Below are positions 1-64,000 of a stretch of 64,000 nucleotides of DNA, one piece after another. The position numbers were made by a program, and so were the translations under genes. Below the pieces are notes generated by a model, which saw only the letters and a list, made by a program, of their open reading frames with translations, had not been told where the DNA came from and did no database searches. This DNA comes from Orbicella franksi. Lineage: Eukaryota. Within the stretch, counting starts at the first letter, position 1, and every line of letters begins with the position of its first letter. The DNA is taken from contig OZ116702.1 in NCBI GenBank assembly GCA_964199315.1, positions 26,474,001-26,538,000 of the forward strand, read 5' to 3'.

Positions 1-102
1 TTTGTCAACATGAATTATGTCTAGGTCAGTTTCATTTCCACAACATCTACCATATGTATTTCAGTAGGAGTTTGCCTGAAGTGTCAAAGTTACTTGACTT
101 AC

Positions 103-3100
103 CTGTTGGTATGCTGGGGTCGCTGGGGCCACTGGAGCCGCTGGGGCGGCTGGGGCGGCAGCCATTTGGGTCTGGGCCATCAAGTTGGGGTCACAGCAGC
201 AGCAGTCCTGACTCATTGAGCACTGCTGCGTACAAGGGTCCATGCAGTTGCCCTGACAAGGGGTCATATCTTGGCTGGTGTCATTGCTATAGTTATAAGT
301 CCAGTTGTAGCCATTAAAGGACAAATCAATTGCGTTATAGTTTGGTGGTGGACTCTGGGCTTGCGGTGCTGCAAGGTACAGGAAGCGATTATTTTCATGG
401 GGTCGCATTGGTGACAGACGACAAAGGATACAACATCTTCGATCGTCGTGAATGAGAAAATGAATACATTTTTTTTTAATGTTTTGGCACTTGTTTTAAT
501 TTTTCTTTGATCTCCAAAAATCAAACATGTGTGATTGATGACGACGACGACGATGATCAAGATAATGACTGGATTGGATGATGACGACACCGTTGTACAA
601 CATTGACGTCATAAGAAAAATATAAAACCTAGTCATGATGTATCTCGTTGGCAATCACAAAAATAGTCAAGACTACATTGACTCACCTTGTGCCTGTGTG
701 TTGTAGGGGGCTGGCGGTGAACTCGCTGGATGCTTGCTGGCGTCTGACACATGCGGATGATGGTGATGATGATGATGATGATGCTTGTGATGCAGAACAC
801 GGTGGTGGTATTTCTTCCAGTGTGGCTTCTTGGCGTGTTTGTGATGGAATTTTTTTGCTTTCGGCTTCTTTTTTGCATCAACTGGTGTTACAATGTAAGG
901 GATTTTAAAGTTCACAAGAAAAGAGCCATCTTTGTTCTTTTTAGGTTTGTTCTCTTCGTCCTGATTCGTTAACACTTTTTTGGCACCGAGGTGGAGAAGT
1001 GACATTTCTGTATTGAGGAAAAAGTACAAGAAAATTGATATTGTTTGCGCATTGTTCTCTGAATCAAGATTCAATCGCGTGTCTGGCTGGCTTGTGGGGT
1101 TCTTAGGCAAGACGCTTTACTCTCACAGTGCCTCCCTCCACATGCACGCAACTGTGTGAATTTTTTTCTGGCAGATTGTAGGGATAGGTTTACAATATTT
1201 AAGCAATAGACCACAAGTTTTTATGGTTTATAGGCTGATAGACCACTCAAAGAATTTGTAAATCACTCGCCTGCGGCTCGTGATTTACGAATTCTTTGAG
1301 TTTTCTTCCACCATCCCGCTTATCAGCCTATAAACCATAAAAACTTGTGGCCTATTGCTTTTATATAATAATTCAGAAGACACGCGAAATTTCCGAGTTT
1401 ACTGGCAAAATAAGCCATAGCTGATTGACCAATCAGAGCGGGCGCATTCATTTAATTATTATATAAACGGAATTAACCTGTAATGGACTGGTACTAATCC
1501 AGGGGGAATAACGATGTGCTTTGCCAGGTATTGCTGCGGACACTAGGTTAGGATTCAGACTGGGGCATCTGGTCCACAAATACTGAGTAATCTATAAAAT
1601 TTGCTAAATTTATCTTCTGGAAGCTGCACTTGTGAATATTACTTAAGCAGGTCAAAATCTTGAATGGATTAGATGCAATTCTCTCACCCGGTATTCACTT
1701 GATACTTGCTTCTTTAGGGGACATCATTACTGAAAAAATTTACAGGTTTGAATTGACTTTGAAAGGGAAGCTTGTGGGGGAAACTACGAAATGTTTCTTG
1801 AATAAAAATAAGAGCAGTTTAGGTGTTATACGGTGATAGTATACGGTTTGATAATGATACGAAACTGAAGAGTTCGCCTCCTATACGTATTTCCTGAGTT
1901 ACCTTTTTGTTTGTCCGACTGGATATTTGCTGCTCTTTGATCTGCATGATGACCTGTTAAAGGTAAGGCAAACTGAATGAAAGAAGTTCCATCTTCACAA
2001 GCGTGCATAGACCTTGGATCGTTTCACTGGCTTTGCAATACCCCCAAGCGATTATAAAAGGCTCCTTCTCTGTCCTCAAGACCTAAAGATCATTCCACTG
2101 AAATAGAGCCTGCACTGAGATTTTTGTCAAACTTTGCCTATTGACTGTTTATATTGTAGGAACTTAAATTTGGAGATAAAAATGAGGGGTCCCCATGTTC
2201 GTCAAGGAGCAACAGCATCTTGTCTATACCATATAAATCCTTACAATAGCACCATGATTATTGTCACGATTGCTTGGTAAATTAACGTTTCCGACGATTG
2301 TTTCTTGCTCAACACTGAGAATTGGCCCATATTTATTTTACATAGAGAAATTTATTACTCAATTCAACACAACAGAAAAAAAATGATAGGTCACCTTACT
2401 CATTTTCGAGAAAATGACGATTCACCTCCATGGCGAGGTCCAGCGGCAAAGAAAAAGCCGCCATTTTTAATGCGCGCGCGCTAATCACGCGTGAAATTAT
2501 GCGCAGTAGGGATGCGCAATGTAATAGGGGAATGGGGAATGACCTTAAAAGCATGACACAGTACGTGAAACGGATGATGCTACAGCAATTCAAGGTTACT
2601 ACCTGATCAATGCACTATCAAAAATGGTTAGATTATGATTAATCCATTTTTATTTCAGTTAATAACATTGCTCTTTTTCGTTTTATGATGTAATCTATTT
2701 CTGTAGCCATTTCACTCTTTAATCCACTGCCGGCTTTACCCTGGCAGCACAATGCCCGCACCTCTATATTTGTGCACAGCCAAGAAACGTTCATTCTTAA
2801 TTTTTTAAGGAGTGAAATAATATTAATCTAGGAATTGTCATTTATTTTCGTGCATCCAGAAGTAAAACTGTGCAGAGTCTTGAGTCTTACCAACTGCGTC
2901 GTTTAGAAAATCTGTAACTTCCTTCGCAGCGTCATTAACCTTTTTGCCTACAGAAAGGGAGAAAGGACAGACATAATATAATTGTCCTTGCCTATCAGTT
3001 ATATTTAACTGGATAAATGATCCCACATAGAAGAGGGTTGCATGGCCGCTATAAATCTGGCTGCGGTTGTCCGAATGAGGATTAAACTGGTACAGTGCTT

Positions 3101-5906
3101 GAGTCAATATGTAGTTCAATGAATATGAATTATAATTATTTTATTTATATGTGTTCTTGAAGTCATACTGGAACATTAAAGTTGCTGCGGTTGCAAAGGT
3201 GGCATGGAGAGTCTTTCAATCCTGGATAAATGCAAAGCGGTTTTGAAATACCACACTGTGCAAGGCCTTTAACTAAACGTGCCAGGGTCTCGGGTATTCC
3301 GAAATGGTTTAGTTTTACTTTTTCCATGAAGAATGTACAAGTAACATACTTACCTATTTTCGCATCTAACAACTTAAGGACAGCTCTCCCTGCCTCCTGT
3401 TCTACTGTGTGGAAATCTACGTTGTTTCTTTTAGTACCTGGCACAACTGAACGAGAAACATGATAGGGATGCAGGTGTTAGTTTCTCACTGGTTTGAAAC
3501 TTTCCACACCGGCGAGAATAGAATTAAGAATAAATTTAAGATGAATTTAAGATTAATCTCAAAAAAAAAAAAAAAAAAAGAAAAGCTAAACATCATGAAA
3601 CGAGACAATAATGTTTCCTGGCATAGAGGTCCTGTTCATGCACCGCTGACCTATCTTACAGGAGATACATATTAATATGCAAAAAGGTTTTATAATCCAT
3701 CTCGTTTAACTAAATTCTTATTTAACCACAGAAGAGACAAACAACAAAATGTAGCAATCAGAACACGAAGCAGAAACAAGAAATCTGCGGTGAAGAGCGC
3801 GAGAAAACACACGCAAGGGGAGGTTATGATCACACGCAAGGCCAAAACTGGTTTTGAGGGCAATTTTCTGGGTGATGATTTTTTTTCCCACCTTCAGATT
3901 GTGCATGATTTATTTTTGGTGGACAAAAGTTTCTGCCAGATTTTTTTCTAACAGCAAATTAAAAGAGCACTTTGCTCGATTTTTTGTCCCATGGCTGCCC
4001 TTGCACAATTTTTTTTGGCCGATTTTGCTGTGCAGGATTTTTTGGGGGTAATTGCCCAAACCCCCTCCCCTCCAAAACATAATGGTCCGTCCCTTGGTTG
4101 TTTGCTAGCGCTTGTTGCATAAGTTCAGCGAACGAAAAACCAATTGGTGTCAACAGCAAATGATTATGAAACATTTCTGATCAATTGCGAAGACGGTTAA
4201 TCTAGAAGACTGTTTTTGTCTCTTAAGCCGCAAGCGAACTCTTCTCGATTAATCGATCGTAACACTTAAAAGTTGTTGGGATAATTGCGCCAAGAAGGAC
4301 GACAATGTAATGGATTTACTTATAATCACAGCATGGCTAACTATCTACACTTTAACAGCGGGTCCTCGGTGCTTAACCTCGTTAACGGTCGTCTCTCACT
4401 TCACACTACGACCATGCAGTAGATGGTTTACTAAGTTTGAATAAGCTTGAACTCAATCCCAGTAAATGTAAAGCCCTAGTCCTATCGAACAAACACTCTC
4501 TTAATTTGAAATTCACCATCAATGGTATTCAAATTCCATGTGTTGATCACCTTGAGCTTTTGGGTGTTGTTATTGATAACTCTCTACTCTTTGACAAACA
4601 TGTAACTAAGATCACTAAGAAAGTAGGAAAGCAACTGGATGTTTTATGTAGGTTTAAAAAGATGCTCTCTTCTCCAACAAAATTATGCCTGTATAATTCA
4701 TTCATCATGTCCTATTTTACGTGCTGCTTCACCGTCTGGCACAGTTGTCTGAGATCTGACAGTCAAAAGCTCCATAAACTAAATGAGAGAGCTCTAAGGT
4801 ACATTTATAGTAGCCGATCGCCTACAAATGCTGGGGAATTAACTGAAAGAACTGGCTACACTCTAGCTGATCGACGTATACAAGATATGTTAATCTTAGC
4901 TTTTAAAGCTGTCAACAACCTTCTTCCTACATATTTAAGTGACTTGTTTACTATTCGTGAGAACATTAAGAATCTAAGGGGCACCAACAAGCTTGTCATC
5001 CCTAAAGTTAACGCCACCCGTTATGGGACTAAGTCCGTGGCATACACTGCTTCAAAAGCTTGGAATTCACTTCCGGATACACTACGTTGTATGAAGACAC
5101 TAAAAGATTTTAAGATTGCGGTTAGATCTGTTGGAAATTTACATATGTAAACTAGTCTTAGCTATTATATATTTATATCTTGTAATTTTTTAATTCCAAT
5201 TTTCTTTCGTTTAAAGTTGTTTTTCTCGGTAAATTAGCATAATCTTGCTAGAGGCCTAATCAGCCTCATCAACCCGAGTTGAAATAAAGTTATCTATCCA
5301 TCTACCATAATTCTTCTCGCCAAAATACGTTTGAATCGGGTTCCTGTCATAAAATTTGAAATTACATGACAAGATGACTGCAGGGCAAAAAGAGTAAATC
5401 AAAAACAAATACGATGCACGTGAAGTTCTCGATAAGGGCTTGCCACCGACATTTCTGTCAAGAACACCATGAGCTCATGACATGGGATGATGTGTGCTTT
5501 GAGACTACAATAAAGATTGCTCAGTCCATCTTGTTCATTCATCTTCGCCCTTTTCTCAGAAAACACCAAGGTATATTTCAAGGTACAATGAGAAACAACG
5601 CCTCCAGCCGTCGTATCCACAGTTCACGCCGGGTACGTTTGAATTGCCCCATTGACCCACAGGTGAAATGACTGCGTGCGTGCAAGCTTGTATTTTTTTA
5701 TGGCCCTGAAAGAAGTAAGCCCAGGTTCCCTTTTACCAGTCAAACCACATGGTGGGATAGCTTAAAAGAACATTATTTATCGTACCTTTTAAGTGTCTCA
5801 AAGCTTTTCCTTTTTCGTCTATAAAATCAGAGTCATCTCCATGAGTAGTCAGTGCAAAAGTCGAGGAACACAGCGCAACCAGGAAGCACTGAAAGAGTCC
5901 TCTCAT
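103..5906 (-). CDS. Gene A: secreted His/Lys-rich protein with a divergent cnidarian CRD (3' partial, continues beyond left edge)
   Basis: Six exons join in frame with GT-AG sites: 5906-5786 (signal [18 protein letters not shown]...), 3446-3354 (VPGTKR|NNVDF), 2947-2891, 1953-1903, 1007-687 (His-rich) and 368-103 ([22 protein letters not shown]). All internal introns are phase 1. The last donor CAG|GTAAGT at 103/102 is phase 0. 909 nt = 303 aa within the window. Confidence 0.75.
1201..1360. mobile_element. Palindromic MITE-like repeat (intronic)
   Basis: 40-bp inverted repeats at 1201-1240 and 1321-1360 (1 mismatch), with an inner inverted pair ctcaaagaatttgtaaatcac / gtgatttacgaattctttgag. 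Confidence 0.75.
4437..5307 (+). mobile_element. 5'-truncated LINE (CR1/L2-like) fragment, C-terminal end of RT ORF, antisense in gene A intron 1
   Basis: ORF 4437-5150 (LNPSKCKAL...[32 protein letters not shown]...WNSLP) is typical of the C-terminus of a non-LTR RT ORF. It ends with AATAAAG plus a tatctatccatct-type tail near 5283-5305. Confidence 0.85.
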
Positions 5907-7191
5907 CCTTGGCCCTGTTGCTTTGTAAACGAAACGAGGAAGGGGCAATATATTCTTTTCGCCGGCTACAAAAGACTAAACACTTTGTGTGGTTTAAACA
6001 ATCATGTCAGAAATATATTTTAGATTTTTTTACGCGATTAAACAAAGACGAGTTGATGGCTCCACCACAAAGGACATTTGCATGAATAATTAACTGACAA
6101 ATTTTGCTCCGAGATACCAGCTATGTTGCTGTGCGGTGTTGACCAATCAGAACCCATGAATGACTCAGAAAAAGCAAACTTGCTAGTGAATAAGTAAATT
6201 ATTGACCGTGGTCAATTCTCGTGTCTTGTATCCCAACGCCAACGAATGAACGAAGCTATCCCCTTTTGGCAAAAGAGTTTATTTTCCGCAAGATTGTAAT
6301 CTCAATTAAATGAATTGGGTAGTCTTTTCAAACCTTTGATGGGTAGGAGAGATTTTGACAGAAAAAGAAAGCATTTAATGCCTCTTCAGTTTGTGATACG
6401 TCCTCACAGAAACTAAATTGGAACTGTTTCTTTTAAACCACATATTGATAAGTTCATTTGAGCGACATTGGAATTATACTTAACAAATCTAACGTTGCAA
6501 AAAATAACGTTTCGAGCAATTTCTTGGGGTTGTATCATGGACGTGAACTATACTGGTACCGGCCAACATGAGTTTGCTTTTGCGATGTCTTCATATGACC
6601 TGCCTGCACACCTAAAATCTCCTTGACACCAGATAACTGCAATTCCTCTTGAATATTAAGAGCTGATCATTTCAACGATATCGAAGCAGGAATTGGTATT
6701 GTTGAACTGAAGTTTAATAGGGGCTCTGTAACCGGCCACGTGGCGGAAATTGTATCGTTAAGTTCCTTAATTTCAATATGGATTTGAGCCTCTGTTAAAA
6801 ACTTTTTGTAACATGTGGGGAGATCGATTAACACACAGGCTAATCATAAGCAAACCTTTGTTAAATTATCCCGTTTTAGTGCCTTACTTTACACCATTAC
6901 GAGTTTCTCCAATCAAGTATTTCACTAGTGCAGTTGGCCCAAACTGCATAAAGTTACCAGTACGCATGCCCCATCCGTTCCAGTTCACCAGGTCACTAAT
7001 ACTCTTGGCAAGTGTTAGCGCGAAAATGAAAGTTTCACTCACAGTGTGAAAATATTCCGCTGGTAATTAAGTTTGTAACACCCGGGCTAACCGTGCGCAA
7101 ACCTCTGTTTAGTAATGCCCTTTAAGTATTTTACACTTCACCATTACAATTTTATTCAATCAAATATTTCACCAGAGTAAGTTTCGTTTGC

Positions 7192-7710
7192 CTAGCCTGC
7201 AGAGCAGGCGAGATTTTTTCGAGCGAGCGCTCACATCGTAAAAAGTTTAGCCGCCATCTTGAATATTTCATGCAGTGGAAGACTGGGGAGAGAAAGAAAG
7301 TTTTACCAAGGGCGTAAATGATAGGCAAGAGGAAGGATAGGGGAGGGGGTGGAGCGAAGAAAATCTCGCCTGCCCGAGGTCATTGTTCTTTTAGGAAACT
7401 CCGTTCGCCCACGAACGGAGTTTCTGATTGGTGCGGTTTGACCCTGCCTGTCAATTGTCTGTCAGTCAGTTTCGTTTCGTTCGCGCGGGTAAGAAACATG
7501 GCGAACTCTGTCGAAAGTGATGTTGTTAGTTTCGATTCCGCTCTCGAGGAATCTCTCAAGGGTTTATGTGAACTTGGAATGTCTCGCGAATTACGAACGG
7601 AGGAAAAAGACGCAATTTCCACACTGGTATCCGGAAAAGATCTGTTGGCAGTGCTACCCACTGGCTTTTGGAAAAGCTTAATATTTACGTATAAAAATGG
7701 GGTTGACTAG
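7192..7710 (+). mobile_element. DNA transposon remnant carrying a RecQ-like helicase fragment (Academ-like)
   Basis: Starts TAGCCTGCAGAGCAGGCG. The frame encodes EEKDAISTLVSGKDLLAVLPTGFWKSLIF, an SF2/RecQ motif I (PTGxGKS) with the Gly mutated, and is truncated after it. Confidence 0.55.
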
Positions 7711-9215
7711 CCTACACAACTTCTACGGTTCGTGACATTTGTGCATTTGCCGTTCTCTGTTCGGTCACTCGACCTTTCTTGTCGCTTCACTCGTGTTCAT
7801 GAAGGGCACTTCATGTTGTGTAATAAGGAGGAATTTTAAGCGGAGTTGAGCCGTTAGATCGTGCTATGGCAAATTTTTATAGGTCATAGGTCTGCATGGT
7901 TTGCGCTGTTATCTGCATGTCGACTCGTCGAGTTTGACACCTCTGTAATTTACCATGTGTTTATACATTGTTTAGGCTCATTTCTATTGCAAGATATGCT
8001 TTTAAGTCTCCATGAATTTGCTTTTGAGGGACAAAATATGAAATTTACCGTGAACATGTTGCTTACTTGCATTCTATATTGTGACGCCGGGCTCGGCTGT
8101 GATTAGAACTGTTGGCAAGCACAGTAGGTAGATCCTTATCACGGACTCGGATATCATATTTGTTCTCGTACGATTTCCTTTGGAGACGCCGTAGCTTTAC
8201 TTTGAGAAAGCTATACGTTTGTCTAGAGACATTCTTATGTTTCTTACAGCTATATGATCGAGCTTATGTTTCTCTTGCTCGATGTATAGGCTTATTCCTC
8301 CTTTGGTTGTTCTGGCACCACATGATTCAAATGTAGCTGTTTACGCGCAAGTCCTGTTGACTGTTTTGAGTGTTTTATATGCCATTGTTCGGCTTAGTTC
8401 AGGCAAGACCATGGTTTCGATCCTCCATGTGGATCTCATCAGTTGCCGGTATTTCTAAAATACTCTGTACGTCTGAAGTTGCTAGCGCAACACCTACCTC
8501 TGTGAGAATGCAAGACATCCTGCGGCTTGGCACAAACTTTTCGCGGTGTGTATCCTTGTGAGACTTCCGGTGTCAGGAGGTGTTTCGCATTTTAACGGGC
8601 TTTTCGGGCAGGCGTCTTCTCATTTTTCCCCTCTCCCATCCCCCACCGTCTAACATGGCGGTCTAAACCGGCGGTCGCAAGGTTGTAACGCTAACTCGCA
8701 CTATCACTTCCACTTCGCCTTCGTCTTCGTCTTCGTCTTCGACGCTTATTTTTACACAAGCTTCATCACTGCTACGCGTTTGAATGGTTTGGTAGTGGCA
8801 TTCAAAGGTTAGAAAAGCGTTCGAACTGGAACTGAACGATTCCGCCGCGGGAATCCAACGCCCTAACCATTGGGCTACCGCGTCGCAGAACCTAAGCAAA
8901 CACAGCAGTTACTAAATAAACAAATGCAACCATACACCCATAAGGAGATTTGAGATGAGATTAGAGTTTTCGGTGCATTAAGTGCGATTTCCAAGTTGTA
9001 ATTACTGATGACGGTGTTTTGGTGAACCCTGAGACACTTGAAAACATTGGATGATATGAGCGATAAAACGTTTTCTTGTAAGACTGAAAATCGTTATCGT
9101 GTTCTCTCGGGGGTAACGCCTCTCTTTACATAATTAGCATCTGTTGTAAGGCCGAAACATGCAAAGTGGTCTCTTAAAACAGATTTAAAACACCTGAAAA
9201 TTTCAATCTAACTTC

Positions 9216-9914
9216 AAAGTGGTCGGGGCCACCTAGCAGAGGTGCTTGCGTAGTAAAGGTTCCAACTAGATTGATTTGACAAGTTAAAGTTTGGTATTTA
9301 ATGTGAGAAAGTGGTCGTTGTCGGGGAGATGGTCGCACAGGGTCGCTCAGGGAAGTAGGAGTGTATTAGGCACATTACTTTCACAAAAGCCATTTTAAGT
9401 CAACTAGAAAATAGGCTGTACTTTGAAGAACGTAAAGTTGGGGCCACCGTAAAGTGGTCGGGGCCACCTAGCAGAGGTGCTTGCTTAGTAAAGGTTCCAA
9501 CTAGATTGATTTGACAAGTTAAAGTTTGGTATTTAATGTGAGAAAGTGGTCGTTGTCGGGGAGATGGTCGCACAGGGTCGCTCAGGGAAGTAGGAGTGTA
9601 TTAGGCACATTACTTTCACAAAAGCCATTTTAAGTCAACTAGGAAATAGGCTGCACTTTGAAGAACGTAAAGTTGGGGCCACCGTAAAGTGGTCGGGGCC
9701 ACCTAGCAGAGGTGCTTGCTTAGTAAAGGTTCCAACTAGATTGATTTGACAAGTTAAAGTTTGGTATTTAATGTGAGAAAGTGGTCGTTGTCGGGGAGAT
9801 GGTCGCACAGGGTCGCTCAGGAAAGTAGGAGTGTATTAGGCACATTACTTTCACAAAAGCCATTTTAAGTCAACTAGGAAATAGGCTGTACTTTGAAGAA
9901 CGTAAAGTTGGGGC
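9216..9914. repeat. Tandem repeat, 3 x 235 bp
   Basis: Unit starts aaagtggtcggggccacctagcagagg at 9216, 9451 and 9686. The copies differ by only a few substitutions. Confidence 0.95.
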
Positions 9915-10281
9915 GTTTACAATGGTGACCACTTGCTAAAAAGAAATTTGATTGTTTATTCAACTATCGAAACAGAGAATATGCTCGAAACAAGAAGACA
10001 AATATGACAACCATCGAAACTAATGTGCGGGTAAATTATAAATGTCCTTCCTAGCTGTCCTTCGTCTCTCACTCCTAAAAACTTCTACACTGGAGCAGAA
10101 TAAACACCAGTGGCGTGGAAACTGTTGTTCGATGAAATGTCCCTTCAGTTGTCACGAGAGAGGCGAACGTCTCAATCTCATATTCTTATAACTATAAACA
10201 CATTTATAGCTTGCTTCCATTTGGATTGACTTTAGTTCACTTTAAGTGGGACTTCAACCTCTGTGTTTTTATTTGGAAATG

Positions 10282-10835
10282 CTAGTGACACATTGCAATG
10301 CCTGACAATAGCGCCCTCGTCTTGCGGCTGCGGTGGTGATGAATCACGGACTTCTTTCTACGACAGCACTGTGCTGGGCAAGGTGGAGCACAGTTTGTTG
10401 CGTAGCAACTCTGATCACATGACGCGGGTGGCGACTGCGGAATGACTGCGGGTTGAGCGTAACCAGCTGGGGGTTGGTACCCCGGCTGGGGTCCCATGGG
10501 GGGATATACCGGCTGGGGTCCCATAGGGGGAAATGGCTGGGGTGCCAATGGAGGTTGTGCTCCCATACAGCAGCTAGGTAGATAGGATGGGGCACATGTG
10601 TCCGGGCACGGGCCTGCCCCTGATCCCACTGGTGGGGTAGGGGGCGGAATGAGGACGTCCGCGCAACAGGTTTCACTGCACGATGGGGCACATCCAATCG
10701 GATCTTTGCATCTGGCGGGATCACAGTATCGAGGCTGGGGACAAGGGTTGTATGCAGCTGGAGGTCCCGGGTGTGGGTGACCTCCCAGAGGACCTACAAC
10801 CTTATATGGCAGTTTGGGTTGCTCTTGTGGTACTT
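10282..10835 (-). CDS. Gene B alternative last exon (isoform 2, 264 aa): second tri-CRD exon
   Basis: Strong polypyrimidine acceptor TAG|AA at 10836/10835 in phase 1, compatible with the donor at 12265. Encodes three CRD-like blocks, a stop at 10282 and AATAAA at 10268-10273. I found no signal exon or good donor between 10836 and 11480. Confidence 0.7.
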
Positions 10836-11479
10836 CTATAGAGAAAAGAGAAAGGAAAAGATTAGCTTGCAGCTCTGACAACAACATGACTTTAGACGTA
10901 GTTATTGGATTTTGATTACTTTTTTACCGCCAAACAATGTCTCATCGCAAGAGATTGCACAATTGCCTATTAGAATTTGAGGTCGAAGTTGAAAATCCAC
11001 GGAAGCTTAAGAACATCAAGGCTTCCGATCTTTAACCCGGTGGTAAAATAAAAAGAGCCAACACTGACATGTTTCAGTTCGAGTCGCGCTTTCTCTTCTT
11101 ATGCCTATCGGTTGTTGTCAAATATGCAAGCTTAGAGAACCAAGCCAGAAGTTAAAGATAGGAAGCCTTTTAAGTAGCAAGGGAGTCATTAAGCAGTTGA
11201 GAATTCCTAAGAGACGCGTTTCAAAATGTCATAGTCGCCGCAAATTTATTCCTTCAAATCACTTATAAAATCAATCTTTTATGACCACAAACCACAAATC
11301 ACGCTAAATTTGGTTTACATTTTGTTTGAAAAATTCTAAATTATCAAAAGTCAAATATCAATATGACTGTAGCATCCTTAGGACGAAGTAGAAATATGGG
11401 GTACGTTTCCTTGGCCGCAAGGAGTGGTACCCTTGTTCTATTTACAGCTGAACGTGTTGTCTAGGAAGTTTCAAAGGTG

Positions 11480-13822
11480 TTAGTGGTGGAAGTTTCGTTT
11501 GCTTGCGACTTTCTTAAGGTTTCCTCTCTTGTGGTGCTTGCAACATTGGGGTGGGCAGGTCGGTCCGCATCCATCGACACAGGTCTGTCCGCACAGTACA
11601 ACCGGAGGGCCAGCTGGTGGGGGAGGTGGAGGAGGAGGGGGAGGGGGTGGTGGTGGAGCTTGGCAGCAAGAGGGAAGGTTCATAGGAGCACAAACGGAGG
11701 GACAGGGAGCAGGCATGGGCATTGGCATGGGCATCGGTACGGGGCAAGCACTAGGGGGAGTGCATGGTGGCGGCACGGGTGTCATACAGCAGTTCTCCAT
11801 ACAGGCGGGTGCGCACACCTGAGGACATGTGCCAGGGCAGATTCGGGGCTCAGGTTTGGGGGTGGGGACTATAAGAGGAGGAGGTGCTTCACCTGTCTCT
11901 GTAGGTGGAGCTGTGAAGAAAAGAAAAGAAAGGAAAATTAATTGCAGCAATAGCAAGAGAAGGATAAGTAAATTACTAGAAGGACCCTATTGACCTCTTG
12001 GTTCCCTTTCAAAATTCTTCTTACAACGACCCGTCTCACTAATAAATTAAGGAACCCTAGGCCCCCTTTGGGAAGATCTTTTCATAAGTCTATTGCTTAT
12101 CTGGAAGTCTGATTGGCTGCATTGAAACCAACTACGGATCTATACAACTCCACGTTTGCAGTGTCAATTTTAAATCAAAGGCAAATCAGTTCAAATCGGT
12201 TGCACTGTTACATGAACCAAGCTAAAAGTATAAGGTACTCTGGTTAGCAACAATCAAGTTGTACCTTCTTCAGCGGAGCCAGATTCCTCTCCGCTTCCAG
12301 CTGCTGACCCACCTGTAAAAGCAAAAGAACATTCAGGCTCATAAAAATCATAATTATTATAAAATATAACATGATTCTGAATATGGATATCTAAAGAAAT
12401 ATTACATTGAATAGTTTAGTAACAAAACTAAACCTAAAAGTAAAAACAAAGTAAAAAACAACTAACCAACCAACCAACCAACCAACCAACCAAACAAACA
12501 AACAAACAAACAAACAAACAAACAAATGCAAAGAGAGCAAAAATGATATGCATCTCCGCTAAACATTCATTTTGAATTTTCTTAAAGGTAATTTGAAATA
12601 ATTTTAAAACAATGTTATGTAAATATGTATTTTTAAGAACCTCTCAGCCGGCAAATAACATATATGTATTTGCCTAGCATTATGAGGTGGTTGAGGGTCA
12701 AACGGTGAGTACAAGGACGAGTAATTCCAAATAATACCTCTGGCTCGGAAAGAAGTAAACTCGCGTTCCTTACGCTAGAATACCAACTTTGGAACTTATA
12801 CCAAAAGGAAGACGCTTGCGGGCAGCTAATAAACAAATGACGTATGTTTTGATTATCAGAGGGGCAGAAAGGGCAGGATGGGGAGGCAACCTTGTTCATT
12901 TTGCATAATATACTGTTCGTGGCTAAAATGTTGTGTATAATTTTGTGCTGGAACATTGCCAATTTAACTTCTTTTGTGGCTGTGAAAGGCAGAAGATAAA
13001 TTTTATTTAGATTCTCTTTTGTGATGCCGTATGATGAGAGTTTTTTTTCTGAAGTGGAAGGAGGAAGATTTTCTAAGGTTAACAGTTTGTCGTATAACAT
13101 CTTGCACGTTATAGTACAGATTGGTGGCGGGGGTGTAGTAGAGTCGCCAGAATTAACGTGAAGGAGCTTCTTCCAACTTTGAGGGATCGCAGATAAAAGA
13201 CTATGATATTGTAAAAAGTTGCAATTTAGCGTGTATTTATTGCGCAAGGAAAGGAAAGGCTGGAAGCAATTTTGATGCTCCTCAAAAAGGTCTGAAATTT
13301 ACTTTATACCTGCTCGGTGCCAATAAGGCAGATATACCGTTTTTTTGTCAATCGTAATGAATTTGTTGTTCCAGATTGTCTGAGACAGTATCTCGGTCTT
13401 GCTGTGAGGTGTCGTAGACACGATTTCTTACCAATGATGAATAATTTGTTAGTAAAATTCAGGAAGATGGCCATTAAGATCAAGAAAGTTGTGGTCATAA
13501 TTACATTGTAAGAACTCAGTGCCGCCGACAGTAGAGTGAAATGATTTTGGAATATACTTCCACGGTGCATCTGAGTCGGAGCACAGCCGTTTTAACCAAG
13601 TTAGTTTCAAAGCCTTATCGAAAAGAACAAACTCTTTCATGCCAAGACCGCCATCCGATTTCTTCTTGATGAGGGTTTTCTTTTTTATTTTGGCGGGTTT
13701 TTGCTTCCAGATGAAATCGAACACTATTTTATTGACCTCTGTTGCAAAGTTTTTTAGAGTCTCCATAACACTGGAGATAATAAAAGTTTGGAGAGGGCTA
13801 ACGTTTTAACAATATTTATTCT

Positions 13823-13853
<31 letters not shown>

Positions 13854-13895
13854 TCCAAATTAAGCAATTGGAAAGAAGAAGCCTGAAAAAAATCA

Positions 13896-13929
<34 letters not shown>

Positions 13930-14074
13930 GATACCGGTGCGATGCTCTACCAACTGAGCTATGAAGCCACACATTGGGAGCGAGGTCAATTTATTGAGTT
14001 CATATCTTCCCGTGAGGAGTGAAATGATGTGAAGTAAATATGAAATGATTCATATTTGAACTGCGGTTGTAGGT

Positions 14075-14105
<31 letters not shown>

Positions 14106-14149
14106 TCCAATTTAAGCAATTGGAAAGAAGAAGCCTGAAAAAAAAATCA

Positions 14150-14183
<34 letters not shown>

Positions 14184-14252
14184 GATACCGGTGCGATGCG
14201 TTGAAGCCCTGATTTTTTTTCAGGCTTCTTCTTTCCGATTGCTTAAATTGGA

Positions 14253-14283
<31 letters not shown>

Positions 14284-17060
14284 ACCTACAACCGCAGTTC
14301 AAATATGAATCATTTCATATTTACTTCACATAATATTTATTCTACCGTATATAGATAAGTCTCTTCGGGACCAGACACTTAAGGTTTTCTTTAGGGATCC
14401 TAATTTTTCAAAGAAATTTTTCTTATGAGACAATTCTAACTTTCTAAATTTTAACTTTCTACTTGTATCTTGGGATATTTGGTTCAAACATTGTTTTGCT
14501 AACTGCTTCTATGGGACTTAGGTGTTAAGCCACTATTTTATGCTAAGTTCTGAGATTGTACAGGGACCAAAGTTTCGCATTATCCACAGCAGTCCTACTT
14601 ACCAGCAGCACTGCCTGAGGCAGCTCCAGCTTCTTCGGCTTCGGGTTCTTCTGCGGCAGCAGCTTCATCATCCTGTTTCTTGCCTTCATCTGTGATAAAC
14701 GTAAAACAAAACATTCGAGCTCTGTTTTGCTTAGGGAGGAATTCTGAACTTATTCCTGCGAAGTCGGTTGAATTGGTTGCAAAGCTAATCACGCCCAAAA
14801 CTAAACCTTTTGTAGCATGATTTGGCCCACTTGAAGTTCCTCGGGCTCTTTTTTCACCAAATCATCGTTCAATTGTATTGATTTGCCTCCTTCAGAAACT
14901 GGTTCTATTTTTGCTTAACAACTATGACCAAACGGATACATTGTGAGACTGATCACTGTTCATGAGAGAAAAATAGTTGAAATCAGTCGAGTCAAAGCAA
15001 CTACGTCAAGCAAAACGAGTCAATGTTAGGTCAACGTAAGGCAAGAAATTTCAAGTGGTGTCAATTGAATTTAAGTGAAGTGCAGTCAGATCAAGGTAAG
15101 TGAATTGAAGCCGGGTCAGGTCAAGTTAAGTCAAACTAAATCAAAGGCTAACAAAACAAAAGCTATTTTCAGATCAGGAAAGAATTGATAAAGACTCCGG
15201 TTAACTTAAACTTGAAGGTGTCCGTTTTGGGGGAACGGTGCAGTGCATTTCTGCGTAAATCCAGACATTGGACGGGAAATGCGATAAAATTAAAAATTTC
15301 CCCAATAAATAGTGAAAAATTACGTTCTACAATTTTAAATCTGCCACAGAATTTAGGGCAGTTGAAATTCAAGGTATAGCACTGGAGATGAATGATTGCA
15401 AGCCCCAGATCCCCATACGTGTTTCAGTTGTGCCGTGTAAACGCTCGCAAAGTAGCAAAACGCATGCGTAGTTCACAATTACAATGCAATGAGAATTGTA
15501 ATGAGGGTCGGGATGAGGTTAAATTGAAAGCTTAGAAATGGAAAACATTTAAACTGTCTCGAAGCTGAGAAATGACGCTATTGTAAACTAATAGCTGAAA
15601 TATGAGACCTGCAAAATTCACTGATGGCTGAGAAATGGCTTGAAATTAGCTGAGAAATCGCCCAAATTTTAATTGATAACTGAATTTCTATCGACCACAT
15701 CCGGATCGTCTCGTACTTGGTAATACTTCTAAGAGCGAAAAAGGCCAACTATTTAGATAACTCTTACAAACCACTAGAAGTTAGGGGCGTCCCATCCACA
15801 TGCAGGGGTCAGTTGAAACGTGGACAAGAGAGCGAGTCATGTATTACCTTTCACGAGCCCAGAAGAAATGAGAGCTGTTAGAAGCTTACCGTGCTTGGAT
15901 TTCTTGTGTTTTCCTTTGGCAGTGCAGGAGAGAGAGAAAAAAAAGAAACATTTAAAACATAAACTTTACAATGTTTATTCGGAAGAAAAAGTATTGTTCG
16001 TATTTAGTTTATTATTTTTGCTGATGAGGAGTTATCAACAAGTTTCCAACTATATTTACTTGTTTGTACAGTACCTAACAATCAGTTATAATGCTGGAAG
16101 CTGTGAAGCTGTTTTAGGAGTTAATTCAATGAAGGAAATATCTTGTCTGTTTGGGGTATCAAACAAAACACCATCAATGTACCAGTTTTTGATATGAAGT
16201 TACTCTGTTTCACAAATCGAGTAAGCGAGATGCGAAGGGCTGGGCAAAATGACACAATAAGTATAATCTCAATCAGCCAGAATATTTGCAACTTTCTAAC
16301 GCATTCTGACACGTACGTGACATTGATTCTAAAATTAAGATTGGAAGAAAGCAATGGCTAAGTATGTGTAAATTAAAGTCAACTCAAAAAGTCATCGAGC
16401 CAAATTATAGATCACTTGAATTTTCCAATGTCTAATAGTCACTTCACAGCAACATTAAAATAAACAAGTGGTACAATCACTTGAAATTTTCTGAAAGTCA
16501 AAACACTGGGGAAACAAAGAAATACGTGGTAGAGTGAAAATTGCGGTGGGAACCAGCCAGCTCATTTTGTTTGTGATAGACGTCTCGGAACAATTTTGCG
16601 TTCCCCATCCGTTTTATTACTATGTGTACACTTATATAATACTCCTAACCCTATCTAGCAGTAAACTTCACATGGAAAATACCCCTTCAAAGAGCGTTTG
16701 AAATAAGCTAAAAAAAAAAAGACAATTATAGGTGTCCCATCATAGAAGATGAAGAGAACAACACATTGAATGCAATGAAATATTAACTCGTTGAACTTAT
16801 CCAACCGTGGCACAAAGAAATGCAGTTAAGTTGGGTTGATATGCTTTCTAGACAAATAAAAGCACAGAAGATGTTTCTGCTTTCAGACTCACTGGCATTA
16901 ATGGAAAAAAAAAAAATTTCTTTTTTCTTAAACCACAATGCGATCAATTTGAGATACGTCCAAGAAAGATTCGCTTACCTTTTAGTGACTTGGCATCCAC
17001 ATTCAATGTGGAAAGAGTTAGACCTAAAAGCACGAGAAATACGAAAAATCTAAGCCTCAT
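11480..17060 (-). CDS. Gene B isoform 1: secreted collagen-less tri-CRD protein with acidic Ser-Gly region (cnidocyst wall/tubule candidate), 223 aa
   Basis: Exons 17060-16979 (signal MRLRFFVFLVLLGLTLSTLNVDA-KSLK), 15913-15890 (24-nt microexon KHKKSKH), 14689-14603, 12312-12265 and 11910-11480. All introns are phase 1 GT-AG. CRDs CPGTCPQVCAPACMENCC and CGQTCVDGCGPTCPPQCC are canonical, with polyPro between them. AATAAA on the minus strand at 11245-11250. Confidence 0.85.
12464..13790 (-). mobile_element. 5'-truncated, frameshifted L1/Tx1-like LINE with (AACC)n(AAAC)n tail region, inside a gene B intron
   Basis: ORF fragments 13449-13766 (FDFIWKQKP.KIKK..L...KSDGGL), 13304-13570 and 12633-13247 (zf-RVT-like CPFCPSDNQNIRHLFISC). 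Microsatellite at ~12464-12526. Confidence 0.85.
13823..14331. mobile_element. tRNA-derived repeat insertion: tandem unit plus inverted copy, 12-bp target-site duplication
   Basis: 252-bp unit starts at 13823 and 14075. Minus-strand tRNA-like core at 13897-13968. Inverted arms 14027-14160 / 14199-14331. Flanked by direct AATATTTATTCT at 13811-13822 and 14332-14343. Confidence 0.85.
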
Positions 17061-18655
17061 TTTCCTGCGGAGAGAAAAAAGAAAAAAACCGTTACTCGTT
17101 GTGGAAGAATTAATCTCAGAGCTAGTGTATTAAATTGTTTTGGCTCGTAACTGTTCTGGTTCACCAGCTTGAAGAGCGGGCGGTTCTCTTGATGAACCAG
17201 AAAATTTTAAGAGCGTTTCTAAGGCGACAGTCTGTTAAAGCTGACAGTAACCTCCCCTTAGTGAATTAAATGAAGCAGAGATTTCAAATTTGAAGAAATA
17301 CCTTCTTTCAATAGCCTTTTCCACCCAGGAGAAACGCTCTTTGTTGTTATTATACTACGGGGCAAAAGACTAGAGAGCAACCCTCGTTATCTACCTCTGA
17401 TGTAAGAATAGGCAAAAGGTTATCGACCTGTCGTTCACGGTACCGGTATTATCCATTGTTCCCTAGCTAATCAAGCGTTGAATTTTTCATGGTCGGTGGA
17501 AGAGGACTGAAACCGTAATGCAAACGTGACCCCGGAAAATTAGCTTGTTCTGGTCAAAGGGCGTCATGGGCCATGCAAATCATCCACCACGAATGCTTGT
17601 AAAATTGGGATGGGATGAAACCCGAGGAATAACAGAAACCACGTGCTCATTTAAGAAGACAAGATAAAGACAGGGATCAAAGAGTTAATAAACATCCGTC
17701 AAGGTGTCGAGAATTTTAATGACTGCGCATGTGCACGCATAATTGTTGAGGAAGAACTTTCAAGTGAATGCTGGTGCTAAGAACCACTACAAACGGCTTC
17801 TGGTGGCTTGCTTTAAAAACTGAACTTTTTCTCAGCTTTTTTCGCTCGAGGATGGATTAATAAAAAAAGGAGTATATGGGAAACTTTGAAATCAGCGTAC
17901 CTGAGCTCGTACAGGCGAAAAGTAAAAATGTTTTGGGGATACACATCCTAAGCAAGAAACCAAATACAGCTTTTCGTCTTGGCCGGCGATCACTTAATTA
18001 TTAAGTGTCACTGGATATGTCAATTTTGTCCTTTATTCTGATGCAGATCAGGTTTCATCTCTCTTATTAAAGAACTGGTTAAAGTCTTTCAGTCCAAGCT
18101 GCGCCAAAAGAGACAAAAAACCTTTCAGCGCTGGCTATTTCGAACCAATCGGGAAACAGTGTTGCAATACCAACTGTCTGCTGGTTAGCTGTTGGTACTC
18201 AAGAGTTGGTCAACAAATCAATTTTCTCACTAGCGCTTGTGGCTTGCCGCGCGCGTGTTATCTCCATAGTTAATCAATGTACAAACTTTTAAATTATAGA
18301 GCGTGGAGCAAATTAGAACAGGAGTCAACGAGACGGTTGATGGATAAAGGCTGCTACATGTCCAGGAAATAAATTTCTTTCCGTCCGGAAATAATCCCAG
18401 TTTTTTAATGCGCATTAATCTTCTCCTGTCTCACTCATCCCTGCCTCTTTTACGCGCGTTGCCGGTTGTTCTAGGAAACCGTTATTTTGAGAATTCTATG
18501 ATTTCAGGAACTTCACACGAAAGAACTCATTTACATGCTAAAAGATCAATATACAACACAGCATTTCAGGTTTCCATTGAGCTGACAATACGTCAATCGT
18601 AGAATCCACGGTCAATAGAGATCAACCCACAACTACGAATAGGCTTTACCTGTAA

Positions 18656-18990
18656 GGCTGGTTTCCATATGATCGCTACGAAAACTGCGACAAACAATGT
18701 CCTGCAATTTATGGGAGGCAGCGTGGCCGAGAGGTTAGGACGCCGGACTTGAAATCAAGAGGTCACAGGTACAAGTCCTGCTCTGACCACTTAGTTGGAG
18801 TTGTTTCTCGGCGGACTCTAGTTCAACTCCTCGGTTAGGCTTATAAATCTGAGAGCTGGTTAGTTGTAGCTAAACATTTTGCATAGCGATCTCAGCAATC
18901 ATTTGAAAACTGGTAGCAGTAGAGTCGATCAACATTTTTTTGTTGCGATCCCAACGATCCTAGCGATCGTAGTAATCGTAGAAACCAGCC
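18656..18990. mobile_element. MITE remnant (GGCTGGTTTC termini) containing a nested tRNA-derived SINE (18713-18848, + strand)
   Basis: Termini aaggctggtttccatatgatcgc and gcgatcg...gaaaccagcctt. The inner sequence has decayed A/B-box tRNA-like 5' part (gggaggcagcgtggccgagaggttagg...ggtacaagtcc). Confidence 0.55.
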
Positions 18991-20564
18991 TTTATAGAAC
19001 AATTGACAGTCCAGGCCATGGCAATGAGGGAACTGATATTCTACCATCTTACTGCTTATGTCACAAAGCCATATTCAATGCTTTTGCAAAGAGCTCGTTC
19101 TTGCAAGCTGAGGGACTGGAGACAATCTCTCGCCCGTGTTTGCAACATTCGGCGCCCAAGCACTATTACATAGTGATGGTATCAGTTTGCGAAAATTTTC
19201 CGAGACCGTAGTTAACATCCCTGAGGGTCTCTAACCAATACAATTTGTCGCCGTTATGGCGCGAAAATGTTCGGAGGGAGAGTCGCAAGTACTTATATTT
19301 TTTTCTTTGTTTAAATATAAGTGTAACACTCTTGCTAATTATGCTTACAAGAGGCCCCGCGGGACATCTGATATTTTCGCGCGCGCGTGAGGTCAATATG
19401 CTAATAAAACTAGTAGTTTAAATTCTGTGGCAAGGGTCAAACTAACATCTTTCGAGTTATATTAGAGCTAGTCATTGTCGCTGTTCTTATAATTTCCTTT
19501 TCGCGATCATCGTCTACCAGAGGTCAATCATTCATTTCGGGAAAAAGCTGTAAGTTTGTGTTTTTCGGGGTTTGTCCGTTCAGCCGTCTAACGTTGTAAA
19601 TAATTGTTTATTTTTGTTCTATTTTCAGTCAAACTCGTTGTCGTGAATAAACTTAAACGTTTGTTCTTTTTTAAAACGATGTTTGGAGACCGATCGAGAT
19701 TGGCTTCGCGATATGGCGGTAACAATAAGAGAATCCAAAATTCGTAGAGTGTTTCAGCAGAAGCTGTTTTGCCCAAGGCAGTACTCGTTCCCCAACTGAA
19801 AACGCCTTTGGGTTCTTTTTATATACACTTTTCGTCGGTTGATACTTGCAATCAGCTTGTCGGCCGAGTGTGATTTCTCCAACTTTTGACAGCACGCAGA
19901 AGTATGAAACAATTGTACGCTACATTTATATATCACCTTATTTTCAAAGGGAAACTAGTCTGGCTTTCAACTCCCTCGTTTAGTTAGACATGTGGGCAAA
20001 ATTTTGTTACTGCCTGGGAGTTACTATCTGTTAAAAGTTAACTGTGTTTTTATTTTCAGTTGATTTGATTTTGAACAGAATGTTAATGAAGATAGCTGAG
20101 GCCAGTTGCGATACTGCGGTTAATTCAGGATGAGATCTCTTTATTGGGTCATATTTTGAGAATCGCATTTAATAACATTGATCTCAACAGTGAAAGTAAG
20201 TCTGCTCGAGGACTTTCTAAGAGAATAGTAGATGTAGATATGAAAGTAATGCTCGAGAACGTTTTGGTGCAGAATCGAATTAGGATGTGATTAGCTGTAT
20301 TCTTTTTTTCTTCTAACCATATTTCTAACTCCAATCGCCGGAGTTGTACCTTAGGGCAGATCGGGGCACTGTGTCATATGCGCAGAAGGCAAAATGAAAG
20401 ACACTATCAGTTTTATTGAAACGTTATTCTCTTTTTTATTTCTTCCGAACTTAAAAAGTTCGTTGATCATTGTATCATTTTACATCAAAATTCCACTATG
20501 AAATTATAGCAAAATAAATAACAGTGGAGAATTTTGCAATAAATTGCAAATTTCGATTCTTAAT

Positions 20565-21753
20565 TCATTTCTTTTTTTGGTAGACTGGGCAACAGCCATT
20601 TGGAGGACCTGGTGGGGCGGGCATACCAGGGGCTCCGGGGGCTCCGGGAGGTCCTGGTGGTCCGGGATCGCCGGCCGGTCCCCTTTGTCCTATATTTCCG
20701 GGGGGCCCCTGCGGTCCGGCGTTACCCTCAGGTCCGGCATACGAAACATATTGTCGCTTGGCTGAAATGAAACACAAATGTCATGTTGAGCATGTTACGT
20801 GCAATAACAACTCATCAGTGCAAATAATTGTCACGATACCCATATATGGTCAGGACGTCTTCATTATCTGTCATCCGTGCATAAAACAGATATCTTGCAA
20901 TACAAGCAGTTTGGCATATTTGGAAGTGTGTTCATAGCCTTCAGTTCTCGCAGAGTTCTACACCACCACATTTATCTAGCTGTAAGGAAATGCGATTCAT
21001 TGCTAAGTTGTTGGACAATGGGAATCACAGTCTTACAGAATTGTCGTCTACATTTAGCCAGCTCGTTCCACCGTTTTGCTAGTTAAATTTCGAGTGACTT
21101 CGCGTGATAATTGAGCAAACTGACATGCTGAACTTAGAAGTCAAAATTCTTATCGGTTGCGAAAAAGTTTCAGAAATTAAATTTGAGTCGTTCTACCAAA
21201 ATTCTACCCTATGTATTTTTAGTTCCCTGTAATAATTGGTGCGTCTTATTTCTACGATGATACGAAGAAAGTCTCAGCTTCTCTGAGAAATGCTTACTTA
21301 GGAACGGTCGCACTAGAGCCAATTTTTACGTTTTTCGAGGCGAGAATAAATTTGTTTATGTACTGTGCACAGGGCCTTCCTTCTGATTTTTCCCTGGCAG
21401 GGCGGGTGGCTGTACACAGGCTAACAGAGTAGAGAATAGATCTCTCTCTTCTGCTTCCCAGGCGTGCATTTTCTTTCCCTTTCATTATTGCAAAGATTGT
21501 TGGTCGTAAAAGTAAATTTCTACTTATAAATCCTTAAATGAATTTTTTAGACCCATTTTTCATAGACAAAAATAAAACGCACACGCTTCCAGCTGTCGTG
21601 TTTTATCTATCTGGTGGTGTAATCCTTGTCGTAAGGAAGTATGTAATAGAATCAAAGTGGAGAAAAGTGCCAACGTATAAAGTACTTACTGTTAAATGCA
21701 CCAGCGGAACAAATCAATCCAAGTGTAAACAACAGTAGAAAGCGGATATCCAT
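20565..21753 (-). CDS. Gene C: minimal minicollagen-like protein without N-terminal CRD or polyproline, 86 aa
   Basis: Exons 21753-21690 ([21 protein letters not shown], donor A|GTAAGT) and 20761-20565 (T-KR-QYVSYA-13 Gly-X-Y-APPGPP-NGCCPVYQKKK*). Probable 5'UTR donor at 22172. Confidence 0.85.
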
Positions 21754-23506
21754 GTTGACTCTCAAATAGACAAAACAAAAATAAATTGTCAGAGAACTTC
21801 ACTTTACTTTATGGACTTTATGATGTGTATATCAAATCTGGCATACTTTAGGGCTAAAATATATAAATTTTACTTCATTTAAATTTATAGAAACATAAAT
21901 CTTTCGTCGTTGAAAATGAAATTCGATTGTTAGTTTAGACATAACGAAAATAGCTCGCATATATGACTAATTTTAAGTTTTGATTTACAGATTAATTCTC
22001 ACATCATCAAGCTTTAAAATAAACCTTTGTTTATAGCCATAAAGCAGCAAACAGACCTACCTTTTAGTATATCTACCAAAACAAATTGTTTAGCATTTAG
22101 CGGTTCACTGACTTTAACCTGTGATCTCAAACTCGATCGAGGACGTAATGCCAAACATATTTCACACCTTACGTCTCCCAGACGACCCGACAACACGCTC
22201 CTGCGCAGTAAAGAGTGAGCAGGTCACTTGTCACCTGGCTAATCGGCGTTTCATTTTCTGTCAACTCGTTTTGTTTTCTTGCTAATCTGGGTACATTAAT
22301 ACAAACACCAAATATGGGCCATGTTATTAAGAGTTTCATGATAATCTTACTGCTAGTGCCTTTTTGTGAGTAACAATGAAATATTGTACGTGGAGCAATG
22401 TTGTTGGTCTGTCACGTGTTATCTTTCTATTCGAATCGCTTGACGTAAGCGAGCTATCCGTTGGCAGGTTAATGAGGTTCGCGCTCAGTGGCTCGGTGGA
22501 ACTGTAAGAGCAATTTTCTGTGAATAAACTTCTGACACCCTTTACAGAGAACAAGACCTTCTCTTAAATGTTTGGTGCACATTGCGTCCCACGAGATTCC
22601 GGCTAAATATCTGCTAGATTCAGAAATAGTGGCCAGGCTCAATCAACAAGCAGGACAGCCAGCTTAAGCCTTGTGGCAAGATTCAAAATTGCGGTCAGAG
22701 ATCAAAATTGCGGCCAGATTCAAGGTGGCATAGAACACCTAAAAGTCAAAGAGCCCTCAGCTGTCAAAAGAATAATGAGATGTGACCTTAAGATGAAATG
22801 GTCAGTTGCTAAGAGTGTGTAGTGTTCCTGGTTGTTGAATTCAAGTTGAAAACCGCCTTTGTTGTCTTGCTTCGATGGATCCCACGGTTTGACATATTCA
22901 CGCATCAGTTGAACTGATGTCAGGCGCACTATTAACTCAACCCTTAACACTTAAGCAGTTGTCACAATTCACCAACCTCAAGGATCATTTTTCAGCTTTT
23001 ACAGATTTGTTAGAAAAGAAAATATGAAAAAAGAAAAGAGGAGAAATGAGAACTACCATTTTCCAAGGGATGAGATTTAATCAAAGACCTCAGGAATTGT
23101 TAATAAAAGCGGATTTATTTTCTCACCTTATATTATTTACTACATGTCGTTGCTATATTTGATACTCGTTTTAACTGTTTTTAATTATTTTTTTGGTATT
23201 ATTTCTGCAGCCGGTAATCAGACCAACTTTGCTTATTATAATATAATCTTTAAGCACTTCTCTTTTAAAGCGAAAGAAGAAGTTAATAATAGAAAATAAA
23301 TCTCTTTCTCCAGATAAGCATAAAAGAAAAGCATATTTTAAAAAGTAACGTCGACGTTCGAAAGCCGTACCGTTTAATTATCTGATAGCTATAATATAGA
23401 AAATACTTTCCATACGTGCACGTGTACAGTGTTTATACCAAAAGAAAGAGCTGCATTTATCCAAAATTTTTAACATGGATTCCATGGTGGAGAAAGCTCG
23501 AAACAT

Positions 23507-24421
23507 TTACTTTCCTGGAGGTGGCACCACGGCACAGCACGGGCTTGGGGGACCAGGAGGTGCAGGCGGTCCGGGTGGTCCGGGGGGGCCTGGTGGTCCT
23601 GGGGCTCCGGCGGCCCCTGGAGGCCCTTGACCTCCCGCCACTCCTGGCGGTCCCTGTGATCCGGGATGTCCAGCAATTCCATAAATCGGAGGCGGAGCAG
23701 GCTTCATTTGGTCTGCGACTTGCGGAATGGGTGGATTTGGTCCGGCTGGGGGAGGACTGCCACAGCAGGATGCTGTACATGTTGGGGCGCAAGCTGGAGT
23801 GCAGCTCGCTCCACAGGGGAAGGCAGAACGCTTTGCTGTGAAACGGGGCAGAGGTTCAGAAGGATTTTGTCATTTAGAAAATCTGAGAAGATCTTTCTTT
23901 AACGTTCATTGACCCAGTGGCACCACATGTTTATCTTACAGATTACGTATATTTAAAACTACCATCTTAAACGCAATCAGTCAGTCAGTCAGTCAGTCAG
24001 TTAATAGTCAGTCAGTCAGTCAGTCAGTCAGTCAGTCAGTCAGGCGGTTGGTCGGTCCGTCAGTCAGTCAGTCAGTTGGTCAGTTAGTCAGTTAATAGTC
24101 AGTCAGTCAGTCAGTCAAACGGTTGGTCGGTCGCTTTGTTAGTCAGTCAGTAAGTTACCAATCAATCCGTCTCTCTATCTCTATTTATCAGATAACAATG
24201 TTAAATAATGAGGACTTATCACATTCAGTAGGTGTGCAACGGAAGCCCTATTCTGGATATAAGTGGTGTACTAAACATGCTGGCAGTATAACTAAATAAT
24301 GTTTTTGATAGCTAGATGTTCGCATAACAAATAACGGCCTATACATTTGACACTTACTGTGCAAAGCTGAGGCGGTGTAGGCAAGGCCTAACGTGAATAA
24401 CAGAGCTAAACGACAATCCAT
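23507..24421 (-). CDS. Gene D: minicollagen with canonical N-CRD, 13 Gly-X-Y and reduced C-terminus (CC only), 130 aa
   Basis: Exons 24421-24358 ([21 protein letters not shown]) and 23835-23507 ([24 protein letters not shown]...13 [21 protein letters not shown]). 5'UTR donor CAG|GTAAGA at 24805/24804. Confidence 0.9.
23977..24150. repeat. (CAGT)n microsatellite with interrupted higher-order units, in gene D intron
   Basis: cagtcagtcagt runs interrupted by ttaatagt and cggttggtcggt blocks that occur twice. Confidence 0.9.
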
Positions 24422-26167
24422 GATGCTTTCTGTCGAGATAGAAAACAGATGGCTTGAGGTACAATCAGCTTTAACATAGCACTACTTATCCTAATTACAC
24501 ATAGTTAGAAGTCAATGTGTAACTGTTAGGTATAACATTTTGACGTTCATGAATCAAGAGTCACTTTTGTTTGATAAAAGTTTTCCGAAGCCCCAGAAAC
24601 TGCTATCCACAATAATTACGGGACCGTGGTCTCTGCGATTGAGTGTGGCTGTTAGATTTTCAGTCTTTATGTTTGGAATTTCCAAAAAATGCTTTGATTT
24701 TCCGAATCTTAGCGAAATGAAATACATTTTTTGTTCTTCATCACTATATAGTTTTCTTGCCGTCTTAAAAAATGCTCTACTATTTTAAAGAACTCAGTTC
24801 TTACCTGGCGCCCTGATTCACGCACCAAAAGCAGCGAGTGGTCCTCAAAGAAAATCCTTAATTTTTATTTCATAAGTTTGATCGACGGTAAGGTATTGAA
24901 ATTTTTTTATTGTTACGTGTTTTGTTAACGTTCTTGTGCAGCAGGTCTATGAAACTAAAGTGATAAACAAAATTTTGAGAAAGAGCAGGTATTACGTTTT
25001 TTGTGTGAAACATCCAGTGATTCCGTTTTACTTTGCTTAGAGATTGATAAGCATAAGCTTGAAGTCCAGGAAAATTCAGTAAAAGGTAGATTTTTCCTGA
25101 ATGTGCAGTACCTCTTGTCAACTCAATCAACTAAGATATTGAAATAACCTGGTTGGAATTCCAAGAATATGCAAAACCTTCAATAAAGTGAAAACATGGT
25201 GCTAAAACGGCCCCCTCCGTTTGCGACACCTACGATGCGTGTACCGACACACTAGTAGAGCCAACAACGTTAAATTATCGAAGTTTCCATGCACGGTTGG
25301 ACACAACGAGAATTGGGCCTTAATTAATTAAAAGCGGGGGAGGGGTGGATGTTCATGTTATTGCTGTAGGGTAATAAAATAGACCCTTTTGTGAACTGTT
25401 AGCATCGTTGGCAGTTCCTTTTTGGGTACGCCGATAAAACTGGTCAATTTTAACTCTATGATTTCCCGTTGTTTTACGTTAAAATGCTTAGGAAATCGTA
25501 GGCTATCGATTTGAATTGGAAGGAAAATGAAATTTGCGACTTCTTTGCCTGTTGAAAGTAAAGCAGCTAAGTTTTGGGGAAGTTTCGATTAGAAGCTTGT
25601 TCAACCACTAAATTCTTCTCCATTGATTTCTTTTAGTGGCATTTATGAGATTTTGTCAGTAAATCACACAATTACTTCATGCATGTTTTTTTGTCATGCA
25701 CCTTTTTGCTTGGCAATATGATATATTAAAAAAGTTGATATTGGCTGTTCACAGGAATAAACCCAACGCTACAGTAACTGAAGAAGGAAAAGTACCACGA
25801 TATCTCATTAGAACATTCAAGGATACACGTAGCTGACCAAATATTCCTCGGTAAAAAAATATTATCCCCCGACGCTCCGTAAAAAAGGTCCTGTTGCTGT
25901 TTCTTAGATAAAGTAATAGAGAGGTATATTTTTTCCCATAAAACGTTAATGTGCTGCTCGCATACATAAACGAAAACTATTACGAGAAAAACGACATTCC
26001 TAACTTTTTGAGCGGAACCATTTTCGGTCCTGGGATCATTTTCGGCACAATTTGGGGATCATTTGGGGGCCGAGATCATTTGTGGGCCTGTACATTTTCC
26101 TCAAACAGAAGATTCCTGCCGCTTCTGTCAGCAGCTTTGCATCACCAGGAATATTTTCATCCCATGC

Positions 26168-26257
26168 GACAACAACAACAACAATAACAACAATAACAAC
26201 GAACAGCATCAGAAGCAACAACATCTTAATAACAGTAACAACAACAACAACAACAAC

Positions 26258-26292
<35 letters not shown>

Positions 26293-26310
26293 TAATAATA
26301 ATAAAACAGC
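26168..26310. repeat. Compound (AAC)n/(AAT)n microsatellite
   Basis: Directly visible; it generates the poly-N/T/I ORFs at 26036-26372. Confidence 0.95.
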
Positions 26311-26917
26311 AACAGAAGAAGCAGCCAAAACGTAACCTGGTGAACCAGCTAACAACAAAACCAATGAGTTAATACAAATCATCTTTATTTGTATTTTTGA
26401 AGTGAGAATTTTACATTCCTTTTGCGATAAAACGCATATGTTAATGATTACTTTGTATGTACATTGAAGCTCCTAACAAAAACAATAAGTTTGAAAAAGG
26501 CACATATGAGAAAAAACATTTTCATGCACACCGGTATAAACTACTATAACGTGAGCTATGAGCAACATTATGAATGAAAACACTGAGATCATATCCTTCA
26601 TAAAAAGACGGGAATGCAGCGAGTTTTGTTTTTAGAATATTAAAAACGAAGATTATTTAAATTAAACAAAAGAACTTTGACGTTCCACCAGATCGAAATT
26701 GGCAGTGTCTAAGTTACCAGACGTATGTCAGATAATAACTATCATTGCTGCGAGTCGAATCTGGAAGTGTAGCAGTTCCCGTAGGCTTGTAATTCCGTTT
26801 GGGGCTAAGTGCATCGTTTCTGCCTTCTGTTTTATTGTTCTTTCAAAGGGTATTGCGTCATTCGTGGGAGACCTTGCAAGAGCTGCTACCGACCGATCGA
26901 ATCTCAAAAAGAGGAAT

Positions 26918-28330
26918 TTAACGTCCAGGGGGCCCTGGGGGTCCGGGTGGTCCAGGAGGTCCTACACATCCGGGACATCCTTTGGGTCCATTTGGCCCTG
27001 GCAATCCACATATACCATCAAAACCGGGAGGTCCTGGGATTAACTGTGGTGTGGGAGCCGGAAACGGGGGAGGCGGCGGAGGTGGCGGAGGATACGGAGG
27101 AGGAAGACGGGAGGCGCAGCAGGAAAATATGCATCCCCTTTTACAAACGTTCGTGCAGCACTTCCTACAGCATGACCTAGAACAAGGCAGAGGGTTGCTT
27201 CTCAAGACTTTGTTAACTGAAATGATTGCAAAGAGAATATCTTTGTCAATTTGGTTGTTAAAAAGGTTACAAAATTGATAAAGTTGCAAGTTAAATCAGA
27301 TTAAGAATGTTAAAAGTCTAATTCACAATTATTTCACTCGCAGTTGCTGGATATGAGATGGTAGATAGCCAACGAGGCGCGTAGCGTTGAGTTGGCTATA
27401 ACTATCTCATATACAACAAACGCAAGTGGACTAATAGTTTTTATTAAAAACGCCCCCAAAATATTGAAAACGTAAGACGTACGTTTACCATATTTGTAGA
27501 GCGTGATATAATGGCTCATATACCATGATGGCTAAGCCAATGAAATCTCTTGAATTGCATTATCTAATGATCTAGTTTTTAATAAGCTTGATTATTTCGA
27601 GGAAGTTTAGACAGTTTTTTTTTTTCAATTGGCAACGGTTAACGTTGTGTCACCCAAATAATATAGCTTATCCACCACCAGTATTGTTTTTTTTTTCTAA
27701 AGTACTTGGCAAAAATTGACTACCACCTTTGGAGGGACATTTACCAACGTGGCTTATGTGCAAATGATACCAAAACCAATTAGTATGTTTCGACAGACTC
27801 TGTTAAAATGTTTAGCCCCTTAATATAGCTTAATATCATTCAAAACCTTGAATAATGATGGCACTTGTTATTAGTTTTCTTGCTTGTGCCAATCAACTAT
27901 AAACTAGCATTGTTTATATAGCTGGTGAGTGACAATTAATATGAATTATGACGCTGAGAAATGAAAGTGCATCATCACATTAGTTTTCTTAATAAACTTA
28001 AGGGGATCTTTCATTCATTTAAAAACAAATAGTTAAATACAAGTTTTTGCTCCGTAAAGCTCTTGATTTTTTTTATAGATTTTCAAAAGCTGGTTGAGTT
28101 ATTTATCATAAATGACAGGTATGATCGGGGAATCAGTAATAACGTGCTTGATTTTGCTGTCTTAGAAAGAAGAAAGATTAAATCAACTGACAGTAACATA
28201 GAACAAAAATTAGCTGTTAATATATTTTTCATTTGATGAAAAAGAACTTACCGAATTCTTCCATTGGTTTTCCATTAGCAACATAGATCACAGATATAAA
28301 CACCGCTAAGACTGCTATCTTAATGTCCAT
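26918..28330 (-). CDS. Gene E: minicollagen with 9-Cys basic N-terminal domain, 12 Gly-X-Y and no C-terminal CRD, 125 aa
   Basis: Exons 28330-28252 (MDIKIAVLAVFISVIYVANG-KPMEEF) and 27216-26918 (CSRSCCRKCCTNVCKRGCIFSCC, polyPro, [38 protein letters not shown]). AATAAA at 26831-26836. Confidence 0.85.
27334..27600. repeat. Interspersed hairpin-containing repeat in gene E intron
   Basis: Imperfect palindrome gatatgagat..atagccaac..gttggctata..atctcatat. It resembles a common coral repeat (recognition only). Confidence 0.5.
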
Positions 28331-30186
28331 TTTTATATACCTGTAAAAAAACCAAGATGGAACAATAGTTAATGCCAGTCATTTGGAAAAAGTTGTGACG
28401 GAACTAATTCACAAAAAAATGATCAGAATACCTTTTTTGGAAATTGATCAACTTTCACTGAATTGTGTGTTCAGCGAAAAGAAGTCGACTAACCGTCCTC
28501 AACTGCTTTGCATTGTTTAACCTGTCAGTGCAAATTGAGAAGTCTGACGCTATCTGTTGAACACCTCTGTGTATAAACATAACCGGTGTTTCATGGAATT
28601 TATAGCTTCAGTTTATAATATCGTTATACTCCCGAACGGCAATCCGCGGCTTGTTGCATTTATATCAGGAACTTCTAAGACATGCAAATGTAATGAACGT
28701 CTTTGAAGCCAAAGCCATCTGGTGTATTAAAAATTGGAATGTCGAAACTTTAGCGAACGGACTGAGTACTAGTCTCTGCATTTTCGTTCCCAGAGCCGTC
28801 TATGCTCCTCTTAGCCGATGGGGCCTAGGTGAGAGGAGAAGTTGGCTCTCGGGACATATGCCTTGGCTACTCTTGGATTCTTGGACTACGATTTTCACTG
28901 ATTCCATGTTGGTTTCCTTTTTGAGAATGTCACTGGTTGATATCAAAGACCAACTTAACACATAGATGAGATCATTACTACAGTCTGGATGTGTTTACCT
29001 TCCTCTTTAACAACAATTATAATACATTTCTCAACCTCCAACCTCTTTATTTCTATTAATCACTTTCGAGAGCGAATAATCTAATTGTTTTAGTAGAATT
29101 CTTACTAATTTTACTTCAAATAACGGTTTCCAATTATTTCTTGACGCATTATTAAACTTTGCGCCTGAAAAAGGTCGCTCAGACTGAATTGTCATTTAAA
29201 ATTGAAGTTGTGTGTGTCAAGAAACCGTAAATGCCCTTCATTTCGACTTTTCAGGAATGTAATTATCCATTTGCATCAAAATTCTCCTCCAAAACTTTGG
29301 AAAAACGAAAAGCACGTTGCCATTTCCTAGACGACCTCCAGCCACTGCACAGTAATGGCTGATATGGCTCAGCCAATCAGATTACAGCATTTGCATTAGA
29401 ATACTAGTAGAATTCTACTAATCTCCTTTATTGTTGTTATTATTTTTAGTTATTTTTTTGCATTACCTTGCGGTACATGCGGCTACATTGTAGTTTGTTG
29501 ATCCCTCAACATTAGTGCATACTCTAACATCTAACATCTAATATCTAACAGTTTGACCTATCTTTTTAGTTAATGTCATTTTGGTGATCAGTGACCATGT
29601 TAATTAAATTATTTTTTGGAAACTGATCTTGTAGAAACTTTTAATAACGAGATTTCCGGCTCAGTTCCTGTTGCCTTGGTCAGAATTAGCTAGAAACAGT
29701 GTCTCCGCATGTATAATCAGTTCTTATTTGCTGTGGTCCCAAGGGACGCTGCTAAAGGTAAATTAGCTTGCGGCAAGCGTATGTGTTCGTTAACGGAGGT
29801 GCGGTCTTTAAATACCTTTGATAAAATCTGTTATAAGCCGGTCTTTAAGCGCTGTAATCGAATGGTTTTAGTTAGAAATCAACCAGTGGATGCTTTCGAA
29901 ATGGAAATAAACGTTGAATTAGTGAAAATATTTGTCCAAAATATTAGCTAGTTAAATCATGTGTCTCCAGAGGCAGATTTTCTCTCTTGCCAAGGTCCCA
30001 CCTGCCAATAGAGACGTATTGACGCATTTAGGGGCGGGAAGGTGGTCTCAAGATTCTCATATTTAGCCACTGGAGGCATCTAGTCCCATTTTCAGTATTT
30101 CATGTCAACGTCGCCTAGCCTAGAAATGGGACCCACCAGTTTCACTCAAAATATGACATAAAAGCAGCCAAGGTTGTACCGTTTAT

Positions 30187-30472
30187 TAGCCTGCAATGCA
30201 GGCGTATTTTGGCAAGGAAGCGCATTTTGATTAAGCCAACGTCATCTTGGATTCATACTCGGTAGAGGCTCGGGGAAAGCCAAAAGGCGTCTTAGGAAGT
30301 AGGAGTAAGGTTGAAAGAGGAGTAGGGATTGGGAAGGGGAAGGTAAAATACCTATTGTCCCCCTCCCCTTCCCCGTCCACTTTTCCTAAGCCAACATGGT
30401 GGTGAATTTACTCGATTGCGAGCTAATACCGATAACTCGTGAACACACTGAAAACGCCTGCACTGCAGGGTA
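30187..30472. mobile_element. Non-autonomous TIR element (TAGCCTGCA.TGCAGGCGT termini)
   Basis: Left tagcctgcaatgcaggcgtattt; right aaaacgcctgcactgcagggta (inverted). The termini are similar to the start of the element at 7192. Confidence 0.65.
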
Positions 30473-32693
30473 ACCTTTTATGTACTATGCGATCAAATAA
30501 CAAAGTCTTCCCTCGAAAAATCCCCACCAAATTAAAGGTGCATTAGTGTTAGAGGTTCCCTTGTCTCCCGGCTCACCTACATCAGTCCTTCAGACAGGAA
30601 TTGACAATTTGTTCAGGTAAAAGAAACATTCTGTTACACTGTAATTGTCATCGTTCTGCTTTGGATATCGTTTGCCGATCGAGTCACAGATTACCTTACA
30701 TGATATCTCTCAATCATGACCAGCTCCTACACTGAAACGTGTGGGAACAGGTAAAATGTTCCGGCTAGGTTGTCATTAGCTGGTGCCTCACTGTTGAAAA
30801 CCACAGGTGTTTGTAAAAATGATAAAGGAACCTACGTCCGTCTGTTTATATTGATATGAATAAAATCCATCTAAGAAATCTTGTGTGTTGACAGAATTAG
30901 AATTTGGCATCAGCCTCTTCCATTACGCCTTATTGCCATGCTAGCGAAGATTCAATTTAGGGGGAAATATCAGCGCAAGTCGATAAAGATTAGATGTCCA
31001 CCATCGGAGCTTTGTAATGGTGAACTTTATGCGAGTTTAGCTCGGAATTGTGTGACGTTTTTTGAGTCATAAATCGTCGGCGTAAAGTACCAGCGATCTC
31101 GAGGTGATTGTGTAATGGCTTTTTAGGCAATTCGCTTGGAATTTTGAAGTCATATTTCAAAAAGTATTAGCTGTGTTTTAACAATGGTCAGACCGTATCT
31201 TTACTGAATTTTTGTTCAAGCATTTTCTTTTGAGAAATTTTCATGCCACCCCGAAGAGTACCTGCGTTTCTTTTGTGATTGCTGTTTGAAACGATTGTGC
31301 CGTTTGTTTGTTTGTCTAGTTTTAACTAAACATGCCTTATCAAAAACATTGCATATTTGCCCATTGTGTAATCTGAATTTCTTCTTCCTGTAATGTCAAA
31401 TTCGTTCGCCAATAACTTCACTATAGAGCGTGAATAAAGAACTTCTCTGTGGAACTCACGTGACCAGCACGTGCAAGTGTTTAAATAAGAAAAGAGGTCA
31501 AATCACACAGCATTGGTTTGGTACACCAACACTGTTTTCGAACGCCGATATGACTACCGTGACGTCATGTGAAAACGCTCCACAAATTAGTGTTTGATCT
31601 CAGTGCAGTGCTCATCCGCCATTTTTGCGGCAATTCTTGTACGGGTGGGGTGGATGGGGAAACACTTACGCCGGACCCTTTAATGGGAGAATCGGATGCT
31701 AAACGCATCAAAAATCCCAGTGAATTAGAGATTACAGTCAACGCGAAGGTTGATATTTTTGGCGTTTCAAATTTGATATCGCACCGGAAATGACCGCTCT
31801 GATTCTCAACTAACATCGCATTAGAAATAATTATCTTGTGAATGGGGCTATACCGATACCGATCTTTGCAAAATGGTCGGCGAAAATAAAGATATAGCTA
31901 TTTGGGACGAACGTGAAAAATTTGACCGTTAATTGTTTAACAATTTGTCTTTAATTCATTTAATTGGTCAAACACCACGTTTTACATGCTTGGTTTTATA
32001 CTTTCGCATTTTTTTAACGTCGGTTTTCCAGATTTCATGCTCTTGACGATCTCAAAAATTGTCAACTGGGTTTTCAGTAAAACACTGAAAGACAAAACAA
32101 AATCAAAATCGTTAGTGCAAGCGGTGTACTGGCCCGAAACTAGAACGAGATCTTTGAAAAAGAGAATAAACCCATCAATGGTTTGTTCATCTGCAAAAGG
32201 CTTCAGGAAAAGCTAACCTTTGCATACAACAACTTTCTTTTAGTCATGACTTTTCCTGATGTTCTTGATCAAATGATGACCTGGGCTATTGGCTTTCAGT
32301 GGTTCTGGTGATGTCTTGTGATTCCTTCTAAAAAAAGAACCAATGTTACTTACAAGTGAGATGGACATGAATGAATCTAATCGCATCCAACGCAATCTGC
32401 AATTACTACAACGAGAACTTTTTCACAATGAGTGCTTCTATGTTTTCGTCATCAATACAATCGGTGAGATATGGCTTTATTTCCTTCTCTGATACTGATC
32501 ACTCAACATTATAGTCGATTGAGGTTTGTACCCTAAAAAGATCACGCGTGTTTTCCTTTCCAGATGCCCCAGTTTTTGCAAAGCGTATCGTAAAACTAAA
32601 ACAACTACAGCCACTTCCTTTATCTGAGTCCAAAACAAAAGTTTATTAAAAGCACATATTTGATTATTCCTTCGATTTTATAAAGGAGGCCAT

Positions 32694-34519
32694 TTACTTG
32701 CAGCAGGCGGGAGCAGGACAACATGGTGGTGGTGGTGGGGGTGGACAGGGGGCAGGGGCAGGAGCTCCAGGAGCTCCCTGGGGTCCAGCTGGTCCGGGAG
32801 GTCCGGGTGGTCCGGAGCATCCTGGGCATCCTTTGAGTCCAGGACATCCTGGTAGACCAGGGGCGCCGCCGCATCCCTTAGGTCCCATTGGTCCGGGTGC
32901 ACCGATTGGGCCGGGGAGGCCGGGTGGTCCTGGGAGACCGATGGGTCCAGTGCATCCCTTCCATCCGGGACATCCGGGAGATCCGGGTGGTCCGGAACAT
33001 CCTGGTGGTCCCATTGGTCCCATTGGTCCGGCAATCTGTTGCGTTGGTGGTGGAGGTGGTGGGGGAGGTGGACAACAAGGACAACAACGTTTGGAACCTG
33101 TAAGAAAATAAACTCCACAATTAGCTACGATTCGATCAAACATCATGTTAACTGAACGTTTTCCATGGGCCAGTAATCCATGTTGCAGAATAGTGATGAA
33201 CTATCATTTAATCTAACATCTTCCATCACGATGAAATATTCTATTTTTTAGTCCCCCACGCAATTACTATACGTTGTCGACGCTGTGGAATGATATTGAG
33301 CAGAAATGTTCCATTCGGATTCACAAGTTACTGTCTTGCGTAAATCTCGGAGAAAATGACTGATAAGACTTTACTCATTGAAAAACATTTAATAGTTCTA
33401 CAAAACATCTGAGAAAATATAGTGCTCCTTGAATGTTCGGATCAAAACTAGCTGAATATTATTCTTTTGAAAAATTAAGACAATAAAGTTTTCTAATCTA
33501 TAAAACAGTGGCCACCTGTTAAGTTTCATTGTTCTTGGACAGACATGTATCTTATTCCTTCACGCCTTGGTGCTTTGCTAGCAGAACAGCAAAAGGGCAG
33601 AGTTCTGTTGGCCTCATTAAATTCTTAAAACTTTTTTGCTCTTAAAACAGTCTTTTTGCAAAAGCGAGAGTCAAGTTGTGTAATTTTTTGGAAATATTAA
33701 GACATCGGAGTTTTCTAAACTATAAAACAGAAGCCACCTGTTCAGTTTTATTGTTCTTGGACAGACATTTGTCACATTCTTTCACGCTTTGGTCCTTTCA
33801 TAGAAGAGTAGTGAGAAAGACAGAGCTTTTTAGCCCACCTGGCTAAATTCTGGCTAAATTGGAATTTTTGTGCCTATACAGTTTTTTTTTTAAAGCGTGT
33901 GTCAGGTTATGTAAAAAATCAAGAAGAACTACCAATACTATTGATCCGTAATTACCACAAAGAAAATTGTTCGACTTAACCTTTAATTTCTGAGCTGTGG
34001 CCGGAAATGTCTGGTAACAATAACGCAAAAAACTTAAACTGATCAACAAACATTTAATAAACAGAACGAAAAAGAAAATATTTTTGAAAAATCGAGTACC
34101 TATTTTTTGGTTTACTTAGGTTCGATGACTTGATATTTCGCCACCGGCACAGCTTTGACAAAGATTTTTAGAAATTAACTCAGTTTGTCAAGAACTATGG
34201 GACATTTGTATTAAAACTGTTGAAATATGTCCTATCTAAAATAAGAACTTGAGCACACAACACTCGTACAGTTCCTTTTACATGCAGTGCCAAAAGTCGG
34301 TTGCTCTTATGATTGAAATAAACCAAACAATTGAAGATTGTTAACCGAAGAAATGTTTTTGATTATGACCCAAACAACACAGTTTTATTTTTCTAAAACG
34401 GATCAACATTTGACTTATTGATTTGATAAATAAACTACCAAAATCTTACCTTTTGTCGATCTAGCATGTGCGTAGCACACAAATGCAAGGACTAGGAGAA
34501 ATATTAATTTGGAATTCAT
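32694..34519 (-). CDS. Gene F: long minicollagen, 30 uninterrupted Gly-X-Y with 7 intra-helix Cys, reduced CRDs, 157 aa
   Basis: Exons 34519-34450 ([23 protein letters not shown]) and 33097-32694 ([10 protein letters not shown]9...[17 protein letters not shown]). 5'UTR donor GAG|GTGAGC at 34832/34831. AATAAA at 32642-32647. Confidence 0.92.
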
Positions 34520-37500
34520 CTTGCCTGTAAGAGAAAACAGAACGAAATTAGCTTCAGGAAATCTTTGGAAACTTAGGAACAAATTTATTGAACAATGTTT
34601 TGACGAGAAGAGTGATCAACACTTAGTGGTGTGGAAAATAGGGTAATCGCTCCAATTAAAGTCCACTAAAGATCATCGCGACAAGACAGATTTTGTTGAA
34701 AAACAAAATAATAATGTTATGGCTACCGATTAAGTAATATTTTGTCTAGGTCAAGGCAATTTTACATAACTTTCAAGCGAATTGATGGAAGACTATGGAT
34801 CAGGAACTCAAAAAGTAAAATGTTCGCTCACCTCTTTTCTCTGCCCTGACAGAATACAGTAAGATGTGACCTAGCTCTGCGAGACAGTAGTATTTACCAT
34901 GATGAAAGTAATTAATTTTAAATGCGTTTCTTTGCGGTGTTGGTCTGTGATTGGTCAGCAACCTCAGAAGAGGCAGGTGATGTCAGGTTGTTAAAACGCC
35001 CCTTTCTGTGCCACTGAACTGATAAGTAGTTTTGTGGGTCGTCCGAGACAAGCCCACTTACACGCTTGACTTGATGGCATTGTACGTTGTTTTTAGGATC
35101 TTTTATTTTTTTATAAAGTGCGGTTTCTGGTTTAGCTTGGAGGAATTTGAGTACGGTAAAACGTAAATGCTATAAATTTCAATGTGTGTTATATTAAAAA
35201 ATGTGCGTAATTGAGATGAAACCTCGAAAAGTGACTAAACCTTCCTTGAAGTACATTAAACCAGATTGGGTTATTTCGTGTTGATTCATGCATGTTTAAT
35301 ACACCTTATCTAATAAAACATCAAGGATCAGCAAATAACACTGACAATTCAAGGAAAACAAGCAGCTTAAATCAACAAATTCAGTAAACCAACTAAGAAA
35401 TTAATCAGAGGCAAAATATGAAGAGCGCACTGGGCAACGTCTATCAGTCGCTCATTTGCAAGAAAGACGAGTAAGGCAAAACCTGGATATAGATAACAGA
35501 CAGAGCTTGAAGCTTAAAGTGTCGGTGTTTTTGTTTTTCAACATCCTTAATGATTCTTGGCACTTTCAATTTCATGGTGACCTTAGGCTCCGTTTTTTTC
35601 TCTAAACCGGCTTGAAATGGCTTAATCTTCCAAACTGTATAAGATGAGATATTAAAATGTGTACAATAAAGATGTGTTATTGCATTAAAATTAGAATCAA
35701 AGCCACTTTGAAGTGTCCACGCCGAGCTAGCATAATTTACATGTCCCATCTTAAAGGTTCACTTCATTTAACTTCAGAGCTTGCTTGTTATTTCAATTTA
35801 GTGTTACTGGTTTTAGCACAAAAAGGAAATTCGAGTTATCCTATTGGTTTTAGTATTTTTCAACTTTCTGGTACTGATTTGATTAAATGTTTATTGTTTG
35901 TATAATACTTACGATTCACTGAGACAATCACTTCGTTTACTAGCACTGACATGTTTACTAAGACACATGAGCCCGGTGAAATAGTGTCTTCCAATCTAGA
36001 ATGAGAAACCCCGACAGCTTTTGGTCCTATCTTTTTTAATAAGAAAAGTAACTGTAAAAGCATTTCATAGGTGTTTCTATTGGTGATTCAACTGTCAAGG
36101 TATGAGTTGTTTTCGAATAAATTTTCTTTGTGTGAATATCATTGTTTTTTTCTTTATTTCATGGGTTTAGCATTACTTTGGTTTATTGTTAATTGCCGCT
36201 GAAACTTAAAAATGGTGCTTAATTTTCTGCTTTTCGAATGTTTAACGTAAACAAAATGCCAAAATAAATAAGAAATACTGCTGGTTTAGTCCGTGGCTTG
36301 GGTGCGATTTTAAAGTTAATATCGACCTCTTAAATTTGATATTATCATGAATAGTGTTGAGTAAAATTACCTCCGAAAATACCAGTACCTGAATCTTGGA
36401 GGACGATAAAAAAGAAACATGTCACTGAACTCAGTTTGCGTAAATGGGGTGATTACTGCACTGGGTTCAAGTAGCGTCTAGCGCTTGCACGTTACAACGC
36501 GCGTTGGCCGTCTTTAAGATGAAGTGTAACTTTTTTGTTTTAGTTATATACTCAGCCCTTCAAAGAGGCCTCAATGAGAACACAAACGTAGTTAACCTTT
36601 CTATTATGAACCTGATGCTAAGGTGAAATAATTTACCACGAAAATAATACCAGAGGTCGAGAAGGGTGAGTATAGACGAGGATCTCGCAGTGTTTTGTTG
36701 TTCGGTAGCGGAGTGGGGACTGGAGACCGAGAATCGATATCAGCGGAGGGATCAGACGGTGGGACGGTTACGTCGGGTTCGAAGGTTTACGGTAACAATA
36801 TGTCCGCAGACGTTTGATATATTTATTCCTTGCTTTCTAGTTTTGCTGTAAATTAAATTAGCATTAACGAATCTCAAATGAACGAAACTTAACTTAATTG
36901 CCCGCTGGTGGTTTTTCCAGCCAATTGGATGTGATCTAAACAAAACGAATCTCCTCAGTGAGTGTTAACTTTACTCATTTGTAATTGATACTTAATCGAT
37001 AGAGAGCAGAATATATCACCCGGAGGTCAAAGAAATTTCATTACCTTAAATGCTCTTTTCGAAGAAATTTTGAGGAGTTTGATATGTGGAATACTGGTTG
37101 CAACTAAGAGCCCACCGTATGCCTTCGATACCATCTCACCTAACTAAAACTAATTAACATGTTTTATAAAGTAGGAAGGCTTAAATTGAGGCAAATTTCC
37201 GTCGATTCTGCCGTATTTTTTGAAATTTAACCAATGTCTGTTCTATGTAGGGGAAAAAAAGAAACGTTTGTCTTTTGTTACTTAATATTAAAATCTTATG
37301 GGAAGAAACTGAAACACTTCTTGTCCTTTCTCGTAACTACTTGAGATGGGTTGAAAGTAACGTAAAGGTCTGGACTTATCGTTGACAATAAAGGAGGAAC
37401 AAACTTTGTATTTTCTGTTGGTTGACGTATTGTTCTTGAACAGACAGAACTAACGCCCACTCGACATTTCCAGAGCAGAAACAGTCTACACTCGACAGGT

Positions 37501-38859
37501 TCGGACAGGTTCTCCAGTGTCTTTATGAGTTTGTTCAAAGTTGTTTAACGACGAAAGACGGCTTCTTGTACTGGATAGTGAATTATAAGCTGACAACAGA
37601 GAATTTAGAAAAGGGTTTGATTATGGTGTACAATTAAACATGCAAGAGTAGGCGGTGCTCGAGTATCGTGAAAACAGAAAAGTGCTTCCATTCGTGTGTC
37701 TTCAGTACCCTTTGGTAACCATTACTCGGTGAAAAGCTTTAGGGGTGTATCTACTTTAAAATGAGAAGTTGCGGAAATTATCAGCGTTACCAAACAACAC
37801 GTCTTGGTTTGGAATTCTTTAAAACTAACAGCACTATACAGCGCACTATTTGTTCCAAACCACGAGAACCAATCCCGGCATAGAAACTCATTGTGATTGA
37901 TTTTAGAGCTTTAAAGAGAAACGATCTCAGTTAGGTGTTTTAAAAGCTTCACTGTAAATTTAGTTTTTGGCCAGTGACGCATTCAACGAAATGCACTGAT
38001 CAGTCAATATCGTTCATTTGGTACAACATACATGGTCATAAGCTTGGATTACAGGCGTTATTCACCATAGCCACTCCGATGGTTTTCCTTTAAAGTGTAT
38101 ATTAACCAAGTGATTTCTGAGGGGGCAGAGAAATATAACATCGTTAGACGAAGGATGACGTTTTTCACATGTATTGTGTGCTTTCAAAATTGCGGTAAAC
38201 AGTCACACAACAGGATAAGAATTCAAAACTGATAACCATTCCGCCGTACCTGTCTACTCGAGCATTATTTAGCACAGACTGATGAAATATTTGGGTAAGC
38301 TCATTTTCGGAGAATTGTGCTTTGATGCGTTCCTTCACTGGAAAAAAATCGTGACTAGTTTCCATTACAATATGAGAACTAGCATTTCATCCATGATCAA
38401 AAGGGTAGGGGAAAGATAAGTTTTCTTAACTTACGGATTGAAGATAAAAGGATCAAAGGAAAAACACCGGCTTGATTGAAATTTTGAAATTGTCAGTTCT
38501 TCCTGTCATTTTATTAAGTATGCAACATGCCATCACAAAGTAGATAAGATCGCAATATTTGGTGCTTTAGACTGTCCCTTTTGTAAAATAATAAGATCGA
38601 GTCCGACTAGTGACTAAAGCGTTTTGGCATAAAAACATTGATAAAGCCCATCGTTGGCGCTGCCGTCGGATTGGAAACGAAGAACTAAGAGAACACTATA
38701 AAATCTAAAGATTCCATGGACTGGTCAGCTTATAAAACGACTTCTGGCATGAGGCGAAATGAGAGTTGAGAATCGCAGAGCAAGATTGTCCGGCTGACCA
38801 GATAGAGAAAAACCCAAGCAGAAAAACGTTGTCATGAACTTGCCAACCCTAGATGAGCA

Positions 38860-39110
38860 CCTTATCATTTGTTATAAATAGTGATGCTGCGGGTTGACGT
38901 AGAGAGGACGTATAATGAATTAAACTACAGAGCTTTGTGGATGTGGTAATGGATGCCGGAACCGAAGATTCTGCTGGTCCAGTCTTGCTAGGGGGTCCAG
39001 GAAGTCCTGAGGTTCCAGGAGTGTCGGTGGATCCCATACTTTCGGCTAAACCTGACGAGTTAGGTTTGCCAGTTGTCTCATAAGTCCAGTGTTTCACCTG
39101 AATCCTCAAC
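38860..39110 (-). pseudogene. Decayed minicollagen remnant, copy 1
   Basis: Reads GKP NSS GLA ESM GST DTP GTS GLP GPP SKT GPA: the Gly-X-Y register is still visible with many Gly lost. I found no signal exon. Homologous to the remnant at 42.9-43.1 kb. Confidence 0.7.
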
Positions 39111-39380
39111 TGCACGACAGCTAATTACTTCATTTTTCCAGTGGGCTAGTTTTTCAAGGAGTTCAAAGAGGTCCCGAGAAGCACGAAAGGGGTAGAACAA
39201 CCCTGCAGTTTCGAAAATTGAAGGTGGCTCTAACCCCATCAGTAGAATTTTTCTAAAATTTACAGAACGTTATTCGCTAACGAGTTGATCACAATTCGAT
39301 AGTAAAACACTAATGGGCCGTAGTTAAGGTGTTTCTTTTCAACAGGCTCTATTGTTGCTATGCAGCTGTACGGTCTATTA

Positions 39381-39510
39381 TTATATGGCCAGTTCCGTGA
39401 GCGGGCAAGATGAACCAAATCCTGCGCTGTGATTGGTAGTCCCGAGCGGGCAAGATAGCTCCATCTTGCCCGCTCGGGATTACCCGCCGTGTCCCGCAAG
39501 AAAAATTTCC
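39381..39510. repeat. Interspersed repeat with a perfect 17-bp hairpin, between the two duplication copies
   Basis: tcccgagcgggcaagat (39440-39456), loop agctcc, atcttgcccgctcggga (39463-39479). Confidence 0.75.
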
Positions 39511-42500
39511 GCTAACGTTTGAAAATGTTATCTTTCATGCCAGAATGCGTCCTGTTCTATAAATTCAAATTCCAAATATTGTAACCCCATGCTAACGAAG
39601 AATAATGAAGGAAAAGTTAAACTATATTACTCATCTTTCAAACAGTTCAACAGTGGTGAATATGTCTGGGGATGGGCGCAGAGTTCCTGGCCAGGCTGTG
39701 AAAAAGGTTTCTGGGTCGTCCCAGACAAACCCACTTTATACGCTTGACTTGATGGCATTGCATGTTGTTTTTAGGATCTTTCAGTTTTTACAAAGCGAGG
39801 GTTCAGGTTTAGTTTGGAGGAATTTTGAGTACGCCAAAAGTTAAAAGCTATAAATTCCAATGCGACTCCTCTTAAAATTGTGGGTTGTCGGGATAAAAAC
39901 CCAAGAAGTAGCTAAGAAGTGAGTAGACCTTCGTGTAATAAGTACATTAAACCACTGTGGATTATTTTTGGGTCGATTCATGCATGTTAAATGAACTTTA
40001 CCTAATAAAACAACAAGGTTCAGCAAATAACACTAATAATTTCAGTAAAGCAAACAATTTGAATCAATGTGAGAACTGTACTAACTAAGAAATTAGTCAG
40101 TGACAAAATATGACGAGTACAGCGCTAGGTCCATCTGTCACTCAACTGCAGAAAAGGCGAATACTGCAATCTGTATATAGGAGTCAGGTAGAGCGTGAAG
40201 CATAAATGCCGGTGATGATGTTATTTTCAACATCCTCAGGTTATGATTCTTGTCATTTAGAATATTATGCTAACCAAAGGCTCCGGTTTTTTTTCTCCAA
40301 ACCGCCTTGAAAAGGCTTAATCAGCTCCAGACTGTAGAACATCAGATGTTAAATAAAGATGTGCTATATATTTTGAGTGTCAGTGCCAAGTTTATGGCAC
40401 TGATGCGACTATAAGATTGGCCCTGATTGTATAATTCTGATGGTATTTCTTACACTGGTATACTAGAACACGTGAGCTATTACATATATTTGTTAAAAAG
40501 CTCAGTAACTGCGAAAGTATTTCATGGGTGTTTCTATTGCTGATTCAACTGTCAAGGTATAAATTGTTTTAGTATATATCTTCCCTACGAGAAACACATT
40601 GTTTAATTTTATCACTTAGAATAATTTGATTTCTGGTGAATTGAACTTAATTAAACTTGAAAATTGTAATTTTCTGCTTTGCGAATGTTTAACACAAACA
40701 AAATGCTAAACTAAACCGGAAATCCTTCTGGTTTAGTCTGTGGCTTGGATGCAATTTTAAAAATTAATAACGATCTCTTAAATGAACTTTTTTAGTGAAA
40801 AAGGTTGAGTTAAATCACCTGCGAAACTTTTTGTCCTTGTTTTACCGCCCTTCAACGGGGCCTTGGAACACTTGGAATACCTATTCCAAACTGTATAACT
40901 TCGATACCTTTTAGGACCAATTAAAATGCCCAAGAAATTGGGAAGACTTTATATGCTGTCAATTTATATCTACTTTAGTTTCCCACTTATAGTGCCTAAA
41001 CGGATTTTCCCCGCTGTCCATTCTACCAGTCTTGCAAATTTCAAAGATACATATAATTTAGCCAAGGACTTGAAACTGTCCCACTCAAAAACAAAGAAAC
41101 GTTTGGCTTATAGTACTTTAATGTTCAAAACAGCAAACATATTCTGAACGTCTCGTCCCAATTCACTCGTACAGATTAATCTTATGGGAAGAAACTAAAA
41201 CACCTTTGGTCTTTCTCGTCATTTAGTGCGGGCCAGCATTGATTGTAAATACGCGACACAAGCTAAAACGTAAAGCTGTGAACTTAACGTTAACACGTTT
41301 CTTGCCCAACTGAGAAGGAAGAAACTTTGTATTTACCTTCCCTAGCGTTACCCTAACAAAGTGCACAGGAAAAATCTCTTTCTTCAGAAAGGTGCGCAAA
41401 GTCACTCTCCCGTGTCCCTAACGGGTGTGCCTACGATTACACCGAGATAAATACAGTGTAAAAAGTATGAGCGGAATCTATTTGGTTAATATTTTTTTGG
41501 GGGGGTAGAATTTTGGACAGGTTCAGACAGGTACTCTCGTCTTTTAATGTGTCTGCGAAAAAGCTCTCTGACTAGTTTTAACGACGAAAGACAGTTTCTT
41601 GTACGGGGTAGTATTTTATAAGCTGACGAGAGAGAATTTAGAAAAGGGTTTGAATTCTGGCGTCCAATTAATCACTCAACAGTACGTGGAGTACCGTGAA
41701 ATAAAAAAAATTCCTTCCATTTCTTGGTGAAAAGCCTTAAGGGTGTATTTTGCTTTAAAATGAGGCATTGGGGAAATTGGCTTGGATTTCTCTAAAACTA
41801 ACAGCACTAAGATTGGGTTTTCCAAAACAAGAAGGGAACCACAGTCAGCAGGGTGACTCTATGCGATTGATTTCCAAGCTTCAAAGAGAAACGGTATTAG
41901 TTAAGCGTTTTAAACGCTTTACTGTAAAATTTACTTTAACGCTATGGATGCAATTAGAGAAATTCTCTCATTTGGCACATCAACACATCGTTCATAAGGT
42001 TGGTTTTCAGGCGTTATTCACAATAGCTACCATAATGGTTTCCATGATTACCATGCGGTTTCTTATCTTATCCCTTTAGAACAAAAATTAGCCATGTGAT
42101 TTCTGAGGGAGCAAGCGATTTTAAAATCGGGAGATCTCAGCGAGAATAAGAATGACGTTTTTAATTCACAAGTATTTTATGCTTATGAAGTGGGTAAATA
42201 GTCAAATTACAGAGTAAGTATTCAAAACTGTTAAAAATTCCGTTGTACTTATCTATTATCTGATGGTCGAACATGATGGAATATTCTGGCAAGTCGATTT
42301 TCGGAGAATTTTTCCTTACTTACTCTGTTTTTCCCCTGGCAAACACCATAGCTAAATTGAATTATACTATGAAAATCAACATTTCAGTCATGATCAATAA
42401 GGTCCGTGTAAGAGGTAGGTTTTTCGCCTTACAGATTGAAGATCTAAAAAGGATAAACACCAGTCTATTAAAAAGTTGCAATTGTCAGTTCTTTATATCA

Positions 42501-42889
42501 TTTATTAAATATGTACCATGTCACAAAGTATAGATCAAATGATATCTCAAAATTTGGTTCTTTAGACTGTCCTTTTGTGCAAAACTGTAAGAGTGAGTCC
42601 GACTAGCTACTAAAGCGTTTTGCCATAAGCACATAAATGAGCTCATCGTCGATCATGTTGTCAGAAAGAAAACAAAAAACAAAGAGAACGCTATAAATAC
42701 GAACCTGCTATTAGATACCATGAACTGGTCAGCTCGGATAAAATCTTTGGCGAGAGGTGAAACAAGAACTGAGAATACCCAAGCGAGATTTTGTTTGCCA
42801 GAAAAAACAAAACAGAAAAACCCCGTCAGCGAGTTTTCACCCCTTGATGAGCACTCTGTGAGACGACATGGTCCCGTGATAAGTTGTAA

Positions 42890-43146
42890 CTAGTGATACT
42901 GCAGGTTGACGTAGTGAGGACGTGTAATGAATAATGCTACACTATTTTAGGGATGTGGTATTGGATGGTGGGACTAAATATTCTAGTGGTCCTGTTTTAC
43001 CAGGAGTCCAGGAAGTCCTGAGACTCCAGGAGTGTCGGTTGGTCCCACACTTTAGGGTCAAGCAGACAAGTCAAAGAGAGCGGGTTTCCCAGGTAGTCCC
43101 ATTGGTCCAGTGGTTCCAAATGGGACTACCTGGCAAACCTGCTCTC
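42890..43146 (-). pseudogene. Decayed minicollagen remnant, copy 2
   Basis: Minus strand reads [14 protein letters not shown](F)...stop, then GPT DTP GVS GLP, a frameshift, then GKT GPL. The GLPGKPAL motif matches genes G and H. Confidence 0.8.
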
Positions 43147-44068
43147 CCTCTTGTTGAGGTGTTTCTCTTTAACAGGCCATTGTTTGCTATGGTAGCTTTA
43201 TAGCATATTATGTCTTTCAAATGGCGATAAACTGTTGACCAATTACTTGGCCATCGTTTCAGATCACATTTGTAGTATCAAGTCATTAAGTTTACCAGTT
43301 TTGATCCAGCAAAGTATAAGTACTAGAAAGTTTAGGCAAATTTGTTTTCTCTATATTAAAATCGCCTAACAAAATGTATTTTTCCATCATTCACGTACGT
43401 CCTATTTATTGATCTGGTCAACCAATAAAGTCAGTTTAAAAAGGATCCTTTGTTGGCAAGGGCGATGTTAACAAAGGTAACTTAAAGATCAAGGAAGCAC
43501 CTGAGATGGCAGCAACATTTCTTAACGCTAGATATAAAGCGGGTCATGGGGAACTATACTGGGTATTTTTCACATTGAATACGCTTCCACTTTTGGTGTC
43601 AATTATCATGGAATACTTACACCTTATTTAACTTTCAACCTATTGCTGAACAACAAGGCTGCGTTTCTATGAGGTTCAAAGCGTTTTGAAGGTTAGCAGA
43701 AGACGAAAGCAGAAGAACATTTGGAGCGAAGAAATCCAACGAAATAGCTATTAAGAGGTAACAGGGCTCGCCATGTAGAGTTTTGTTCACAGTAGAGGTC
43801 GTATTCACTTTAATTTTCAGTTGTCAATTACTCTTTACAAATTACAAGAGGAATCCTCGTTTGCTGTTTTTTCCAATTCCGTTCACAGTTTCAACACAAT
43901 TTCTTGAACGTACCATATGAATATGCAGAAAATTTCGAGCATTCAACCAGTACTAAAATGCATGTGAAGCAGGGCACAGTCTCTTTTGTATGATTCTTTC
44001 ATTTCCTATCAAAAATATTTCAACTGAAACTTAAATTAGTTGTGCTTTTTCGATAGACGTTACGTGGT

Positions 44069-46274
44069 CTAGCCGCAGCAACTACCTCCGCAACCACCTC
44101 CGCTATTACATGGTGATACTTCAACTTGTGTTCCCGGAGGTCCAGCCGGTCCGGGAGGTCCCGGAGGTCCAGCAGGTCCAACAAGTCCAGGGGCTCCGGC
44201 AATTCCAGGGCACCCCTTAAGCCCAGGGCATCCGGGTGGGCCGGGAGGACCCATGCTTCCGGGTTGTCCAGGTGGGCCAGGAAGAGCAGGTTTTCCAGGA
44301 AGTCCGGGAGGTCCAGGTGGTCCAATTGCTCCGGGTTCTCCTTTGAAACCAGGAGATCCAGAAGCGCCAGGGGCTCCCATTTTTCCGGGTAATCCTGGTG
44401 CCCCAGGGGTAGCGGCTATTCCAGGAGGTCCTATCGGGCCGGGTAGTCCAACTGCTCCAGGTGATCCCTTGAGACCCATACACCCGGGAGGTCCAGCTGG
44501 CCCCATGCATCCGGCTTGTCCGGGTGGTCCAGGTGCGGCGGGTTTTCCAGCAGCTCCGAAAGGTCCTGGTGGTCCGAGTGGTCCGATTACCCCAGGGGGT
44601 CCCCTTAAACCAGGGCAGCCGGCTAATCCAATGGGACCTTGGCAACCAGGTGGCCCCGGGAGTCCAGGAGGCCCAGCTAGTGCTGGTGCTGGGACTGCAG
44701 GAGGTGGTGGGGATGGCGAACAGGGAGGGGAAGAGGGCGGACAGGGAGCAGAGTTACAACATGCTCTCCTGGTGACTGGAAAAATAGATTGACAGAACGG
44801 TCTTGTCATCAATGACAGAGTTAATAGAAGAATGAACATTAAAATGCAGTTTCGTCAGAGATACCGATTAAAACAAAAGTTTGTTACTTGTTTTAAGTCA
44901 GATGCCAGAAAAGTGGCAAGGCAAATGATGTACAGACATTTTGGATCCTCATTCTTTTCAAGTTTCACTAGCGTAATCAAAAAAGGGATTTCATTGTTTT
45001 TTTTTTTTTTATATATGTCTTTAAAATTGAGGAACAAATTTCAGTCTTAAAAATTAAAAAAAAAAAAGCAGAAGGAGGTTTCAGACTCAAACTCTGTTTG
45101 AGTAATTCGTGGAAACCTATAATTGATCTACAAAACCAGTTTTTTGAAAAAATATTCGTCCCTTAGAAGGTGTATTCTGGCCAGGTTTTCACATCAGTAA
45201 TAGTTTTCTAGTTTCTCATAGGAAAACTGCATTGTTCAATGACGAAATGACATTTCCATAACAAACAAACAAACAAACAAACAAACAAACAAACAAACGA
45301 GATCATTATGATTATATAGAAAGCCACTCTTCGAGTTTCCGCAAATGTATTATGTGGCCTATTGATATCTTCTGTGTTGTCTATAGTTATAAACCAATTT
45401 AAGGTGGCGTTAGCGAGTAGTTTATGGGAAAAGCTGCAGAAGATTGGAAGTTGTGGCACTAATATATTCTTAGAGCTCCTTAAAAGCTGCATTTCTATCT
45501 CAACCAATGTTAACATAGGGCATGTTTACAAGGAGAGAGGGTTACCCTAGCAAGGGGTTACCCTAGCAAGCGGGTTACCCTAGCAAGCGGGTTACCCTAG
45601 CAAGCGGGTTGCCCTAGCAAGCGGGTTACCCTAGTAAGCGGGTTACCCCAGCAAGCGGGTTACCCTAGCACTCACACATTTCCTCTGTTTTTTTTTTCGT
45701 CGTGTTTACAAGGCAGCTAGGGTTACCCGGGTGGACGGGTTACTCTATCTGCGTGCTAGGGCTACCCTGGCAGGCGGGTTAACACTCCAGGTAGGGTTAA
45801 CCCGCCTACCCGGGTTAACTTTCTAATTTTTTCCAGACCCTTTGAGTGTAACCGCGCATTAAGTTGTCCCGGATTGTAGGATTACCCTACCTGTGAAATT
45901 TTGCTCGTAAACAGGGGCTATCTTTCGCCCTCCAGTTAGGGTCAACCAGCTTGGTAGGGTAACCCTCCCTCCTTGTAAACAGGCCTATAGGTTCACTTTC
46001 GTTTTGAAATTTAACTTGAAAAAGTCACCATGACTAACTGACGACTAAATTATCTATGCTACTACTTTATCTCACATTATTGTATTCTTAAAATAGACCT
46101 CCTGGAGTCCGATTCAGATCGATCTGTTACGCTTTACTCATCAATAAAAACCATTAAACTTGGTGTAAAATAGTTGTGTAGTTGTGACAGTATGCACTTA
46201 CCAGTTTGTAGAGACCTGGCTGTCGTTGAAGCAACAAACACGACTACGAGACTCAGAAGAAATTGGATATTCAT
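44069..46274 (-). CDS. Gene G: very long minicollagen, 61 triplets with three Gly->Ala interruptions and 6 intra-helix Cys, 259 aa
   Basis: Exons 46274-46202 ([24 protein letters not shown], donor G|GTAAGT) and 44775-44069 ([12 protein letters not shown]...[18 protein letters not shown]). 5'UTR donor CAG|GTAAGC at 46733/46732. Confidence 0.92.
45518..45985. mobile_element. MITE (~30-bp TIRs, PIF/Harbinger-like ends) with internal 17-bp tandem array, in gene G intron
   Basis: Left ggcatgtttacaaggagagagggttaccct; right end reverse-complemented is ggcctgtttacaaggagggagggttaccct (2 mismatches). Eight units of gggttaccctagcaagc at 45539-45670. Confidence 0.85.
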
Positions 46275-49200
46275 TTTTTGGCCTTTTGAGAGAGATACAA
46301 AAACGTATATAATGAAGACAGTCATTAAGGCATATTCACCTCAAGCACTATTTGAAAAATAAGCAATATAGTTTACCTTTGATATCTTTAGCGCGAGATT
46401 GTACCATTCATTTTCTTATGTGTAATGAGGTGGTTTATTATGTTCGGAAGTTAAAATTAAAGTTTATGGCGACACTCTGTACTAGTCTTGGCCAATAGCG
46501 AAAATTAGCAAATGATATCCAGAAAATAGGCTTTGATTCATTGTGTGATGATTTGTCTGCGTTAGGGAAACGAACAGAATTGCTGGTCAGGCGGTCAGCT
46601 CAAGTACAGACAAAATTCGTGTGCAAGAGTACACGTGAGACAATTTTTGAGGATACCGTCAAGGCTATCAGCAGAAATAAAAGTTAAAATAAGAAAAAAA
46701 CAAGTGAATGACAAAAGGTTTTTCTTGCTTACCTGAACAGTCCGTAAAGACCAGTAAAGTGTCTTGTCATTTTGGCGGCCAACATTTTTATGTGACTGTA
46801 CTATTAAATTATTAATTCATGCTTTAGTCATCTCATTTTGGCTGTATTTTTAACTTCAAAATCTGCCAGAAAATCTTGTTTCTTTTATTTGGCCTGAAGT
46901 ATATTAGAGACAGACACTAATGTTAACTAAAAGTTCGTTTGGAAACATGAATGTAATCATTTGGTTAGCTTAGTAGAGAACTTGTCGTTCCAGGTGTCAA
47001 AGAACACGCAACTCTAGGTGAGAATCTCTCGAGTGTCAGCTGCTGAGTTATTTATTCAAATATAGATGTCTTTGATGAAAACAAAAAGACATCGGCAAAA
47101 AGCAAAGTGTTTTTTTTTGTACTATTTAGTATCTATTGCTACAGTTTTAAGATTTTGGGAGATGATTTTTACATCATTCTTCCAGTTCAGGCTTTGGAAT
47201 GAATCATAGTCACATCGGTGAAATTCATGAGATCTTCATTCTATAGTCTGACATTCCCGACAAGTCTTGTAATCTATTGAATATTTTTTTTTTCCGAAAT
47301 ACTATGAAGAACTAGACATAATATTAACAAAAATATATTGTTGACCTAAGTATATGTATTTTATTTAGATCCAGTCTCAATCGAAAATTTGAGATTAGCT
47401 GCAGAGGCCAACGTTAAACACTCATTTTCAAGTCAACAATACGGACAGGTGTCAGTTTTCATTTTTCCTATAGTATTAGGGCGAAAGTACAATGATAATG
47501 ACGCTAATCCTTAATTATAAGAAATTGTTTTAGTAAATACGCATCTAGCTCCAAATGCACCCCACAAATAAATTAATTCCTTCGAAGGCTTAAGGCAAAG
47601 CACTATGCAGTGAAAAAAGCCAAAATTAACGCTTGGCGCCTATAGTGAACTGGTGGTCCACGACGCGCTAAGAAGTTCTTTTTAGACAAAAGCGGACTCG
47701 TGAAGACTGAGTACCTACCGAACGCGGTTTTGTTCATTACTTTTTCCACTTGCGCCTTGGATACAAAGATAAAAGGAAAAGAACCAGCGAAACTAAAGGA
47801 AATTCAGAACGCCTAATAATTTAAGAATCTGGAACTCACAGCTTGCAATTTATGGTAAGTTTCACATTGAACTAACTATTCCATCAATGTAAAGGATTTC
47901 CTTACTTCTTCTGGGCTTCTGCTTTGACCAAAGGCTCTATACTCTATAATGAGACAGCCCCATACGTGTGCCTTGTGTTTTGTCGGGTTAGGGAAGGAAG
48001 TGTGACAGTAAAATAATAGAGATCTTAACAATGACCTTTACGGCAAACAGGGAAGGGCAAAATTAAACTCTTGCCGTCTCTCTTTTAAGAAAGATGGCTT
48101 AAAAGCCGTTTTTACTCTTGGGTAGAGAGAATAATTGCATTTGCTGTGAAGGAAAGATTTTTTTCATTTTCGTTTTTGTGTTGTATTGATATATTTAACG
48201 CACCTGATTTAATAATTCGAGGAGAAGGAGTCAAAATCAGAGCCAAGTTTACGGTTGATCTTTCATGTAAGCATTTTTCTTTAACACTATATTTGAATAT
48301 AAGTATATAATATTTTAAATTGACAGTTATTACATTGGTTTTAATTCTTTAACGCTTTAAGAACGATAAAATTTCAAATTGCAAGCAGTGCGATAATTTG
48401 TGGAATTGCAGTTATCACGATAAGGTCAACTTCTTTTGTAAAGTTTTTAAAAAAATTCCCTGGAAGGACGTAGTTCAGAGTCAACGTAAATTGTCAAACC
48501 TTAGGAAAGCTCTAAACCGCCAATGTTGAATTTCTTTTCAATGATTACTCGACGGACGACGGTTCATTGTGTTCCTTTATTTCCAATCTTTTGAGAATTT
48601 GAACTCTATATAGACAGTCAAAGCTCTCTATTTCTTGAGATTTAAAAGTGTTGTACACTGTGGCATGTTTTCAATGGAGATTATCCTAGTGATCGCCACG
48701 ATCTGGCTGGAGATTAGCCCGGGAGGGCGTGGGGAAGAGGGAAGTTCCTCCCCGAGGTCCAACCCCTTACCCTTTTGAATTCCATTTTGGCAGAAAAGGT
48801 ACACCCTTAACATGCTTTCATAAACGGCCAGTATTATGAAAAAGTCGCCAAAAAAGGAAACCTTCTTGTCATTTTCATGTAGTGCTTAGTAAATTAAGTG
48901 ATATAGCCATAAAATGCGTCTGCTGAAAATGTCTTAATTGAAGGCCCTTAATTAACTAAATGACATATTTTCCTACCATTTCATAAACCTCAACTTGTGA
49001 AATCCCCACCCTGTTCTTTCGGGCGGAGCCTCCCCGTATAGGCTATAATAGGGAGAACCCCCCGGGGGAGAGGAGCTTTAATATGATCGATGCGATTGCT
49101 TAGATTCGGTAATGTAGTGATCGTAGTGTCACATCGAGACCAGAGCACAAAAGACTTTTTGTAGTGCAAACATCTTTTATTAGCGTTCTGCTTGACAACA

Positions 49201-49302
49201 GATTTCTCTAAAACAGAAAAATGGGTTTCATTTATCCTAAGCTTAAATTTGATCTGCTGCTTCAGCAGGTTTTGGTTGTCGCTCTGTTCCCTTTCAGCCC
49301 TT

Positions 49303-59504: not shown

Positions 59505-62500
59505 GTGGTGCTCACTTTATCTTCACGTTTTTCGAGCAGATCAGCTACACATACAGTTTGGGACTAGCTACAACTGCAGCATCAGTTACACGCTGCATGT
59601 ATATATACCTGGTATAGCGTTTTCTTTTACATTCTTGACATTTCCTACGCTGAAGTGAAAAATAACGAGGTGGAAAACTAATTGCCTACAGCTTGATGAC
59701 CCTAGATGAAGGAGCTTTTCAGCAGGGTTTTCTTAAGTGGTCCCACGCATCAGTCTTTGATGTACCGTTAAGGGTTGTTGCGCAAGGTGCTACAAAAGAT
59801 ATTGCGATTTTGCCGCGCCTTTGTAGGGTCGGGTTGTACGGAAACTTGCCGAAGGGACCAGCCACTCCCTAGAATATCTCTCTTCAACATTCGATTGTTG
59901 TGAGAAAAAATGGCGGGCCATGAACGAATTAACTTCACTGAAGGGTCAAAAGTATTTTGCTGGTGCGCCTCATATTGTGTTAAACAGTGTTTATTCTATT
60001 GATACGAAGTACATCGACGTTTAAACTTATGTCGTAGAGAACAGAGAAGATGCAAACGTGTGTTAGCTTGCGTGGCTGTCGGATTTGTCCAAACTTTTTG
60101 CCATAAAATGTAACGGAAGTTCTTGAATTCTACAAACATAGGAGTTTTAAAATCAAACAACCATCCGGAAAGGAAATTTCTACCAGATTTAAAAGAGGCC
60201 GAAAATTCGGAGAATTTTCTCAGTGTTTATGGGTCAGTTCAGTGTTTAACTTGCCTCCTTATCAGTTCAAGTGGCATTTGAACTTAAACTGGAGAAATGA
60301 GTGGCAGAATGTTTAATTTAAGCACCGCTACGGAAACCTTTTGAAAACGAGCGCATCCCTTGGGAAGCTCCAAGGGTGCAAAACATCTTAACTTGGAGGT
60401 TCGTAAATCAATTGAATTTCCGCCGGCAATATAGTACGGTAAAACAGTTAGCTTCGGTAGTCATTTAATACCTAAATAAAGACCAACTTTGTGTGTGAAA
60501 AATAAAACCAGTTGTTGTTTTAGCGGTCGGTGTCTTTAAAGATATGAAAACAAAAGTGCTCTCTCCAGAGGAGGAACTACAATCCCGGACAAAAGTAGTT
60601 GGGACAATTGGGATGAACAAAAGTAGTTGGCCAATTGGGAAGAACAGCGAAGGTTAGGTTGCAAAACGCTGACTTTCAAATGATTAACCGTTGTGGTTAT
60701 TCGTGCGCGTTAATTTTAAAATACATCGAACCCTGTAGTTGTCGTATCGCGTGTAATCGTAATATATCTGACTACTGTACACGGATAAGCTTCAGTTAAT
60801 TCATTTAACACTATTCCATGAAACAACACAAAGTTCTGCTACTTTGCGAATTGAAAATCCTGGAAAATGCTTTAACTAATAGACACGAGCTCTAACCTTC
60901 CTTTAAATGCCATTTTACTTGAAGCAGATCGCAAATTTCGTTTTATTTTATACAGGCGGTTACAAGAGATATTCCACGAATATCTACACCGAGCCTTATT
61001 CTAGATTAAGGTAGGAAAGCTCTGGCCAATTTCCAGAAACAAAGTGAGCGCCATTGGCCTGAAATCAAATTCTAAAATATCATGACACCATTACGTTTCA
61101 GTTGGCGTTACCTTCATTGGAAAGTTTCCTCGAATATCTCTTTCGGACAATCCCGGAGAAAAGTAGTTGGGACAGTTGAGCTGGATCACGCATCCCCCAT
61201 CCTCCCTATTCAATGTTGGAAAATGTCGCGTTTTTTTAAACAAAAAGGGGAAAAAAGTCACCTGGTTATCAACATTGAAAGTGGAGGGAGGAGAGAACTT
61301 GCTTCGTGTCCCAAAGTTTTTGTCTGGGATCGTAGGTCTCTTTCATCACACCATTTATGCGCCATAAGAATCAGGTTCATAACGAATAATAGTCTCCCCT
61401 TCAACCAGTTGGACGTCTCGATCCCACGAGAAAGGAAAAAAAAAAGGAACCATCGATCTACTTTACTTGACCGCTGCCATACCCGAGTTACACAGCCTCA
61501 TTGCAATAAACTGGTTAATATTAGCTAAGATTCGATCTAGCCAGAAGATCTTTTTGCTTCTTTCTTGTACCGTTGAAAACGAAGCTATGGTTTGAGGTCG
61601 TCCGGCGACGATTCACAATCAATTTGTGTCCATCAAATTTCCGTCAACGAGGCTTTTGAGGGAAACGTGTTCCATGCTCATATCTTTAGAAACAGTACAT
61701 AAAAACGCTGACCCACTCTATGCCCTATTCAAATACTGTCTATGTAAGCACATGGGCATTCTGTTTGCGCATGCACGAGATGAGTGGAATAATTTGAGTA
61801 GGGCGCCATTTGTTATTTTTGAACGCGCTGCGCCGGTTTTTAAATGGGCGATCTACGCTGTGAGAAAGATCTTGCCAAGAGAGATGAAAGATTATAACAA
61901 GTTTACATACATTTATAACTCCGTGGATATTCACGGTATTTTTTGGGACTTCGCATGAGGATATATTAATGATCAAAGTGCGAACAGATCGAGAAATAGG
62001 TCCAAAGAATTGGAGTTTGCCATTTGATATAACAAAGTTCAAGATGTTCACACGAGAAGACAAACTTTGAAGGTTAGTCTCAAGATGTTGAAACTGTACT
62101 GTTATGAATTGAAAAAATCGTCAGATACACGATCCTATATGAGAAGGAAATTTTGAATTTGAGCTGATTTTGCTTCAACTTCGAACTAAATTTTCACCTA
62201 TTTCCGCCGGCCACCAGGCTTTAAATTACTTCAAACAATATTGTCTTTTCTTCTTCTTCGCAGCCGCTTGGAACTCCAGGCTTTAAAAAATGCGCTGTTT
62301 CTAGGACTAAAATGCTCTTACAATAGCTTCTAGCAAATTTTTATCCGGGATGTTTTGGTAGTCTCTCGTCTTCTTTTCTCCAAATCTGTTGTGCAGGGTA
62401 TGTTGTTGTACGCGTTTTGCACTGTCATAGTCTCGTTTTAATACACGGTGACTTTTGCTACTTTTCTTTCTGTTTCATTAGGTAGTTTTATAATCTCCTT

Positions 62501-64000
62501 TTTCGTCTCCAAGAGCTTACTCGATTAGAAACTTTGGTTAAACTTCTTTATTTCACCGGCCCCCAAGGTCCAAAGCACTTTCATTGCATTGCTTGTTTAT
62601 TTGTCCTTTGCTCTATCCAGTTTATTTCTCCCAGAAGAATACGTGCTCTTTTTTTAAGAAGGAAAACTGCTACCGTTTCTGTAGAGGTTTTCACATTTCA
62701 TCTACATTTAGCTTTCTAACCGAACCCGGAAACCGAATGACGTGAGCTTTACTATCGTGATGATTTTGCCCTGCGAGCTTGATTTTGTGCCACAATATAC
62801 CAAAATATACAGACTAACTTCTGATAGACTATTGTTTTGCTGTTTATTTCCATGCTCTGAAGATCCAGAAAAAGACAGTTGTTCAAACAAAATTAAAACA
62901 ATGGGTAATAACTGTTTTTCTATTGCTGTACAGGCGTTGATAAAATTGGGAGTTTTACCGCAAACACAGTAAACTGATGAAGGGGTTATGTCTTGTTCAC
63001 AATTCTTCACAATGTTAGGTGATTTGTCATGCACTAGCCCATGCAACAACTCCATATTCTCTACAGTATATACTATGGTTATGCAATATTCATGTTGGAA
63101 GATAAGTGCTATTGGGATAACTAAAGATCATCCTTTGACATACATTTGTGCAATTAGTCTTAAAGTGTAGGCCTGCAAATGAAATATGCCATTGCTCGAT
63201 TGCAACATGACAGAAATATACACCAGGTGGTGTAATCAGGTCATTCTAATTAGGGATGGAAATAAATAGTTATTCAACATTTCACAGATAAAACAAGATA
63301 CAAAATGAAAATGTTGTAAATGAGATTAACAATTGCATTTCAGATTTTCAATGAAAGGGTAATAAAGGCAATTTACCTACGTACAATCTTCATTGTTAAC
63401 CGTAGCACAAATACTGTTGAATATCACTCGGTAGCGAGTCTTTTCTTGTGATTCAAGCCACTAATAGAACTGGAAAAGTTTCATTATTTTAGCATTTACA
63501 GTGTATGTGAAGATGAAGACAAGAGGATGGGGAGGGGGTTGCTATAGTCAAAAGAAAGGTGCCATTTCTGCCTTCTAATGGCATCTTGTATACGTTATCT
63601 ATTTCAGAACTGCAACTGCCATATTTGAGCCTTCAAGTGAGCCCCCTCGTCTTGCATAACCATCCTTCAAGATGTTAATGTAACGAAGTTTCTCTAATTA
63701 TTTCCAGAAGAACTGGCTGCAATAATTCTACATTGGAGGCTATGTGTGTGGCTTTCAAAGAGACAATTCCTTGTTTGGTTGAAACATAATACTTTGTCTG
63801 GTGAAACAATCAATACCACAGCAAATGTTGTTTGTTTATTGGCCTGTAATAAGAGCCTACCCATTAGACCCCATGCCAATTATCTTAACAGAATAGTTTG
63901 AATACTTAAGTTGGAAAATGTGTATCTGTATATTTTTTAAATCTACAGCTGAAATTATCAACAATAAATTGAAATAAATAAATAAATATATGTTTTGTTG

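Follow-up and report, generated by a model that had tools for sequence, protein, structure and literature searches.

Gene B, on the minus strand of the window (the whole 64-kb stretch of DNA that was analyzed), is very probably a single gene encoding a protein of the cnidocyst-wall type, in which a composite exon is either read through to give tail A or spliced to a duplicated tail B. The evidence comprises the splice junctions, the roughly equal abundance of isoforms A and B, and the conservation of both tails and their signals. The last two coding exons, 5a and 5b, would represent an old tandem duplication, with the upstream copy serving as the composite exon. Each transcript would enter this exon at 11910 after exon 4. 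If the weak donor CAG/GTGAAG at 11892 is not used, tail A would follow, with cleavage after the AATAAA at 11250-11245, to yield isoform A of 223 aa. If the donor at 11892 is used, 1057 nt would be removed and tail B (10835-10282) would be joined in frame, to yield isoform B of 270 aa. Because a transcript is either spliced at the weak 11892 donor or read on to an intronic poly(A) site, the choice of tail would amount to a competition between splicing and cleavage/polyadenylation. The product would be a secreted Pro/Cys-rich protein with minicollagen-type CRDs and no collagen helix.

The coding part of exon 1 (16979-17060, minus strand) was read from the sequence and begins with an ATG at 17060, encodes a putative signal peptide and ends with KSLK before GTAAGC. 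The hydrophobic N-terminus ends in VDA. Support for exon 1 comes from conceptual isoform B, which is collinear from residue 1 with RefSeq models from Acropora, Montipora and Porites; RNA read coverage does not reach this exon. Exon 2 (15890-15913, minus strand; 24 nt, basic KHKKSKH) was likewise read from the sequence and has a possible in-frame extension of 42 nt to 15848. Its presence in RNA is suggested by the letter count of the X3 contig, in which 116 loose letters past exon 4 would fit exon 3 (87), exon 2 (24) and 5 nt. Exon 3 (14603-14689, minus strand; 87 nt, acidic and Ala/Glu-rich) was identified from RNA reads and contigs. Its link to exon 4 is found in 104 reads of run X24, which stop at 12313 and continue with the end of exon 3 in reverse complement, and also in the X1 and X3 contigs. 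Exon 4 (12265-12312, minus strand; 48 nt, Ser/Gly/Glu-rich, with its donor at 12264) is based on depth, junctions and sequence. The N-terminal part shared by both isoforms consists of the putative signal peptide and an acidic Ser/Gly region.

Exon 5a (11910-11480, minus strand) has a phase-1 acceptor after a pyrimidine tract and CAG, encodes 142 aa and stops at the TAA at 11482-11480. Its 18 Cys form two canonical CX3CX3CX3CX3CC blocks (11839-11786 and 11593-11540) with a degenerate 6-Cys block between them; a Pro14 run separates this middle block from the last CRD, and a basic/His tail stands at the end. The isoform A-specific coding part (11480-11892, minus strand) contains, in order, a CRD, the degenerate CRD, Pro14, the last CRD, the basic/His tail and the TAA. 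The coding part of exon 5b (10282-10835, minus strand) has a phase-1 acceptor after a pyrimidine tract and TAG, encodes 183 aa and stops at the TAG at 10284-10282. Its 18 Cys form an irregular 7-Cys block, a 4-Cys half block and a CX3CX4CX3CX3CC block, with one further Cys in its basic/His tail, and the spacer between the half CRD and the last CRD is 49 aa of Pro/Gln/Gly/Tyr/Met. The coordinates, acceptors, Cys counts, CRD blocks, basic/His tails and separate stops of both exons agree with the preliminary description of this DNA. The two tails are collinear when aligned (BLASTP E 1e-9, 32% identity). When all six frames of the window were translated, a loosened CRD pattern, allowing 2-5 residues between Cys, matched only seven times, and all seven matches were on the minus strand in exon-like ORFs. 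By arithmetic, both tails can be read in frame from the donor at 12265, and conceptual isoforms A (223 aa, with the poly-Pro tail) and B (270 aa) are both open reading frames with 18 Cys each.

The raw-read evidence for the two isoforms comes from one run, X24 (raw poly(A) reads), whose species label differs from that of the best DNA match, although 381 of 472 reads were at least 99% identical. Run X22 contributed no reads and so bears on neither isoform. Read-through past 11892 is visible in the X1 contig, which joins 12265 to 11910 and runs on unspliced, in the X3 5a unitig and in the X24 depth. Because positions 11907-11972 are masked as a repeat, the 12265/11910 junction was not tabulated; its support comes from the depth profile, the unitig depths and the X1 contig. 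No information on junctions comes from contigs L010-L012, which are unspliced (genomic or precursor). The X24 depth was 45-59 on the isoform A-specific part of 5a and 20-45 on 5b, which places A at or above B. The X3 unitig depths were 176 for the shared part, 87.9 for the 5a path (which ends at 11237) and 62.1 for the 5b path. Isoforms A and B occur in similar amounts, at a ratio close to 59:41 in one run. The preliminary description had proposed one N-terminus that can carry either of two paralogous CRD tails, and this is supported. Poly(A) RNA contains both forms in abundance.

The isoform A 3' UTR (11237-11479, minus strand) contains UGUAAAUA at 11446-11439 and the AATAAA at 11250-11245, with the RNA end at about 11237, where the X3 5a-path contig stops. 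The X24 depth was 35-49 at 11345-11514, 18 at 11260-11344 and about 3 at 11175-11259. Between 11174 and 10920 it was 2 or less, which indicates that the 5a signal is not simple intron retention. The AATAAA is apparently used, and cleavage near 11237 is suggested by the depth drop, the contig end and the conservation of the AATAAA, with no A-tailed reads among those listed.

The composite-exon arrangement of 5a and 5b is conserved across stony corals. Five lineages were compared: the window, L001, L002, L007 (Acropora-like) and L009 (Desmophyllum-like), in all of which 5a lies directly upstream of 5b. The internal donor AG/GT is invariant in all five, and the segment that precedes it measures 18, 15, 18, 18 and 18 nt. 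Of the 54 conserved four-fold codons, 7 have an invariant third base (a background of 13%), and the GGT codon at the donor is among these 7; because the donor GT forms bases 2-3 of a conserved Gly codon, the conservation of GT is only partly independent evidence. An AATAAA is found 210-232 nt past the 5a stop, and a conserved branch-point-like GCTAAY motif with a pyrimidine tract precedes the 5b acceptor, again in all five lineages. We take Acropora-, Montipora- and Porites-type corals to belong to the "complex" clade and the Desmophyllum-like coral to the "robust" clade. Since the arrangement is common to both, it would predate the deepest stony-coral split.

Isoform A might instead be a functionless by-product of premature intronic polyadenylation, with only isoform B being of importance. 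This is improbable. In its favor, the public gene models, including the database orthologue models, are all B-type. A homologue search with tail A gave 68 candidates, none of them significant, and an exhaustive profile search with three tail-A sequences returned only P0013, an unnamed multi-CRD protein (E 2e-6), and P0014, a long Pro/Cys-rich protein that was rejected as a chance match. No A-type tail was found among 5.8 billion cluster representatives or by the profile search, the two protein libraries covered having been compiled from some 15 billion public protein predictions. However, this absence has a technical explanation, in that tail A is an ORF without an ATG and gene callers took the antisense strand of its CCN-rich DNA. 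Secondly, the ORF of tail A is intact in the five lineages, at 135-142 aa, and their alignment shows all 18 Cys to be conserved. Third, despite saturated synonymous change (dS of 0.9 to above 2), dN/dS was 0.06-0.10 for both tails (window, L001 and L002 compared), which speaks against a by-product. Lastly, the AATAAA of tail A keeps its position, and the amount of A RNA equals or exceeds that of B RNA.

The route into tail B was determined from read joints. In X24, 33 reads were aligned with a joint from 12265 to 10837. In 31 of these, 16 letters intervene that are the reverse complement of 11910-11895, and the AG that follows was placed by the aligner on 10837-10836; the other two have no letters recorded between the two sides. 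The sequence of the same 18-nt segment precedes 5b in a further 24 and 4 loose-end reads of X24, and the X3 5b path begins with this segment and exon 4. The actual junctions are 12265/11910 and 11893/10835, by way of a donor inside 5a. The shared 18-nt start of the composite exon (11893-11910, minus strand) is present in both isoforms and, with one exon 4 base, encodes APPTET. The internal 5' splice site GTGAAG (11887-11892, minus strand; context CAG/GTGAAG) is used in B and supplies Gly-Glu codons in A. The last intron of isoform B (10836-11892, minus strand; 1057 nt, from read joints) encloses the entire isoform A-specific coding part together with its 3' UTR and poly(A) site. In RefSeq/GenBank models from Acropora, Montipora and Porites, 5b likewise follows this micro-segment (APPTES, APPVES, APPPTE). 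An A. cervicornis model, P0005, includes about 22 codons of 5a before 5b rather than 6; it is regarded as a prediction artefact because the 6-codon segment is what the RefSeq models of three further Acropora species contain.

What marks a composite terminal exon is a donor within the exon at which one isoform is spliced while the other continues past it, as seen at 11892. Direct splicing of each terminal exon to one upstream donor, the skipped terminal exon type, was not found here, as 5b is entered via the 18-nt start of 5a. The preliminary description had treated 5a and 5b as mutually exclusive last exons, each spliced straight to the donor at 12265. That reading is now very unlikely and already largely refuted. 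In its favor, both exons have good phase-1 acceptors and are in frame with 12265, and the two joint reads without recorded letters would fit it, but the 18-nt segment (16-18 nt of it in the individual reads) lies between exon 4 and 5b in the 31 other joint reads, the 28 loose-end reads and the X3 contig, and RefSeq models in three genera have the six-residue segment before 5b. Of the two junctions proposed earlier, 12265 to 11910 is supported by the X1 contig and the depths, and the one from 12265 to 10835 passes in RNA through 11910-11893.

It is extremely unlikely that 5b is a separate downstream tandem gene with a promoter and a 5' exon that belong to it alone: the same-strand CRD gene cluster in the window makes tandem paralogues plausible in principle, but all loose ends at the 5b acceptor lead into the 18 nt and exon 4 with no other consensus, the depth is 2 or less across 400 nt upstream of 5b, and in orthologue models 5b stands behind the same signal peptide. 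No 5' exon of its own was seen for 5b in the RNA, and 5b is expressed (X24 depth 20-45). The isoform B 3' UTR (9955-10281, minus strand) has its RNA end somewhere around 10030-9955 and a distal AATAAA at 9960-9955. The X24 depth was 27-28 at 10070-10239, 16 at 9985-10069 and 3 at 9900-9984, and contigs end at 10026 (X3) and 9954 (X1). A proximal AATAAA is present at 10273-10268 and is not the main 3' end, since reads run about 250 nt beyond it. Each exon thus has an AATAAA, as had been noted from the sequence, but only that of 5a is apparently used and the proximal one of 5b is passed over.

The CRD assignment is suggested by the Cys pattern and by weak PDB matches. Single CRD peptides of 5a matched the minicollagen/NOWA CRDs 1zpx, 1sp7, 1sop, 2hm6 and 2nx6 at E 0.24-9, weak values that are expected for query peptides of about 20 aa. 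The best match of the first CRD was 1zpx, the N-terminal CRD of Hydra minicollagen-1 (E 0.24), and that of the last CRD was 1sp7, the C-terminal CRD of the same protein (E 2.5), with six Cys in register in both. The last CRD of 5b had no PDB match, and the whole tails gave nothing useful against PDB sequences. A Pfam scan (hmmscan, E up to 10) found no family for either tail, including C_tripleX (PF02363). ESM Atlas leads to nematode C_tripleX clusters were sub-threshold (feature-based, 0.76-0.82) and were taken as a common Cys periodicity and not as kinship.

Cnidocyst walls are disulfide-linked copolymers whose mechanics depend on the mix of CRD-bearing proteins, and in Hydra the stiff CPP-1 and the elastic cnidoin come from separate genes. 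A CPP-1-like protein would be expected in the nematocyst wall, to be released only by reduction. Hydra CPP-1 appears to be the closest analogue of isoform A, by layout. CPP-1 (cnidarian proline-rich protein 1) is a capsule-wall protein with a poly-Pro stretch between CRDs, and its N-terminal CRD peptide has the irregular spacing CX3CX5CX3CX3CC (PMC6910907). Like CPP-1, isoform A is putatively secreted, lacks a collagen triple helix and is arranged as CRD, Pro14 and CRD, and irregular Cys spacing occurs in the coral protein too. The coral protein differs in its acidic N-terminal region rich in Ser and Gly, in a degenerate CRD as its third, and in its alternative second tail; no alternative tail of CPP-1 is reported in PMC6910907.

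Gene B shares with minicollagens a putative signal peptide, the Pro14 of isoform A and CX3CX3CX3CX3CC domains, of which 5a has two exact copies and 5b has one with a 4-residue loop in addition to two irregular blocks. Minicollagens have a central Gly-X-Y collagen repeat of about 12-16 triplets. No Gly-X-Y run is present in either conceptual isoform, and the gene B product is therefore not a minicollagen. It is at most comparable to the "minicollagen-like" proteins with incomplete minicollagen features in the Nematostella matrisome (PMC12549020). CRDs polymerize via disulfide exchange, with a difference in valency between the two types of CRD fold (PMC4863159).

The splicing logic has precedents. 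As in the vertebrate immunoglobulin mu gene, a weak internal donor in gene B would compete with an intronic poly(A) site to give two C-termini. In immunoglobulin mu, a weak internal 5' splice site is set against a poly(A) site in the next intron, giving the secreted and membrane forms. Unlike this short secretory tail and membrane anchor, the C-termini of gene B are paralogous, equally complex domain arrays. Composite terminal exons are known as a general class (PMC13721586). A precedent among nematocyte genes is the Hydra spinalin/nb054 locus, in which a short product stops inside an exon and splicing from within that exon leads to longer variants with further exons (PMC2687796); its proteins are unrelated to those of gene B, and its downstream exons are no duplicate of the read-through part. 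Hydra nb012a and nb012b (NSP2) have one 5' exon in common, but their remaining exons lie in separate DNA regions and a composite exon is not mentioned. Nematogalectin A/B reportedly result from nematocyte-specific alternative splicing, according to the title of the paper on them. Both nb012a/nb012b and nematogalectin A/B are hydrozoan genes of protein families other than that of gene B.

Since alternative 3' parts in nematocyst genes are already known from Hydra, gene B extends a known theme and opens no new one. From one conserved coral gene, two cross-linkers would arise in similar amounts, each with its own spacer and its own set of CRDs. Both proteins are probably incorporated into the wall or tubule of the cnidocyst through CRD disulfide exchange, tail A as a cross-linker with a stiff poly-Pro spacer and tail B with a longer, presumably more flexible one, and the A:B ratio may be regulated. 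It is a tentative and rather doubtful proposal that a developing stony-coral cnidocyte picks stiff tail A or compliant tail B through splicing versus polyadenylation and so sets wall or tubule properties for each cnida type, by a switch older than the deepest stony-coral split and with isoform A missed by public annotation in the libraries searched. The splice-or-polyadenylate step is simple and experimentally tractable, and it offers a concrete way to study how the capsule material of anthozoans could become more diverse without the gain of genes. There is also a systematic annotation gap: the poly-Pro isoform, although expressed, conserved and subject to purifying selection, was not found in two protein libraries. 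In coral proteomic and single-cell analyses based on current gene models, isoform A will be overlooked or its 3'-end reads assigned wrongly.

Each of the two tails occurs once in the 497-Mb genome that was searched. A weak paralogue on another contig (L005) has one tail only.

The region on the minus strand reads, from its sequence, as the 3' half of gene B, a small gene for a secreted protein. Exon 1 (17060-16979) carries an ATG start followed by a hydrophobic signal sequence, exon 2 (15913-15890) is basic, exons 3 (14689-14603) and 4 (12312-12265) are acidic and rich in Ala, Ser and Gly, and exons 5a (11910-11480) and 5b (10835-10282) are long, rich in Pro and Cys and entered in phase 1, all on the minus strand. 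All 18 Cys of each isoform sit in its long exon. Exon 5a contains two exact CX3CX3CX3CX3CC blocks, the canonical pattern of the minicollagen-type Cys-rich domain (CRD), with a degenerate 6-Cys block in between, a run of 14 Pro that separates this degenerate block from the last CRD, and finally a basic/His end. In exon 5b, an irregular block of seven Cys and a half block of four are followed by a spacer of 49 aa (18 Pro, 7 Gln, 6 Ala, 5 Gly, 3 Tyr and 3 Met) and a CX3CX4CX3CX3CC block; the basic/His end of the exon holds one additional Cys. The encoded tails A and B align end to end with 32% identity (BLASTP, E 1e-9), so "paralogous" is a fair term, and each is single copy in the 497-Mb genome. 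Held against the sequence and this alignment, the preliminary description of both exons was accurate in its blocks, Cys counts, phase and tails. The acidic region common to both isoforms (exons 3-4, 12265-14689) was confirmed in mRNA by reads for both exons; it has several Ser-Gly pairs and, as suggested previously from its sequence, is a possible glycosaminoglycan attachment region. Intron 3 (12313-14602) is full of repeat debris: a (TTTG/TTGG)n microsatellite (~12440-12530), a reverse-transcriptase-like ORF (13247-12633) and an inverted duplicate of a tRNA-like element (~13850-14330).

The RNA evidence came from three studies, as one raw poly(A) run of short, unstranded reads (X24) and two contig sets (X1 and X3), aligned to 9900-12420, a stretch outside which exons 1 and 2 lie. 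X24 gave 472 reads, and identity was 99% or higher in 381 of these. A second raw poly(A) run, X22, yielded no aligned reads and carries no weight either way. True depth in X24 was near 125 in exon 4, 45-59 in 5a, 20-45 in 5b and at most 2 at 11174-10920. The sole joint tabulated for this run connected 12265 to 10837 and was carried by 33 reads, 31 of which have 16 letters inserted. The reverse complement of these letters is exactly 11910-11895, and the aligner had assigned the next AG of the read to the AG of the intron itself (10837-10836). Loose ends with the same sequence occurred in 24 reads at 12265 and four at 10837. Thus, isoform B is spliced from 12265 to 11910, retains 18 nt (11910-11893), and is spliced again from 11893 to 10835. 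Its second donor is CAG|GTGAAG inside 5a, and the reading frame is preserved. Exon 4 was linked to the end of exon 3 by 104 reads. No sequence other than exon 4 and the 18-nt segment was found in front of 5b in the aligned reads (9900-12420), and hence 5b is without a 5' exon of its own, in line with the earlier proposal. The reads also bear out one N-terminus with two tails, but the direct joining of 12265 to 10835 has to be replaced by a path through the start of 5a.

Joints touching the pyrimidine tract at 11907-11972 were masked as repeat. Thus, the 12265|11910 joint and the read-through of isoform A had to be taken from contigs and depth. An X1 contig runs from 12313 to 12265, then through four unplaced letters to 11906 and downwards, unspliced at 11892. 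In the X3 assembly graph the two paths part exactly at the end of the 18 nt, with unitig depths of 176 for the shared part, 87.9 for the 5a path, which ends at 11237, and 62.1 for the 5b path, which begins with exon 4 and the 18 nt. In X3, A and B stand at about 59:41, and X24 gives a similar ratio. In X24, 11855-11906 is covered as deeply as the rest of 5a; depth drops in steps beyond 11345 and is at most 2 from 11174. An AATAAA lies after the 5a stop at 11250-11245 (minus). The 5a pattern fits an mRNA that is cleaved and polyadenylated rather than intron retention; the depth drop, the contig end and the AATAAA put the probable cleavage site near 11237. Each long exon had been assigned its own AATAAA. 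Both signals are present; that of 5a fits the RNA end, whereas that directly after the 5b stop (10273-10268) is passed over by isoform B RNA, which runs to ~10030-9955. In addition, UGUAAAUA, the Pumilio-type motif, occurs at 11439-11446 (minus). It lies 18-36 nt past the tail-A stop in four of five coral lineages (the window, L001, L002 and L009) and is absent from the Acropora-like locus. It may provide isoform-specific post-transcriptional control.

The same arrangement was identified in genomic contigs of four other stony coral lineages (L001, L002, the Acropora-like L006-L008, and L009), where a 5a-type exon lies 0.6-1.2 kb upstream of a 5b-type exon on the same strand. All five lineages share the 5a exon start CAG|CTCC, an AG|GT after 18, 15, 18, 18 and 18 nt of 5a, a tail-A ORF of 135-142 codons with a basic/His end, an AATAAA 210-232 nt past the tail-A stop, and a GCTAAY motif with pyrimidine tract ahead of 5b. 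For each tail, pairwise comparison of the window, L001 and L002 gives a dN/dS of 0.06-0.10 at dS values between 0.9 and more than 2. All five lineages use GGT for the Gly codon that holds the donor GT, and the third base is invariant in just 7 of 54 conserved four-fold codons; this suggests donor conservation and is not decisive, because the donor site is also coding. Tail B has 12 database relatives, every one from a stony coral, and the L009 tail-B ORF is almost identical to a Desmophyllum pertusum model. Public models from Acropora millepora/muricata, A. palmata, Montipora foliosa/capricornis, Porites lutea and P. harrisoni have the same six-residue segment (APPTES, APPVES or APPPTE) linking the Ser/Gly region to tail B, and are collinear with conceptual isoform B from residue one at 67-75% identity. 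In L002, a more distant coral, the 5b-type exon starts with an extra half CRD (CPVHCQPACVPSC, L002:7993-8060) that is missing in the window and L001; the start of tail B is thus evolutionarily plastic. A weak, single-tailed paralogue of tail A (32% identity, E 1e-4) was found on another contig of the window's own genome (G000:C1:9834038-9834415).

The RNA data establish the transcript structure. For the protein, and for any regulation of tail choice, we infer that the choice would give two cross-linkers with spacers of different stiffness and length and different CRD sets, and that it arises from a weak internal donor competing with a poly(A) site 640 nt downstream. The internal donor lacks the full GTRAGT consensus in all five lineages, whereas the gene's first three donors are GTAAG. 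The same logic is found in immunoglobulin mu, which has a composite terminal exon. Hydra nematocyte genes offer direct precedents, among them nematogalectin, which reportedly undergoes nematocyte-specific alternative splicing. The composite class has been reviewed (PMC13721586), and Hydra offers two further precedents. First, one locus encodes spinalin as its short product and, through splicing from a site inside exon 6, the longer nb054 variants (PMC2687796). Secondly, nb012a/b, a precedent for alternative 3' exons, have a common 5' exon and similar, apparently duplicated 3' exons (PMC6134521). The composite-exon logic is therefore already known; no report of such a tail switch in a CRD/poly-Pro protein or in anthozoans was found in full-text searches of the open literature, and gene B thus extends a known class.

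The CRD pattern, poly-Pro, signal peptide, neighbourhood and absence of a Gly-X-Y repeat from the product together point to a cnidocyst structural protein. Across all six reading frames of the 64-kb window, a loosened CRD pattern matched only seven times, each time on the minus strand, and the matches in other CRD exons of the neighbourhood include 27116-27172, 23762-23815 and 199-258 (minus). Thus, the window holds a same-strand cluster of CRD-bearing genes; a putative minicollagen was noted previously elsewhere in the window. Isoform A shares its architecture with Hydra CPP-1, a protein of the capsule wall in which CRDs flank a rigid poly-Pro stretch (PMC6910907). In the PDB, the two canonical 5a CRDs best matched the N-terminal CRD (1zpx) and the C-terminal CRD (1sp7) of Hydra minicollagen-1, with weak E-values, and NOWA CRDs came next. 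CRDs cross-link via disulfide exchange, N-type and C-type folds differ in valency, and the C-type is favoured by Val/Ile at position 4 and Pro at position 14, counted from the first Cys (PMC4863159). With Thr4 and Met14, the first CRD of tail A looks N-type by this rule. In both tails, the last CRD has Pro after the fourth Cys, without Val/Ile4.

The poly-Pro isoform A is at least as abundant as the annotated form, yet appears unannotated in the libraries searched. A search of 5.8 billion cluster representatives with tail A returned no significant relative, and an exhaustive search of 1.84 billion representatives with a profile of three tail-A sequences returned just one unnamed multi-CRD protein and one chance match. 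In Logan contigs the gene caller read the CCN-rich DNA of 5a as an antisense ORF. This call, and the fact that the exon has no ATG, explain the absence of tail A from Logan-based predictions. At this locus, two public models appear to be wrongly built: P0011 (Desmophyllum pertusum) starts with a seemingly out-of-frame reading just upstream of tail B, and P0005 (Acropora cervicornis) uses a donor about 22 codons into 5a, in contrast to RefSeq models of three other Acropora species. RefSeq isoforms X1 and X2 of the orthologues are both B-type and differ solely by a 14-15-aa insert near the N-terminus. Exon 2 can be extended in frame by 42 nt (15848-15889, minus) to a second GT (15847), adding GKLLTALISSGLVK. 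A homologous insert of 14-15 aa lies at the same spot in the X1 isoforms of Montipora foliosa/capricornis and Porites lutea, and the extension looks like a conserved alternative 5' splice site.

Follow-up and report, generated by a model that had tools for sequence, protein, structure and literature searches.

Non-sulfated chondroitin is described as scaffolding the nematocyst tube while it grows, its described tie to the wall is through lectins only, and nematocyst chondroitin has been reported for both Hydra and Nematostella (PMC9205923; PMC10014300). Within the nematocyst chondroitin literature surveyed, of which these two papers form part, the core protein is named nowhere. The question raised by gene B, a minus-strand gene in the 64,000-nucleotide stretch of Orbicella franksi DNA analyzed here (the window), is whether a protein combining minicollagen-type cysteine-rich domains (CRDs) with an acidic Ser-Gly tract could be such a core protein. 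Judged from its sequence, the tract may serve as a glycosaminoglycan (GAG) attachment site, which would make the product a small chondroitin proteoglycan with CRDs in the minicollagen network; a probability of roughly 40% is assigned to this reading.

The tract itself is a 45-residue acidic peptide, and both the sequence and the RNA joints bear out the exact peptide given in an earlier note on this DNA, encoded by two symmetric exons of 87 nt (14689..14603) and 48 nt (12312..12265) that start and end in phase 1. Both exons are constitutive parts of the mRNA, with RNA reads that join the pair and connect it to the neighboring exons: 107 reads of the raw polyA run X23 cross the joint 12312/14603, 79 cross 14689/15890, and 88 cross 15913/16979. 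Identical joints are present in RNA contigs from runs X1 and X7, and no exon-skipping joint was seen among the RNA reads at a 10% listing threshold. The exon layout proposed earlier holds for the two acidic exons and missed a basic micro-exon (15890-15913, GKHKKSKH) that follows the signal-peptide exon and precedes the first of the acidic ones. The N-terminal charged module of every transcript consists of this micro-exon followed by the two acidic exons (Table 1). The micro-exon is conserved in Desmophyllum and in the coral sequences L001 and L010, with a corresponding basic stretch in the Porites model, while homologues of exon 3 are found in Desmophyllum, L001, L009, L010, and the Porites and Montipora models. 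A genome-wide search with exon 2 returned its own locus only, with no paralogue carrying this exon. The serines of the three Ser-Gly dipeptides are Ser60 (14616-14618), Ser71 (12293-12295), and Ser75 (12281-12283). The hydrophobic N-terminus, MRLRFFVFLVLLGLTLSTLNVDA, read from sequence alone and conserved in orthologues, suggests a signal peptide and entry into the secretory pathway.

Table 1. Features of gene B and its introns, in window coordinates.
Feature	Position	Strand	Basis
5'UTR exon, 3' end only	17302..17340	-	59 X23 reads pass the exon-1 acceptor into the letters of 17304-17333; donor context
Exon 1; ATG 17058-17060, predicted signal peptide, then KSLK; ends in phase 1	16979..17064	-	sequence; joint 15913/16979
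Micro-exon, 24 nt, phase 1; basic GKHKKSKH	15890..15913	-	joints 14689/15890 and 15913/16979; conserved
Acidic exon 2, 29 codons; ends in ASGSA; Ser60 codon 14616-14618	14603..14689	-	sequence; joint 12312/14603
SINE-like intronic tRNA-Thr-like repeat, outside the protein	13896..13968	-	ARAGORN; repeat copies; 122-nt inverted repeat; very high repeat depth
Acidic exon 3, 16 codons; GSGEE (Ser71) and ESGS (Ser75)	12265..12312	-	sequence; reads; homologous exons
Common 18 nt of both forms (APPTET); ends at an internal GT donor	11893..11910	-	X23 reads
Isoform A (223 aa), read-through part of exon 4; stop 11480-11482	11480..11892	-	sequence; X7 contig
Isoform B (270 aa), alternative last exon; stop 10282-10284	10282..10835	-	sequence; loose-end reads; orthologues P0001-P0012

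The acidic tract is common to two transcript forms that differ in their last exons, each of which encodes CRDs. In a second correction to the earlier description, exon 4 is either read through to its stop or spliced from the donor after its first 18 nt (11893) to an acceptor at 10835; 52 loose-end X23 reads at 12265 carry these 18 nt and continue into the letters of 10824-10835. For the read-through form, a single X7 contig is taken to join the 11480-11892 part to exons 3 and 2, the micro-exon, and exon 1, since the contig at all three upstream joints and the piece on 11643-11906 have equal depth (28.6). Isoform A comprises a canonical CRD (11786-11839), a degenerate CRD, a run of 14 prolines, a second canonical CRD (11540-11593), and a basic tail. 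The exact spacing CX3CX3CX3CX3CC matches twice in this isoform (residues 105-122 and 187-204), the middle cluster being degenerate. Isoform B contains a second proline-rich region, three cysteine clusters related to CRDs, and a basic tail. Neither isoform has a Gly-X-Y run, although the neighboring genes have such repeats, and a Pfam scan of the protein returned no family, one sub-threshold bacteriocin match being disregarded.

These features suggest that the gene B protein is a secreted, stony-coral-specific member of the nematocyst CRD class. That it might instead be a secreted Cys/Pro-rich matrix protein from outside the nematocyst (e.g., skeletal or cuticular), with an acidic tract binding mineral or matrix, is the most improbable of the alternatives considered. 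The missing Pfam match leaves room for such a protein, as do the public annotations of relatives ('hypothetical protein', 'basic proline-rich protein-like'), which are uninformative; against it stand the exact six-cysteine minicollagen CRD spacing, the polyproline run between CRDs, as in the Hydra protein CPP-1, and the minicollagen genes of the window, which share gene B's strand and have exons 8-12 kb away from it. Expression in cnidocytes may likewise be inferred from the minicollagen neighborhood and the domain type. The resemblance to minicollagens extends to the CRD cysteine pattern and proline-rich flanks, and gene B adjoins true minicollagen genes, but the coral protein has neither a Gly-X-Y triple-helix region nor a KR-terminated propeptide. 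The closest described analogue is CPP-1 (cnidarian proline-rich protein 1), a protein of the nematocyst capsule wall. CPP-1, too, is secreted, lacks a Gly-X-Y collagen helix, carries minicollagen-type six-cysteine CRDs on either side of an uninterrupted polyproline run, and ends in a basic tail (PMC6910907). CPP-1 differs in having a non-repetitive N-terminal region of about 130 residues, a propeptide that is removed, and no acidic Ser-Gly tract (PMC6910907), whereas each isoform of the coral protein has three clusters of cysteines and its C-terminus is encoded by either of two alternative exons. Profile searching with the isoform-B exon detected no sequence homology between the two.

The case for the tract as an attachment site lies in its conservation rather than its composition. 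Shuffling of the 45 residues yields at least three Ser-Gly dipeptides in 5.9% of trials (P = 0.059), and the Ser-Gly count in gene B's own sequence is within the expectation from composition, i.e., not significant. The tract is nonetheless the only stop-free 30-residue stretch in the window, over all six frames, with at least two Ser-Gly dipeptides and at least six Asp or Glu residues. The motif (A/G)SGSA is unchanged in 8/8 coral sequences, and ESGS in all seven of the seven that have exon-3 sequence, in a set that includes complex as well as robust corals; this conservation in orthologues, which the earlier note had named as a check, is stronger evidence than the Ser-Gly count. Over the same sequences the part of exon 2 preceding the first motif is 17 residues long at its shortest and 72 at its longest, and the whole tract has a net charge of between about -2 (Acropora model) and about -27 (L001). 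Since the motifs are unchanged while acidic length and net charge vary, the comparison points to the Ser-Gly motif rather than bulk negative charge as the constrained feature. The codons of exon 2 differ synonymously at about 20% between gene B and Desmophyllum (counted by eye), and a splicing enhancer was considered as the source of first-motif conservation; at that level of difference three unchanged codons are uninformative either way.

The same observations bear on the principal competing explanation, that the module is an unmodified charged spacer made of a basic block (KSLKGKHKKSKH) and an acidic, alanine-rich, disordered block in which Ser-Gly is merely flexible low-complexity sequence. 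Such a spacer could keep the CRD protein soluble, or could control both its electrostatic self-assembly and the point at which disulfide cross-links form in the nematocyst vesicle. Charge blocks occur in every orthologue with a full model, and the acidic part grows and shrinks freely (e.g., the (KEEAG)n expansion in L001), as expected of a compositional function; the Ser-Gly count does not exceed composition, and the basic C-terminal tails of both isoforms, and of Hydra CPP-1, could pair with an acidic N-terminus. A compositional role does not, however, predict unchanged (A/G)SGSA and ESGS amid many-fold variation in length and charge, and the annotated Acropora tract, although barely acidic (net about -2), still keeps the first motif. 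The spacer explanation is accordingly regarded as rather unlikely, though it is the most serious of the alternatives.

Attachment of GAG chains is initiated by xylosyltransferase, for which the loose consensus calls for Ser-Gly close to clustered acidic residues (Esko and Zhang, cited in PMC8418075). The Ser-Gly contexts of gene B, EEAGAASGS, AGSGEE, and EESGSAEE, fit this consensus. Many false positives are produced by so loose a rule. A stringent attachment motif, E/D-G/A-S-G, has been described from the glycoproteome of C. elegans, whose chondroitin is also non-sulfated (PMC8418075). At the first site this motif, which is nematode-derived and may not fit cnidarian enzymes, is present in the Porites and Montipora models (both DASG), L001 (EGSG), and L010 (EASG), while the gene B, Desmophyllum, and Acropora sequences miss [ED][GA]SG by one extra Ala or Val. 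The genome encodes xylosyltransferase at one locus (PF12529, Xylo_C), and the CHGN family of chondroitin synthase-type enzymes (PF05679) is represented by 45 exon-level matches at many loci. Two conserved Ser-Gly motifs of the coral protein would, on the preferred reading, be sites of xylose-initiated GAG attachment.

The conserved serines could carry another modification: phosphate, at S-x-E secretory kinase sites (GSGEE, SGSAEE), or short O-glycans. The product would then be a phospho- or glycoprotein that binds cations rather than a proteoglycan. The S-x-E pattern holds for Ser71 and Ser77, the adjoining PPTET is a typical mucin-type context, and Hydra CPP-1 has modest N- and O-glycosylation (PMC6910907). 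Native CPP-1, which has no such tract, runs as a discrete 42 kDa band from which deglycosylation removes a few kDa only (PMC6910907), and this counts against the proteoglycan reading. The first site, SGSA(A/G), is unchanged in corals and has no Glu at +2, so that it does not fit the kinase motif. The single Fam20 of Hydra and that of a sponge are xylose kinases, with no phosphorylation of the protein substrates tested (PMC5865150), and the one Fam20 locus in the coral genome would, by extension, encode a xylose kinase as well. Phosphorylation or short O-glycosylation is therefore considered improbable as the function of the conserved serines.

The position of the tract also recalls the pro-regions of minicollagens and cnidoin. 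As such a pro-region it would prevent the CRDs from cross-linking too early, or would act in sorting, and would be cleaved away either ahead of the nematocyst vesicle or as the protein enters it. Nematocyst proteins as a rule carry a charged propeptide that separates the signal peptide from the N-terminal CRD (PMC4863159; PMC4321713; PMC3145756), the location of the tract fits, and isoform A has a conserved PEPR just ahead of its first CRD in gene B, Desmophyllum, L001, L009, and L010. The nematocyst propeptide, however, is defined not only by its charge and its place after the signal peptide but also by a terminal Lys-Arg ahead of the first CRD (PMC4321713; PMC3145756), and this defining end is missing from all coral sequences compared: no KR or RR occurs between signal peptide and first CRD in any of them, and they have no dibasic pairs other than KK, which lie upstream of the tract. 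A neighboring minicollagen in the window does carry KR right before its CRD, and in isoform B, which has the tract, no site of the PEPR type precedes the first cluster of cysteines. A removable pro-region is thus judged quite improbable, a shade more so than an alternative serine modification. With no Lys-Arg processing site after it, the N-terminal charged module is most likely retained in the mature protein.

If the tract is a GAG attachment site, the CRDs would disulfide-link the coral protein into the capsule polymer and would tie a chondroitin chain covalently to the minicollagen network. We infer that the tract is retained and xylosylated and that any chain it bears is chondroitin. Granule proteoglycans of the serglycin or chromogranin type would offer a parallel, with the difference that the coral product would be cross-linked into the wall. 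Like the C. elegans CPGs, serglycin, chromogranin A, and the secretogranins, the coral protein is a predicted secretory protein with a short, disordered, acidic Ser-Gly stretch; these proteins have no homology to it, the gene B sites lie one residue off the nematode motif, and the parallel in granule packaging is one of analogy. Nematogalectin and NOWA address the same question, the tie between chondroitin and the protein network of capsule and tubule (PMC9205923; PMC10014300), but their links are non-covalent and lectin-based, whereas the candidate coral link would be covalent, through Ser-O-xylose on a disulfide-bonded wall protein. Covalent CRD anchoring of a proteoglycan would be new, and would add a covalent sugar-protein link to the lectin links presently assumed. 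The conserved Ser-Gly module on a CRD wall protein provides a concrete peptide target for cnidocyst glycoproteomics, with Ser60, Ser71, and Ser75 as three named candidate serines.

The reach of these conclusions is set by the distribution of the family. Queried with the isoform-B exon, a profile search over 1.84 billion representatives yielded coral proteins plus one borderline match, P0013 (E = 9e-4). In this search Scleractinia alone showed the family, with no relative detected in Hydra or Nematostella, so that the family is not a general cnidarian core protein. The earlier note had connected gene B with the chondroitin of Hydra, a connection that this distribution removes; its proposal of a proteoglycan core is otherwise partly supported, by the presence of the tract exons in mRNA and the conservation of the Ser-Gly sites, two points whose failure the note had listed among three grounds for refutation, set against the absence of the stringent motif from gene B itself. 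That the coral family represents CRD-anchored chondroitin proteoglycans, and with them the first identified nematocyst chondroitin core protein, is put forward tentatively, as slightly less probable than the attachment-site reading of gene B's tract. Stony corals are poor experimental systems, and the chondroitin of Hydra and Nematostella is left unexplained unless other CRD proteins there bear an analogous module. Look-alikes in the ESM Atlas, nematode C_tripleX clusters, scored at chance level (≤0.79) and were set aside. A search with the N-terminal module of the Porites orthologue matched only itself, and a protein search with exon 4 gave 68 word-sharing candidates with 0 significant, a failure probably due to composition bias, since clear orthologous exons are present in L001, L002, L009, and L010.

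Gene B, a minus-strand coral gene whose product comprises a signal peptide, an acidic Ser-Gly tract and cysteine-rich domains (CRDs), had been read as encoding a possible carrier of chondroitin, disulfide-linked through its CRDs to the minicollagen network. The window is of coral origin: runs containing it carry coral labels, and its orthologues come from scleractinians. The 45-residue peptide quoted for the tract is the exact product of the two acidic exons on the minus strand, and in precursor numbering its Ser-Gly serines are Ser60, Ser71 and Ser75. RNA support over 11380-17250 was read from two runs of raw polyA data and two of contigs. The joints 12312/14603, 14689/15890 and 15913/16979 (107, 79 and 88 reads in run X23, respectively) show canonical minus-strand GT..AG boundaries and recur in contigs of runs X1 and X7. 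At the listing threshold, no joint in these runs skips either acidic exon, and inclusion of both in the mRNA is thus borne out. Exon 2 occurs once in the 497-Mb genome. The tract does lie between the signal peptide and the CRDs, but a micro-exon had been overlooked, and because it intervenes the order is signal peptide, basic block, acidic block. The micro-exon peptide is kept in Desmophyllum and in coral loci L001 and L010, with a matching basic stretch in the Porites model; in Montipora model X1 the reading frame seems to continue past the micro-exon donor (GKLLKALIS...), matching the intron frame of the window. At position 14641 every X23 read and the X7 contig carry G in place of the window's T, which converts Glu to Ala (EEPEAEE to EEPAAEE), the Desmophyllum state, away from the Ser-Gly sites.

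Features of gene B and of the neighbouring minicollagen exons (positions within the window)
Feature	Position	Strand	Remarks
Acidic exon 2	14689..14603	minus	starts and ends in phase 1
Acidic exon 3	12312..12265	minus	starts and ends in phase 1
Micro-exon	15890-15913	minus	24 nt, phase 1, GKHKKSKH; joints in X23 reads
5'UTR exon	end near 17302	minus	RNA reads
Isoform A	stop 11480-11482	minus	223 aa; X7 contig depth
Isoform B	stop 10282-10284	minus	270 aa; 52 X23 reads
Basic tail, isoform A	11483-11545	minus	Lys/Arg/His-rich
Basic tail, isoform B	10285-10355	minus	Lys/Arg/His-rich
Minicollagen exon	20568-20780	minus	
Minicollagen exon	23510-23869	minus	KR directly before N-terminal CRD

The acidic tract is common to two transcript forms. 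One X7 contig spans all three upstream joints at a depth of 28.6, equal to that of the piece on 11643-11906, and the long exon 4 and exons 3, 2, micro and 1 are therefore read as one contig (isoform A). In the X23 reads supporting isoform B, exon 3 runs into 18 nt of exon 4, after which come the letters at 10824-10835. The internal donor at 11893, 18 nt into exon 4, and the acceptor at 10835 form a switch between two paralogous CRD-bearing last exons; both resulting forms are seen in RNA, and the context of the donor is conserved in Desmophyllum and L001.

Conservation of the tract was assessed in annotated models from Porites (P0004), Montipora (P0008) and Acropora (P0005) and in N-terminal exons located in genomic loci L002 (Desmophyllum), L001, L009 and L010. 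The last residues of exon 2 are (A/G)SGSA in all eight coral sequences, and ESGS occurs within exon 3 in all seven that have this exon, which is skipped in the Acropora model and present in the Acropora-like contig L009. The Ser-Gly sites are thus conserved in orthologues. Before the first motif, exon 2 encodes between 17 residues (Acropora) and 72 (L001), and the net charge of the whole tract varies from about -2 (Acropora model, without exon 3) to about -27 (L001). Since the motifs are invariant while length and net charge vary, comparison of these sequences indicates that the Ser-Gly motif, not bulk charge, is the constrained feature. A purely compositional spacer would account for the length variation but leaves the invariant motifs unexplained, and is unlikely. 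Within the window, the tract is the only one of its kind in six-frame translation, and its three Ser-Gly dipeptides fall within shuffling expectation (P = 0.059). In L001 (6757-6972), exon 2 has grown by about ten KEEAG-type repeats, (KEEAG)n, with the terminal GSGSAG kept.

The general rule for glycosaminoglycan attachment, Ser-Gly with acidic residues nearby (PMC8418075), is satisfied by all three window sites. The non-sulfated chondroitin glycoproteome of C. elegans gives the more stringent motif E/D-G/A-S-G (PMC8418075), matched at site 1 (Ser60 in the window) in four of the eight coral sequences and missed in the other four, including the window, by one extra Ala or Val. Phosphorylation by a secretory kinase is an unlikely alternative: two serines fit S-x-E but the invariant first site does not, and only one Fam20 locus is present in the genome. 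The single Fam20 of Hydra and of a sponge is a xylose kinase, and the protein substrates tested were not phosphorylated (PMC5865150). For xylosyltransferase (Xylo_C) the genome has one locus, and for the CHGN family many. After the two checks that could be run, on mRNA and on conservation, the tract stands as a candidate chondroitin attachment region, with a probability of roughly 0.4. At least four nearly full-length, apparently intronless CHGN-family open frames of ~490 aa (chondroitin GalNAc-transferase/synthase type), plus fragments, lie within 36 kb of the coral genome (G000 C2:31.016-31.052 Mb).

In isoform A a degenerate cluster separates two exact CX3CX3CX3CX3CC domains, and the protein also has 14 consecutive prolines and a basic tail; isoform B has a paralogous proline-rich region with three clusters of cysteines and likewise ends in a basic tail. 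Pfam gives no match for the protein. The closest described architecture is that of Hydra CPP-1 (CRD, polyproline, CRD, basic tail), which shares the Lys/Arg/His-rich tail directly after the last CRD but has a different N-terminus without an acidic tract (PMC6910907). Polyanions, for example chondroitin or poly-gamma-glutamate, are possible ligands of the basic tails. On the same strand are minicollagen exons that encode Gly-X-Y repeats and a CRD. A gene B product outside the nematocyst is unlikely. A charged propeptide at such a position is normal in nematocyst proteins, which raises the alternative that the tract is a pro-region removed before maturation. Such propeptides end in Lys-Arg (PMC4863159, PMC4321713, PMC3145756), whereas neither KR nor RR precedes the first CRD in gene B or its orthologues, in contrast to the neighbouring minicollagen. 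The defining propeptide feature is therefore missing, and this alternative survives at a low level because PEPR is conserved before CRD1 of isoform A.

As an attachment region, the tract would have limited taxonomic reach. Word-index matches came from Porites, Acropora, Montipora, Desmophyllum and further coral assemblies, and a profile search against 1.84 billion representatives did not extend the list beyond corals; the family seems confined to stony corals. The proposal of gene B as chondroitin core protein keeps its support from mRNA and conserved sites, but the coral-only distribution excludes this protein as the core protein of cnidarians in general. The papers examined, from 2012 to 2025, describe a nematocyst chondroitin matrix or sheath whose link to the wall is nematogalectin or the lectin domain of NOWA, and none of them names a core protein.

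A (CAAC)n(CAAA)n microsatellite occupies 12463-12526 in the gene B intron between exons 2 and 3. Long stop-free intronic stretches at 12636-13805 (minus strand) resemble the tail of a LINE-like retrotransposon open reading frame, and reads there show many mismatches to the window, a pattern expected if they stem from copies of a dispersed repeat elsewhere. Two direct tRNA-Thr-like SINE copies and a 122-nt, 98% inverted repeat lie in the intron at 13822-14334, with enormous repeat depth in the RNA runs and read joints deleting 340-520 nt between the copies.
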